From: Mobula hypostoma
Taxonomy: Eukaryota
NCBI RefSeq assembly: GCF_963921235.1
Contig: NC_086097.1
Span: 79,486,001 to 79,550,000 of the forward strand
Direction: 5' to 3'
Length of the DNA stretch: 64,000 bases
Each line of letters begins with the position of its first letter. Positions within the stretch are counted from its first letter, which is position 1. The translations under genes and the position numbers were made by a program. A model generated the notes under the pieces. The model was not told the origin of the DNA and ran no database searches. It saw nothing but the letters and a program-made list of their open reading frames with translations. Below are positions 1-64,000 of this stretch, piece after piece.

Positions 1-236
1 AGAGGGTTGTGGTTCTGTGGAATGCTCCGCCTCAGAAGGCAGTGGAGGCCAATTCTCTGTATTCTTTCAAAAAAGAGTTAGCTAGAACTCTTAAAGATAG
101 CGGAGTGAAGGGATATGGGGAGAAGGCAGGAAAAGGGTACTGATTGTAGATGATCAGCCATGATCACAGTGAATGGTGCTGCTGGTTCGAAGGGCTGAAT
201 GGCCTACTCCTGCACCTATTGTCTATTGTCTATTGT
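1..236 (+). mobile_element. CR1 LINE 3' end
   Basis: End of ORF2 (RVVVLWNA...) and 3'UTR hairpin region, ending in a (CTATTGT)n tail like other CR1 copies here. Confidence 0.85.
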
Positions 237-729
237 TACATAGTGTGTTGAGTTAATACATGCTATGTTGGTGCTGGAAACATGGTGACACTTGTGGGCT
301 GCCCAGCACAATGCTCACTATTTGATTCGATGCAAATGACGCATTTCACTGCATGTTTCAATGTACATATGACAAACAAAGTTTATCTTTTTCTTCAAAA
401 ACAAAAACACAATACAAAATAAAGTGTGACAGCTACAGAAAAAATGCAATGCAGGTAGACAATAAGATGCAAGATCAGTTAAAATATCAAAACTTTTAAA
501 AATCCTTGCAATTCAAAGGAGTTTTCAAGATCTGGGAAACAAAATTGCATGTTATTAGGGAAGAGTAAGTTCCCATTTGCAAAGGGGTATTTAAGATTTT
601 TGTGTATTTTGTGCTAATCAACTGGTGCAGAATTTGTTTTACCAAGTTCAGCCTCAAGAGATTAATGCCTTTTACTGGTGCTTCTCATTGGTTAGAACGT
701 CAATGCACTGAGTTTAAATTGCTTTGCTT

Positions 730-1160
730 TTCAAGATTCACGATTCTTTAATGTTATTTCCTGTTCACAAGTGTAAAGGAGAATGAAATAATTGTTACTG
801 CAGATCCACTGCAACACAAAAAAACACAAAAGATAAAGAATGCAATAACAGTAATAACTACAAAAATATAAACACATAAGACAGTTTATATACTATACAT
901 ACGTTTGTACATTGATTGTATATCCATAAAGTGACGCTAGATATAGGAGTGTCTGTACATAAGGTGACTGACAGGAAATAATAAAGTAGTGGTGGCTGGG
1001 GGTCTGGAGGGGTAGGCTAGTGGGTAGAGGTGTTGATCAGCCTTACTGCTTGGGAAAAGTAACTGTTTTTGATGTGGATGATAAGTAGCCTCCTCCTTAA
1101 TGGAAGAGTGACAAACAGTCCATGAGCAGGGTGAATGGGATCCTTCCTGATATTACTAAC
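730..1160 (-). mobile_element. Rex1/Babar-type LINE 3' end (approximate)
   Basis: Minus translation DPIHPAHGLF...KNSYFSQAVRLIN matches the C-terminus of the Rex1-like ORFs elsewhere in the window. Short-repeat tail present. Confidence 0.7.
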
Positions 1161-1962
1161 TGTAGAGATGGGTATTAAAATGTACTTCAAGAGGTGCACT
1201 TATTGGGAGGCAAAGTATCATATGAAATTACAAGATCATTGCACTGAATATGTCACTGCCAGAGTACTCCCCCAGTTATAGGAGCCAGAGCAGCAGAGAG
1301 GAGGAACCAACAACTTCTAAAACATTTTTCCTGATTGATTGAAGAAAGTGTTAATTGGAGTGGCCATTGTGAGAATGAAGCCGTTTAGGATTGGAGGGCT
1401 GAGGCTTTAACTAGAGAGGCTTCTGCAAGGAGGCACAGGTGAGCAGCAGACAAGAATCTGGCAAGGTTTTTATTTTCCTGTAATCTGTGACCTTTGACAG
1501 TGTAGAAAAAAATGGCATTCAGGGCAATAGAATGTTTCTCGTGCAAGATGTGAGAAGTCATGTCTCAATGTTGACTACATCTGTGGGAAGTGCATCCTGT
1601 TGCATCTCCTGACAGAGTAGATGAAGGAACTAAGGTTGGAATTGGATGTACTCAAGAGTCATCTGGAATTCTGAGGATATCATAGAAGAGAATTCAGTGA
1701 GGTGCTCATATCTCAGGTGCAGGTTACAGGTAGAAAGGTGACCACCAGGAGAAGAAAGGGGATTAGTCAAACAGAGCAGGGTTGCTCTGTGGTCATTCTC
1801 TCGCTAATAGATATAATCCTTTGGATGCAGTTAGGGAGATGACCTTTCAGAGGCCAGCACCAGTGTCCAGTTAAGTAGCACCGTGCCTAGCTCTGAGGCA
1901 AAGTAGGGAAGGAATGAGGTCCTGCAAAATAATTTTAGGGAGCTAGGTAGAAAGCTTTAAAA

Positions 1963-3322
1963 AAACATGACATAGAGTCATATAGAAGTACAGCACAGAA
2001 ACAGGCCCTTTGGCCAATCTAGTCCACGGCAAAACAACTTAAGATGTCTACTCCCATCAACTTGCACTGGGACCATAGCCCTCCATGCCCTACTTTCTAT
2101 GTACCTATCCAAACTTCTCTTAAATATTGAAATCAAACTCGCATGCACCACTTGTGTTGGCAGCTCATTCCACACTCTCACGACCCTCTGAGTGAAGAAG
2201 TTTCCCCTCATGTTCCTCTTAAACTTCTCACCTTTCACCCTTAACCCATGACCTCTGAACGTAGTCCCACCCAATCTCACTGGAAAAAACCTGCTTGCAT
2301 TTACCCTATCTATAACCCTCATAAATTTATGTACCTCTATCAAATCTCCTCTCAATCTTTCACACTCCAAGGAATACAATCTTTCATATTCAATCTTTCC
2401 TTATAACTCGGGTCCTCCAGACCTGGCAACATCTTCATAAATTTTCTCTGTACTCCTTCAATCTTACTGTAGATAGGTGATGAAAACTGCACATAATACT
2501 TCAAATTAGGCCTCATCAACGTCTTATATAATTTCAACATATCACATCTCCTGTACTTAATACATTGATTTATGAAGGCCAATTGCCATAAGCTTTCTTT
2601 ATGAGCCTATCTACCTGTGATACCACTTTCAATGAATTATGGACCTGTATTCCCAGATCCCTTTGTTCCATCACACTCCTCAATGCCCTACTGTTTACCC
2701 TGGAAAGTCCTACCGAAGTGCAAAACCTTGCACTTGTCTGCATTAAATTTCATCTGCCGTTTTCAGCATATTTTTCCAGCTGATGCAGATCCCTCTCCAA
2801 ACCATGATTGCCTTCCTCACTGTCCACTACACCTCCAGTTTTGGTGTCATCTGTAAATTTGCTAATCTAGTTAACCACACTATCATCCAGATCATTGATA
2901 TAGATGACAACCAACAACGGACCCAGTACAAATCCCTGCAGCACACCACTAGTCACAGTCAGAGAGGCAACCCTCTGCTACCACTCTCTGGCTTCTCACA
3001 GAAAGCCAAAGTCTAATCCAATTTACTACCTCATCCTGTATGCCATAGATTGAACCTTCTTGACCAGCCTCCCATGTGGGACCTGATCAAATGCCTTACA
3101 AAAGTCCATGTAGACAAGATTCATTGCCTTGCCTCCATCTATTTTCCTGGCAACTTCCTTGATAAAGATTAATTAGACATGACCTATGATGCATGTAGCC
3201 ACACTGACTATCCTTAATCAGTCCATGTCTATCCAAATACTTATATATCTAGTCCCTTAGAATACCTTCCAATAACTTTCCCACAACTGATGTCAGCCTC
3301 TCTGGCCTACAATTTTCTGTTT
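1963..3322 (-). mobile_element. CR1 LINE, 5'-truncated, nested in an older CR1
   Basis: ORFs 1978..2379 and 2352..2582 give the CR1 RT C-terminus (RLRGDLIEV...RGNFFTQRVVRVWNELP). Confidence 0.92.
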
Positions 3323-5243
3323 TTTTCCTAAAAGATTATGCAGCATATGACCTCCAGAGTTTCAGTCTCAGGATTACTACCTGTGCCACATGCTAGTGAA
3401 GTGAGAAATAGATACATCGTGCAGTTCAGTATGCGGCTAAAGGAGCAGCTGTAGGAAGGAGTGCTTACAATTTATGAATTACTAGGCTCTTCCATGGCAG
3501 GTGGGACCGATAGGACAAAGACAGTGGATGGCAACCACGACAGCAGGGTAACAGGTGGTGGGGCTGAGGACAAGAAAGATGATATGACCAATAAGACTGA
3601 CATAAAGGACAGCAAGAGAGACAGGCTGATAAACATGGTGAGTCTGATGGGCTAAAATGAGTTTATTTTAACACTATGAGTATTATGGGTAAGGAGGATG
3701 AATTTTACAGCCTTGATCAGTACATGGAATTATAATGTTGTTGCCATTAAACACCTGGATATGTGTGAGAAAGGACTAGCAACTCAATGTTTCTGGGTTT
3801 CGCTCTTTTAGATGTGATGGGGCAGGGGTAAAAGAAGTGAAAGTATTGCACTACTGAATGGAGAATATCACAGAGGCACCCAGTGGACGTAATGGAAGGC
3901 TCATCCACAGAGGAAATTTGGATGGACCTCAGAAACAGGATAGCTGCAATTACACTGATGAGGTTACACTATAGGCTTCTCAGTAGCACAGAGAGGTGGA
4001 GGAACAGATATGCGGATAAATTATAGAAAGGTGCGAAACAACAAGGTTGTTGTAGTGGGGGACTTAAACCTCCAGCATTCATTAAAACTTTGTTAATACA
4101 AGAAGCTCAGATGGGGCAGCATTTCTTTAGTGAATTCAATAGAGGTTCTTGAAACAATAATGTGGAGAGTCCAATTTTAGCAGAAAACGTACTGGACCTG
4201 GTTTTGGGAAATGAGCCAGGCAGGGTAACAGATCTAATAACGGGTGAACATTTTGGGAAGAGTGACCATAACTTATTGTTCTAAGATAGTTGAAAAAGGA
4301 TAACATTGGATCTTGCAAGAAGGTACTAAACTGGGGGAGAAGAAATGTGGCAGGATATGAAAGGAGCTAAATGGCATTGATTAGGAGCAGCTGCTGTTGG
4401 ACAAGGCCACACCTGACATGTGGGAGTTTAAGGACTAACTGACCAGAGTTCAGGATAGGCATTTTCTATTATGGAGTAACAACAAGGATGGAAAGATAAG
4501 GGGACCTTGGGTGACTTGGGAGATCCAAAATTTAATTCGGAAGGAAAAGGAAACAAGCTTCAGGTTTAGGAAGCTAAAATCAGACTGGGTCCTTCTGGAA
4601 TATTAAAGCAGCAGGAAAGTGCCCAAGCAGGAGATTAGGAATGCCAAAAGGCGCCATGAAATCTTATTGGAGAGCAGGGTCAAGGATAATCTCAAGGCAG
4701 ATTAGACTTGTTTTAAGGGGACAACTAATGATAGGGTGGGTCCCCTCAAAGATAAAGAAGGAAATTTGTGTCTGGAGTCAGAGCAAGTGCCTGAGGTACT
4801 AACTGAGTACTTCATGTTGTATTTAGAGAGGAGAAATGGGGCAGGCCCTTGAGATTAAGGAGGAGGGTGTGCTGGGTCTTTGCAAAAGCATTATGATTAC
4901 ATCCTTGGGGCCTGATGGCATATCCCAGCATATTGAAAGCAGTAAGTGAGAGATTGCTAAGACTTTGACAGGGACTCTTCCATCCTCACTAGCAACAGGT
5001 GAAGTGCGAGAAGACTGGAGAGTAGTAAATGTTGTGCCTTTGCTCAAGAAGAAAAATAGGGATAATCTATGCTAATGAGCCTTACAGCAATGGTAAGAAA
5101 GCTACTGGAAAAGATACTGAGGTACAGGATCTATGAACATTTGCAAATGCATGATTTGCTTAGGGACAGTCATCATGACTTTCTACAAAGGAAGGCATGT
5201 CTTATACACTTGAGTTTTCTGAAGATGACATGGGTGAGAAAGT

Positions 5244-5380
5244 CACAAACAAGAGAAAATCTGCAGATGCTGGAAATCCAAGCCACACACACAAAATATT
5301 GGAGGAACTCAGCAAGCCAGGCAGTATCTATGAAAAAAAGTACATTTGACATTTCCGGCCAAGACCCTTTGGCAGGAAGA
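5244..5380 (-). mobile_element. Short Penelope-like terminal-repeat fragment with hammerhead remnant
   Basis: TSD GTGAGAAAGT at 5234-5243 and 5381-5390. Minus strand reads CTGCCAA-agggtcttggccg-GAAAT-GTC. Same family as 47514-49079. Confidence 0.8.
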
Positions 5381-6289
5381 GTGAGAAAGTGGATGCTGCC
5401 TACATGGACTTTAGTAAGGCATCTGTCAAAGTCCCTTATGGTAGGTTGATTCAGAACATATATGTATGGAATCTAGGGTAAATTGCAAGTTTAGATTTGG
5501 AACTGGCTTGCCCACAAAAGACAAAGGAGTGGAAGACTGTTATTATGATTGGAGATCAATGACGAGTGGTATTCCACAATGAATGGAGCTGGGAACTCGG
5601 ATATACATCAATGGCTTGGATGAAAATGTAGATGAAAAGATTTGCATATTTTTAAATGACACCAAGATTAGAGTTGTAGATAGTGTAGATCAGTTACAAG
5701 CATGGGTGGAAAGGTAATACTTGGAGTTTTATCCAGGCAAGTGTGTTGCACTTTGGGATGTCAAATGAAAGGAGAGAGTATGAAATTAATGGTAGGCCCC
5801 TTAATAGCACGAGGTACAAAGAGATCTTAGGGGTACAAGTCCATGGTTCACTGAAAGTGGTTATGCAAGTGAATCATGGATATGTAAGCTAAAGGTGTAT
5901 GGAATGCTTGCCTTCATCGGTGGGGAAGTTGATTATTAAGAGGAAGTCATGCTGCAGCCATAAACCCACACTTGGAATACAGTGTACTGTTCTTGTCGCT
6001 CAATTATAGGAAGGAGGTGGCAACTGGAAAAGGTGCATAAGTTGTTTTCAGAATGCTGCTTGGAATAGAGGATATTAGCCATAAGGACAGGATAGACAAA
6101 CTTGGGTTGTTCTCTTTAGTGCTGGGGGCTGAGGAGAGAACTGAGAGATTTCTAAATTGAGATATAGATAGTTAGAATCTGTTTTCCAGGGTAGAAATGT
6201 CAAACACCAGGTTAGAGTGAAGAAGTTTAAAGGTGTCATGAGAGACAAGTTTTTTATGTAGAGTGCATGCCACAAATCCCAAGGAGATT

Positions 6290-6630
6290 TTGGATTGTGT
6301 AGCGAGGGAGAGAATTCAAAAGAAGAGGGCGGAGGCTGTTGAGACATTCTATGTGCCATTGTTCCCAAGTGGATGCTGGATTGTGTATCAGGAGAGAGAA
6401 TTCAAAAAAAGCAAGCAGCCCAGTTAGGACATTTTGCGTGCCATTGCTTCTGAGGGGACATTGGAGTGTGTGCAGTAAGAGAGAGAATTCAATATAAGTG
6501 AATGGAGGCAGTTGGGACATTCTACACAGATCCCGAGAAGATATTGAAGTGTGCATACCGGGAGAGAGAGTTCAAAAGAAGCAAGTGGGGACAGTAGCGA
6601 TATTCTGCGCACCACAGCTCCTGATGTTAG
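6290..6630. repeat. Degenerate tandem array of about 4 units of ~85 bp
   Basis: Motif TG(G/A)A(T/G)TGTG...GAGAGA(A/G)TTCAA recurs starting near 6290, 6376, 6461 and 6544. Confidence 0.8.
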
Positions 6631-6649
6631 GCATTTGGCAAGGGCAAAT

Positions 6650-7850
6650 AAAAAGATGTTAGAGGAGTGGCCAATATGGGAGCGGCCATTGTGTGAGTGG
6701 GCCAGTGTTAGAATGGAAAGTTCAAGCTTTGGCCTATAGTGGCATCAGTGAGGAGAGTTGGAGGCTATAGGTAGATTTTTTAATTTAATTATTTCTTCTT
6801 TCTTTCTTCTGTACGGCAGATTTGCTAGTGCTGCATGGGGGTGGGGGGAGGCTGATTTTTAAACTAGAGTTGTGGGGGGATGGTGGAAGGATGAGAACCA
6901 GAGTATCTGAGCAATTAGTAGGGTCATTATGGAGAAAGATGTTGTTAAGCTATGGACAAAGTCAGGAATCGAAAGGTTGGGCATGGTGGGACTAATGTTC
7001 TGAGTTGTGTATATTTCACTGCAGGAGTATTAAAGGAAAGGCAGACAAGTATAGGACATAGATCAACATGTGGAATTATGACATTGTAGCCATTGGTGAG
7101 ACGTGGTTGCAGGAGGGGGAGAACTGGCAGCTTAATGGTCCAGGGTTCCGTTGTTTTTAGACATAACAGAGCAGGAGGGAAAATGTTACGGCAGTACTCA
7201 GACAGGACAGACTGAAGAGTTTGTCTACTGGGTGGAACTGAGGAATAAGTAAGAGATGACCATGCTAATGATCATAATGTCATTAGTTTCAAGATAATTA
7301 TGGAGAAGGATAGGTCTGGTCCTCGGATTGAGTTTCTAAATTGGAGAAAGGCCATTTTTGATGATATCAGAAAGGATCTGGCAAGTGTGGATTGGGACCG
7401 GTTGTTTTCTGGTAAATGGGAGGCCTTCAAAAGTGTAACTTTGAGAGTACAGAGTTAGTATGTTCCTGTCAGACAAAAAGACAATGATAGCAGATTTAGA
7501 GAACTTTGGTCTTTGAGGTATATTGAGGCCTGATTAAGAAAAAGGAGGTGCATAACAGGTATAGGCAGGAAGGAGCAAGTGAGGTACTTAAGAAATGAGA
7601 GAGAACAGTAAGGAAGGAAATCAGGAGGGCTAAAAGAAGGCATGAGGTTGCTAGAGCAGACACTGTGAAGGAGAATCCCAATAGCTTCTACAAATATATT
7701 AAAAGCAAAAGGATATCAAGGAATAAAATTAATCCTCTGGGAAATGAGAATGGTCATCTATAAAGGAGCCAAAAGAGGTGGGGAAATCTTAAATGAATGT
7801 TTTTGCATCTGTATTTACTTGGGAGATGGACACAGAGTTTATAGAAGTGT
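6650..7850 (+). mobile_element. CR1 LINE 5' UTR plus internally deleted ORF2 (endonuclease) fragments
   Basis: 5'UTR resembles 1350-1450. Endonuclease motif WNYDIVAIGETWLQEG near 7070-7115. Confidence 0.75.
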
Positions 7851-7860
7851 TTCCTGTCAG

Positions 7861-9129
7861 TGTCACAATGGTGGGGCATTGGGAGCAAGGGTGGACCCAA
7901 ATGCAAGACACATCTTGTGAGGTTAATTAAATTTAGTTTATTGTTCGATATCAGGAGAGCTAGGCAGGAGCAGGAGTAGCGAACTGGACAAGGACTGAGG
8001 ACTACGACTAGGCTGGGACCAAGGGTCTGGGCTAGGACTCGGAATCGGCTCCCAGGACTAGAGGAGACATGAAGAGGCTAGGGTATGGACTCCGAGCCAG
8101 AGACTGGGCAAGGACCCAGTACCTGGGTCTTGCCTGGGGCTCGGACCCCAGAACCAGGCAAGGACATGACATGGGCTAGGGAGAGGAAGAACATAGGAAC
8201 ACAGAGCCTCGGTCTCGGGAGAGCAGGTACATGGAACCATGGACACATACACAGAAAGTCGGGACCCCTCCTTGGGTACAGGACATAGGGCCGGGACTCA
8301 TGACCCTCCGCGGAGCAATGGCAAGACGGCCTGACTTACCCCACAGAGGCAAGGACAAGACAAGACAGAACATGACCCCCCACGAGGCAACAGCAAGACG
8401 GCCTGACTTACCCCACTGAGGTGAGGACAAGATAAGACAAGACCAACACGAATGAACACCAGACAGCACCTATCTAGCTCCGGCGATGGAACTAGACCGA
8501 GTGCAGGCAGGGCTACAGACGAGGGCTAGAGGCGAGAGGGGCAGAGAAGGGATTCAGACAAGGGGGTAGGACAGGAATCACAGACCGCCAGGGCCAGGAC
8601 TTGACTCAGAACTGGGAAGCCGCCAGGGCCAGGACTTGACTTGGTGCTAGAATGCCGCCAGGGCCAGGACTTGACTTGGTGCTTGAATGCCGCCAGGGCC
8701 AGGACTTGACTTGGAGCCTCCGGGTAGTGGTGAGCTCTCAACTCGGCCCGGGAACAGTAGACAGCGGCTCTTGATAACCTCTGGCGGGTTAACTGACGGA
8801 CCCACCTTGGTGAGGAAACCTTGCAGGCTTGCTTTGGCGAGGTAACTGGACAGGGTTGCTCCAGTGAGGAGAGGCGAATTACTGGCACTCACTTCGGCAG
8901 AGACTAGGTTTGCTCCGGCAGATGACATCAGCACACCATACCTTGGATAACTTTGCAGACGCTCCTGCGCCGAATGGCTGAAAGCCAGAGACTATAAACT
9001 ACCGGTTCAGCCGAGTGTTAATTGCCTCTAATCACCAAAGTCGAGGGACACGGGAAAACAGGGAATCAAAGGTCTGGATCGTAACATAAACAAGGTAAAT
9101 TTAAAGGGACCCCGATGCGGACCATGACA
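7861..9129 (-). mobile_element. Solo LTR, 1269 bp, probably Gypsy-type
   Basis: Termini TGTCA...TGACA. Perfect 5-bp TSD GTCAG at 7856-7860 and 9130-9134. AATAAA on the minus strand near 7937-7942. GC-rich with internal repeats. Confidence 0.88.
8584..8714. repeat. 35-bp minisatellite, about 3.7 copies, inside the solo LTR
   Basis: Unit GCCGCCAGGGCCAGGACTTGACTTGGTGCTAGAAT starts at 8584, 8619, 8654 and 8689. Confidence 0.92.
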
Positions 9130-9984
9130 GTCAGTTAATCTATGCTGTACCAGCTTGCCAGAAATTAATATGCTGGATCATATTGATTTCTGAATTGTGT
9201 TGATAAGCAAGCACATGTAAAAAAAAATAGGAATTTTAGTTTTGAAACAATGTTTAAAATATCTCTTTATAGACATGTACAAAATAAAGAAAACTGTGGA
9301 AAATCTTAGAATATAGCAACATGGACACTGTAGCCTAACAAAATCAGTTTTTGAAATAGGTTGGAAACAGTCCATTTTACAGAGTGATTAACAGATGGAA
9401 AAGTGTTCAGAATCACACACTCATTTAAGAGTGCTGCAATTAAGGAAGCTTTATCTCTAAGGATAAAATGAAGTAGCCAAATGCAAATAGGTTTATTTGT
9501 TTATAATCTTGTGATTCAACTATCTACCACTTCGTTAATTGAAATATTGCGCATCTAACTCATATGGCAATTGGCCACCTGTGTTGCTTGAAGCTTTTCA
9601 GCATTGATGCTAAAAAGTTCAAAATCAATTGCCTGGAATCTTTTCCAGTTACTGCCTAAGGAAAAGCATCTGTTTTGTACAAGGACTTCTTGGGCTGTAT
9701 GGTCAAATACAGCAATTGATCTCCCCATGCCTGAAGGGGAAAAGCAAGCTTCTAAACCATCCTTTTGCTCTCACTATTTCTATTTTCCACTTCTCAGTAC
9801 AATAATAACAGTTCAGCTAATTGTCAATCTATATGGTACTTAAGTTGAATTTTCACTTTATAACCACCATGTTGGTCGATGCGACTTCACCATGCAAATA
9901 GAAATCAATTAGCAATAACAAGTGAATAGATCTTTACACTGTATGGACCAAATATAACTTTCTTTGTACTTTGTTGACACTCAC

Positions 9985-10058
9985 CCAGGTTTCATGAAAA
10001 CTCTGCCAAAATGTATCTGGGCATGCAGGTCAATGTCCAATACTTGCTTTAAGTAATC
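9985..10058 (-). CDS. GPHN: Gephyrin coding exon, 74 nt: DYLKQVLDIDLHAQIHFGRVFMKP(G)
   Basis: Manual translation. Acceptor tactgacag, donor GTGAGT. Carries the MKPG motif. Confidence 0.97.
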
Positions 10059-11649
10059 CTGTCAGTAATAGTAATAAGAGGAAAAAGTTTGCATGATTTA
10101 GTTGATAACATTGTGAAGCTAACACAACCCATCATAATATAAAGGCACTTGACAGTTTATCTACCAACACTTCATATTGCTGAGAAGGTACTATGGCATC
10201 TCGTGTTTGTACAAAGTAAAAGATAAAAGACGTTGTTGTGAACATATCTTAAAGCAGAACTAAGTATTTTCATCACTTGATTTCAAATAGATGACTTTAA
10301 ATAACTAATCCTTACTTAGCTCTGTATAGCATAAACATACTTGGACCTCCCAATTTTTAAATTTATCATGTGTATAATATCTCAACTGAAAATGTACTCT
10401 GGAGTGGGTACTAGGAAAAGCAAATACTAAATGGTTGAAGGACCAAAATATTCTTGGGAGGGAGGAGAATAAACCTTTTGTCGATTGATTCAAGCCTTCT
10501 TACTTAAATATTGCCACTTGGTGTTTTGCTTCAATTTTACTTCCATGCATCCCTAGATGAATTTGTAAATAATAGTACTTTGATAAAATGACACAAAATC
10601 TTTCCATCGTTCAGCAATTGCGTGGAAATGTGGAAATAATTGCCTTAACAATAGGTAAAATATATAATTTGTGTAAAGATGCAGATTGCAGTTTGTGGTG
10701 AGCCTTGGTCTCCTTTGGAAACTTGTGTGAAAACCATTTGCATGAGAGACTTTCAGTAACTGCATTGTGATTTCTTTAAGGGTAATAATCAGTATTAGCG
10801 TAGCACACCTGTGAATGATGACCAAGTTAAAGCATGCCCATTTCCAAATAGGGTATTGGTTACTTTCTGTGATCATCTGGCATAACATAAATTGTATTGA
10901 ACTTGCAATGATATTGTTAACATTTGTCTAGGTGATTGTGCATTCGTTTTCATTACAAGGCAACTGGAAATTTTCAGCTGAATAAGGTGAACTATCTTTT
11001 GACTGAATGTCTAGATGTAAATCTGCCAAATGTTACCAATTTAGTTCTTTTCCAGACAAATCTCTTCTAGAGCTCAGAGGCATAACTTATCACTGGAATC
11101 AATCTGACTACCTTGGTTTTGTGGAAGTTGCATCATGTTATCTATCATGACAACAGATAATTTACAGATGCTACCTAAACTGCTGAGTACTTCCAGCATT
11201 CTATTTTAATTCTAACATTTGAATTTCTTTTGCTTTATTACAGCAACTATCACTTGTATATATCCTTAATACAGCAAAACCCTGTAACTGAAGAGCTAAA
11301 AAAACCAAAGTTAACATTGAGGTTCCAAATGATTTGAATTAAAGAACTAAGTTTTAAGAGCATCTTAATGGAAGAGAGTTAGAAAGTAGTGGTTTAGGAA
11401 ATAATTTCAGAACTTGATGCCTGGGAATTTGTAAGCAAGTAGAGGAATAATTGAAGGGCCACATCTAATGAGTTGTTAGCAAGTGGAAATTTGACATTGG
11501 TCAAAGTTCACTTGAATTTGCATTTATGGAGCATAGAAGGACTGTCAGGAGTGCATTGAAATAGTCCGGCCTTGGGAATTTGAAATCAGATGAACTGAAG
11601 CAAGGATTAGATTGTGCAGTGTTGCAGAAGAGAAAGTTTAAATGTCAGT

Positions 11650-12072
11650 CATACAACACAGAAACAGTCCACTGATTCCATGTTGATCAACAAGCATCAT
11701 TTTACACTAACATGACATTAATCCTTTATTCTCTCTACATTTCCATCAGCTCTTCTGACTCTATCATTCTCCTACACCAGGGGTTCACAACCTTTTTTAT
11801 GCCATGGACCAATACCATTAAGCAAGAGGCCCTCCATCAACCCCTATCCTACATTATTAGGAGGAATTCACAGCAGCCAATTAACCTAACTTCCAGCGGG
11901 TTCTGTTTCCTTCCATATCCAAATAACCCGTACATAACCAACCCAGGGCACCTGGTGGAAACCCACCTGGTCACAGCAAGAACATACAAATTCCACACAG
12001 AGCCCCCGAAGTCAGGATTAAACCCAAGTCTTGAGTACTGTGCGGCAGGAGCTCTGAGCTGCACTGTGTTGC
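11650..12072 (-). mobile_element. V-SINE/HE1-like tRNA-derived SINE with an inserted hAT MITE fragment (11778-~11835)
   Basis: Minus strand has a tRNA-like head followed by the core ctgtgtggaatttgtatgttctt...gggtttcc. CAGGGGTTCACAACC at 11778 is a Charlie-type TIR. Confidence 0.65.
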
Positions 12073-14769
12073 ATAGATTTCTTTGGGACTGAAAACTACT
12101 GTAAGTGAGGGGTAATGTGGCGAGAGGAGCGGTTTAGTTAACCAGTTAACATTTTGGGTCAAAGACCTTCCTCGAAACTTCCAGACCCTTAAAGGTTTTG
12201 GGGAAAGTTCACTGACCTGAAACATTAACTGATTTCTCTTTTCAGAGAAGCAGCTTGACTGGCTGAGTTGCTCCAGCATTTGTTTTTGTTTCAAATTCCT
12301 GAGCCTGCAGTTTCAGTTGCTTATCATAAAAGGAGACAGTCCTTTTTTTCAGAATAGCAAAGGTAATATTGCAGGATGCACAGTATCACTTTAATAGCAG
12401 AATCCAGGTCAGTAGCAAAACCATATCCCCACCTACCCAACTTGTGACTTTTAGCATTTATTTCACCAGAGTTTGGTGACAAAGGTCAAATAATCACCTC
12501 TAGCAATGCTTATCAGATTTCCACGTAATAGTGCATCATCTGCTGCTTTTCAAATTCCTTTAAGCTTCATTTGTTTCCATTTAATTATAGATAGATGCTT
12601 AGCTTATTTTAGCTTGTTAAGTAAAGTTCCAGTCTGGTTCTGTCACTCCTCCATATGGCACCGAGCAGCAACATAGCATGTGGCTAAGTATATTCTAGGA
12701 TCCAAATTACTGGGGATTTATCACTAATCCTGCAATCATACACTTTCAGCAGAGTCAGAATACAGCTTCTGGTCATATGAACAAAAATAAATTAATGAAA
12801 GCTACTGTAAAACTCTTCAAAGGGAAATTGTTACTGTAAAAAAATCATAAAGGTACTGTTAGATTATTCTACTTAGTCATTTTAGGATTGAATACTAAAT
12901 TCAAAACATGACTTGGGAGAGAAACTTTCCAAAAGAAGGGAACAATGAAGAGGTTGGTCTTAGTTGGGTGATTCTTCCCACCAATAACCTGCATAGATTG
13001 TGCCTCCAGATATTATTTACACCTCCAGCTTAAACATAGATGGAATGGATGGATCTGTGGGTGAAGTGAGTATCAAGATAGTATTTGACCTAATGTGTCA
13101 TCAAGAAGCCCCAATAAAATTGTAGTATTTATAGATGGAAAGAAAACCCTTCTCACAGAAATGACACTTTGTTTAGAATACATTTGTGGTTAGAAACCAA
13201 CCCTAGTCTAGTATAGCACTGCAGAATTGCAGAGGGCACAGTCCTCAGTCCAATTTCACAGGTGATTTTTCCTCCATTATAAAAATCAGAAGTGTGCATG
13301 TTTAGTGCTTAATCTCATTAGCAAATCAGCAGCTATTAAAAAGACCGTGATCATGTGCATAATTCAAAATTGCAATCTTCCTACAAGTACATGCATAGAT
13401 TTTATTGTCTTTTGGAGGGCTTCCTGAATGTTTTCAGATAAAAGTGAATGCAAGTATATGCCTGCAACCTCACCAGGCTGTTAGAAGCATATGACTGTAA
13501 TATGCTTTTTGTGCACACTCATTCCCATAATGACAGTTATCTCAGTTTTTGTCCAAATTACACACTGCATAACATGGTAATATATTTTTCTAACTACCAC
13601 GATCCTGATATTCTTGTCATTGTTAGAATGCTACCATACTGCAGAGGGAAATTATCTCCACTTTACTGAGGAGCATTTATTATAGGGAAAGTATGCCATG
13701 CTAACTGTGTCAATTTAATAAAGCATTATATGGAAGTGCCTTTCTAAATGTGAAGAATCCCTCAGATATATAACATAGTAACTGGAAAAATAACAATTAA
13801 CTTGCAAACTGAAGAAAGAACAATCAGGATAAATGGAAAAAAATGTCAATACATTCTTATATTTCAACTAATAAAATTTGAAACTTGGCATCTTTAATAT
13901 ATCTCGGAAGAATTTAACTTCTCAGTTGGGCTAAGTACTACTGATATCCAAATCGTTTGTACCAATGATGCAGACAGATGAGAACTTGGTTTAAGTATCA
14001 CCAACAATTTGTCCTGGTCCAGCCACATGAATTCTCTGCTCTCACCAATTTTTACATTTTTATTATCAAAGGCATACTAACTGGACACATCATAAGTATA
14101 GCTTCAATCCTGCTGTTACCAGACTCTTTAACAGAGCTCTCATTTGCTAAAAGCTGAAATCTTGATTTCCCAATCTACTTCATGGCAACTCCCGCACATT
14201 GTTGGTCTACTTGCACAGCACTTTCTTTGTAACACTACATTCTGCATAGTTTTCCTTTTTTGCTCCCCCACTATCTGGGCAACACATAAAAACCTGCATC
14301 TCGGTATATCTGACAATAATAAATATATTTCAATTACACATTTTCAATAAAACACCCCAGATCTGTCAATAATTAATAGTCTGCCTTGTGTAATATTTTA
14401 ACTTCCCTACAACATGCCACACGAGAAGGTGTGGATAATTTTCTGGAACACCCAAAGGACATAGAACCTCTAGGCATTCACTAACAGTGGTTATCCTTGA
14501 ACAATGAGATACACAATCACTGAACTAATGGTGTGTTGACAGGTATCACTAAGAATAGCAATCTCAGGTTTATTATCACTCAGGCATGAGAGCTAGATCA
14601 ATATGAAAGAATGGCTGCCTGTCATTCTGAGAGACAGAACACATTACATTTACTCTCAATTTCCTAAGGCTACCTATACTCGTGGTGTTTTGATGAATGC
14701 CAAATGCAGATTGCTCTTGTTCAGGTTTTTCAATGAAACATGGAAAGGAATTGAGTAGTATTTCTAGGC

Positions 14770-16550
14770 TCTATAAATAAGACAGGAAATTATAGGCTGG
14801 TGAGCTTGGCATCAGTCCTGGATAAACTATTGGAAAGTATTCTAAGGAACAGGATGTATAAATATTTGGGTAGACAGGGCCTGTTTAGGGATAGTCAACA
14901 TGGCTTTGTGCATGGTAGGTCACACCTAACTAATCTTACAAAGTTTTTCAAGCAGGTTACCAAGAAGGCTGATGAAGGAAAGGTAGTGGATGTTGTCTAC
15001 ATATTGCTTAGCAAAGCCTTCGACAAAGCCCTGCATGGGAGGCTGGTCCACAGGTTAAGTCACTTGGCATTCAGAATTAAGTAGATTCAACATAGGTTTG
15101 GTGGAAAAAGCCAAAGAGTGGTGGTATATGGTTGCCTCTCCGACTAGAGGCCTGCGACTAGTGGTATGCCACAGGGACTAGGTTCTTTGTTGCTTCTCAT
15201 TTATAGTAATTCACTGTGTAGATGATAATATGATAAACTGGATCAACAATTTGTGAATGACACCAAGTTTGCAGGTGTAGTGGACATTGAGAAAGGCTAT
15301 CAAAATTTTGATCAGCTGGAAAAATGGGTTGAAAAATGGCAGATAGAAAGACATCAATAAACTTGAAAAAATGCAGAGAAAATTTGCATGTATATTGCTG
15401 GGACTTTTTTCTTAAAGATGTGCTGTGTGCCTCCCGGCTACCATTGCATTCTCTGTGAATCGGTATCTCTCCTTGGCCTGGGGGTTCGGGTGGTGGGACA
15501 CTGGGGTGTCATCTCGTCGTCTGTTTCCATTAGAGCAGGCAGCTCATCTTCTTCTATCTCTGCCCGCCTCGATGTCGAAGGTCGAGGTTCGTCGTCTACT
15601 GTGGCTGATGTGGAAGGCTTGCTTGACTGCTGAGCCTCGTGCATTTTTCTATCACACAGTTCTTTGTAAGGACTCAAACCATCCTGCAAATATCTCCTAA
15701 ACTGACATACCCTTTCAAAATTAAAGTCGTACTTTATCATTACTCATTTGGTTTTGATTGTTATCTTTTTTTCTTCCAATTGCATCAGCTCTTCGTCTGT
15801 GAGTTCTTGGTCATGGGATGCCAAAACTTCTTCAAAATCATGTTCGTCAGCTTCCACAAGCCAAACTCACGTTGTCCTTACTTTGTTCACCACGATCGAA
15901 ACGCTTAATTATGTCTAGTTTTACGCTAAGTCTAACACCCTTACGAGCTCTTTCAGGCTTTTCCGATACCTTAGAACTCATCTTGCAAACGGCTGCTCAC
16001 AGGCACGTGTTTAAGCAATGCCGTTCTGAATCCGGGGAAGAGCGGCTGCTCGGGGCGCGTGCTGCCTTTTATCGCGTGCTGTTTTTTTGCGCACTGATTT
16101 TTTATTGCATGCTGCTTTTTTTTCGTAGCAGTGAAAACACCTTCTGAAAGCGAAAACAGGGTAGTAATGTAGGTCTTTCGTAACAGTGAGGTTTCGTAAA
16201 GCGAACGTTCGAAAAGCGGGGGACACCTGTATAAGAGTAAATGCACATGTGGGCAATTTCCCCTCAGGTTGAGTGACACTAGATCTACAGGTCATTGGTT
16301 TAGGATGAAAGGTGAAATATTTAAGGAGAACCTGATGGGGAACTTCTTGACTTAGGGGGTGCTACAAGTGTGGAATGAGCTGCTAGTATGTAGTAGACAT
16401 AGATTTAATTGTACATTTAAGAGATGTTGGGATAGGTACATAAATGAGAGCAGTATGGACAGCAATGGTCCAGGTGCAGGCAGATGGGACTAGGCAGAAG
16501 AACATGTCAGCACAGACTACATGGGCCTGCTTCTGTGCTGTAGTACACTT
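14770..16550 (+). mobile_element. CR1 LINE RT fragment split by a Tigger element
   Basis: ORF 14800..15084 (QHGFVHGRSHLTNL...SKAFDK). CR1 3' end resumes after 16231. Confidence 0.88.
15348..16229 (-). mobile_element. Internally deleted Tigger/pogo DNA transposon with one TIR remaining
   Basis: TA|CAGGTGTCCCCCGCTTTTCG terminus at 16229. ATG at 15981 gives MSSKVSEKPERARKGVRLSVKLDIIKRFDRGE (CENP-B-type HTH). ORF 15438..15740 resembles a Tigger transposase C-terminus. Confidence 0.8.
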
Positions 16551-17621
16551 CGTCTCTAATATTTCTGTAAGAATAATTTATATGCCTGGATAAGTGTAAT
16601 CTTAAAAACAATTGTACTCATTTGAATTGCTATTGACTGCTTCAACCTATACAGGAAAAGAAACAAAAAAATATTAATGTGGTTAGGAGCAAAACAAAAA
16701 AATTGCTGGAGAAACAGTGGGTCAGGTAGCATTAGTGGAGTCAAAAGGATAGTTCTGTAATGATGCAGGACCATGCCCTGAAATATAAACTATCTCTTTG
16801 TCTCCACTAATGCTACCTCCCTTCCTGAGTTCCACCTGTAGCTTGTTTCTTTTTGCTCCAGATTCCAGCATCTATTGTCTCTCATATCTCTGTTTTAATG
16901 TTATTAGGTTATTGATTATACCAATTAAATAGTTAATTTTATATTCGGTGTTATTGCTAATTCACATTTTTAGTCCTTGAGTTATCTTAATGGTTTTGGT
17001 AAAATAAAATCAGATTATTGTGATGCCCAAGACAAAAATGTATTACTAAAATAGGGTCACCTTAGTAAACTTTCTTAGCACTATTCAGTTAAACGATTTA
17101 AATGACAATAAGGTGTCAGTGAATCGCTACATGCCAATTACATCATTAATTTTGCTGGTGCAATTAACGTCAGTTCTACTTTTATCATTCTGACATTCCC
17201 ACTACTTACACATTCCCCTGCTTGCTGTAAGTAATTTATAAGAGTTACCAAGGGTAACACCGTAGTCTGATGAAGACTTCTAGATTAGTAAGCAAGAATG
17301 GCTCTTTGGCATCACAGCAAATTGAGCTAATAAAGGACATGTCTGCCAGGCTGAATGCATTGCAAGTGGAGGCAGAACTATTAACAAAGGAAACCCTATG
17401 TCATCATCTTGACCAATCTACCAGCTGTAAATACATTTCTTCTTGATAGTATTAGTGAGTGACACTGTACAGTAGAAAGAAAGTCCTGAATCCAATCTGG
17501 GGATTATTTGGTGAACTCTGAATGTTGTCTAGGCCCTTCTGCACAGACTGCTGGCACAGACTGTTTACTATCAAACAAACTGAGAATAAAAGATGGTTGC
17601 TCCTCTCAGCTCAAGGATATA

Positions 17622-18493
17622 CAGTGGCATGCAAAAGTTTGGACACCCCGGTCAAAATTTCTCTTACTGTGAATAGCTAAACGAGTAAAAGATGAACTGA
17701 TTTCCAAAAGGCATGAAGTTAAAGATGACACATTTCTTTAATATCTGAAGCAAGAAAACTTTTTTATTTCCATCGTTTACAGTTTCAAAATAACAAAAAA
17801 GGAAAAGGGCCCGAAGCAAAAGTTTGGGCACCCTGCATGGTCAGTGCTTAGTAACATCCCCCTTGGCAAGTATCACAGCTTGTAAATACTTTTTGTAGCC
17901 AGCTAAGAGTCCTTCATTTCTTGTTTGGGGGATTTTCGCCCATTCTTCCTTGCAAAAGGCTTCTAGTTCTGTGAGATTCTTGGGCCGTCTTGCATGCACT
18001 GCTCTTTTGAGGTCTATCCACAGATTCTCGATGATGTTTAGGTCAGGGGACTCTGAGGGTCATGGCAAAACCTTCAGCTTGCGCCTCTTGGGGTAGTCCA
18101 TTGTGGATTTTGAAGTGTGTTTAAGATCATTATCCTGTTGTAGAAGTCATCCACTTTTTATCTTTCGCTTTTTTCACAAACGGTGTGATGTTTGCTTCCA
18201 GAATTTGCTGGTATTTAATTGAATTCATTCTTCCCTCTACCAGTAAATGTTCCCCATGCCACTGGCCGCAACACAAGTCCAAAGTATGATTGACCCACCC
18301 TTGTGCTTAACAGTTGGAGAAGGGTTCTTTTCATGAAATTCTGCTCCTTTTTTCTCCAAACATACCTTTGCTCATTGTAGCCAAAAAGTTCTATTCAAAT
18401 CGTTCAAAGGAACATCTAAACAAGCCTGATACATTTTGGAAATAAGTCCTGTGGACTGATGAAGTTAAAATGGAACTTTTTGGTTGCAATGAG
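17622..18493 (-). mobile_element. Tc1-like transposon relic with IR/DR-type TIR and DDE transposase C-terminal part
   Basis: TA|CAGTGGCATGCAAAAGTTTGG at 17622, inner DR at 17816-17833. Minus translation SPDLNIIENLW...EAFCKEEWAKIP. Confidence 0.9.
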
Positions 18494-20900
18494 AAACCCG
18501 GACTGAAGAAATCATGTTATTTCCGGGCCCAGCCCATGCATTATTACTGTTCACTACTGTAGTACAGAGTTAGTTAGTATGACTTCCCTACTCGAATCAT
18601 GTAACGATGCAATTTCTGTGAACTAGGTATGACATTCAATGTGATAAAGTTCAGAATCTGCACTTTCAAATGATCGTGACTGCATTTCTCTAGCCTATGG
18701 CCCAACTGAGATATTGCTGCCCATTTTATGTACCTTCAGGCAGAGAGTCAGGTTTTGCCTGAGCTATGATAATGTCATAACTTTTTCCATTATAGATCGC
18801 AGCACTTGAGGTTGGACTTAAACAACAGGTGATTGACTGTGATCATTAATCCATATTGAAAAGGGCAGAAACAAACCAAATAAAAAATTATAGACAGTAT
18901 AGTGTACGGTATCTGAAATATGGATTTATACCAACAGCAAGCAACCAACAGCAGTTAGTGTGTCTGTTGTATGAAAAAGTTTTTCCAAATGACACAATAA
19001 AACCATCCAAGCCCTTTGAACATTTGAAGAGAATACACTAATAAAACAAACAAAAACTTGGCTTATTTTCAGTAAGTTCATGAAAACTTTAAGAAATGTA
19101 AAACACGTCAAAACATGTTTGCCGGCATTTCACAACAAACAGTGATTATTTATGTGCTTCATGCAATATTTCATTGCTCCTTGCTAAATCTGGGAAGTCC
19201 CATACAATTACAGAAGAACCGATTCTTCCAATAGTATGAGAGCTTCTGAGTACGGTTTTGCATAGATCACCAGAGTTAATAATTAAAGTGATTCCCCTCT
19301 GCTGTAACTTTGTTCAAAGATGAATAAAGGAAATGTCTCAGAATGTGGAAGACAGATGTGCACCAAACTTAGAGCAACAGAATTTGCTCTGCAATTGAAT
19401 GAATCAAATTTGCCAGGCAACAAATCTTTGCTTCTTGGTTATTTTCGCTTCATGAAAGATGAAAGCATGATTCAAGAGCTGTTATTTGCAAAGGGTCAAG
19501 AAATAGATATGAAGGGGAAGTCAATATTTTGTATTATTGGGCAATTTTTCAAAGAGAAGGATATTCCACTCACCAACGTTCTTGCTTGTGCAACAGATGG
19601 GCCACTACCAATGACAGGATGCCACTTTCCTAAAAAAGCTGTACCTAACATATTTACTGTCTAATATAGAGACAACATCTCATCACAAAAAAAAGTGATC
19701 AGCTGCACATATCATTAAATACTGTTATCACAGTGGAAAATAAAATTAAGTCCCATGTTCTCAATTATTGACTATTTCAAGAGTTCTGTATTGAGAATGA
19801 TGAACAGTTTGCTATTGCACATAGAAGTCAGTTGGATCTCAAAAGTAAACTACTTGAGATGCTTTTATGCATTTTTTGAAATTGTGATAAAATCATTTGA
19901 AAACTCGTATGCTACATTCAGTAATCAATTGAAGAATATTAGGAACAACATTGCTTATTTATCAAAATTAGTCACAAAGTTTAACAAAATCAGTCTTCAA
20001 TTGAAAGGAAATAATCTGAGTCTTATCAAAGTCAAATCAGCCGTCTCCACATTTCTGTCCAAGTTAACTCTGTTTTAGTGCACCACTGGATGTCATGACA
20101 TTTTCCAATTTCCAAGCCTCTCTGAGTTGGAAGAGAAAGAAAGAATACCGGATGATGATCTTCAAGTATACTATGCCCACCATGGTGAAATGCATAAAGA
20201 CATGTCAGAGAGATTTCAGGATCTTCTCTTGATCCAAGTTCCTGATTGGTTAATAAATCCATTCCTGAAAACTTGTAATGAGGAATTAACAGGAAGGATG
20301 GAGGAAGAATTGATCTCACTACAAAATAACTCTGAGCTGAAGCCAAAGTTCAAAAAATCATATCAAGACTTTTGGTTGCAGAAAGAAATCTCTGAATGCT
20401 GTCCTATATGGTGGAAAAAAGATCACTATGTTATTTATGGGCTCTCCAACATCATAATTATTGGACCATGCTTTCAGTGCAGTTGCCCAACAAAACCAGA
20501 CTGCAAATTACTGAAGGTGGGGATTTGATGCTCCTTCTGAGTGACCTTCAGCCTGATGTTGAGAAAGTGGTATCACTGCACCAAGTCCATTCATTTCACT
20601 GAAAAGTGAAAAAGCAATGAAGTAGTGAATAGTTGGACTACCAATGTATGCTCAAAATTGTTGATGAAACTTGCTTTTACTATTATCAGATAAAAAAAAT
20701 TGTAGCTTGAAATAGATTTGAATAACTTTTGCAATTATTTGTCACTGCTTTGAGTTTGCAGTTCCTATATTCTTTCACTCTGCATCATAAATCAAAAATT
20801 CTTTATAGTTTCATGTAATGGCCAGAAAGGGAGAGTGGTCTCTGGGGGTGTAGTCTGGGAGACAAGGGGACGCTAACCCAAAAATGTTTGGGAACCGCTG
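18494..20900 (+). mobile_element. hAT (Charlie/Buster-type) transposon relic with decayed transposase
   Basis: ORFs 18856..19041 (RQYSVRYLKYGF...KPSK..HL..H zinc finger), 19320..19664 (FALQLNES, ACATDG), 19755..20078 and 20127..20528. 3' TIR gtttgggaaccgctg ends at 20900. Confidence 0.88.
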
Positions 20901-21229
20901 ATGCAGAGCCTCTATTTTCAGTCTACTATCCCCAAAATGTGTAGTCCAAATGACAAGGCATGGCTAATTAAAAAAATAAATCTGTTGCAACCAATATTTA
21001 TTTATATGCCAAATTTGATTTTTAGTAATAATAATATTAGAATCCAGTTTTCTACAAGTACTTCTATCTTAAGTTGTTTGTTACTACCTTCATCTCTTTC
21101 ATTGAACAAATATGCTATGGGTTGGAGTAAGAACTCTAAGGCAGGAATCTTCCACTTCAGTCATGTGAGAATTCACAACTGTCCTATTCATTAATCACTG
21201 TATGCATTTATTTCAATTCCCATATTTTA

Positions 21230-21421
<192 letters not shown>

Positions 21422-21762
21422 TCACATCCCATTACTTCCAAAGTGAAAACGTACTGGTTGACACTTCCTCCAAATTATTGTAACTAAACTTTGCACTCAC
21501 AGCAGCAGTCTCATAACTTTGCCTTCCTCCATATTTTTGCCTGAAATGAATAGGTACACAAATTTGGCACACTACATAACTATCCTCTCCAACAAACATT
21601 CCTCATCTTTGCTGTTGAAGCTCTCTGACATTTGCAAAATATTTGCTCCCTAGTAAGTATTCAACTATAAATGTCATTTAGAAGCTTATTCCTGTTTATT
21701 GGATATGCTGACCTTAGTTCAAAATGATGAAACTCAGGATACTAAGAGATTAAAACTTGATA

Positions 21763-22905
21763 ACACTGTGAGGATCATGTTTTTTGACTTCTCCAGTGCG
21801 TTCAACACCATCCGCCCTGCTCTGCTGGGGGAGAAGCTGACAGCGATGCAGGTGGATACTTCCCTGGTGTCATGGATTCTTGATTACCTAACTGGCAGAC
21901 CACAGTACGTGTGCTTGTAACACTGTGTGTCCGACAGAGTGATCAGCAGCACTGGGACTCCACAGGGGAATGTCTTGTCTCCCTTTCTCTTCACCATTTA
22001 CACCTCGGACTTCAACTACTGCACAGAGTCTTGTCATCTCCAGAAGTTTTCTGATGACTCTGCCACAGTTGGATGCATCAGCAAAGGAGATGAGGCTGAG
22101 TACAGGGCTACGGTAGGAAACTTTGTCACATGGTGTAAGCAGAATTATCTGCAGTTTAATGTGAAAAAGACTAAGGAGCTGGTGGTAGACCTGAGGAGAG
22201 CTAAGGTACCGGTGACCCCTGTTTCCACCCGGGGATCAGTGTGGACATGGTGGAGGATTACAAATACCTGAGGATATGAGTTGACAATAAACTGGACTGG
22301 TCATAGAACACTGAGGCTGTCTACAAGAAGGGACAGAGCCGTCTCTACTTCCTGAGGAGACTGAGGTCCTTTAACATCTGCCGGACGATGCTGAGGATGT
22401 TCTACGAGTCTGTGGTGGCCAGTGCTATCATGTTTGTTGTTGTGTGCTGGGGCAGCAGGCTGAGGGTAGCAGACACCAACGGAATCAACAAACTCATTCG
22501 TAAGGCCAGTGATGTTGTGGGGATGGAACTGGACTCTCTCACGGTGGTGTCTGAAAAGAGGATGCTGTCCAAGTTGCATGCCATCTTGGACAATGTCTCC
22601 CATCCACTACATAATGTATTGGGTGGGCACAGGAGTACATTCAGCCAGAGACTCATTCCACCGAGATGCAACACTGAGCGTCATAGGAAGTCATTCCTGC
22701 CTGTGGCCATCAAACTTCACAACTCCTCCCTTGGAGGGTCAGACACCCTGAGCCAATAGGCTGGTCCTGGACTTATTTCCTGGCATAATTTACATATTGC
22801 TATTTAACTATTTATGGTTTTATTACTATTTATTATTTATGGTGCAACTGTAACGAAAACCAATTTCCCCCGGGATCAATAAAGTATGACTATGACTATG
22901 ACTAT
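21763..22905 (+). mobile_element. Rex1/Babar LINE, 5'-truncated
   Basis: RT motifs [25 protein letters not shown] and KFSDDS. AATAAA followed by a (TATGAC)n tail. Confidence 0.9.
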
Positions 22906-23470
22906 ATTCATTCAACTAAATATTAACTCGGCACTTTTAATTGTTTAATAATTTGTTATACTATTTTGAAATGCAAAAACTAAAATAATTATATCATTCA
23001 GCCTTAAGACATTTTGTATCGGCTAAAATATTTAATTTTCCAGTTGGCAACATGAAGTTACAGGTAATTCTTAACCTGTATCCAGTATGAGTATGGACAA
23101 TAGTTAGTGACTACAATAAAATGATGACGTAATACAAATTCTGCTAAAACACTGAAATGTATGCATAATGCTGTAAGTCCTTCTCCTGAATGTGTCTTGT
23201 GATGATTACAAGACCTAACATACAGTCAACATCTATTGTTAGTTAATAATTAAAGACAGACAAGTAAATGTGAAAGGATGGCAAATAATCTTTACGAACG
23301 GGCATAGAATGTCTCAGCAGAGAATACATTTAACTGTACAGGATTACAGTCACCTCTTCCCCTTCATCAAATGCATGTTAGTAAAACTCCAGACCAGTTA
23401 CTTTCGTGGCTTCAAGTAGATGATCATTTGGAGCTATTTTGTTCCTGCACATTGAGTGAAAAATTGAAAT

Positions 23471-23487
23471 CTGCTGCCACCTGGTGA
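23471..23487 (-). promoter_or_regulatory. Candidate CTCF site
   Basis: Minus strand TCACCAGGTGGCAGCAG is close to the CTCF core CCACCAGGTGGCAG. Lies in non-repeat intron. Motif match only. Confidence 0.3.
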
Positions 23488-23716
23488 AATGTCTATTCAT
23501 TCTATAAGTACAGCATTCTTGATGGAATTTAGAGCATGGATGCAATGGGCAATGCTGGTACTTCTACATTATTATTCTGATAATGCTTTGGTGGTAAACT
23601 CCACTGAGAATCAAAGAAATAATAGACGGTTTTGCAATTCTCTGGAACTCTACTGAGAAATTTACCTGGAAAATCTATGCCAGTGAATTAACAGTAAACA
23701 CAAAACGCAGATCCGC

Positions 23717-23951
23717 AAACACAAGAAAATCTGCAGATGCTAGAAATCCAAGGCAACTCACACAAAATGCTAGAGGAACTCAGCAGTTCAGGCAGCATCT
23801 ATGGAAAGGAATAAACAGTTGACAGTCAGACAGTTTCAGGCTGACACTTGAGTCCTGATGCAGGGTCTTGGTATGAAACATCGACCGTTTATTCCTTTCC
23901 ACACATGCTGCCTGACCTGCAGAGTTCCTCTAGCATTTTGTGTGTGTTGCC
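23717..23951. mobile_element. Fold-back Penelope-like terminal-repeat element with a decayed hammerhead
   Basis: Inverted arms cacacaaaatgctagaggaactc / gagttcctctagcattttgtgtg. Core remnant agtcCTGATGCagggtcttggtatGAAACATC near 23851-23882. Confidence 0.78.
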
Positions 23952-24293
23952 ACAAAATACAGATGCTGCAAATCAGATATAAAAACAGAAATTGCTATAA
24001 ATACTTAGGCACATTAGACAACAAATATGGTGATATTAATTCTGTTTTCTCTTTCCACAGATGCACTCTGATCTGCTGAGTATTTCCATCATTCTCTGTT
24101 TTCAAATCTGTTGGACTTGGAGTGGGAAGAGTATCTCCATTGATTTCAATGGTTGAGCAGGGTTAGGAAATGTAATAGGTAGATGAATTAAAACGTGATG
24201 AATGGTTTTGATTTTGTATTTGTAGGTAATTAGATTATACATTTTAACTTTATTAAAACTTATGTTTGATTTTTAATGAGTTAATGAGTTAGT

Positions 24294-24604
24294 GAAGGAG
24301 GTGAGTTATTAACTTCAAACTTTCTGCATAATCACTCAAAGAGTTGAACTGCACGTTCATGCAACGAGAGCTGTATAACTCATCTCCTTCTACTGTGGGC
24401 CACAAACTTATCAATCACCCCTGCTGTTGACCACTTACTGGAGGTCCAAGATGCCGACTCCTACAAAGAAGGGATCCGTATGTTCCTTGACCGCTGGACT
24501 AAGTGTGTAAATGTAGGAGGGGACTATGTTGAAAAATAAATGTGCTAGGTTTTCTAAAATTGACTCCTCCTACCTTAGTCCACAAACTTATCAATCACCC
24601 CTCG
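24294..24604 (+). mobile_element. Non-autonomous mariner element
   Basis: Transposase C-terminus YKEGIRMFLDRWTKCVNVGGDYVEK*. TIR ...CACAAACTTATCAATCACCCCTCG|TA. Confidence 0.85.
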
Positions 24605-24694
24605 TAGTGGAAATCTATCTATCAATTGCACAGGTCAGCATAAGATAATCTATTTTCCAGATAGTAAAGATTATTTTATTAATTTTACTAGATG

Positions 24695-24860
24695 AATGAA
24701 TTCTACTTGGGCTTCCAGCCAAGTACAGGTATCGATGATAGGATGAAGAAGGCAGAGATGTCATCAAAACATTGGTTAAAGTTGATATTTGTACCCAGCT
24801 GGAAGCTCAGGAAGAGTTTATTCATCATATATGCCGGGAAAACACCAGATCTTTAAAAAA
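24695..24860. mobile_element. Small fold-back element of a second Penelope-like family
   Basis: 14-bp TSD AATTTTACTAGATG at 24681-24694 and 24861-24874. Imperfect inverted arms. GATGA...AAAAC hammerhead-like remnant. Confidence 0.65.
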
Positions 24861-26776
24861 AATTTTACTAGATGTTTTCATAAATCTTGAATTCTTTTTG
24901 TTCAAATCCATTTATTAAAAATGTGCACAATATCAAATACACAATCTTACAAAGCCCAACATGAACAATGTCACAGATAATCTGCCATTTCCATTATAAG
25001 AGGAAATAAACATTAAAATGTGGTGTGCTGGCAACTGAACTCAAAAGCACATTTCAATTTCTAGGGTTATTTCATTAATGAAACAAACTATGGATCTTGG
25101 ATTAAATATTTACGAATTTAACTTTGTAGAATTAATATGTTATATTATAGACCTCAATAAACATAATTATGAACTATGTCTAAATATTTTCTCTCATCAA
25201 TAATGATACAATGAAGAATATTGAAAGCACAGTACGCACGGTACAATTTTTAATATGGACAATTAAGGATCACATTGAATATTTTAATTTCAACAGCCCC
25301 TAATTTTCCTGCTCTCTGAATAGTTAAATCAAGGAATCACCATCAAGCATTTAATTTCATATTTTTATAATCCACTATTGCCTTGGAAGAAATGTATAAA
25401 GTTTAGCTATGTTAATCTGATTTTGAAAAATTAATGACACACTCTGAAAACCATTTTATAGTATTACTTTAATAGTTCACTACTTGCTGCCCCTCCAGTT
25501 TACAAACAGAAAAATCATATTTAATTCATTATATCTGATAATTTCTTTTATGGATTAATTTGTATTTAATATGCTTTTGTAGGAAAATTGAAAACATTAT
25601 GGGCTCTGCTTCAAATGCTCCATTCTAAATTCAAATAATTCCTTGACTTGTGGATAAGTTAAAACCAAAATTTGAAATTAGTTGGTTTCTTTTTTTATTT
25701 TTTGACAAAATACACAGGGTTTATAATTATTTCAACTGTGCGCTTAAAAATAAATACCTTAATGTTAATGCATAACATGAATTGATAAAATAAGTTTGTA
25801 TTCAGTGTTATACATAGCTACTAGCTGTATATTTTTGTTAATTATATGGATTTCTAACAGTTACTTAAGGAAATTGCTCAATATAAACTGCTAGTCTGAC
25901 ACTGATGCCACAATCTTCTCTCTACCACATGATAGGAAGAAAGGTTTCTGTATATATTATCACTTGATAAGAAGCTAAGCCTGTTGTGGATAGTAGCTTT
26001 GGATATTGTTGCTGGGAATGGTATATCATGCTTTCCTTTCCAGGTGCCGAAAAATTCTAGGATTTTTAATAATTCGCATGTATGTTGTAGGAGGTTGTGA
26101 AATAGTTCATGTTGTGCAGCCTGTTAGCACTCAGATAAGACTGCAAAAGCCCTTCTTGCACTAAATAAGCAATTAGACTAGCAGTTGGTGGAAATGCTTG
26201 ACTAAATAAAATCTAACTGCTTTGCTAAATGCCAAATTTTTGCAGCTGAGATGTTGTTATTCTTAACTTTCCACAGTTTTAAATCATTTGATGAGAAAAA
26301 TGAAAATCATAGCTGAGAGAGCTCTCAATTTAAAGGGGCAATTTTAAAGATAACGTGCCTGACACTGAGTTTGGTGAATGTTATTATTGCTATGCTGAGT
26401 CTAAGTGCAGAGTTCTGGTGAAGTATTCTACAGTTAGTCAGAATGCAGTGACCAGTTAGCAATTTATCTCACTCTGCAAAAATGGCATCTGTTTTAAGTC
26501 TTTTAATTTGAATTTGCTAATTGATATTAAATCAATTTATTGTTTTGATTGCCAAGGACATGTGAGAACTGGGAAAACAACTGCATATTTCCTGAACCAA
26601 CAGATTGAAGAACGCAGTCTGAATAAAAGGGTGTCAATTAATGTTGTGAACCGAATGTCAAATTAAGTACTGAAAAAAGACTAAAATCCAAAAAAAAGTA
26701 AAAGATTGATAGAAGTATATGAAGGAAAAGCAAAATGACAATTTTTGATATCTGAATATGACGATTATTTAAAAGT

Positions 26777-27885
26777 AGAACGTAGAATGTAGAATCATAT
26801 AGCATAGTAAGGCCCTTTGGCCCATGATGTTGTGTCAATCTTTTAACCTACTCCAAGACCAGTGCAATGCTTCCCTTCCACACAGCGTTCCATATTTCCT
26901 TCATCCTCGTGCTTATCTAAGAGTCTCATAAATGCCCCTAATGTATCTTTCTCTAACACCACCTCTGGCAGCACATTCTATGCACCTACCACTCTCTGTG
27001 TAAAAAAAAACTTGCCTCTGACATCCCTCCTATACTTTCCTCCAATCACCTAAAAATTATGACCTCTCATATTAGCTGTGTCTAACTGGGGGAAATACAC
27101 TGGCTGTGTAGTCTTTTATCATCTTTATACACTTCTGTCAAGTCACCTCTGATACTCCTTTGCTCCAAAGAGAAAAGCCCTAGCTCACACAATCTTTCCT
27201 CATAAAACATACTCTCTAATCCAGATAGCATCCTGGTAAATCTCCTCTGTACCCTCTCTGAAGCTTCCACATCCTTCTCATAATGAGGTGAATAGAACTG
27301 AACACAATATTCCAAGTGGTCTAACCAGAGATTTTTAACGAGTTCCAACATTACCTCATGGCTTTTGAACTCTATCCCCAGATAATAAAGGCCAAGATAC
27401 CATACACCTTCTTAACAACTCTATCAACTTGTGTGGCACTTTTCAGCAACCTATGAATATAGACGCCAAGATTTCTCTGTTCTTCCATAATGGTGAATCC
27501 TGCCTTTCACCCTGTACTCTGCCTTCAAGTTTGACCTTCCAAAGAGTATCATTTCACACTTTACTGGCTTAGACTCCATCTACCTCTTCTCAGCCCTGTT
27601 CTTCATCCTATCAATGTCCTGTTGTCACCTACAACAACCTTCTACACTACCACAAAACCACCAACCTTCATGTCATCTGCAAACTTACTCACCCACCCTT
27701 CTATTTCGTTATCCATGTCATTTATGAAAAGCACAAAGAGCAGGTGTTCTAGAGCTGTCCACTGTGGAACACCACTGGTCATGATATCCAGGCAGAACAT
27801 ACTCCATCTACTACCACACGCTGTCTTCTGTGGCCAAGTTAATTCTGAATCCACGCAGCCAACTTTCCCTGGATTCCATGCCTCT
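26777..27885 (-). mobile_element. CR1 LINE, 5'-truncated
   Basis: ORFs 27082..27351 and 27642..27854 (SGVPQ, SKFADDMKV, HLEYCVQF). Confidence 0.9.
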
Positions 27886-28439
27886 TAACAGTAATTGAAA
27901 TATATTAAGCCATTACATTGGTAAGTGAGTATATATCAATTATAGACATTGTTTTCTATGTTTCAAGTGGCAATATTAGCAACATAGTTATTGTTCAACT
28001 TCTGGAGGAACAGGACAGCATAGGCACAAACTTTTTTTTAAACATATTTATCTATTCAAATCCAGTTAATAGAAGCTGCTCTCCAATAAATACTTTAAAA
28101 ACAAAGATCACTGTTAGCCACATTGTGACCAGCCCAAGACTTTACAATAAGTATACATGTAAAATTTGACTTTTTCCACCATATGCAATCAACAATGTAG
28201 CTGCCATAATGGAATCCATTCACAACAACAGAAAGAACAGGTAAATAAAAACAAAAATCACAACTAATTCTTGTGAGTTGGCACCATTAACAAAGACTGA
28301 ATTTATATGCTTAAAACAAAAGGAAATTATATCCGAACTTTAGATCGTAAGAACATTTTTTAAATGTGCTAAGTGAAGTATTTTAAGGATATGATGTATT
28401 TCCAGGAATTATAGCCACAAAGTTTGTCATAAATGCGTC

Positions 28440-29130
28440 AAAGCACACTGCACTACCGTAGATGTGATATCAAGGAACAATTAAAACCACTGGATAGGGC
28501 AAAGGTTGTAGGACCAGTCAGATTCTCAGTTGAGTTACTGCAGATCTGCTTTCCAGAACTGGCGCATCTCTGGCCAAGCTGTTCTAGTACAGAAATATCT
28601 GCACAGACATGTGGAATACTGTCCTGGCATGCCCTTCCCACAAAAAGGAGAACAAATCCAATAAGTATCACCTCATGAGTAATGAGTTCTGGACCAAGTG
28701 TTCACAGTAAAACACAATCTGGGCATAATTGAGTAGATTAATGCATTGTGATTGACACATTGTATCACTTGGCTGATGATTGAAGACAAAGTGATACAAT
28801 GCGTCATCCACAATGCATTAATCTACTCAATAATGCCCAGATTGTGTTTTGCTTCATCACCGAGGTCAGACATGGCATACTTATTGATGTTTGTACAAAT
28901 GTTCACTTCCATTTACAGCTCTTCAACAAATGAAATAGCTTAAGTCTACAAACCCAAGATCAAGACTACTTTGATGTATGCACTAATTAGTGACAAGCCC
29001 AGCAGCATTTCCAAAACTCACACGTTTATCATCAAGGAAGGAGCAGCACGAAGACTGGGAACACCACCAACACGCTCCTCTCCAATTCACATGCTATTCT
29101 GACTTGAAAATATATTCCTGTTCCTTTATT
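28440..29130 (+). mobile_element. Old CR1/L2-group LINE fragments (approximate)
   Basis: LKPLDRAKVVGP...LLQICFPELA, a pre-RT linker motif, at 28433..28678. Family 3'-type sequence near 29000-29120. Confidence 0.55.
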
Positions 29131-29301
29131 GTTGGGAGAGAATCCTTTGTAATTATTAGAATAAAATAAATACTCTTGTTCCATGTTTCAGAATTCTGTG
29201 TCTATGTGATTAAATAGCAATTATCGGGACTCCATCAGTACAGTGGGAGATCAGATCATGGGGAAATAGTGTGCGTATTTTCATGTTAAAAAAATAATAA
29301 A

Positions 29302-29433
29302 TCACAAACAAGGGAAAATCTGCAGAAGGTCAAATCCCAGCAACACACACAAAATGCTGTAACGTTGACTATAGATTTTTTCCATAGATGATGCCTGACC
29401 TGTTGTGTTCCTCCAGCATTTTGTGTGTGTTGC
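29302..29433. mobile_element. Short fold-back Penelope-like fragment
   Basis: 13-bp A-rich TSD AAAAAATAATAAA at 29289-29301 and 29434-29446. Arms gcaacacacacaaaatgctg / cagcattttgtgtgtgttgc. Confidence 0.78.
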
Positions 29434-29929
29434 AAAAAATAATAAAAGTTTATTTCTGACCAACAAACATTAGGCTTGATTTGTATGGCTGAATTAGAAG
29501 GCAGTACGAATGAAAAATAAACAGACCACTGGAATGTTACTCTGCAGGTCACCATTCTTCACTGTAGTTCACTACATCAGTTTTCTTTGTAGGAAGGTTT
29601 TACACTAATTCATTGGCAGCAAGGGGCCTGAACACACAAGGAGAGACAGATGTAGAACTGATTGACATTCTTTAAGTCAATTGTATATGTTACATTTTTT
29701 TCCAGAATAAACTGGCTTTGAATTCATGCATCTTTTTCCAGGATATAGACACCTAAATGAATGTGAACTCTTTCTGAAGATACCTAGCTTTTGAGGACTT
29801 CAGCCCGAAACAATCAATCTCTGCAGAAATGCTCAGAAATTCATAAACAGATGGTCACCAGAGCTGGTTAAGTATTACAGGTCTGTGAGATACTGCAAGG
29901 AAGCGGGTCCTTCACTCCAGTAAGTCTGC

Positions 29930-30205
29930 TCAGACAATCAAACAGAATTATACAGAAATCTTACTATAACCCGTTTTTTTTTGCTCTCATTCCCGTCAAC
30001 TACCCACAGATTCTACGGCTTATCTCTTCACTAGGGACAATATACAATTAACCTCTCAACCCTCACAATTTTAGATAGAAGGAAGAAACTGGAAAAAAAC
30101 CCACGCTGTCATTGGGAGAACGTGCAAACTCTGCATAGACAACGACAGTGGTCAGGCCTGAAACTGAGTCGCTGGAGCTATGAGAGCAGCTGTACCAGCT
30201 GCATT
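29930..30205 (-). mobile_element. V-SINE/HE1-like SINE
   Basis: Minus strand core ctatgcagagtttgcacgttctcccaatgacagcgtggg downstream of a tRNA-like head. Confidence 0.65.
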
Positions 30206-30526
30206 ATAATAAATGGAATGGTAGTTAATAATCAAGTATTGAATCATAGGATTGGCTTGGATATAGACTAAACACAGGTGTTTCCAAAGGGCATGATAGA
30301 GACGTAGGGAAAGTCATGTGGCTATTTATATAGTTTCTTGTTTTTGATTCATTAAGAGATGATGAATTGTTTGGTTTGATTGGTTTGTTATATTTCCTCT
30401 TCCAAACATGTACGCACAAATATATCAAGCGTTGCAGCATCAAGAAGTACATCTTTAGGTTGATTGGACCCTCTGCTCCTGAAGAAGAGTGACCAATCCA
30501 ATCAATGCACTTTTGTTTGACTCAGG

Positions 30527-31510
30527 AATAAGACCATAAGACCATAAGATATAGGAGCAGAATTAGGCCATTTGGCCCATCGTGTCTGTCTGCCATTTCA
30601 TCATGGCTGATCCAATTTTCCTCTCAACTCCAATCTCCTGCCTTCTTCCTGTACCCGTTCATGCCCTGACCAATCAAGAACCTATCAACTTCAGCCTTAA
30701 ATATACATAAAGAGTTGGCCTCCACAGTTGCCTATGGCAAAGAATTCCACAGATTCACCACCACCTGGCCTAAGAAATTTCTCCTCATCTCCATTTGAAA
30801 AGGACACCCCTCTATTCTGAGGCTGTCTCCTCTGGTCTTAGACTCTCTCACCACAGGAAACATCCTCTCCACATCCACCCTATCAAGGCCTTCCCAAATT
30901 CAATAGGTTTCAATGAGGTCACCCCTCATTCTTCTGAATTCATTCAAGTGAATACAGGCCCAGAGCCATCGGACGCTCTTCATATGACAAGCCCACTCAA
31001 TCGTTTTCGTGAACCTCCTTTGAACCCTCTCCAGTTTCAGCATATCCTTTCTAAGATAAGGGGCCCAAACCTGCTCACAATACTCCAAGTGATGTCTCAC
31101 CAGTGTTTTATGAAGTTTCAACATTACATCCTTGCTTTTATATTTGAGTCCTCTCGAAATGAATGCTAACATTGTATTTGCCTTCCTCACCATAGACTCA
31201 GCCTGCAAATTAACCTTTCCAGCTCCAACTCCTTAACACAGTTTATTAGAAGTTGCAGCTGGATACACTTCTCATAATTGTGGTGGCCAGTGATACTGGA
31301 AGTCTTCCTGTCTTTCCACATCCTGCAAGAGGAGCATTGCACTATTCTGCCTGTTGTTTCTACTTAGCTGAGCAGATATAAAGAAGAGAAGGAAAAAACT
31401 TGAGCTTTTCTTTTCTTTGCTTTCTCTGAGTGAAGCCTCTCTTTGCTGAAGCCTTGAAGAGGTAAAGCCTTAAGATCACCACTCTATGTCTACTCAGATG
31501 ATGGCCCTTT
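30527..31510 (-). mobile_element. CR1 3' end (30527-31218) joined to a CR1 5'UTR/ORF1 start (31219-31510)
   Basis: ORF 30900..31208 is the RT C-terminus. Minus translation QCSSCRMW...EKCIQLQLL is the ORF1 zinc finger. Confidence 0.82.
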
Positions 31511-31823
31511 GATTTGTGATTTGCGTGAGTAATTTTTTCCCCTCCATAAAAAGCACAATCCAATGTTTACTTCAGATACATTACATCAATAAATGTGAGG
31601 GAATTAATAAAGATGGATCGGCAGATAGTTACAAATCCTATTGTGAAGCCCATTGATAAAATGGGTGACAAAATGGACAATGGCAAATACAGACCTTTTA
31701 GTTTCAATTCCATTCAATGTAAAAATAACACAATGTTAGAAACCTCAGATTTACCTTAAAAAAAGTGGCAAGAATATTCAAAAATGAAAATTTCTGCAAC
31801 AGATTCCACAGTGGATGGAGCAA

Positions 31824-33332
31824 TCTATATACTACTAAAACTCTCATGCTCTGCCTGTCTGTTTGTCTGTTTGTGACCTCCAATTAGTGCAAACCGTGCA
31901 TTACAGCGGCACTTTTTTTTGGCTAAATTGAATTAAAGTGCGCTAACTTACAGAATGCAGGCAAAGTTCAGGGTTATGTATTCATATAAAATTGCTCATG
32001 CCCCAAAAATCACCAGGCTGCCTTTCACCTGAGACCCGATTGGCCATCATGGAAATCAGGACACGACAGCCCGACGCATGTACACGGCCAGCCTCAGCCG
32101 CGCCTCACGATGCTCACAGAACCAGCTCCACCTTCCACGGAGAACGCGACGCCACACCATGATGCATGCGCATGGCCAGCCTCAGCAGCTTGGAGGCTTG
32201 GGTGTTACTGCTTCCTATCTCCTATCAAGCATTAGGGTAAAAATACATGGATAGCCTAATTATGCCACGTGGAAAGAGAAGGGGGACATTATGGTCAAGA
32301 GATGATGCCAAAAGTTGTCGGGAAGCGGCAAGGAAAGGGAGAGTACAACAATCGGATGAGGCCAGGGCTGCACGTCTCCAGGATCAAAGAGTCAAGACAA
32401 AAAAGATGAGAGAATACGAGACAGAGGAGGACAGACATGCACGTCTCCAAAATGACAACAATAGGCATAGATGGAGGAGAGAACAAGAATCCGATCAGTC
32501 CAGGGCCGCACGACACCAGGACCACAGAGGTAGAACAAATGGTAGAAGAGATGAAGAGACGAAGGATGAAAGGGCTATGCATCTCCAGAATGACAAAAAC
32601 AGGCAGAGAAGGAGGCGAGAGGAAGAGACAGAGGAGAAAAGGAGATCAACTCGAGAATATGTGGCACAGAGTAATTATTGCGAGAGTTGCTGAAGACGAC
32701 AATGGCTGCTTTTGACAACAATACCTTGACAGAGAAAGAGCAAGGCAAAATGCACGACTCGCATGCCATCACTTTTCTGCTGATGTTGGTTCGATGACCA
32801 GAGTATGGTCTCACTGTCGTGCCTTCCTATTCACTGGAGAAACCGCACATTTCTGCTGTATGAAGGGAAAAGTCAGGATAGGCAATTTGCAGCCTCTACC
32901 TAATGAACTCCTCAATTTGTACGGCATAATGAACCTATTGCAAATGAGTTCAGGAAGAACATCAGACAATACAATTGCCTCTTCTAAATGACATCCTTTG
33001 GTGCCAAAGAAGTCATTCCAACTAGGAATCGATGGAATTCTTCTGTGATTATTCAAGGCCAAATCCACCATTACATCGGACATTTAATTCCAGACCCGAC
33101 CGAGCATGCTCGATTCCTTCAAATTTACTTCATGGATACTTAATGTTCATTCTGGTCACATATTTGTCTTGCTATGCGTCTTTCTTCTTTAATAAGCTGA
33201 GTTTTTCTTCTTTAATTTCCAAATCAAAGAGATAGCAATAGCATTCAGGAAAATTTACTGTTCATTCTGGTCACATCAGACTGCACTACCCTTCTCTCAA
33301 AGGGTGCTCCAACGGGTCACCCCATTGTCTAG
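31824..33332 (+). mobile_element. Non-autonomous Helitron, 1509 bp, deletion derivative keeping the RepHel N-terminus
   Basis: A|TC 5' end and CTAG|T 3' end, no TSD. Subterminal hairpin caacggg-tcac-cccattg. Encodes Arg/Glu-rich repeats, SHCRAFLFTGE..FCCMKGKV and FRKNIRQYNCLF*MTSFGA...IQGQIHHYIG...FLQIYFMD. Confidence 0.92.
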
Positions 33333-34490
33333 TACTCTATTAATATTATTTGTTTGTAGGCAAAAAAGATCCTTAGTTAATTATACACCAAACATTTCAA
33401 ACTAAAACAAAGCAAAAATTGACAGATACAAGAATATTAAACTACGTAGCTAGAGAATATGGTAGAAAGTAAAAGCAGAGCAAGGCAAGTTATAAAAATA
33501 TCATACAGCACTATGCTTAGGCAGCAAATTTAATGTGGTCCTAACTTGTGCATAAGCACACCAAAGCACAACTTTCAAGTGGACATAGTGCAGAGATGAA
33601 GCATTATTTCCAAGCTATGAAAGAATCTGTTATGCATTTTCTGGTTAGGACATGAGTGTAATCATAGTTCTCAATACAATGAAGATATAATGTATTATCA
33701 TGATGCTCACCGTTTACAAATTTAATGGGGTATAAACCCAATAAATGTATTGTTTCTGAGAGTCACCAATATTACTCTACAAATCATCATGACAACTTCC
33801 AAACTCATTAAAAAAAAAGCTGACTCTCTATCTTAATCACTGACTTAACTCATTTTAAAGAGTTCAAAAGCAGACTATCAGCAGAAAAGGTTGGTCAATG
33901 ATATATAATGCACGTCAGGAACAAGTTTAATCAATGAAAATTTCCCTTCTCAATTCATACAATAAAATCAAAATGTAACTTTATAGTTTGTGATAGTGTA
34001 AATATCCATGTGATCGTGTACTTTTCACTAGCCTGAGTAAGTGCAGACCCAACAATGTTAAAAAAGCTCAACACCATCCAGGCCTTATGAATGACTGGCA
34101 CCCTGTCCGAAACAAACACATTCATTCTCTTCAACGCATACAATACCATGGCTGCTGTAAACCATCTATGTACAACACATATGGAGAATCCTTCTCAAAC
34201 TCTTATTCTGCACTGCTGAACTTTAACCTGCATTACTATGAACCAGGTACCTGAGACAGGAATATACAGGACATGAATAAATTTACTAGAGGGGCAAAAA
34301 CTTTTCACACAGGGAAATGACACTATTTTATATAAAAATTCTCAAATGTGTTACTGTTCAAATTTTTCAAAGGTGAGATAAATCTGATATAGTTATTGTT
34401 TGGTATTGAAATCTGGAATATTGCCTGCGAGGATGTGCAACTAACAAATAAAATGTAATCAAGAAACATCCGCTATAACAACAGTACTTA

Positions 34491-34694
<204 letters not shown>

Positions 34695-34768
34695 CTAAAA
34701 GAAATCCAGAAACCAAGAAGAATTATCACAATGTCTAAAATGTAAATTTTAATTTCTGTACCAAAATA

Positions 34769-35292
34769 CACTCAGAGTCTATTTTATTAGGTACCTATTG
34801 TACCTAATAAAGTCGTCACTGAGTGTATGTTCGTGGTTTTCTGTAGCCCATTTAATTCATGGAAAAGATGTGTCGTGTGTTCAGATACGTTCTTCTGCAC
34901 ACCACTCTTGTAGCACATAGATATTTGAGGCACAGTGACCTTCCTGTCAGTTTGAACCAGTCTGCCCATTCTCCTTGGAATTTTCTTATTAACAATGGCC
35001 ACAGAACTGCTGCTTACTTTTTTTGTTTTTCACACTATTCTCTGAAAACTAGGACTGTTGTGCATGAAAATTCCAGGAGACCAGCAGTTTCTGAGATACT
35101 CAAACCACCTTGTCTGGCACCACAGTCAAAGTCACTTAGATCACATTTTTTCCCCCATTCTGATGTTTGGTCTGAACATCAACAGAACCGCTTGAGCAAG
35201 TCTGCATGAGATAATGTCACATGATTGGCTGATTAGATATTTGCATTAATGAGCAGGTGTACAGATATACCTAATAAAGTGGCCACTGATTA
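34769..35292 (-). mobile_element. Non-autonomous Tc1-like element
   Basis: TA-flanked TIRs CACTCAG...TTTATTAGGTA / TACCTAATAAAGTGGCCACTGA. Minus translation RMGRLVQTDRKVTVPQI...VSEHTT is a Tc1 DNA-binding region. Confidence 0.8.
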
Positions 35293-36059
35293 TATAATAA
35301 ACCAGGCACCAACATGATGATGGTTCGATAATTTTTTTTGGAGTAATAAAATCATTGACACTGGAGGCCAGGACATCAGATAAGGTTAATGCTGTATCAG
35401 ATTTTGGAATGTATTTGAATGTCCCTAACATTCAGTAGCATTCACAAACTATTTAAAATAAAATCACCAAAAATAAATGTAAACCTGAAAACATTAATAT
35501 AAATACAAATAATTAACATTTTAATGTATATTCCCACTTTTCTACCTTACTGTTGTAAAATTTCCATTGGATGATTGGGCTTGGGGATCTTGCAAAAACT
35601 CTAACCTAGTACAGGATCCCAAAGCAGATCCAAAGCTTGTACTGCACATGGAGTCCAGCAATTTGTTTACTGAACAATTTTGTAATCAGAAATCATTCAG
35701 TAGTTTTCAGACTTTTTCCTTCCTAAACTTGTTTACATTGACCAGTTCCTCTAACCCAGTCTCCAGTTATCAAGAATTATATCCCTGAAGGTTAACACAA
35801 TTGGTGAATGATATAAAATAACATTTAGAAATGACTATTTTCTTGCAATTTTGTTCATATATACATAAGAATTATTTTACAATCAAGTTACAGAAATAAA
35901 ACCCTGTCCTTCCAGTCAAGTAGATACTCTTCTCTGGTGTTGGCTTGTGAAAGAGTACAGACTTTTGTTCTTATAGTGATTCTGAAATGCAATGAATTCT
36001 GCTAAGAATTAAATGAAACTCATGAGAGATCAATTAGTGTACCAAACTGCTACAATTCC

Positions 36060-39000
36060 TAAGCAGGCAGAAGTGAGTGCAGTCACTATTACTAAGGAAG
36101 GCCTTTGACAAGATAAGTACATGAGGTTGCTAAACAAGATGGGAGCTCATGGTATTACAGATAAGACACTAGCCTGGACAGAAGGTTGGTTGACTGCCAG
36201 GAGACAAAGAGTGGGAATAAATGGGGCCTTTTCTGGTTGGTTGCTGGTAACCAGTAATGTTCTGCAAAGACTGTAAGACATAGGAGGAGAATCAGGCCAA
36301 TCGGCCCATCTAGTCTGCTCTGCCATTGCAGCGCAGCTGATTTATTATCCCTCATAACCCCATTCTTCTGCCTTCTTCCCGAAACCTTTGACACCTTTGC
36401 TAATAAACCTCTGCTTAAATTTACCAATGAATTGACCTATAAGGCTGTCTGTCACAATGAATTCCACAGATTCACTACCTTCCGGCCAAAGAAATTCATC
36501 CTAATTTCTGTTCTAAAGGGACAACCTTCTACTCTGAGGCTGCACTGGTTCTAGACTCCCTTACTTCTAGAAACATTCTCTTCACATTCATTCTATCTAG
36601 ACCTTTCAATATTCATTAAGTTTCACTGAGATCCTTTTCATTCTTCCAAACGCCAGTGAATACAGGCCATGAGCCATTAAACACTCCTCATATATTTAAT
36701 TCTCGGAATCGTTCTCGTGAACCTCCTTTGCATTTCCAGCACATCATTTCGTAGATAAGGGGCCTAAAAATGCTCACATACTCCAAGTACAGTCTGACCA
36801 ATACCTTTTAAAGCCTCAGCATTACATCCTTGCTCTTATATTCTAGTCCTCTCAAAATTAATGCTAAAATTGCATTTGCCTTCCTTACCACCAACTCAAA
36901 TTGCAAGTTAACCTTCAGGGAATCCGGCAATAGCACTCACAAGTCCCTTTGCAGTTCTAATTTCCGATTTTTTCCCCCTATGCTGAAGGCCTTCATTCCT
37001 TCTAACAACGTGCATAACGATACACTCCCCAGCACTATATTATATCTGCCACTTCTTTGCCTGTTCTCCTAATTTGTCTAAGTACCTGTGCAGGCTCCCT
37101 GCTTCCTCAGCACCGCCTGCCCCTTCACCTACCTTTATCTCATCTACAAACTTGGCCACAAAGCCTTCAATTCCATCATCCAAATCATTGATGTATAACG
37201 TGAAAAGAAGTGGTGCCAACACCGACCCCTGCAGAACACCAGTAGTTAATGGCAGCCAACCAGAAAGGGTCTCCTTTATGCCCACCGTTTGCTGCTTGCT
37301 AGTCAGCCAATCTTCTATTCATTTTGGTATCTTTACTGTAATACCATGGGCTATTACCTTGTTAAGCAGCCTCATGTGTGGCACCTTTACAAAGGGCTTC
37401 TCAAAGATACAAGTAAACACTGACTCTCCTTTGTCTATCCTGTTATTTCCTCAAAGAATTCTAACAGATTTGTTGGGCAAGCTTTCCCCTTAAGGAAATC
37501 ATGCTGACTTTGGCCTATTTTATTATGTACCTTCAAGTACCCTGAAACATCATCCTTAAAAGGAAATTACAGTGATCTGAGAAAGGAGTTGGCCAAAGTT
37601 CATTAGAAGGAAATGCTGGCAGGGATGGAGTGAGCTTCTGGGAAAAATGAGGAAGCTAGAGGATAGATGTATTCCAAAAACAAAGAAATACTCAAATGGC
37701 AAAATAGTAAAACCGTGGCTGAAAAGGGAAGTCAAAGCTAATGCAAAAGAAAAGATAGGGCATACAACAAAGCAAAAATTAGCGGGAAGATAGAGGATAG
37801 GAAAGCTTTTAAAAACCTACAGGAAGCAGCTAAAAGAATCATGAGGAGGGAAAAGATGAAATATAAAAGCAAGCTAGCTAACAACAACAAAGTGGATAGT
37901 AAAAGCTTTTTCAAGTATGTAAAAAATAAAAAGAGATATGGGACTGGATATAGGGCTGCTGGAAAATGAGGATGGAGAAATAATAACGGGGATAAGGAGA
38001 TGGCAGATTAACTAAATGAGTATTTTGCATCAGTTTTCACTGTGGAAGACACTAATAGTATGGCAGATGTTCAAGAGTGTGAAGAAAGAGAAATGAGTTC
38101 AGTTACTATTACAAGGGAGAAGGTGCTCAAAAAGCTGAAAGACCTAAGGGTACATAAGTCACCTGGATCAGATGAACTGCACCCTGGTGTTCTGAAAGAG
38201 ATAGCGGTAGAGAGTGTGGAGGCATTAGCAATGATCTTTCAAAAATCATTGGACTCTGGCATGGTGCCAGCTCATCATGAGGACTGGAAAACTGCAAATG
38301 CACTCTACTACTTAAGAAAGGAGGAAGGCAGCAGAAAGGAAATTATAGACAGGTTAGCCTGACTTCAATGGTTGGGAAGATGTTGGAATCCATTGTTAAG
38401 GATGAGGTTATGGAGTACTTGGTGACAGAGGACAAGATAGAACAAAGTCAGCATGGTTTCCTTAAGGGAAAATTTTGCCTGATGAACCTGCTGGAATTCT
38501 TTGAGGAGATTAAAAGTAGGATAGATAAAGGAGATGCAGTGGATGTTGTAGTTTTGGACTTTCAGAAGGCTTTTGACAAGGTGCCATACATGAGGATGTT
38601 TACCAAGTTAAGAGCCCATGGTATTGCAGGAAAGCTACTGGCATGGTTAGAGCATTGGCTGATTGGTAGGGGGCAGTGAATGGGAATAAAGGGATCTTGT
38701 TTTCTGGTTGGCTGCCAGTGACTAGTGGTGTTCCACAGGGGTCGGTATTGGGACCGCTTCTTTTTACGCTGTATATCGAGTGTTTAGATGATGGAATAGA
38801 TGGCTTTGTTGCCAAGTTTGCACATGATACAAAGATTGGTGGAGGGGCAGGTAGTGTTGAGGAAACAGAAAGCTGCAGAGGGACTTAGACAGAATAGGAG
38901 AATGGGCAAGAAAGCGGCAAATGGAATACAATGTTGGAAAATGCATGGTCATGCATTTTGGTAGTAGAAATAGATGTGCAGACTCTTTTCTGAACTGGGA

Positions 39001-40530
39001 GAAAATCCAAAAATCTGAGGTCTTGGGAGTCCTTGTGCAAAGCACCCTAAAGATTAACTAGCAGGTTGAATCAGTGGTGAGGAAGGCAAATGCAATGTTA
39101 GCATGCTTTTCAAGAGGTCTAGAATGCAAGAGCAGGGATGTGATGCTGAGGCTTTATAAGGCACTGGTGAGGCCTCACCTTGAGTATTGTGAGCAGTTTT
39201 GGGCTCCTCATCTAAGAAAATATGTGCTGGCCCTGGAAAGGGTTCAGAGGAGGCTCACAAGGATGATTCCAGGAATGAAAGGGCTTATCATACAAGGAAC
39301 ATTTGATGGTTCATTTGCTGGAACTTAGAAGGTGAAGGAGGGATTTCATTGAAACCTTTCAAATATTGAATGGTCTTGACAGAGTAAATCTGGAAAGGAT
39401 GTTTCCCCTGGTGGGGGCATCTAGAACAAGAGGGCACAGCCTCAGGATAGAGGGGTATCCATTTAAAAGAGAGATATGGAGAAATTTGTTTAGCCAGAGG
39501 TTGGTGAATTTGTGGAATTTGTTACCACAGGCAGCTGTGGAGGCCAGGTCGTTGGGTGTATTTACGGCAGAGATTGATATGTTTTTGATTGGACATAGGA
39601 TCAAAAGTTATGGGGAGAAGGCAAGGAGTGCGGCTGAGGAGGGGAAGAAAGGATCAACCATAAATGAATGATGGAGCAGACTTGATGGGCAAAATGGCCT
39701 AGTTCTTCTCCTATGCCTAATGGTCAAATAATGGACTCCAATATCTTCCCCACCACTGAAGTTAAGCTAACTGGCTTATGATTTTTCTTTTGCTTCTTAA
39801 AAAGTGGAGTGACATTTGCAATTCTCCATTTCTCCAGAACCATTCCAGAATCCAGTGATTCTTAAAAAATGCCTCCACAATCTCTTCAGGTCCATCTTTC
39901 AGAACCCTGGGGTGGGAGCCATCTGGTTCAGGTGACAAATCTACCTTCAGACCTTTCAGCTTCCCAAGCATCTTCTTCGTAATAGCACCTACACTCACTT
40001 CTGCCTCCTGACACTTGGATTTCTGGCATACCCCCGGTGTCTTCCACAGTGACTTTTTGTTGGGACTGCTTCTTTTCATGTTATATGTTAACATTTTGGA
40101 TGACAGGATTGATGGCATTGTGGTCAAGTTTGCACATGATACAAAGATAGGTGGAGGGGTAGGGAGCTTTGTGTTTCTTTCTTTTGCGGCTGCCTGTAAG
40201 AAGACGAATCATAAGTTTGCATATAGTATACATACAGTGCTTTGATAATAATTGCACTTTGAACTTGAAATTTTAATGGGGAGGAACTTCTATAGCTAGA
40301 GAGTGGGGAATCTGTGTAATTCATTGCCACAGACAGCTGTGGTGGCTAAGGCATTGGGTATACTTAAAGTGGTGTTTGATAGGTTCTTGATTAGTAAGGG
40401 CATCAAAGGTTACGGGAACAAGGTAGGAGAATAGGGTTGAGAGGAATTATAAATCAGCCATGATCTAATGCTGGAGTAGATTTAATGGACCAAATGGCCT
40501 AATTCTGTTCCTATGTCTAATGGTCTTAGT
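36060..40530. mobile_element. Three-level nested CR1 cluster: outer + (36060-36270, 40055-40530), middle - (36271-37559, 39726-40054), inner + (37560-39725)
   Basis: CR1 RT ORFs 37040..37285(-), 38042..39671(+) and 39762..40127(-). Sequence is collinear across both interruption points. Confidence 0.85.
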
Positions 40531-42996
40531 TTCAATCAAGTCAGAGTTAATTGATTATTTGCAATTATGTGTTGTCTTTTCATATTCCAAATTAAATTTG
40601 GAGGCTTATACTGACACTGGCTTAATCAATTTAGCTGCATTCAAAGTAGGCCTGCTGTGGATGATCATTTCTCAGTGACAAATGCATGGGAAAGAAATTA
40701 AGAGTGATTTGAGGGGACGGTTCCTTCGTCGTTTTTAGCACTGACGATAATGCGACTAATTGCCAGAAATTTGGTCAAAGGCTGGTTTTAAGCACCCATA
40801 AAGAAAGGTGGAGAGCTGAGGACTCAGGAAAGAAATTCCTGAGGCCACGCAGCTAAAGCAATGAAGTCTGGGGAGCCATATAAGGACGGAGATGAGGAAA
40901 TTGGCAAGTTTTGGTACTGAGGATATTACAGGATAAAGAAGGGGTAGGGCAAAATAGGAATCTGAAAACAGGAATGAGACATTTCACTACTGAGGCACTG
41001 TTTAACCAGGAAACAAACCAAGCACAATACAGATGGATGAACTGTTCTCAGTAAAGCAGTGTCCTACACTCTTTAATCAACATTTGAGGGCATATAAAAA
41101 ATTAATACGCCAACACAGTACAGCTTTGTTTTAAATTGTTGGTGGAGAGATTTGGGGGTTCGGTGGTGTACAGGATGAATGGCTGCAAGGGTTCTTATAC
41201 CTCATCTCCAGAGTTCATGTATTTTCTAAGCATCAGATCAAATATGCTAAAAAGAATCTTTGCACTAATTACTTTATACTAGCTTTCCTTGGCATATGAA
41301 TCAGTGCATCACCATGTTGCACAATGCTTTTTGGAAACAATGAGTGAAACAAAGATACAAAATATATGGACTGGGGGTAACTGCTCACTTATTTCTGTTT
41401 TGTTGACTTGACCAAGTGTCAGATTAGGCCTGTGCTAAATAGTGAAGAACAACAAAGTAAATTACATATTTGGCCATCTTCAGCCAGAAATAATGAGTGA
41501 ATGATCCTTCCTGGCTTTTGTGAGGTCCCCATCAAAACAGATGTATTGTTCTTGCAATGTGCTCACTCCATGTAGCACCAAGAAACAGAGAACCAACACT
41601 TGGTTGGTAAAACTATTCAAGGCAAGTCGAGAGTTTCCCATTACACTCCGAGCTTTTTCCTTCAGATAATGGAAAGGCTTTGAGAAGACAGATTGTGAGT
41701 CACTCACAACAGAATACTGTCTTTACCTGGTTTAGTAATTTAAATACTTGCTACAAAACTACAGTAACATCTGAACAAAATGGAATATTGCTCGAGTTCA
41801 GCAAACAAAAACCAGACTAACCCAACTTGTCTCACTGTAAAGCCATGATCTAACTACCAATTAATAGTAAGATTTTGAAAGGAATTGTCAACAGCATTGC
41901 CAACTGGTGATTATTTGCCAATAACTGGCTTTATGATGTTCTTGTTTAGTTCTCTGAAGACAACAACTGCAGACCTCATTATACATTGATCCAAATTCCA
42001 GTAGTAAGATCAAAGTGACTGCCTTTGAAATAAAGGCAATATTCAACCAAGAGGGGCACGAAGGAAACCTGCTCAAAGGGGATCGGATTAAGATTTGCAT
42101 GTGTCACATCTGACTTTATCATTTGCTTCATTAATGGCTTTCCTTTTATTATAAAGCACAAGTGAATATATTTGCTGATGATTCCAGAGTGTTAAATAAT
42201 GAAACAATTTATGCCTATATAGAGGTAGGCTGGAACAATATTTGAGTTTGAGATAATTTATGGCAAATAGTATTCTGCGGCACAATTAACAAGCAATGAG
42301 GATTTCTAATAAAAGAGTCTTACTGTATCGTCTTAGCATTCTATGACCACTACATCAAGAGATCTCCAACATCTAAATCCTAAGATGCATCAGAGACTAA
42401 AACTGAATTGGACCGGTCATCTAATACTTTAAGCACCAAAACAGGGCAGAGGCTGGAAATTCTATATACTTCTCATTCCAGCACTCAGGCACAAATGTGA
42501 TGGAATACTATTTGTGAAATGAGTAGATTTTAAAAAAATTGCTCCCATCATGAAAATAGTTTTAACAAGAGGAGTCTAACATGAAAATGCTATGTTTTTC
42601 CACCTTTTAATTAAATGTGAACTGTTCAAATTGCGCTTTTACTTGATGAATGTCAAGTTCTACAGTACGTGCACATTAATATAAGAATCAAAGCCTATTA
42701 TCCTGTGTTGCTTGACACACACAGTGTCAGAGCCTTTAGAAGTGCTGTTATTTCAGTGCAGGCAAAGCTTCATTCTGATACACTGAAATATGAGGGATGT
42801 TAAGAACTTTTGCAGGAGATACAGACGCTTGTAAGGAGACCATGGATGGGAAATTACAATGTTGTTGTCATAAATTTGCCTGCAATAATTTCATCCAATA
42901 CATCGCAAAAAGGGCAAATTACAGCATTCCGTCTAAAGTGATCAGCACAAGTTAGCACGATCATTTTTGTTAAAGTTCAAAGAATTCCTGAGTTCA

Positions 42997-43482
<486 letters not shown>

Positions 43483-44204
43483 TCAACAGTATCTCATTGA
43501 TGATGTCCTTGCTGACATACACACTTCATAACCATCCTCTACCCTAACAGTTAATCCCTTTGGAATGAAAATCCTTGCCTGTAAATCCAAGAATCATTTA
43601 ACTTTAAAACCTTCACAATATTATTAATTATTTGATCAGCAGTTTGTCATATGGTTAAACTTATTTGCCAGTTTCTTAAGTGCCTATGGAAATTTACTGT
43701 ATAATTACATTATAAATATAAAATTCCTTGTTTGATACAATATGACATCAGTATATTTAGCAAAATGCATTTTTTAACAGTTTAGTTGGGTCTTCTCCAT
43801 TTGCTGTGATTTAAGTTCACAGTTTTTTTTACTGTGGCTTAATAGTGGTAACATTAGCATTATCACTGACCCATCCACCACCGATGAGGATTAATATCAT
43901 TTCAGTTAAAGTTTCACCAGACTCCCTCTCATACACAAACCTATCTAATTGCAGTAGTGCACAGAGGAACTGCCTTTTCATTTGCAGACTCTTTGTCAGA
44001 AACCTTCTGCTGTATTCCTAAATTGTGGTGACTACCTCCTACATGTCACATGTTTGTAAATTCTACAGTTGCAAGTGTAGCTTTATTCTTAAACTGGCCA
44101 AGTATTGACCAGTCTTTTCGTAACAGTATTTGGGTTTCATAGAAGGGTAAAGATACAGGATGGATTGAACCATGTTGATGCCACGATATGTTGTCCTAGT
44201 TACT

Positions 44205-45910
44205 ATCACCACAATAGGTCAATGGCAGACGCAATCACAATGGCTCTTCGCATGGCCTTAGACCACCTGGACAACACAAACATCTATGTCAGGATGCTGT
44301 TCATCAACTATAGCTCAGTGTTTAACACCATCATTCCCACAATCCTGATTGATAAGTTACAGACCTGGGCCTCTGTACCTCAGTCTGCAATTAGATACTC
44401 GACTTCCTAACCGGAACACCACAATCTGTGCAGATTGGTGATAATATCTTCTCCTCACTTACAATCAACACTGGTGCATCTCAAGGGTGTGTGCTTAGCC
44501 CACTGCTCTACTCTCTCTATACCCATGACTGTGTGGCTAGGCATAGCTCAAATACCATCTATAAATTTGCTGATGATGCAACCATTGTTGGTAGAATCTC
44601 AGACGGAGATGAAAGAGCGTACAGGAACATAGAAACATAGAAAATAGGTGCAGGATTAGGCCATTAGGCCCTTCCAGCCTGCACCGCCATTCAGTACGAT
44701 CATGGCTGATCATCCAACTTAGAACCCTGTACCTGCCTTCTCTCCATACCCCCTGATCTCTTTAGCCACAAGGGCCTTATCTAACTCCCCCTTAAATATA
44801 GCCAATGAACTGGCCTCAACTGTTTCCTGTGGCAGAGAATTCCGCAGATTCACCACTCTCTGTATGAAGAAGTTTTTCCTCATCTCGGTCCTAAAAGGCT
44901 TTCCCTTTATCCTCAAACTGTGACCCCTCGTTCTGGACTTCCCCAACATCGGGAACAATCTTCCTACATCTAGCCTGTCCAATCCCTTTAGAATTTTATA
45001 CATTTCAATAAGATCCCCCCTCAATCTTCTAAATTCCAGAGAGCATAAGCCTAGCCGATCCAGTCTTTCATCATATGAAAGTCCTGCCATCCCAGGAACG
45101 AGGTATACCAACTAGTGGAGCGGTGTCAGAGCAACAACCTTGCACTCAATGTCAGTAAGACAAAAGAGCTGATTCTGGACTTTAGGAAGGGTAAGACGAA
45201 GGCACACATACCAATTCCCATAGAGGGATCAGAAGTGGAGAGAGTGAGCAGTTTCAAGTTCCTGAATGTCAAGATCTTTGAGGACCTAACCTGGTCCCAA
45301 CATATTGATGCAGCTATAAAGAAGGCAAGACAGCAACTATGTTTCATTAGGAGTTTGAAGAGATTTGGTATGTCAGCAAAAACATTCAAAAACTTCTATA
45401 GATGTACCATGGAGAGTATTCTGACAGGCTGCCTCACTGTCTGGTATGGGGGTGGGGGGCGCTACTGCATAGGACTGAAAGAAACTGTAGAGGGTCATAA
45501 ATTTAGATGGCTCCATCTTGGGTACAGGCCTGCAAGGCACCCAGGACATCTTCAAGGAGCGGTGTCTCAGAAAGGCAGTGTTCATTATTAAGGACCTCCA
45601 GCACCCAGGCCATGCCCTTTTCTCACATTTACCATCAGGTACGAGGTACAGAAGCCTGAAGGCACACACTCAGCGATTCAGGAACAGCTTCTTTTCCCCT
45701 GCCATCCGATTCCGAAGTGGACATTGAACCCGTGAACACTACCTCACTTTTTCAATTTATATTATTTCTGTTTTTTGCACAATTTTTAATCTCCAATATA
45801 TATATTCTGTTATTTTTTTTCTTCTATATTATGTATTGCATTGAACTACTGCTGTTAAGTTAACAAATTTCACAACACATGCTGGTGATAATAAACCTGA
45901 TTCTGATTCT
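44205..45910 (+). mobile_element. Rex1/Babar LINE interrupted by a CR1 3' end
   Basis: [37 protein letters not shown] and KFADDAT motifs. AATAAA followed by a (TTCTGA)n tail. Confidence 0.9.
44629..45092 (-). mobile_element. Young CR1 3' fragment
   Basis: ORF 44719..45111 is an uninterrupted RT C-terminus. CAGGAAC on both sides (44622-44628 and 45093-45099). Confidence 0.9.
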
Positions 45911-46027
45911 ACTTACTTTTCCCTTATTTTGTTTTGGATATTAATATTTTAAAAAATTGACAGGATTATGTTATAAATTCAGCGAAGTGGGCTACTGAAA
46001 TCTCAAGCACAATATACAGATACTGAC

Positions 46028-46086
46028 CTGATGTCCTGGCCTGGACGAGCCTGTGTCAGAATTCGCACCTCTAACTCTTCTGTGCC
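46028..46086 (-). CDS. GPHN: Gephyrin coding exon, 59 nt: GTEELEVRILTQARPGQDI(R)
   Basis: Manual translation. Acceptor atgttgcag, donor GTCAGT. Confidence 0.96.
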
Positions 46087-46737
46087 CTGCAACATTAAAT
46101 TGCAGCCTAAGCTAACAGGACATATAGAATACTTGGCTGGTGAAGCCACAATAGTCATTCTAAAAGCATCATTGATGAACACTAAAAGGCAATCTGGAAT
46201 GCAGCATGTGGAGATTGCATAGAGCGAGATTCCTTAGCCATTTAGTATGCCTTTTGATTTCTCTACAATGAATTATTAGAATTGCTGTTTTAAGAAAAAA
46301 TAGCAGCAAACTTCAGGAATAATAGTGAAATAATGCAATAAAACTGATCTCCAATCTCAGAAATTAACATGCGGCATTCTTTCTGCTGTCATGTACTGTT
46401 ACTTTAAAATAAAATGAATAGATGCAAAAAAATCTGAAAAAAAACTTTATGAAACTCATTAAATGAAATAACCTTCAATAATTAGAAAAACAAAACATAT
46501 TTGTGGGCATGAAGATCTCATTGCATGGGTCCCCAGTTTGAGAAGAGGAAATAAAAGCATAAGCTTGATTAGTTACTAAAATGTAAGCACCAATTACAGT
46601 GCTCAAAAAAGCTTAATAACTATCTATCAACTTACCAAGATTAGAAGTACATCATGCTGCATACATAAAGAATACCAATATGAAATGAACATGGCAATAC
46701 TTAGCATCTATCCTAGTCCTCAACTAAAAAGCATTCA

Positions 46738-46965
<228 letters not shown>

Positions 46966-47618
46966 TTACAGTTGATACATATCAAACGAAACTGAAACAA
47001 AACACATTATGTTTTTGGGAATTCGTTTAAAACTAATAAAGAACAGTTTTATCATTTGGAATCCCCATTTGTTTTTTTCTTTTTCTTAGTACTCCACTAT
47101 TTAATTGGAAATAGATTTTTGGCGCATTCTGTAAATCCTCATTGTTTTCCAAATGCAGACATTCTGCAACTTCTAACAGTGAAGCTCAATTTCATCCATT
47201 CACTTGCTGCACCGTAAGAAAACATGAGCATTACAAATTTTGCCAGTTCAAATGCTAAAGCCAAATATCCCCCAGTTATGATCTACTCAAAGTTCAAAGG
47301 TCAAATTAAATGTTTTATTGAAGTTTATATATATCACCACACAGTACCCAGAGATTAATTTTTGCAGGCATTCATAGTAAAACAAGGAAATACAATGGAA
47401 TCAAAGGAAAACAACACACCAACAAATTATGACAAACAAACAATGTGCAAAAGAAGACAAACTGTGCAGATTTAAAAGAAGTAAATAAATAAAACTGAGA
47501 ACATGGGTTATATTTAAACGCAAACAACAGGAATTCTGCAGATGCTGGAAATTCAAGCAACACACATCAAAGTTGCTGGTGAACGCAGCAGGCCAGGCAG
47601 CATCTCTAGGAAGAGGTG

Positions 47619-47655
47619 CAGTCGACGTTTCAGGCCAAGACTCTTCGTCAGGACT
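47619..47655 (-). ncRNA. Minimal type I hammerhead ribozyme motif (intact core, GUC site)
   Basis: Minus strand agtc-CTGACGA-agagtcttggcct-GAAAC-GTC-gact. Stem I agtc/gact. Palindromic ACGT stem III. Stem II carries mismatches. Confidence 0.7.
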
Positions 47656-48982
47656 AACTGAAGGAAGGGTGAGTAAGGGATTTGAAAGTTGGAGGGGGAG
47701 GGGGAGATCCAAAATGATAGGAGAAGACAGGAGGGGGAGGGATGGAGCCAAGAGCTGGACAGGTGATTGGCAAAAGGGATACGAGAGGATCATGGGACAG
47801 GAGGTCCGGGAAGAAAGACAAGGCGGGGGGGGAACCCAGAGGATGGGCAAGGGGTATATTCAGAGGGACAGAGGGAGAAAAAGGAGAGTGAGAGAAAGAA
47901 TGTGTGTATAAAAATAAGTAACAGATGGGGTACGAGGGGGAGGTGGGGCATTAGCGGAAGTTAGAGAAGTCGATGTTCATGCCATCAGGTTGGAGGCTCC
48001 CTTACCACCGTTCAGGGACTTAAACGCATCTCCCCCATTTCACGTACATCTGCTCTCACTCCATCCTCCCGCCACCCCACTAGGAATAGGGTTCCCCTGG
48101 TCCTCACCTACCACCCCACCAGCCTCCGGGTCCAACATATTATTCTCCGTAACTTCCGCCACCTCCAACGGGATCACACCACTAAGCACATCTTTCCCTC
48201 CCCCCCCCCTGCATTCCGCAGGGATTGCTCCCTACGCAACTCCCTTGTCCATTCGTCCCCCCCATCCCTCCCCACTGATCTCCCTCCTGGCACTTATCCG
48301 TGTAAGTGGAACAAGTGCTATACACGCCCTTACACTTCCTCCCTTACCACCATTCAGGGCCCCAAACAGTCCTTCCAGGTGAGTTGGCTGGGGTGATATA
48401 CTGCGTCCGGTGCTCCCGATGTGGCCTATTATATATTGGCGAGACCCGACGCAGACTGGGAGACCGCTTTGCTGAACATCTACGCTCTGTCCGCCAGAGA
48501 AAGCAGGATCTCCCAGTGGCCACACATTTTAATTCCACATCCCATTCCCATTCTGACATGTCTATCCACGGCCTCCTCTACTGTAAAGATGAAGCCACAC
48601 TCAGGTTGGAGGAACAACACCTTATATTCCGTCTGGGTAGCCTCCAACCTGATGGCATGAACATCGACTTCTCTAACTTCCGCTAATGCCCCACCTCCCC
48701 CTCGTACCCCATCTGTTAATTATTTTTATACACACATTCTTTCTCTCACTCTCCTTTTTCTCCCTCTGTCCCTCTGAATATACCCCTTGCCCATCCTCTG
48801 GGTCCTTGCCCCCCTCTTGTCTTTCTTCCTGGACCTCCTGTCCCATGATCCTCTCATATCCCTTTTGCCAATCACCTGTCCAGCTCTTGGCTCGATCCCT
48901 CCCCCTCCTGTCTTCTCCTATCATTTTGGATCTCCCCCTCCCCCTCCAACTTTCAACTCCCTTACTCACTCTTCCTTCAGTT

Positions 48983-49019
48983 AGTCCTGACGAAGGGTCT
49001 CGGCCTGAAACGTTGACTG
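48983..49019 (+). ncRNA. Minimal type I hammerhead ribozyme motif (intact core, GUU site)
   Basis: agtc-CTGACGA(48987-48993)-agggtctcggcct-GAAAC-GTT-gactg. Confidence 0.7.
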
Positions 49020-50001
49020 TACCTCTTCTTAGAGATGCTGCCTGGCCTGCTGAGTTCACCAGCAACTTTTATGCGTGTTACATGGGTTATATAGTCCTCT
49101 GAGTGAAGTCATCCATGCTGTTTCAGGAGCTTGATGGTTGAAGAGTAATAACTGTTCCTGAGCCTGGTGGTGTGGGAGCTAAGGCTCCTGTCCTTCTTGA
49201 TGGCAGCAGTGAGAAGAGAGCATGATATAAAAGGTGGGGTCCTTGATGATGGATGTTAACTTTTTGTGGCATCACTCCATGTTGATACGTTCAGTGGTAG
49301 GGAGGATTTTGCCTGTAATGGATTGAGCTGTATCCACCCTTTTAGTAAGGTTTTCCATTCTTGGGTTTTGGTGTTTCCATACGAAGCTGTGATGCAACCA
49401 GTCAGGATATTTTCCACCGTGCATCTATAGAAGTTTGTCAAAGTTTCAATGACATACCAAATCTGTGTAAACTTCTAAGTAGAGGCGCTGTTGTGCCTTC
49501 TTTGTAATGGCACATATATGCTGGTTCGAGGACAGATCTTCTAATATGATAATGCCAAGGAATTTAAGGTTACCTCTCCTTCTCTGATCCCCTAATGAGG
49601 ACTGCATTATGGACATCTGGTTCCTTCCTCCTGTAATCAATAATCAGCTCTTTGATTTTGCTGATGTTGAGTGAGAGGATGTTGTTGTAGCGCCATTCAA
49701 TCAGAATTGCAATTTCTCTCCTATATGCTGATTCGTCACCACCTTTGGTTTGGCTTCTACTTCTCTCATTTGTCCACATTTCAACAAGATAAATTCTGAA
49801 TGATGAGGGAGAAAGCTCAATGCCCTTTTCAATAGCGGTCAAGCAGAATGTGTAATCCATTCAGAAAAAAGGGCTTGTATCAGCTCTTACTTATAGATTT
49901 GTGGTGACAAAGAAATTTATCAGTCATTTGCAGGAAAGGTTTTGGTTCCTTGTCCTAAATGCCTAGATTCAATGTTAAGTAAATTTAACATCAAAACTCA
50001 C

Positions 50002-50057
50002 CTGGTCACCTGCCTGCGATTCACCAATAATGAATCTATCACCAGGGCCATCGGCAG
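50002..50057 (-). CDS. GPHN: Gephyrin coding exon, 56 nt: (A)ADGPGDRFIIGESQAGDQ
   Basis: Acceptor ttttgtattacag, donor GTGAGT. In frame with both flanking exons. Confidence 0.97.
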
Positions 50058-50146
50058 CTGTAATACAAAACATAACCATTTTCAAGCTGTTCAGATAGAA
50101 TCTGCAACTTCAACATTAATCACTTAGAACAATATATTCTCTTCAC

Positions 50147-50239
50147 CTCTCACAGCATAGCCATCCTTCACTGACGCAGGAAAAGGTGGCAGGTTGTCTT
50201 TTGCAAATACATCCTGTGCTAGAACTCGACCCATACCAT
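50147..50239 (-). CDS. GPHN: Gephyrin E-domain coding exon, 93 nt: (D)[30 protein letters not shown]
   Basis: Manual translation matches the gephyrin/MoeA motif. Acceptor ttgtttttcag, donor GTGAAG, phase 1/1. Confidence 0.97.
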
Positions 50240-51514
50240 CTGAAAAACAAAGAAACAAGTTACCATCAATGAAAAGAGCCCATCAGGCTGGAAGGTTCAT
50301 TCTGTACTCTAAACTAGTTAAGCTTTAAAACAAATGAGATTGCATGAGATGTGGCAACTGCTCTTAGCTTCAATTTGCTGTGGTTGCTGATGGGTCACTG
50401 GAAAGTAGAGCGGGCAAGACAATACTCAATCCTGATCTCGAAATACATTTTGTCTTAGATATTTCACACAAATTTAAGCAGGTGGCTGAGAAAAAGCAAA
50501 TGATGAAGTTTTCAGCTATTTTACAGTTCCTTTCTTCTACAGATTACAGACTCTGCTCCTTCTCTCTCTTCCTATCAAATGCTCATGGTCACCAGAATTG
50601 CCTAAATTTACCAAAAGGCCCATGGCACCAGTCAACAGAATAGTACACTGGTTTAATGTCACAGAAATTTACTCATTCAGTCCATAATGAGAGCTCTCAT
50701 TTCCCATTTTCTAGTAGGAAGACTTGTATGAGAGTTAAATAAGAATAATATATTTTTTCAACTCACTGGCTAGACTGCATGTTAAATGTGCTGGTAGTGT
50801 TTATATTAGACACTTAAAGCCATATAAAGCTTACAGCAGGACAATGCTAAACATAGAAAGTTATAGTTACAAACAGAAGCCTGATATTATGCAATTGCCC
50901 GAGTGGAGCACAGGGGGCTAAAATAAAATATAATAGAAGCTTCAAAAATATAATAAGAACGAACAGGGAGATGGCTATGCTTCATAAAAAGACAATGAAA
51001 AGTGATCATTCACCTAAATTTGCCAACAGAATGAGACAATGAGTTAGAAAAAAATCTCATTACACAGTTTAAGGAACATTATGTTGCCAATAATGATAAG
51101 TTAACACTCTCTATGAAGCTGTTTTTAAGGTAGCATGGATCAGTATCTGACACAAGAATTGTTCCTATTGGAGCTAACTCTCGCAGTTTTATCATACTAA
51201 AACCAAAAGAGACAGAGCTTTATTTGACTGAAGTGGAATATGTTCCAGAAACAATGTGAACATTTGCAGCCTTTTTATTCGTATCCAGCATTTATTGTGT
51301 TAATAAAACTCTGAAGACTCCAAACTGCACTTTTATGAAATTTTAATAAACATGGCAATACAATTACACATACATGATATTTCTACATCATGAGCATTGG
51401 AAATAGTAGCATATTAGTCATGAGTTCAAATCCCTTCATACTAGCTTGGAATTAAAATGCAATTAATTAAACATGTAAATACAGCTAGTATCAATAATGT
51501 TAACAACATGTTGG

Positions 51515-51820
51515 TTAGTTAGACTGCACTTGCAGATTTATGCACATTTCTAGTCACCACACTACACGAAGGATAAGGTAGCAATAGAGATTTACCAGGA
51601 TTTTGCTGGAATGGTGTGTTGTAAATACAATGAGAGATTGGATAGGCTGGCTTTATTCCCAAAGGAACTTGGAGGGAGATTTGTGACCTTTTACAAGTTT
51701 ACTAAATTACGAAGAGCATAAGTAGGATAGTTGGCAGCCTTCTGCCAGAACAGGAGAGTCGAGGTTTAAGGGGCGGGGCAAAAAAATTTAGTGGTCTGAG
51801 GGGCAAGTTCTTCACACAAA
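51515..51820 (+). mobile_element. Degenerate CR1 fragment
   Basis: Decayed RT C-terminal sequence similar to other CR1 copies in the window. Confidence 0.6.
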
Positions 51821-52645
51821 GTTCTAAGTTAATTTATTATCAAAGTACATAGGTATATGTCACCACAACCTTGAGATTTGTTTTCTTGTGGACGCACTCA
51901 GAAAATCCAAGAAGCATAAAAGTATCAACAGGAGATTGCACCCAACAGGATGGATAAACAACCAATGTGCAATAGACAACAAACTGTGTAAATATAACAT
52001 TTAAAAAATGGATAAATAAGCAATGAATATCAATAACATGAGATGAAGAGTCCTTGAAAGGTGAGTCCATAAATTATGGGAACAGTTCAGTGTTGGGGTG
52101 AGTGAAGTTGAGCGAAGGTATCCCTTCTGGTTCAAGAGCCTGATGGTTGAGGGGTAATAACTGTTCCTGAACCTGGTGGTGTGAATCCTGAGGCTCGTGT
52201 ACCTTCTTCCTGGTGCAGCAGTGAGAAGAGAGCATGGCCAGGGTGGTGGGGGTTCTTGAAAATGGCCCCCCTTGAAAATAGAGTGCTGACTGTGATAGTG
52301 GTGGGGAAGGCTTTACCCCTAATAGACTTTTTGTAGGACTTTCTGTTCAAGGGTATTAGTGTTTCAATACCAGGCCATGATGCAAGCAGTCAATGTACTC
52401 TCCACCACACATCTATAGAAGTTTGCCAAAGTTTTAGATTCATGCTGAATCTTCGCAAACTTCTAAGGAAGTTGAAGCGTTATCATGCTTTTTTTGTTAT
52501 TGCACTTATGTGCTGGACCCCCAACAGATCATCTGAAATGATAACACCAAGGAGTTTAAAGTTACTGATGCTCTCCACCTCTGATCCCCCAATGAAGGCT
52601 AGCTCAGGAACCTCTGGTTTCCTCCTCTTGAAGTCAATAATCATC
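51820..52645 (-). mobile_element. Rex1/Babar LINE 3' part
   Basis: KNPHHPGHALFSLL motif in ORF 52132..52350. Similar to the 49093-49750 segment. Confidence 0.8.
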
Positions 52646-52674
52646 ACAAGGAGTGGAGGGAGATATGATTACAA

Positions 52675-52830
52675 ACACAAGAAAATCTGCAGGTGCTGGA
52701 GGTCCAAAGCAACACGCACAAAATTCTGGAGAAACTCTACAGGTCAGGCAGCACCTATGGAAAGGAATAAACAGTTGACTTTTTGGGCTGAGACTCTTCA
52801 TCAGAACCCTTCATCATATCCTTCATCAGC
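52675..52830 (-). mobile_element. Short Penelope-like fragment inside a CR1 3' end
   Basis: 12-bp TSD ATATGATTACAA at 52663-52674 and 52831-52842. Ends in a hammerhead core remnant. Confidence 0.8.
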
Positions 52831-53840
52831 ATATGATTACAATGTTCAATAGGCGTTTTGACAAGTACCTAAGAAAGGTGCAGAGGAATTTGCCCAAATG
52901 CAGGCAAATGGAATTGGCATAGATTATGGTTGGATTAGGTGAGATAGGCCTGTGTAAAGAATTTCTGTGCTCATCTGTACAATTCTACGATTCTATGAGA
53001 CTAATAAATGTGAGTCAAAACCCATATGATTTCCTAATACACTTCATAAAAGGAAATGTGCTGTCCTGAACTGACATGGCCTAAAAGCAGCCCATGATGT
53101 ACAATGATGTGCCTGACACTTGACTGCTTCCAGACAGACTGAAGTAGTACAAGAAGCCAATGCACCCTTTAAATCAACGATCAGCAATAATTGCAGGCCT
53201 TGCCAATACTGTCCACAATTAATGAGTGAATAAAAGGAACCTTTTTTATCAACCTGCGTATAAAAATATCAGTCTAATGCCTTCTTTTGATGTGTTTATG
53301 CAATAAGCTGAACTCAATCATTTCCTGGATTTTCTTGATTTCGATATCAGCACAAAATTTAAAAAAAGCAATGTTTTAACTCAACAAATATACTGTATCA
53401 ATCCACAAACATTTGGTAACAATTTCAAGGAAAAGGAAGCTACTGTATTGCCAAGTTGTGTTTATCACCCAGTGATTTGATGAAAGCAATACATTCTTAC
53501 TTTTCAAGCGGACTGCAGTTACATAAAAAACTGTAACCACTGTTGCGCTCCAGTAATGTTTAAAAATGTGAAGTCTGAATGTTCAGCTAACCAAAACTGT
53601 CCTTGTTGTTGACATTTATGAATTCCCATTATAAACTTGGAAAATTACATTACTTTGTGCATAGATGCCTGGCATGCACACAGTTTCAAACACATTTATG
53701 CAATGAAGAAAATCATTTTGATAGTACATATAAAGCGGAGGAGGAAAAGATAATTAAACTTACGACGGGTTTACTTATGGGACAGAATAAAATAAGATTT
53801 CATAATTAGACATATATCCTCCAAGCTTTATCATTCATCT

Positions 53841-54063
53841 TTTTTTTAAAAACGCAAACAACAGGAATTCTGCAGATGCTGGAAATTCAAGCAACACACA
53901 TCAAAGTTGCTGGTGAATGCAGCAGGCCAGGCTGCATCTCTAGGAAGAGGTATAGTCGACGTTTCAGGCCTGACGAAGGGTCTCGGCCTAAAACGTCGAC
54001 TGTACCTCTTCCTAGAGATGCTGCCTGGCCTGCTGCGTTCACCAGCAACTTTGATGTGTGTTG
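53841..54063. mobile_element. Fold-back Penelope-like element with 79-bp arms and a 14-nt loop
   Basis: 14-bp TSD TTTATCATTCATCT at 53827-53840 and 54064-54077. Arms 53892-53970 and 53985-54063 match at 75/79 by hand count. Confidence 0.9.
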
Positions 54064-54523
54064 TTTATCATTCATCTGTTTCTTTGCAAAATAACTCCAG
54101 CTGGACATTAAGTACATTGGCTTCAGAAAAGGACCAAAATAAATTCTGGCAGTTTGCAAAAGTAAAGTGGTATCTGGCTGGAACTCCTAGATGAGATGAA
54201 ATTTAAAAAAAAACAATGCAGTCTTCAATTTATCATCATCATCAGGTGCCATGCCCATTTTCAGCTTTGACTGCCATGGCCCACACACTCCTGTTTCGGG
54301 TCAAGTGGATCAATTCATTGGTATTCATTTCCAGTTCTCTGGCTGCTGTCTGCATATCATTTGTCTTTTGTCTTTGCCAATTTATAACCCACATTTTCAA
54401 CATTTGAACTTGCCATTGATAAAGACAATTTAATTTCCTGCAATAGTCAACACCATTTTAGTGCAACCTGAAGCCCCCAGGGCCAGTGGGTCACCTGTTC
54501 TTGTTATACTTTTACTTGCTTTC

Positions 54524-55780
54524 TGAATCAGAATCAGAACCAGGTTTATTATCACTAAACTGGCATGTGACATGAAAATTGTTAACTTAGCAGCAGCAGT
54601 TCAATGCAATACATAATACAGAAGGGAAAAAAATAAATACATATAAAATAATAATTATAAATAAGTAAATCAATTACAGTATACGTATATTGAATTGATT
54701 AAAAAACGTGCAAAAAAAAGAAATACTGCATACTTAAAAAAATGACGTAGTGTCCATGGGTTCAATTTGGGAATTGGATGGCAGAGGGGGAGAAGCTGTT
54801 CCTGAATCCCTAAGTGTGTGCATTTAGGCTTCTATACCTCCTACCTGATGGTAACAGTGAGAAAAGGGCATGCCCTGGTGCTGGATGTCCTTAATAATGG
54901 ACGCTGCCTTTCTGAAACACCGCTCCCTGAAGATGTCCTGGGTACTTTGTAGGCTAGTACCCAAGATGGAGACAACCAGATTTACAACCTTCTGCAGCTT
55001 CTTTCGGTCCTGTGCAGTAGCCCCATCCATACCAGACAGCAATGCAGCCTGTCAGAATGCTCTCCACGGTACATCTATAGAAGTTTTTGAGTGTACTTGT
55101 TGACATGCCAAATCTCTTCAAACTCCTAATGAAGTATAGCCGCTGTCTTTCCTTCTTTATAACTATATCTATATGTTGGGACCAGGTTAGATCCCTCAGA
55201 GACCTTGACACCCAGGAGCTGCTGATCCCTCTATGAGGATTGGTATGTGTTCCTTCATCTTACCCTTCCTAAAGTCCACAATCAGCCCTTTCATCTTAAT
55301 GATGTTGAGTGCCAGGTTGTTGCTGCGGCACCAATCCACTAGTTGGCATATCTCACCCCTGTACGCCCGCTCGTCACCACCTGAGATTCTACTAACAATG
55401 GTTGCATCGTCAGCAAATTTATAGATGGTATTTGAGCTATGCCTAGCCACACAGTCATGGGTATAGAGAGAGAAGGGCAGTGGGCTAAGCACACATCCCC
55501 GAGGTGCACCAGTGTTGATTGTCAGTGAGAAGGATATGTTATCACCAATCCGCACAGATTGTGGTCTTCCAGTTAGGAAGCTGAGGATCCAATTGCTGAG
55601 GGAGATACAGGGGCCCAGGTTCTGCAACTTCTCAATCAGGATTGTGGGACTGATAGTGTTAAACACTGAGCTATAGTCGATGAACAGCATCCTGACACAG
55701 GTGTTTGTGTTGTTCAGGTTGTCTAAAGCCTTATGGAGAGCCACTGAGATTGTGTCTGCCCTTGACCTATTGTGGCATCT
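54524..55780 (-). mobile_element. Rex1/Babar LINE, 5'-truncated
   Basis: ORF 55196..55834 is RT ([22 protein letters not shown]). (GAATCA)n tail at 54524. Confidence 0.9.
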
Positions 55781-55859
55781 TTTAGTTGCAGCTTGTTCTA
55801 TCTTAGGTCTAATCCAATCAGTAAGGCAATACAAGAGTTTATGGTCATAAATTTAACAG

Positions 55860-56905
55860 AGACTTTTGGATCAGAAATCAGTAATTGTAATATATCTGAA
55901 TTTTCAAAATGCATTTCATAAAATCGAACATAAAAAATAGTCAAAAACAAGATAAGGGGCCCTGGGATGATGAGTGAATATTAACACAATAGAGTAACAT
56001 AATTGGTCAAAGGACATAAACTGTAAAAGGATCAAGGGATCTTTTTCACATCAGCAAGCTGCAGCTGATGAAAATTCATTAAAAAGCTTAAAAACCAGTT
56101 CTATATCTGCCCTTGAAACAGTATCAGGTGGAAAGCTAAGCTACGAGGAGGAGACAGAGTCTATAAAAGGAACACAAGGAAGTAATGCGGGAGGAGGAGA
56201 ACAATTTGGGAAAATGTGCAATTGTGCACTTTAGTAGGAAGAACAGAAAAGGAGAATATTTTTGAAATGTTGAGGGTCCTTGGTCTATTGGTTTAGTCAA
56301 TGTAGAATGTAGACATGCAAACATTGCAATTAGAAAAATAAAATGGTATGCAAGTTTCTAATAAATAGGAGTTGGAGAACATAAATAAAGAGGTTGTGTT
56401 AAAATTTTGCTTTACATAGATGATACCATATTTGAACCATTGTTCATAGTTTTGTCTTCATATGTGTGGAAGAATATGCTGGTGTTGGAATTAGTGCAGC
56501 CTAGATTTTCACCATCGGTTCCTTGGATGACGGTCCTGACGAATAATGAGTAAACTTTTGAGCTCATTGGAGTTTACAAGAGTAAAAGACGATCAGACAG
56601 ATGTTGATGCTGCAGTTCTGGGAGGCTATTTCTTTGTGGTGGAGAAATCAGAACTAGGGGATGAAGTCTTCAAACAGGATGGTAACTATTTAGCAAGCAG
56701 ACAATGAGAAATTTTGCAGAGGATTGTGGAAGCTCAGTTATTAAGTAAGTTCAAAACTGAGATCAATAGACCTTTGGACACAAGGGATATGTTTATCAGA
56801 AAGCAAGTGAGATTGAAGGTCAGCCATAAACATAATAAATGGCAGAACAGGTTCAAAGAACCATATTGCTAATTGTTGGTTTTATCTATATTTCTATGTT
56901 TTCTG
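55860..56905 (+). mobile_element. Highly decayed CR1 fragment (approximate)
   Basis: Eroded RT motifs and 3' end (ttctatgttttctg). Confidence 0.55.
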
Positions 56906-56959
56906 ATCTTGTAGAAGTGTTTATTGCTGATTAATTAATAGCATTGGGTTGAATGTCCA

Positions 56960-58175
56960 TAAGCCATAAGATATAGGAGCAGAATTAGGCCTTTCAGTCC
57001 ATTGAATCTGCTCAGCCATTCCATCATGTCTGATTTATTATCCCTCTCAACCCCATTTTCCTCTCTTCTCCCCGTAACCTTTGATGCCCTGACTGATTTA
57101 GAATCTATCAATCTCTACTTTAAAAGTACACAATGACTTGGCTTCCATAGCTGTTTGTGGCAATGAATTTCACAGATTCACTACCCTCTGGCTAAAGAAA
57201 TTCCTCCTCATCTCTGTTCTAAATGGACGTCCCTCTATGCTGAGGCAGTGTCCTCTGGTCCTAGACTCATCCACGATAGGAAACATCCACTCTATCTATG
57301 CCTTTCAATATTTGATAGGTTACAATCAGATCGCCCTCATTCTTCTAAACTCCAGTGAGTACAAATCTAAAGCCATCTAACACTCCTCATACATTATTCA
57401 TGGTATAATTTTTGTGAACTTTCTCTAGACCTTCTACAGCACTAGCACATCTTTTCTTAGATAAGGGGCCCAAAATTGCTCACGATTCTCCAACTGCAGT
57501 CTGACTAATGCCTTATAAACCTTAGTATTACATCCTTACTCTTATAGTGTCTCAAAATGAATGCTAACATTGCATTTGCCTTCCTTACCATTGTCTCAAT
57601 CTGCAAATTAACCTTTAGGGAATCCTGTACAAGGACTCACACGTCCCTTTGCACCACTAAGTTTTGAATTTTCTCCCCATTTAGAAAATAATCTATACCT
57701 CTATTCCTTCTACCAAAATGCATGACCATACTTTCCCTTCACTATATTCCATTTGCCACTTCTTTGCCCATTCTCTCAGTCTATTTAAGTCCGTCTGCAG
57801 ACACCCTGCTTCCTAAGCACTATCTGCCCCTCCAACTATCTTCATATCATCTGCAAAACTCCATCATCTAATGCGACATATAATGTGAAAAGAAGCAGTC
57901 CTAACACCGACCCCTGAGGAACATCACTAGTCACTGGCAGCCAACCAGAAAAGTTTCCTTTATTCGCACTCTTGGTCTCTTGCCAGTCCGCCAATCTTCT
58001 ATCCATGCTAGTATCTTTCCTGTAATACCATGGGCTCAAGTTAAGCAGCCTCATGAGTTCCACCTTGTTAAAGGCCTTCTGAAAATCCAGGTAAACAATA
58101 TCCACTGACTCTCCTTTGTCTATCCTGCCTGTTATTTACTCAAAGAATTCCATCAGATTTGACGGGCAAGATTTG
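56960..58175 (-). mobile_element. CR1 LINE, 5'-truncated
   Basis: ORF 57842..58105 (DIVYLDFQKAF, VPQGSVLG). ccataagatatagg-type tail. Confidence 0.9.
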
Positions 58176-58289
58176 TCCCTGACATTCATAAGCTTACCAA
58201 ACATTCAATATACATGAAAAGATAAATATATCATAAAATATAATTAGAAGTTAATTCAAAAAATCTCTTCTTTGGAACGTGTCTCTCTA

Positions 58290-61200
58290 CGACCAACGAC
58301 ATAGGCAGGAAAAGGGATGAGATCCTGAAGTGTGAGTTTCGGGAACTAGGCAGAAGGCTGAAGAACAGGACCTCAAGGGTGGCGTTCTCCGGATTGCTGC
58401 CAGTGCTACATGACAGTGATGGTAAGAATTGGAGGAGATGGCAGTTGAATGCGTGGCTGAGGAGTTGGTGCAGGGAGCAGGGTTTTAGATTTTTGGATCA
58501 TTGGGATCTCTTCTGGGGAAAGTGGGACCTGTACAGATTGGATGGGTTGCACCTGAACTTGAGGGGGAGCAATATCCTTGCAGGTAGGTCTGCTAGCATG
58601 GTTCGGGAGGGTTTAAACTAATTTACAAGGGGGTGGGACCCAAAGAGATAGAGCAGTGAAAGAAGTGCATGGAGTAAAGCCAGATCTAACATATAAAGAG
58701 GGTTTGAGGAAAGAGAAGCAGAATAAAGGGTGTAAAGGTAGTAAGGTAGAAGGGCTAAAGTGCATGTACTTCAATGCAAGAAGCATCAGGAACAAAGGCG
58801 ATGAACTGAGAGCTTGGATACATACATGGAATTATGATGTACTGGCCATTACAGAGACTTGGTTGGCACCAGGTAAGGAATGGATTCTCAATATTCCTGG
58901 ATTTCAGTGCTTTAAAAGGGATAGAGAGTGGGGGGAAGGGGAGGAGGGGTGGCATTACCGGTCAGGGATACTATTATAGCTACAGAAAGGGTGGGTAATG
59001 TAGCAGGATTCTCTTTTGAGTCCATATGGGTGGAAGCCAGGAACAAGAAGAGAGCAGTTACTCTATTGGGAGTATTCTATAGGCCCCCTGGTAGCAGCAG
59101 AGATACCGAAGAGCAGATTGGGAGGCAGATTTTGGAAAGGTGCAAAAATAACAGGGTTGTTATCATGGGTGACATTAACTTCCCTAATATTGATTGGCAC
59201 CTGATTAGTTCCAAGGGTTTGGACGGGGCAGAGTTTGTTAAGTGTGTCCAGGACGGATTCCTGTCACAGTATGTTGACAGGCCGACTAGGGGGAATGCCA
59301 TACTAGATCTAGTATTAGGTAATGAACCGGGTCAGGTCACAGATCTCTCAGTGGGTGAGCATCTGGAGGACAGTGACCACCGCTCCCTGGCCTTTAGCAT
59401 TATCATGGAAAAGGATAGAATCAGAGAGGACAGGAAAATTTTTAATTGCGGAAGGGAAAATTATGACGCTATAAGGCTAGAACTTGCGGGTGTGAATTGG
59501 GATGATGTTTTTGCAGGGAAATGTACTATGGATATGTGGTTGATGCTTAGGGATCTCTTGCAGGATGTTAGGGATAAATTTGTCCCAGTGAGGAAGATAA
59601 AGAATAGTAGGGGGAAGGAACCATGGGTGATAAGTGAGGTGGAAAATCGTCAGGTGGAAGAAGGCAGCATACATGAGGTTTAGGAAGCAAGGATCAGATA
59701 AGTCTATTGAGGAATATAGGGTAGCAAGAAAGGAGCTTAAGAAGGGGCTGAGGAGAGCAAGAAGGGGGCATGAGAAGGCCTTGGCGAGTAGGGTAAAGGA
59801 AAACCCGAAGGTAGGACCGATTAAAGATAAAGGTGGAGGCTGTGGAAGTGAACGAGGTCCTCAATGAATACTTCTCTTTGGTATTCACCAATGAGAGGGA
59901 ACTTGATGACGTTGAGGACAATACGAGTGAGGTTGATGTTCTTGAGCATGTTGATATTAAGAGAGAGGAGGTGTTGGAGTTGTTAAAATACATTAGGACG
60001 GATAACTCCCCGGGACCTGACGGAATATTCCCCAGGCTGCTCCACGAGGCGAGGGAAGAGATTGCTGAGCCTCTGGCTAGGATCTTTATGTCCTCGTTGT
60101 CCACGGTAATGGTACCGGAGGATTGGAGGGAGGCGAATGTTGCCCCCTTGTTCAAAAATAGTAGTAGGGATAGTCCGGGTAATTATAGACGAGCCTTACG
60201 TCTGTAGTGGGAAAGCTGTTGGAAAAGATTCTTAGAGATAGGATCTATGGGCATTTAGAGAATCATGGTCTGATCAGGGACAGTCAGCATGGCTTTGTGA
60301 AGGGTAGATTGTGTCTAACAAGCCTGATAGAGTTCTTTGAGGAGGTGACCAGGCATATAGATGAGGGTAGTGCAGTGGATGTGATCTATATGGATTTTAG
60401 TAAGGCATTTGACAAGATTCCACATAGTAGGCTTATTCAGAAAGTCAGAAGGCATGGGATCCAGGGAAGTTTGGCCACGTGGATTCAGAATTGGCTTGCC
60501 TGCAGAAGGCAGAGGGTCATGGTGGAGGGAATACATTCGGGTTGGAGGGTTGTGACTAGTGGTGTCCCACAAGGATCAGTTCTGGGACCTCTACTTTTCG
60601 TGATTTTTATTAACGACCTGGATGTGGGGGTAGAAAGGTGGTTTGGCAAGTTTGCAGACGACACAAAGGTTGGTGGTGTTGTAGATAGTGTAGAGGATTG
60701 TCAAAGATTGCAGAGAGACATTGATAGGATGCAGAAATGGGCTGAGAAGTGGCAGATGGAGTTCAACCCGGAGAAGTGTGAGGTGGTACACTTTGGAAGG
60801 ACAAACTTCAAGGCAGAATACAAAGTAAGTGGCAGGATACTTGGTAGTGTGGAGGAGCAGAGGGATCTAGGGGTACATGTCCACAGATCCCAGAAAGTTG
60901 CCTCACAGTTAGATAGGGTAGTTAAGAAAGCTTATGGGGTGTTAGCTTTCATAAGTCGAGGGATAGAGTTTAAGAGTCGCGAGGTAATGATGCAGCTCTA
61001 TAAAACTCTGGTTAGGCCACACTTGGAGTACTGGTCACCTCACTATAGGAAGGATGTGGAAGCATTGGAAAGGGTACAGAGGAGATTTACCAGGATGCTG
61101 CCTGGTTTAGAGAGTATGGATTACGATCAGAGATTAAGGGAGCTAGGGCTTTACTCTTTGGAGAGAAGGAGGATGAGAGCAGACATGATGGAGGTATACA

Positions 61201-61537
61201 ACATATTAAGAGGAATAGATAGAGTGGATAGCCAGCACCTCTTCCCCAGGGCACCACTGCTCAATACGAGAGGACATGGCTTTAAGGTAAGGGGTGAGAA
61301 GTTCAAGGGGGGATATTAGAGGAAGGTTTTTTACTCAGAGAGTGGTTGGTGCGTGGAATGCACTGCCTGAGTCAGTGGTGGAGGCAGATATACTCGTGAA
61401 AATTAAGAAACTGCTAGGCAGGTATATGTTGGAATTTAAGGTGGGGTGTTATATGGGAGGCAGGGTTTAAGGGTCAGCACAACATTGTGGGCTGAAGGGC
61501 CTGTACTGTGCTGTACTGTTCTATGTTCTATGTTCTA
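58290..61537 (+). mobile_element. Relatively young CR1 LINE: ORF1 esterase C-terminus plus most of ORF2 (APE endonuclease and RT), frameshifted
   Basis: TNDIG...DGLHLN (SGNH esterase). YFNARSIRNK, AITETWL, MGDINFP and SDH (APE). QHGF, DFSKAFD, GVPQGSVLGP and FADDTK (RT). (TTCTATG)n tail. Confidence 0.95.
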
Positions 61538-62485
61538 CCTTCTAGTCCTTTCCCTCCATTGAAATAAATGCAGTATCTAAATATATGCAACTTCTAACAG
61601 GGCATGGATAAGTAGGCATGTTAGAAGTTGGTGCATTACCATGCAATGTTAGAGAGCAGTTGAGAAATTGTTGGTGAGGACCATCCAAGATTTTCAATAC
61701 ATTCATAATCCCACTAGAGTCACAAACTTTCTAACAGTGACCTGAGGAAATGCTAGCAATGACACATGGAAACATTGGCGTTTCTTAGGAAAATTCTGAC
61801 CAATAAAGTGAAATAATTATTGAACTGCAAAGATTTTTTTTCATCTAAAATATAAAAACTAGGAATCAATGTATTTTTGAGATAAACAAATGACTCAATA
61901 TATGATTGGGGGGTTCAACTTATGGTGGGAGCTAAGAAGGCTTATGTACGATAATGGCCTCACACCACTCCCATTTGCTTCATATTGATAGAGTCCAGGG
62001 TTTTGTGTGCTAATCTTGAGCAGCTTTGATTGTAAGATGGTAGGTTTGATTGCACAGCTGGTAGATTCATCAGTTGTGTGAGATTTGACATATTCTTTTA
62101 TCTTTTTCTCACAGGAACCTTCTACATTCTCATGTTTTGTTTTAAAGGATTGCATATGGTTCCAGATTGTCATCCTGCTGTCTGCACCACTGGGCAAAAC
62201 TAACTGATTTTCTTGCTGTGTTGCCATTTAAAGCTGTAGCTGTGGACAAATAATGTAATTGAACTGGTTATGTGACTTAGAGGAATGGCTTGCTGCCTGC
62301 ATGAAGATGCAGGTCAAAGTGGAATACTGAGGTAGCATACAGGTACAGAAGTCACCTCACAAGTCTTCCACCTTTAATCTTGTCTGCTCTAATACTTTTC
62401 AGAGGTATACTGTACACTCACATCCTTTAAGTTTATGTAATTAACATGTCTCCCTCACCATTTAAAACCTCCAAATTTCCTTACT

Positions 62486-63091
62486 AACAAGCAACACACA
62501 CAAAATGCTGGATAAACCCAGCAGGCCAGGCAGCATCTATAGAAAGGAAGTACAGTCGACATTTCTGTCCGATACCTTTTGGCAGGACTGAAGAAAAAGA
62601 GATGAGGAATAGATATAAAAAGTTGGGGGAGGGAAGAGAGAAACACAAGGTGATAGGTGAAACAGGGAGGGGGAGGGACGATGTAAAGTGCGGGAAGTTG
62701 AAAGTGGTACGGGGTTGAAGAAGGGGGAGACCAATACAAAAGAACAGGAGGCCATGGAAGGAAGAAACGTGGGGAGGGCCATCAGAGAGAGGTGATGGGC
62801 AGGCAAGGAGATAAGGTGAGAGAGGGAAAAGGGGATGGTAATGGTGAAGTGGGGGGGGGCATTACCGGAAGTTCGAGAAATCAATGTTCATGCCATCACC
62901 TTGTGTTTCTCTCTTCCCTTCCCCCACCTTTCATATCTACTCCTCATCTATTTTTCTCCGGTCCTGCCGAAGGGTCTCGGCCCGAAACATCGACTATACT
63001 TTCTTGTCTAGATGCTGGCTGGCCTGCAAGTTCCTCCAGATTTTGTGTGTTTTGCTTGGATTTCCAGCATCTACAGATTTTCTCTTGTTTA
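62486..63091. mobile_element. Fold-back Penelope-like terminal-repeat element with two variant hammerhead cores
   Basis: 13-bp TSD AAATTTCCTTACT at 62473-62485 and 63092-63104. Inverted arms about 62491-62653 and 62896-63058. Confidence 0.88.
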
Positions 63092-63868
63092 AAATTTCCT
63101 TACTCTTTGCTTTGGAAAATTTATATTTCATATATTATTAACAAGCTATCTTCAGCTGCCGAGAAAATGATCCTGTCAATAATCTGCTCAATCCCTTCCT
63201 AGTTTTCAGCATCTCATTTACAGTCTTTCATCTCAGCAACTGCCACAGGCCTTTTGGAATCTCACATCTGACAAGTGCATGTGTGATGCTTTTCACTCAT
63301 AGCAATCTGTGTTTTGTCTGGGTTCCACCACATGATGCTTTTTTTATATTTCTCTGGTTTTATGCTAAAAAGGAAACAAATGCATTAATTCTAGGGTTAC
63401 AATTTAGATCCAGAGATTGGAATTATTTAATTATACCAAAATGTAATTCACATTTATACAGGGAGCTGTATCTTGACCTTAAGGCTTGATGATTGGTGAG
63501 CTAATGTGTTGGTGCTTGACATCAACAAATGATCCGATTATTCAGTACCTTTCCTTCGAAAAATAAATCTTGGGTTGGGAAAGTAATAACCAAGGATAAA
63601 TATATATTGACAGTATTTAGTGCCTAGTCAAAGCAAGAGAGATTGAACAATATAAACTCATCAAACAATCATTCATTATTCACTCACTGATAGATTAAAA
63701 ATAACAAGCAACTTATCTGTAGTGATTTTCATTCAATTTTAACCCAGGCAACCTGTTCATAGTCTATACCTTCACAGTATGGTCTGGGTCAATTTTGACC
63801 CGGCCCAAGAATCCCCTCATAACAAGTGTCTATACCAAATTTTGAACCACAGATCTATTTTGAATGTA

Positions 63869-64000
63869 CTAGACAACCCGGTGACCTGTTGGGGCACCCT
63901 TTGAGAGCAAAGTAGTGCAGTCTGATGTGACCAGAATGAACATTAAATTTTCCTGAATGCTATTGCTATGCTTTGGAAGTTAAAGAAGAAAAACTCAGTT
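63869..64000 (-). mobile_element. 3' end of a second copy of the same Helitron family, running off the window
   Basis: Reverse complement aligns to about 33195-33332, including the hairpin and the CTAG|T terminus. Confidence 0.9.

Follow-up and report, generated by a model that had tools for sequence, protein, structure and literature searches.

The window analysed here, a stretch of 64,000 nucleotides from the ray Mobula hypostoma, carries on its minus strand a gene with a MoeA_N match. Six exons of this gephyrin-like gene (MoeA domain) lie at 21.3-50.3 kb, with introns rich in LINE fragments, and the exon motifs near 50.2, 46.9, 46.05, 43.2, 34.6, and 21.3 kb are those of what we take to be gephyrin. 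An intron of this gene holds, some 0.6 kb away from the 46.9-kb exon, a single insertion, 47514-49079, bounded by exact 13-bp direct repeats, ACATGGGTTATAT (47501-47513 and 49080-49092), the target site duplication (TSD) reported in the preliminary description of this locus; as a chance control, 5 of 20,000 random intervals had an exact flanking repeat of at least 10 nt. The insertion contains two head-to-head arms (47559-48001 and 48636-49079) that are 95.3% identical over 444 columns, within a few nucleotides of the 441-bp inverted repeats originally described. The arms differ by 20 substitutions (12 transitions and 8 transversions) and one gap column, and these differences, together with the TSD, exclude an assembly fold-back artefact as the source of the structure. 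When the flanks are rejoined with one copy of the TSD, they align across the site to a sister copy of an older host repeat, at about 51.9-52.2 kb, and 47514 is, therefore, a true insertion; such rejoining was attempted at six sites and was informative at two (5244 and 47514). The coordinates of this insertion and of its relatives in the window are collected in Table 1.

Several other features of the window belong to the general repeat landscape. At 58244-61390, there is a fairly intact LINE, with an esterase-like ORF1 end, an endonuclease, and a 376-aa RT ORF, which we assume to be of the CR1 type; many older fragments elsewhere in the window are presumably CR1 and Rex-like. Decayed transposase-like ORFs at 19308-20528 look hAT/SCAND3-like by eye, and a charged low-complexity ORF at 32241-32693, with repeats such as ARLQ, resembles the N-terminus of Helitron-type proteins. 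A separate 148-bp imperfect palindrome at 28706-28853, 86% self-complementary and MITE-like, is unrelated to the element described here. The Rfam miRNA matches at 53944-54011 and 28725-28834 are below the gathering scores and are attributable to palindromes.

Table 1. The 47514 insertion and its sister insertions in the window (end positions are counted from C3)
Feature	Position	Strand	Description
Left TSD	47501..47513	.	13 bp; single copy in rejoined host repeat
One-sided tail	47514..47558	-	45 nt past the end of the other arm; 3' end +137 vs +92
Inverted arm	47559..47998	-	last endonuclease codons, pyrimidine-rich pLTR, hammerhead, downstream leader
Hammerhead, left arm	47619..47656	-	intact core, GUC; helix II with one mismatch; G10.1-U11.1; predicted cut 47624|47623
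Junction filler	47997..48018	+	21-nt copy of 48339-48359 plus one additional base; 2-nt overlap with left arm
Long sense arm	48019..49079	+	5'-truncated, without tail
ORF remnant	48022..48686	+	linker, CX4CXXC-type zinc motif, GIY-YIG with CCHH; stop 48684-48686
Pyrimidine tract	48960..48984	+	ends CAG (48978-48980), TAG (48982-48984)
Hammerhead, right arm	48982..49019	+	intact core, GUU; 5-bp helix I, 4-bp helix II; G10.1-U11.1; predicted cut 49014|49015
Right TSD	49080..49092	.	13 bp; exact direct repeat
Sister	5244..5380	-	single tailed arm, 5' end -2; core CUGCCAA (A6C, G8A); 10-bp TSD; in CR1-type RT fragment
Sister	23713..23950	.	two arms (tailed ends +10, tail-less -4); A9C; 14-bp TSD, imperfect (12/14)
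Sister	29302..29433	.	two-armed, the tailed arm ending at +73 and the tail-less one at about +18 to +22; without CUGANGA; 13-bp TSD
Sister	52675..52830	-	single tailed arm, 5' end -3/-2; G12A; 12-bp TSD
Sister, 47514 subfamily	53841..54063	.	two-armed, the tailed arm ending at +15 and the tail-less one at -4 to -1; G12A; 14-bp TSD
Sister	62486..63091	.	two-armed, the tail-less arm ending at -342 and the tailed one at about -56 to -69, each with A6C; 13-bp TSD

The coding remnant of the insertion identifies its nature. The preliminary description recognized a GIY-YIG ORF remnant and a Penelope-like element (PLE), and both assignments are borne out: 48306-48686 matches Pfam PF01541 (GIY-YIG) with an E-value of 3.1e-5 and a score of 24.6 bits, above the cut-off of 22.6, and a protein search finds its best matches in Mobula hypostoma (95%) and, at 90%, in Hypanus sabinus, which places the host among the myliobatiform rays. 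The translated 48022-48393 segment matches the linker of this Mobula protein (P0001) at 96% identity; P0001 is an RT plus endonuclease (EN) protein in which an RT YIDD motif is located upstream of the linker. An RT lies upstream of the endonuclease in the 95-96% identical ray relatives and also in full-length relatives of 750-950 aa that are 41-47% identical to P0003; the CCHH and the catalytic R/H/E/N residues align between the remnant and the relatives. As judged from these similarities, 47514 is almost certainly a PLE; a DNA transposon or MITE, as well as a DIRS element, are excluded by the PLE RT-GIY-YIG homology, the variable TSDs, and the asymmetric ends.

The 47514 insertion is a dead, 5'-truncated copy of an endonuclease-positive PLE family. 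The truncation falls within the RT-to-endonuclease linker, such that the RT is absent. After 48383, 19 nt have been lost between two GTGAG words, and the resulting frameshift separates the two frames of the ORF; the family contigs show the lost piece as loose ends, 734 contigs in X1 and 661 in X5. The last Cys of the zinc motif reads Arg in this copy only (the motif is intact in P0001, P0002, and P0003), and position 48325 carries a minority allele among the family contigs. A CX2-5CXXC linker is present in 102 of the 115 representatives that have a C-terminal YIG motif (148 examined). According to the available part of PMC8557442, this linker marks Neptune and Nematis and is absent from Penelope and Poseidon, and, in the available part of a recent preprint, Neptune and Poseidon are the sole PLE clades in the sampled vertebrates (bioRxiv 10.64898/2026.07.22.740005). 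Because Poseidon lacks the zinc linker and the sampled vertebrates possess Neptune and Poseidon only, the motif and elimination together make Neptune the most likely clade; of the 10 close representatives, 8 are nameless and 2 are 'hypothetical/uncharacterized'. The ray gene models P0003, P0005, and P0017, which are named as DIPK1C, mucin-2, and ABHD14A isoforms, include the PLE coding sequence of this family; these host-gene names reflect either annotation contamination or exonisation.

The ray PLE family is very abundant, in agreement with the high copy number proposed earlier. There are seven insertions in 64 kb, and a 1,336-nt query (element plus flank) is matched by 284,492 and 166,497 contigs from the DNA runs of two organisms and by 218 from a third; the summed contig depth, which is not a copy number, is 1.5-14.5 million over the element, compared to 9.7 for the unique flank contig in X1. 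This abundance turns the ray genome into a very large natural sample for the study of inverted-copy formation and of the role of the pLTR hammerhead, and it is in the regularities of the arm ends that most of the worth of a follow-up resides.

All six further relatives that had been noted in the window exist. Five have exact TSDs (10, 13, 12, 14, and 13 nt) and the sixth (23717) has an imperfect one (12/14), so that six of the seven insertions have exact TSDs of 10-14 bp. The arms of 53841 are 90-97% similar to those of 47514, and this is the one relative among the six that belongs to the same subfamily; the other five are 76-84% similar. Every insertion in the window has its own private inner junction. 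The six short relatives appear to be independent insertions, made in the same way and representing at least three subfamilies. An older degraded relative at 12135-12325 adjoins a SINE-like repeat and combines a pLTR end with a tail-like stretch and, on the opposite strand, one short piece; no TSD was found for it and its ends are unclear, and it was therefore excluded from every count.

Each arm of 47514 contains the minimal type I hammerhead motif, CTGACGA-A-stem II-GAAAC-GT(C/T), with a palindromic helix III, as originally proposed. Under the checks for minimal hammerheads (min-HHRs) taken from the available part of PMC4209133 (core, U16.1, H17, extra base 9.1, palindromic 15.2-16.2 CG, and 5-bp helix I), both arms pass, and these are the only two to do so among the eight arms that retain the core region. 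In both, the G10.1-C11.1 pair is replaced by G-U, whereas the sister arms 62R (62486) and 52 (52675) have G-C; the replacement may represent either decay or a subfamily change and would be expected to lower activity, leaving the origin of the motif unaffected. The family contigs mostly carry the pairing base at the left-arm helix II mismatch (47642; 96% by depth in X1), and the 40 family variants listed, out of 158, include none at position 11.1 or A6.

In the sister arms, the core defects are A6C (three arms), G8A (two), G12A (two), and A9C (one), and all six short relatives lack an unbroken canonical core; accordingly, their characterization as ribozyme-bearing insertions is not supported, the cores being broken or partial. 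The A6C core (CUGCCGA/CUGCCAA) is common to three arms of two insertions (5340-5380, 62553-62593, and 62957-62996) and is possibly a subfamily trait. In other hammerheads, A6C sharply cuts Mg2+ cleavage and is a known natural variant (PMC7151607, available part). The core is not significantly more conserved than its flanks among these dead copies, a comparison with little power, with 80/88 versus 397/462 positions conserved (p 0.14) and, taking one arm per insertion, 59/66 versus 301/347 (p 0.36).

The 16 Rfam matches at E<=10 do not include a hammerhead, the hammerhead is absent from the minimum free energy (MFE) folds of the monomers (z 0.3 and 0.6), and in dimer cofolding, the hammerhead dimer is not the MFE structure, with helix III duplexes of -3.1 and -3.5 kcal/mol; the lack of an Rfam hit and the unremarkable monomer folds are expected for a motif proposed to require a dimer or a protein. 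A loose CUGANGA..GAAA scan of the window gave 17 matches against 7.5 expected, 2 of which come from this PLE family, and a 24-nt pattern of the family matched neither metagenome nor viral contigs.

The two hammerhead motifs of 47514 sit on opposite strands, and therefore, no hammerhead dimer can form within one transcript of this copy. In the fold of the minus strand, which corresponds to the host pre-mRNA, 429 of the 443 left-arm nucleotides are predicted to pair with the right arm, so that the sense hammerhead motif would be buried in a 440-bp hairpin. Because of this predicted pairing and the opposite orientation of the motifs, hammerhead activity in place within the host pre-mRNA seems unlikely. 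More generally, long intronic inverted copies of this kind can be predicted to generate numerous hairpins of double-stranded RNA in the pre-mRNAs of host genes. The hammerhead, then, is best viewed as a pLTR motif of the parent element that, in the copies in the window, is a passenger and probably silent.

The positions of the arm ends are informative about how the copies arose. Counted from C3, the 3' ends of the arms fall into two clusters, +92 to +97 (five arms) and +127 to +137 (seven arms). All five two-armed copies consist of exactly one tailed and one tail-less arm, with a tail of 35-45 nt, an arrangement with a chance of 1 in 32 if the arms chose freely (a post hoc calculation), and both single-armed copies are tailed. 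The 47514-47558 tail thus seems to mark the outer RT start site. The cleavage site, at +28, is the start of 0 of 12 arms, and 11 of the 12 extend 5' of it; having read through this site, these arms were templated by uncleaved RNA, as in PMC11167929.

These observations bear directly on the proposal in the preliminary description that the 47514 copy is the template of the short insertions, and on a model built on it in which hammerhead cleavage would set the short inserted RNAs. The close resemblance of 53841 to the 47514 arms is what one would expect in this case, but the copy itself has no RT and carries the 19-nt frameshift, five of the six relatives come from other subfamilies, inner junctions are private, no arm starts at the cleavage site and nearly all read through it, and the opposite-strand motifs are sequestered in the predicted minus-strand fold. 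We consider this scenario highly improbable. The earlier interpretation thus survives for the PLE, its GIY-YIG remnant and inverted repeats, the minimal hammerhead with its palindromic helix III, and the abundance of the family, and is not supported for the template role, the ribozyme-bearing short copies, and a self-cleaving system.

At the opposite, 5', side, 4 of the 12 arms terminate within -4 to -1, where helix I begins and immediately 5' of the ribozyme core (p 0.006 under a uniform null and 0.001-0.008 under exponential nulls; these are post hoc estimates, and microhomology blurs the ends). A pyrimidine tract and an AG stand just before this cluster; directly adjoining helix I, the tract at 48960-48984 is a candidate 3' splice site or initiator, and the cluster itself could reflect RNA that starts or is spliced at this point, or else a structural stop. 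In the Penelope element of D. virilis, an intron ends at helix I (PMC4209133, available part) and is located 46 bp after the transcription start (PMC2377424, available part). The contig joints and loose ends listed for the ray family include neither a splice joint nor an empty site. At the 5' end of the 52675 insertion (52808-52830), there are two partial core-start repeats (CTGATGAAGG-like), which resemble the outcome of repeated re-priming at a template end.

The end cluster invites the alternative that the short copies constitute a non-autonomous, retrozyme- or SINE-like family copied as a unit from transcripts that start at the hammerhead, a notion to which the near-identical extents of 5244 and 52675 and the derivation of animal retrozymes from pLTRs (bioRxiv 10.64898/2026.07.22.740005, available part) also lend themselves. 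However, a parent RNA beginning or spliced at helix I predicts the same cluster, no two insertions share an inner junction, tandem units are absent, and the cores are broken. This alternative, accordingly, appears improbable.

The inner junctions offer further clues. In 47514, the contigs show, as loose ends, that the family sequence departs from the left arm after 47998 and carries on upstream of 48019-48022, and none of the contig pieces listed spans the junction itself. The 21-nt filler is a sense-strand copy the source of which (48339-48359) lies inside the other arm, and the inner-junction homology is 2 nt at 47997 and 53841 and 4 nt at 62486. The tail-less arm reaches further 5' in 5/5 cases (with a 40-nt head start) and is longer by run length in 3/5, an observation that weakly supports a single RNA template; a comparison of alleles between the arms at 15 sites does not separate one template from two. 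In 47514 and 62486, it is the tail-less arm that includes the long unpaired middle, and the tailed arm, therefore, is not a fold-back copy of the tail-less arm as it stands.

Drawing on these seven insertions in 64 kb, we consider the best overall explanation, with a probability of roughly 0.6, to be that 47514 is a dead truncated PLE insertion made by twin priming and cDNA joining. Under this mechanism, an RT-GIY-YIG protein supplied by an intact copy elsewhere would cut both target strands, 13 nt apart, and the 3' end of each cut strand would serve as a primer for the copying of uncleaved element RNA, one from the outer start site (approximately +130 to +137 from C3), giving rise to the tail, and the other from the inner site (+92 to +97). 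Both cDNAs would halt early, the tailed cDNA would jump onto the other one, with the 21-nt filler recording a false start, and the ends would join by short homology, after which repair would close the gap, leaving head-to-head arms within one TSD. In vitro, PLE activity includes the cutting and extension of both strands, with two internal RT start sites that bound the tail and uncleaved RNA as the main substrate, and for a Poseidon element, ribozyme cleavage is dispensable for insertion (PMC11167929). The main text of that paper does not connect both-strand priming to inverted insertions, and we found no account of twin priming for PLEs in the literature searched, which did not cover subscription papers, Repbase, or Dfam.

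The principal competitor concerns the origin of the inverted arm within the same PLE, namely, self-priming, on an antisense template or by cDNA fold-back, followed by endonuclease trimming of about 40 nt from the hairpin end. Antisense self-priming has been proposed by the authors who described the inverted copies of Adineta vaga Penelope (PMC3846280), and resolution by the endonuclease as the source of the tail, in PMC8557442 (both in the available parts); moreover, a 10-bp palindrome, TCAGGCCTGA, forms the junction of 53841, the arms within each testable insertion look to be of one subfamily (those of 23717 and 62486 share diagnostic bases), and one-sided trimming of a full hairpin would produce an identical appearance. 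Nevertheless, this route requires an antisense template and a one-sided trim that falls on the longer-reaching arm in all five cases, the tail is retained by both single-armed copies, the sense filler at 47997 fits a tailed cDNA jumping to another cDNA, and extension of both strands has been demonstrated in vitro (PMC11167929). We regard self-priming as rather unlikely, and twin priming remains the preferred reading.

Conceivably, though this is a speculation that we would hold loosely and that is probably not correct in full, the copies record an insertion intermediate in which one RNA is primed twice, from both cut strands and at two start sites, resulting in one tail per inverted copy with the tailed arm trailing; the -4 to -1 cluster would then be a hard template end, and the 100-135-nt animal 'solo hammerheads' would be by-products of 5'-pLTR priming. 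The spread of a subfamily with the A6C core, if it occurred, would imply that PLEs can spread in vivo without Mg2+-dependent cleavage.

Comparison with known systems places the ray family firmly among the PLEs. No paper naming it was found in our searches, which extended neither to Repbase and Dfam nor to preprint supplements; the available parts of PMC7229834 and PMC8969392 do not name it, and the word 'PLE' is absent from the available text of two ray/shark genome preprints, the supplements of which may list Penelope. With the EN+ PLEs of the Neptune clade (PMC8557442, available part), the family shares the C-terminal GIY-YIG with CCHH, the CX2-5CXXC linker, 5' truncation, the inverted pLTR, the one-sided tail of 30-40 bp, and the pLTR hammerhead; in contrast to these elements, the ray tail is 35-45 nt, the TSDs are 10-14 bp, the targets in the window are not microsatellites, and the family is nameless in the papers found. 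Inverted pLTRs, a one-sided tail, and TSDs of 8-10 bp are described for PLEs in the available parts of PMC8557442 and PMC3846280. In particular, Adineta vaga Penelope (PMC3846280, available part) shares the head-to-head pLTRs, the one-sided tail, palindromic junctions, and microhomology-mediated internal deletion, but has TSDs of 8-10 bp and a low copy number, whereas the ray family is present in very high copy.

The minimal hammerheads of metazoan PLEs (PMC4209133, available part) have in common with the ray motif CUGANGA/GAAA, the extra nucleotide 9.1, the palindromic 15.2-16.2, and the 5-bp helix I, and likewise occur as single copies or as opposite-strand pairs, the latter 100-700 bp apart; cartilaginous fish do not appear in Table S1 of that source. 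The ray motif differs in having G10.1-U11.1 instead of G-C (in both 47514 arms), A6C in three sister arms, and a helix II of 4 bp compared to 7-8 bp in Schistosoma. As in the ray family, Poseidon_Ac of Anolis (PMC11167929) reads through the uncleaved ribozyme and has a pair of internal RT start sites separated by about 40 nt; in the ray family, these sites follow the hammerhead cut at a distance of 65-110 nt, compared to 85-92 nt for the first Poseidon_Ac site. Unlike the ray family, Poseidon is without the zinc linker. Non-LTR retrozymes (PMC7229834 and bioRxiv 10.64898/2026.07.22.740005, available parts) similarly combine a type I hammerhead of pLTR origin with dispersed monomers, but are tandem with complete hammerheads, whereas the seven insertions in the window are single or head-to-head truncated arms with TSDs. 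The architecture, the tail, the TSD, and the hammerhead motif of 47514 have all already been published for PLEs.
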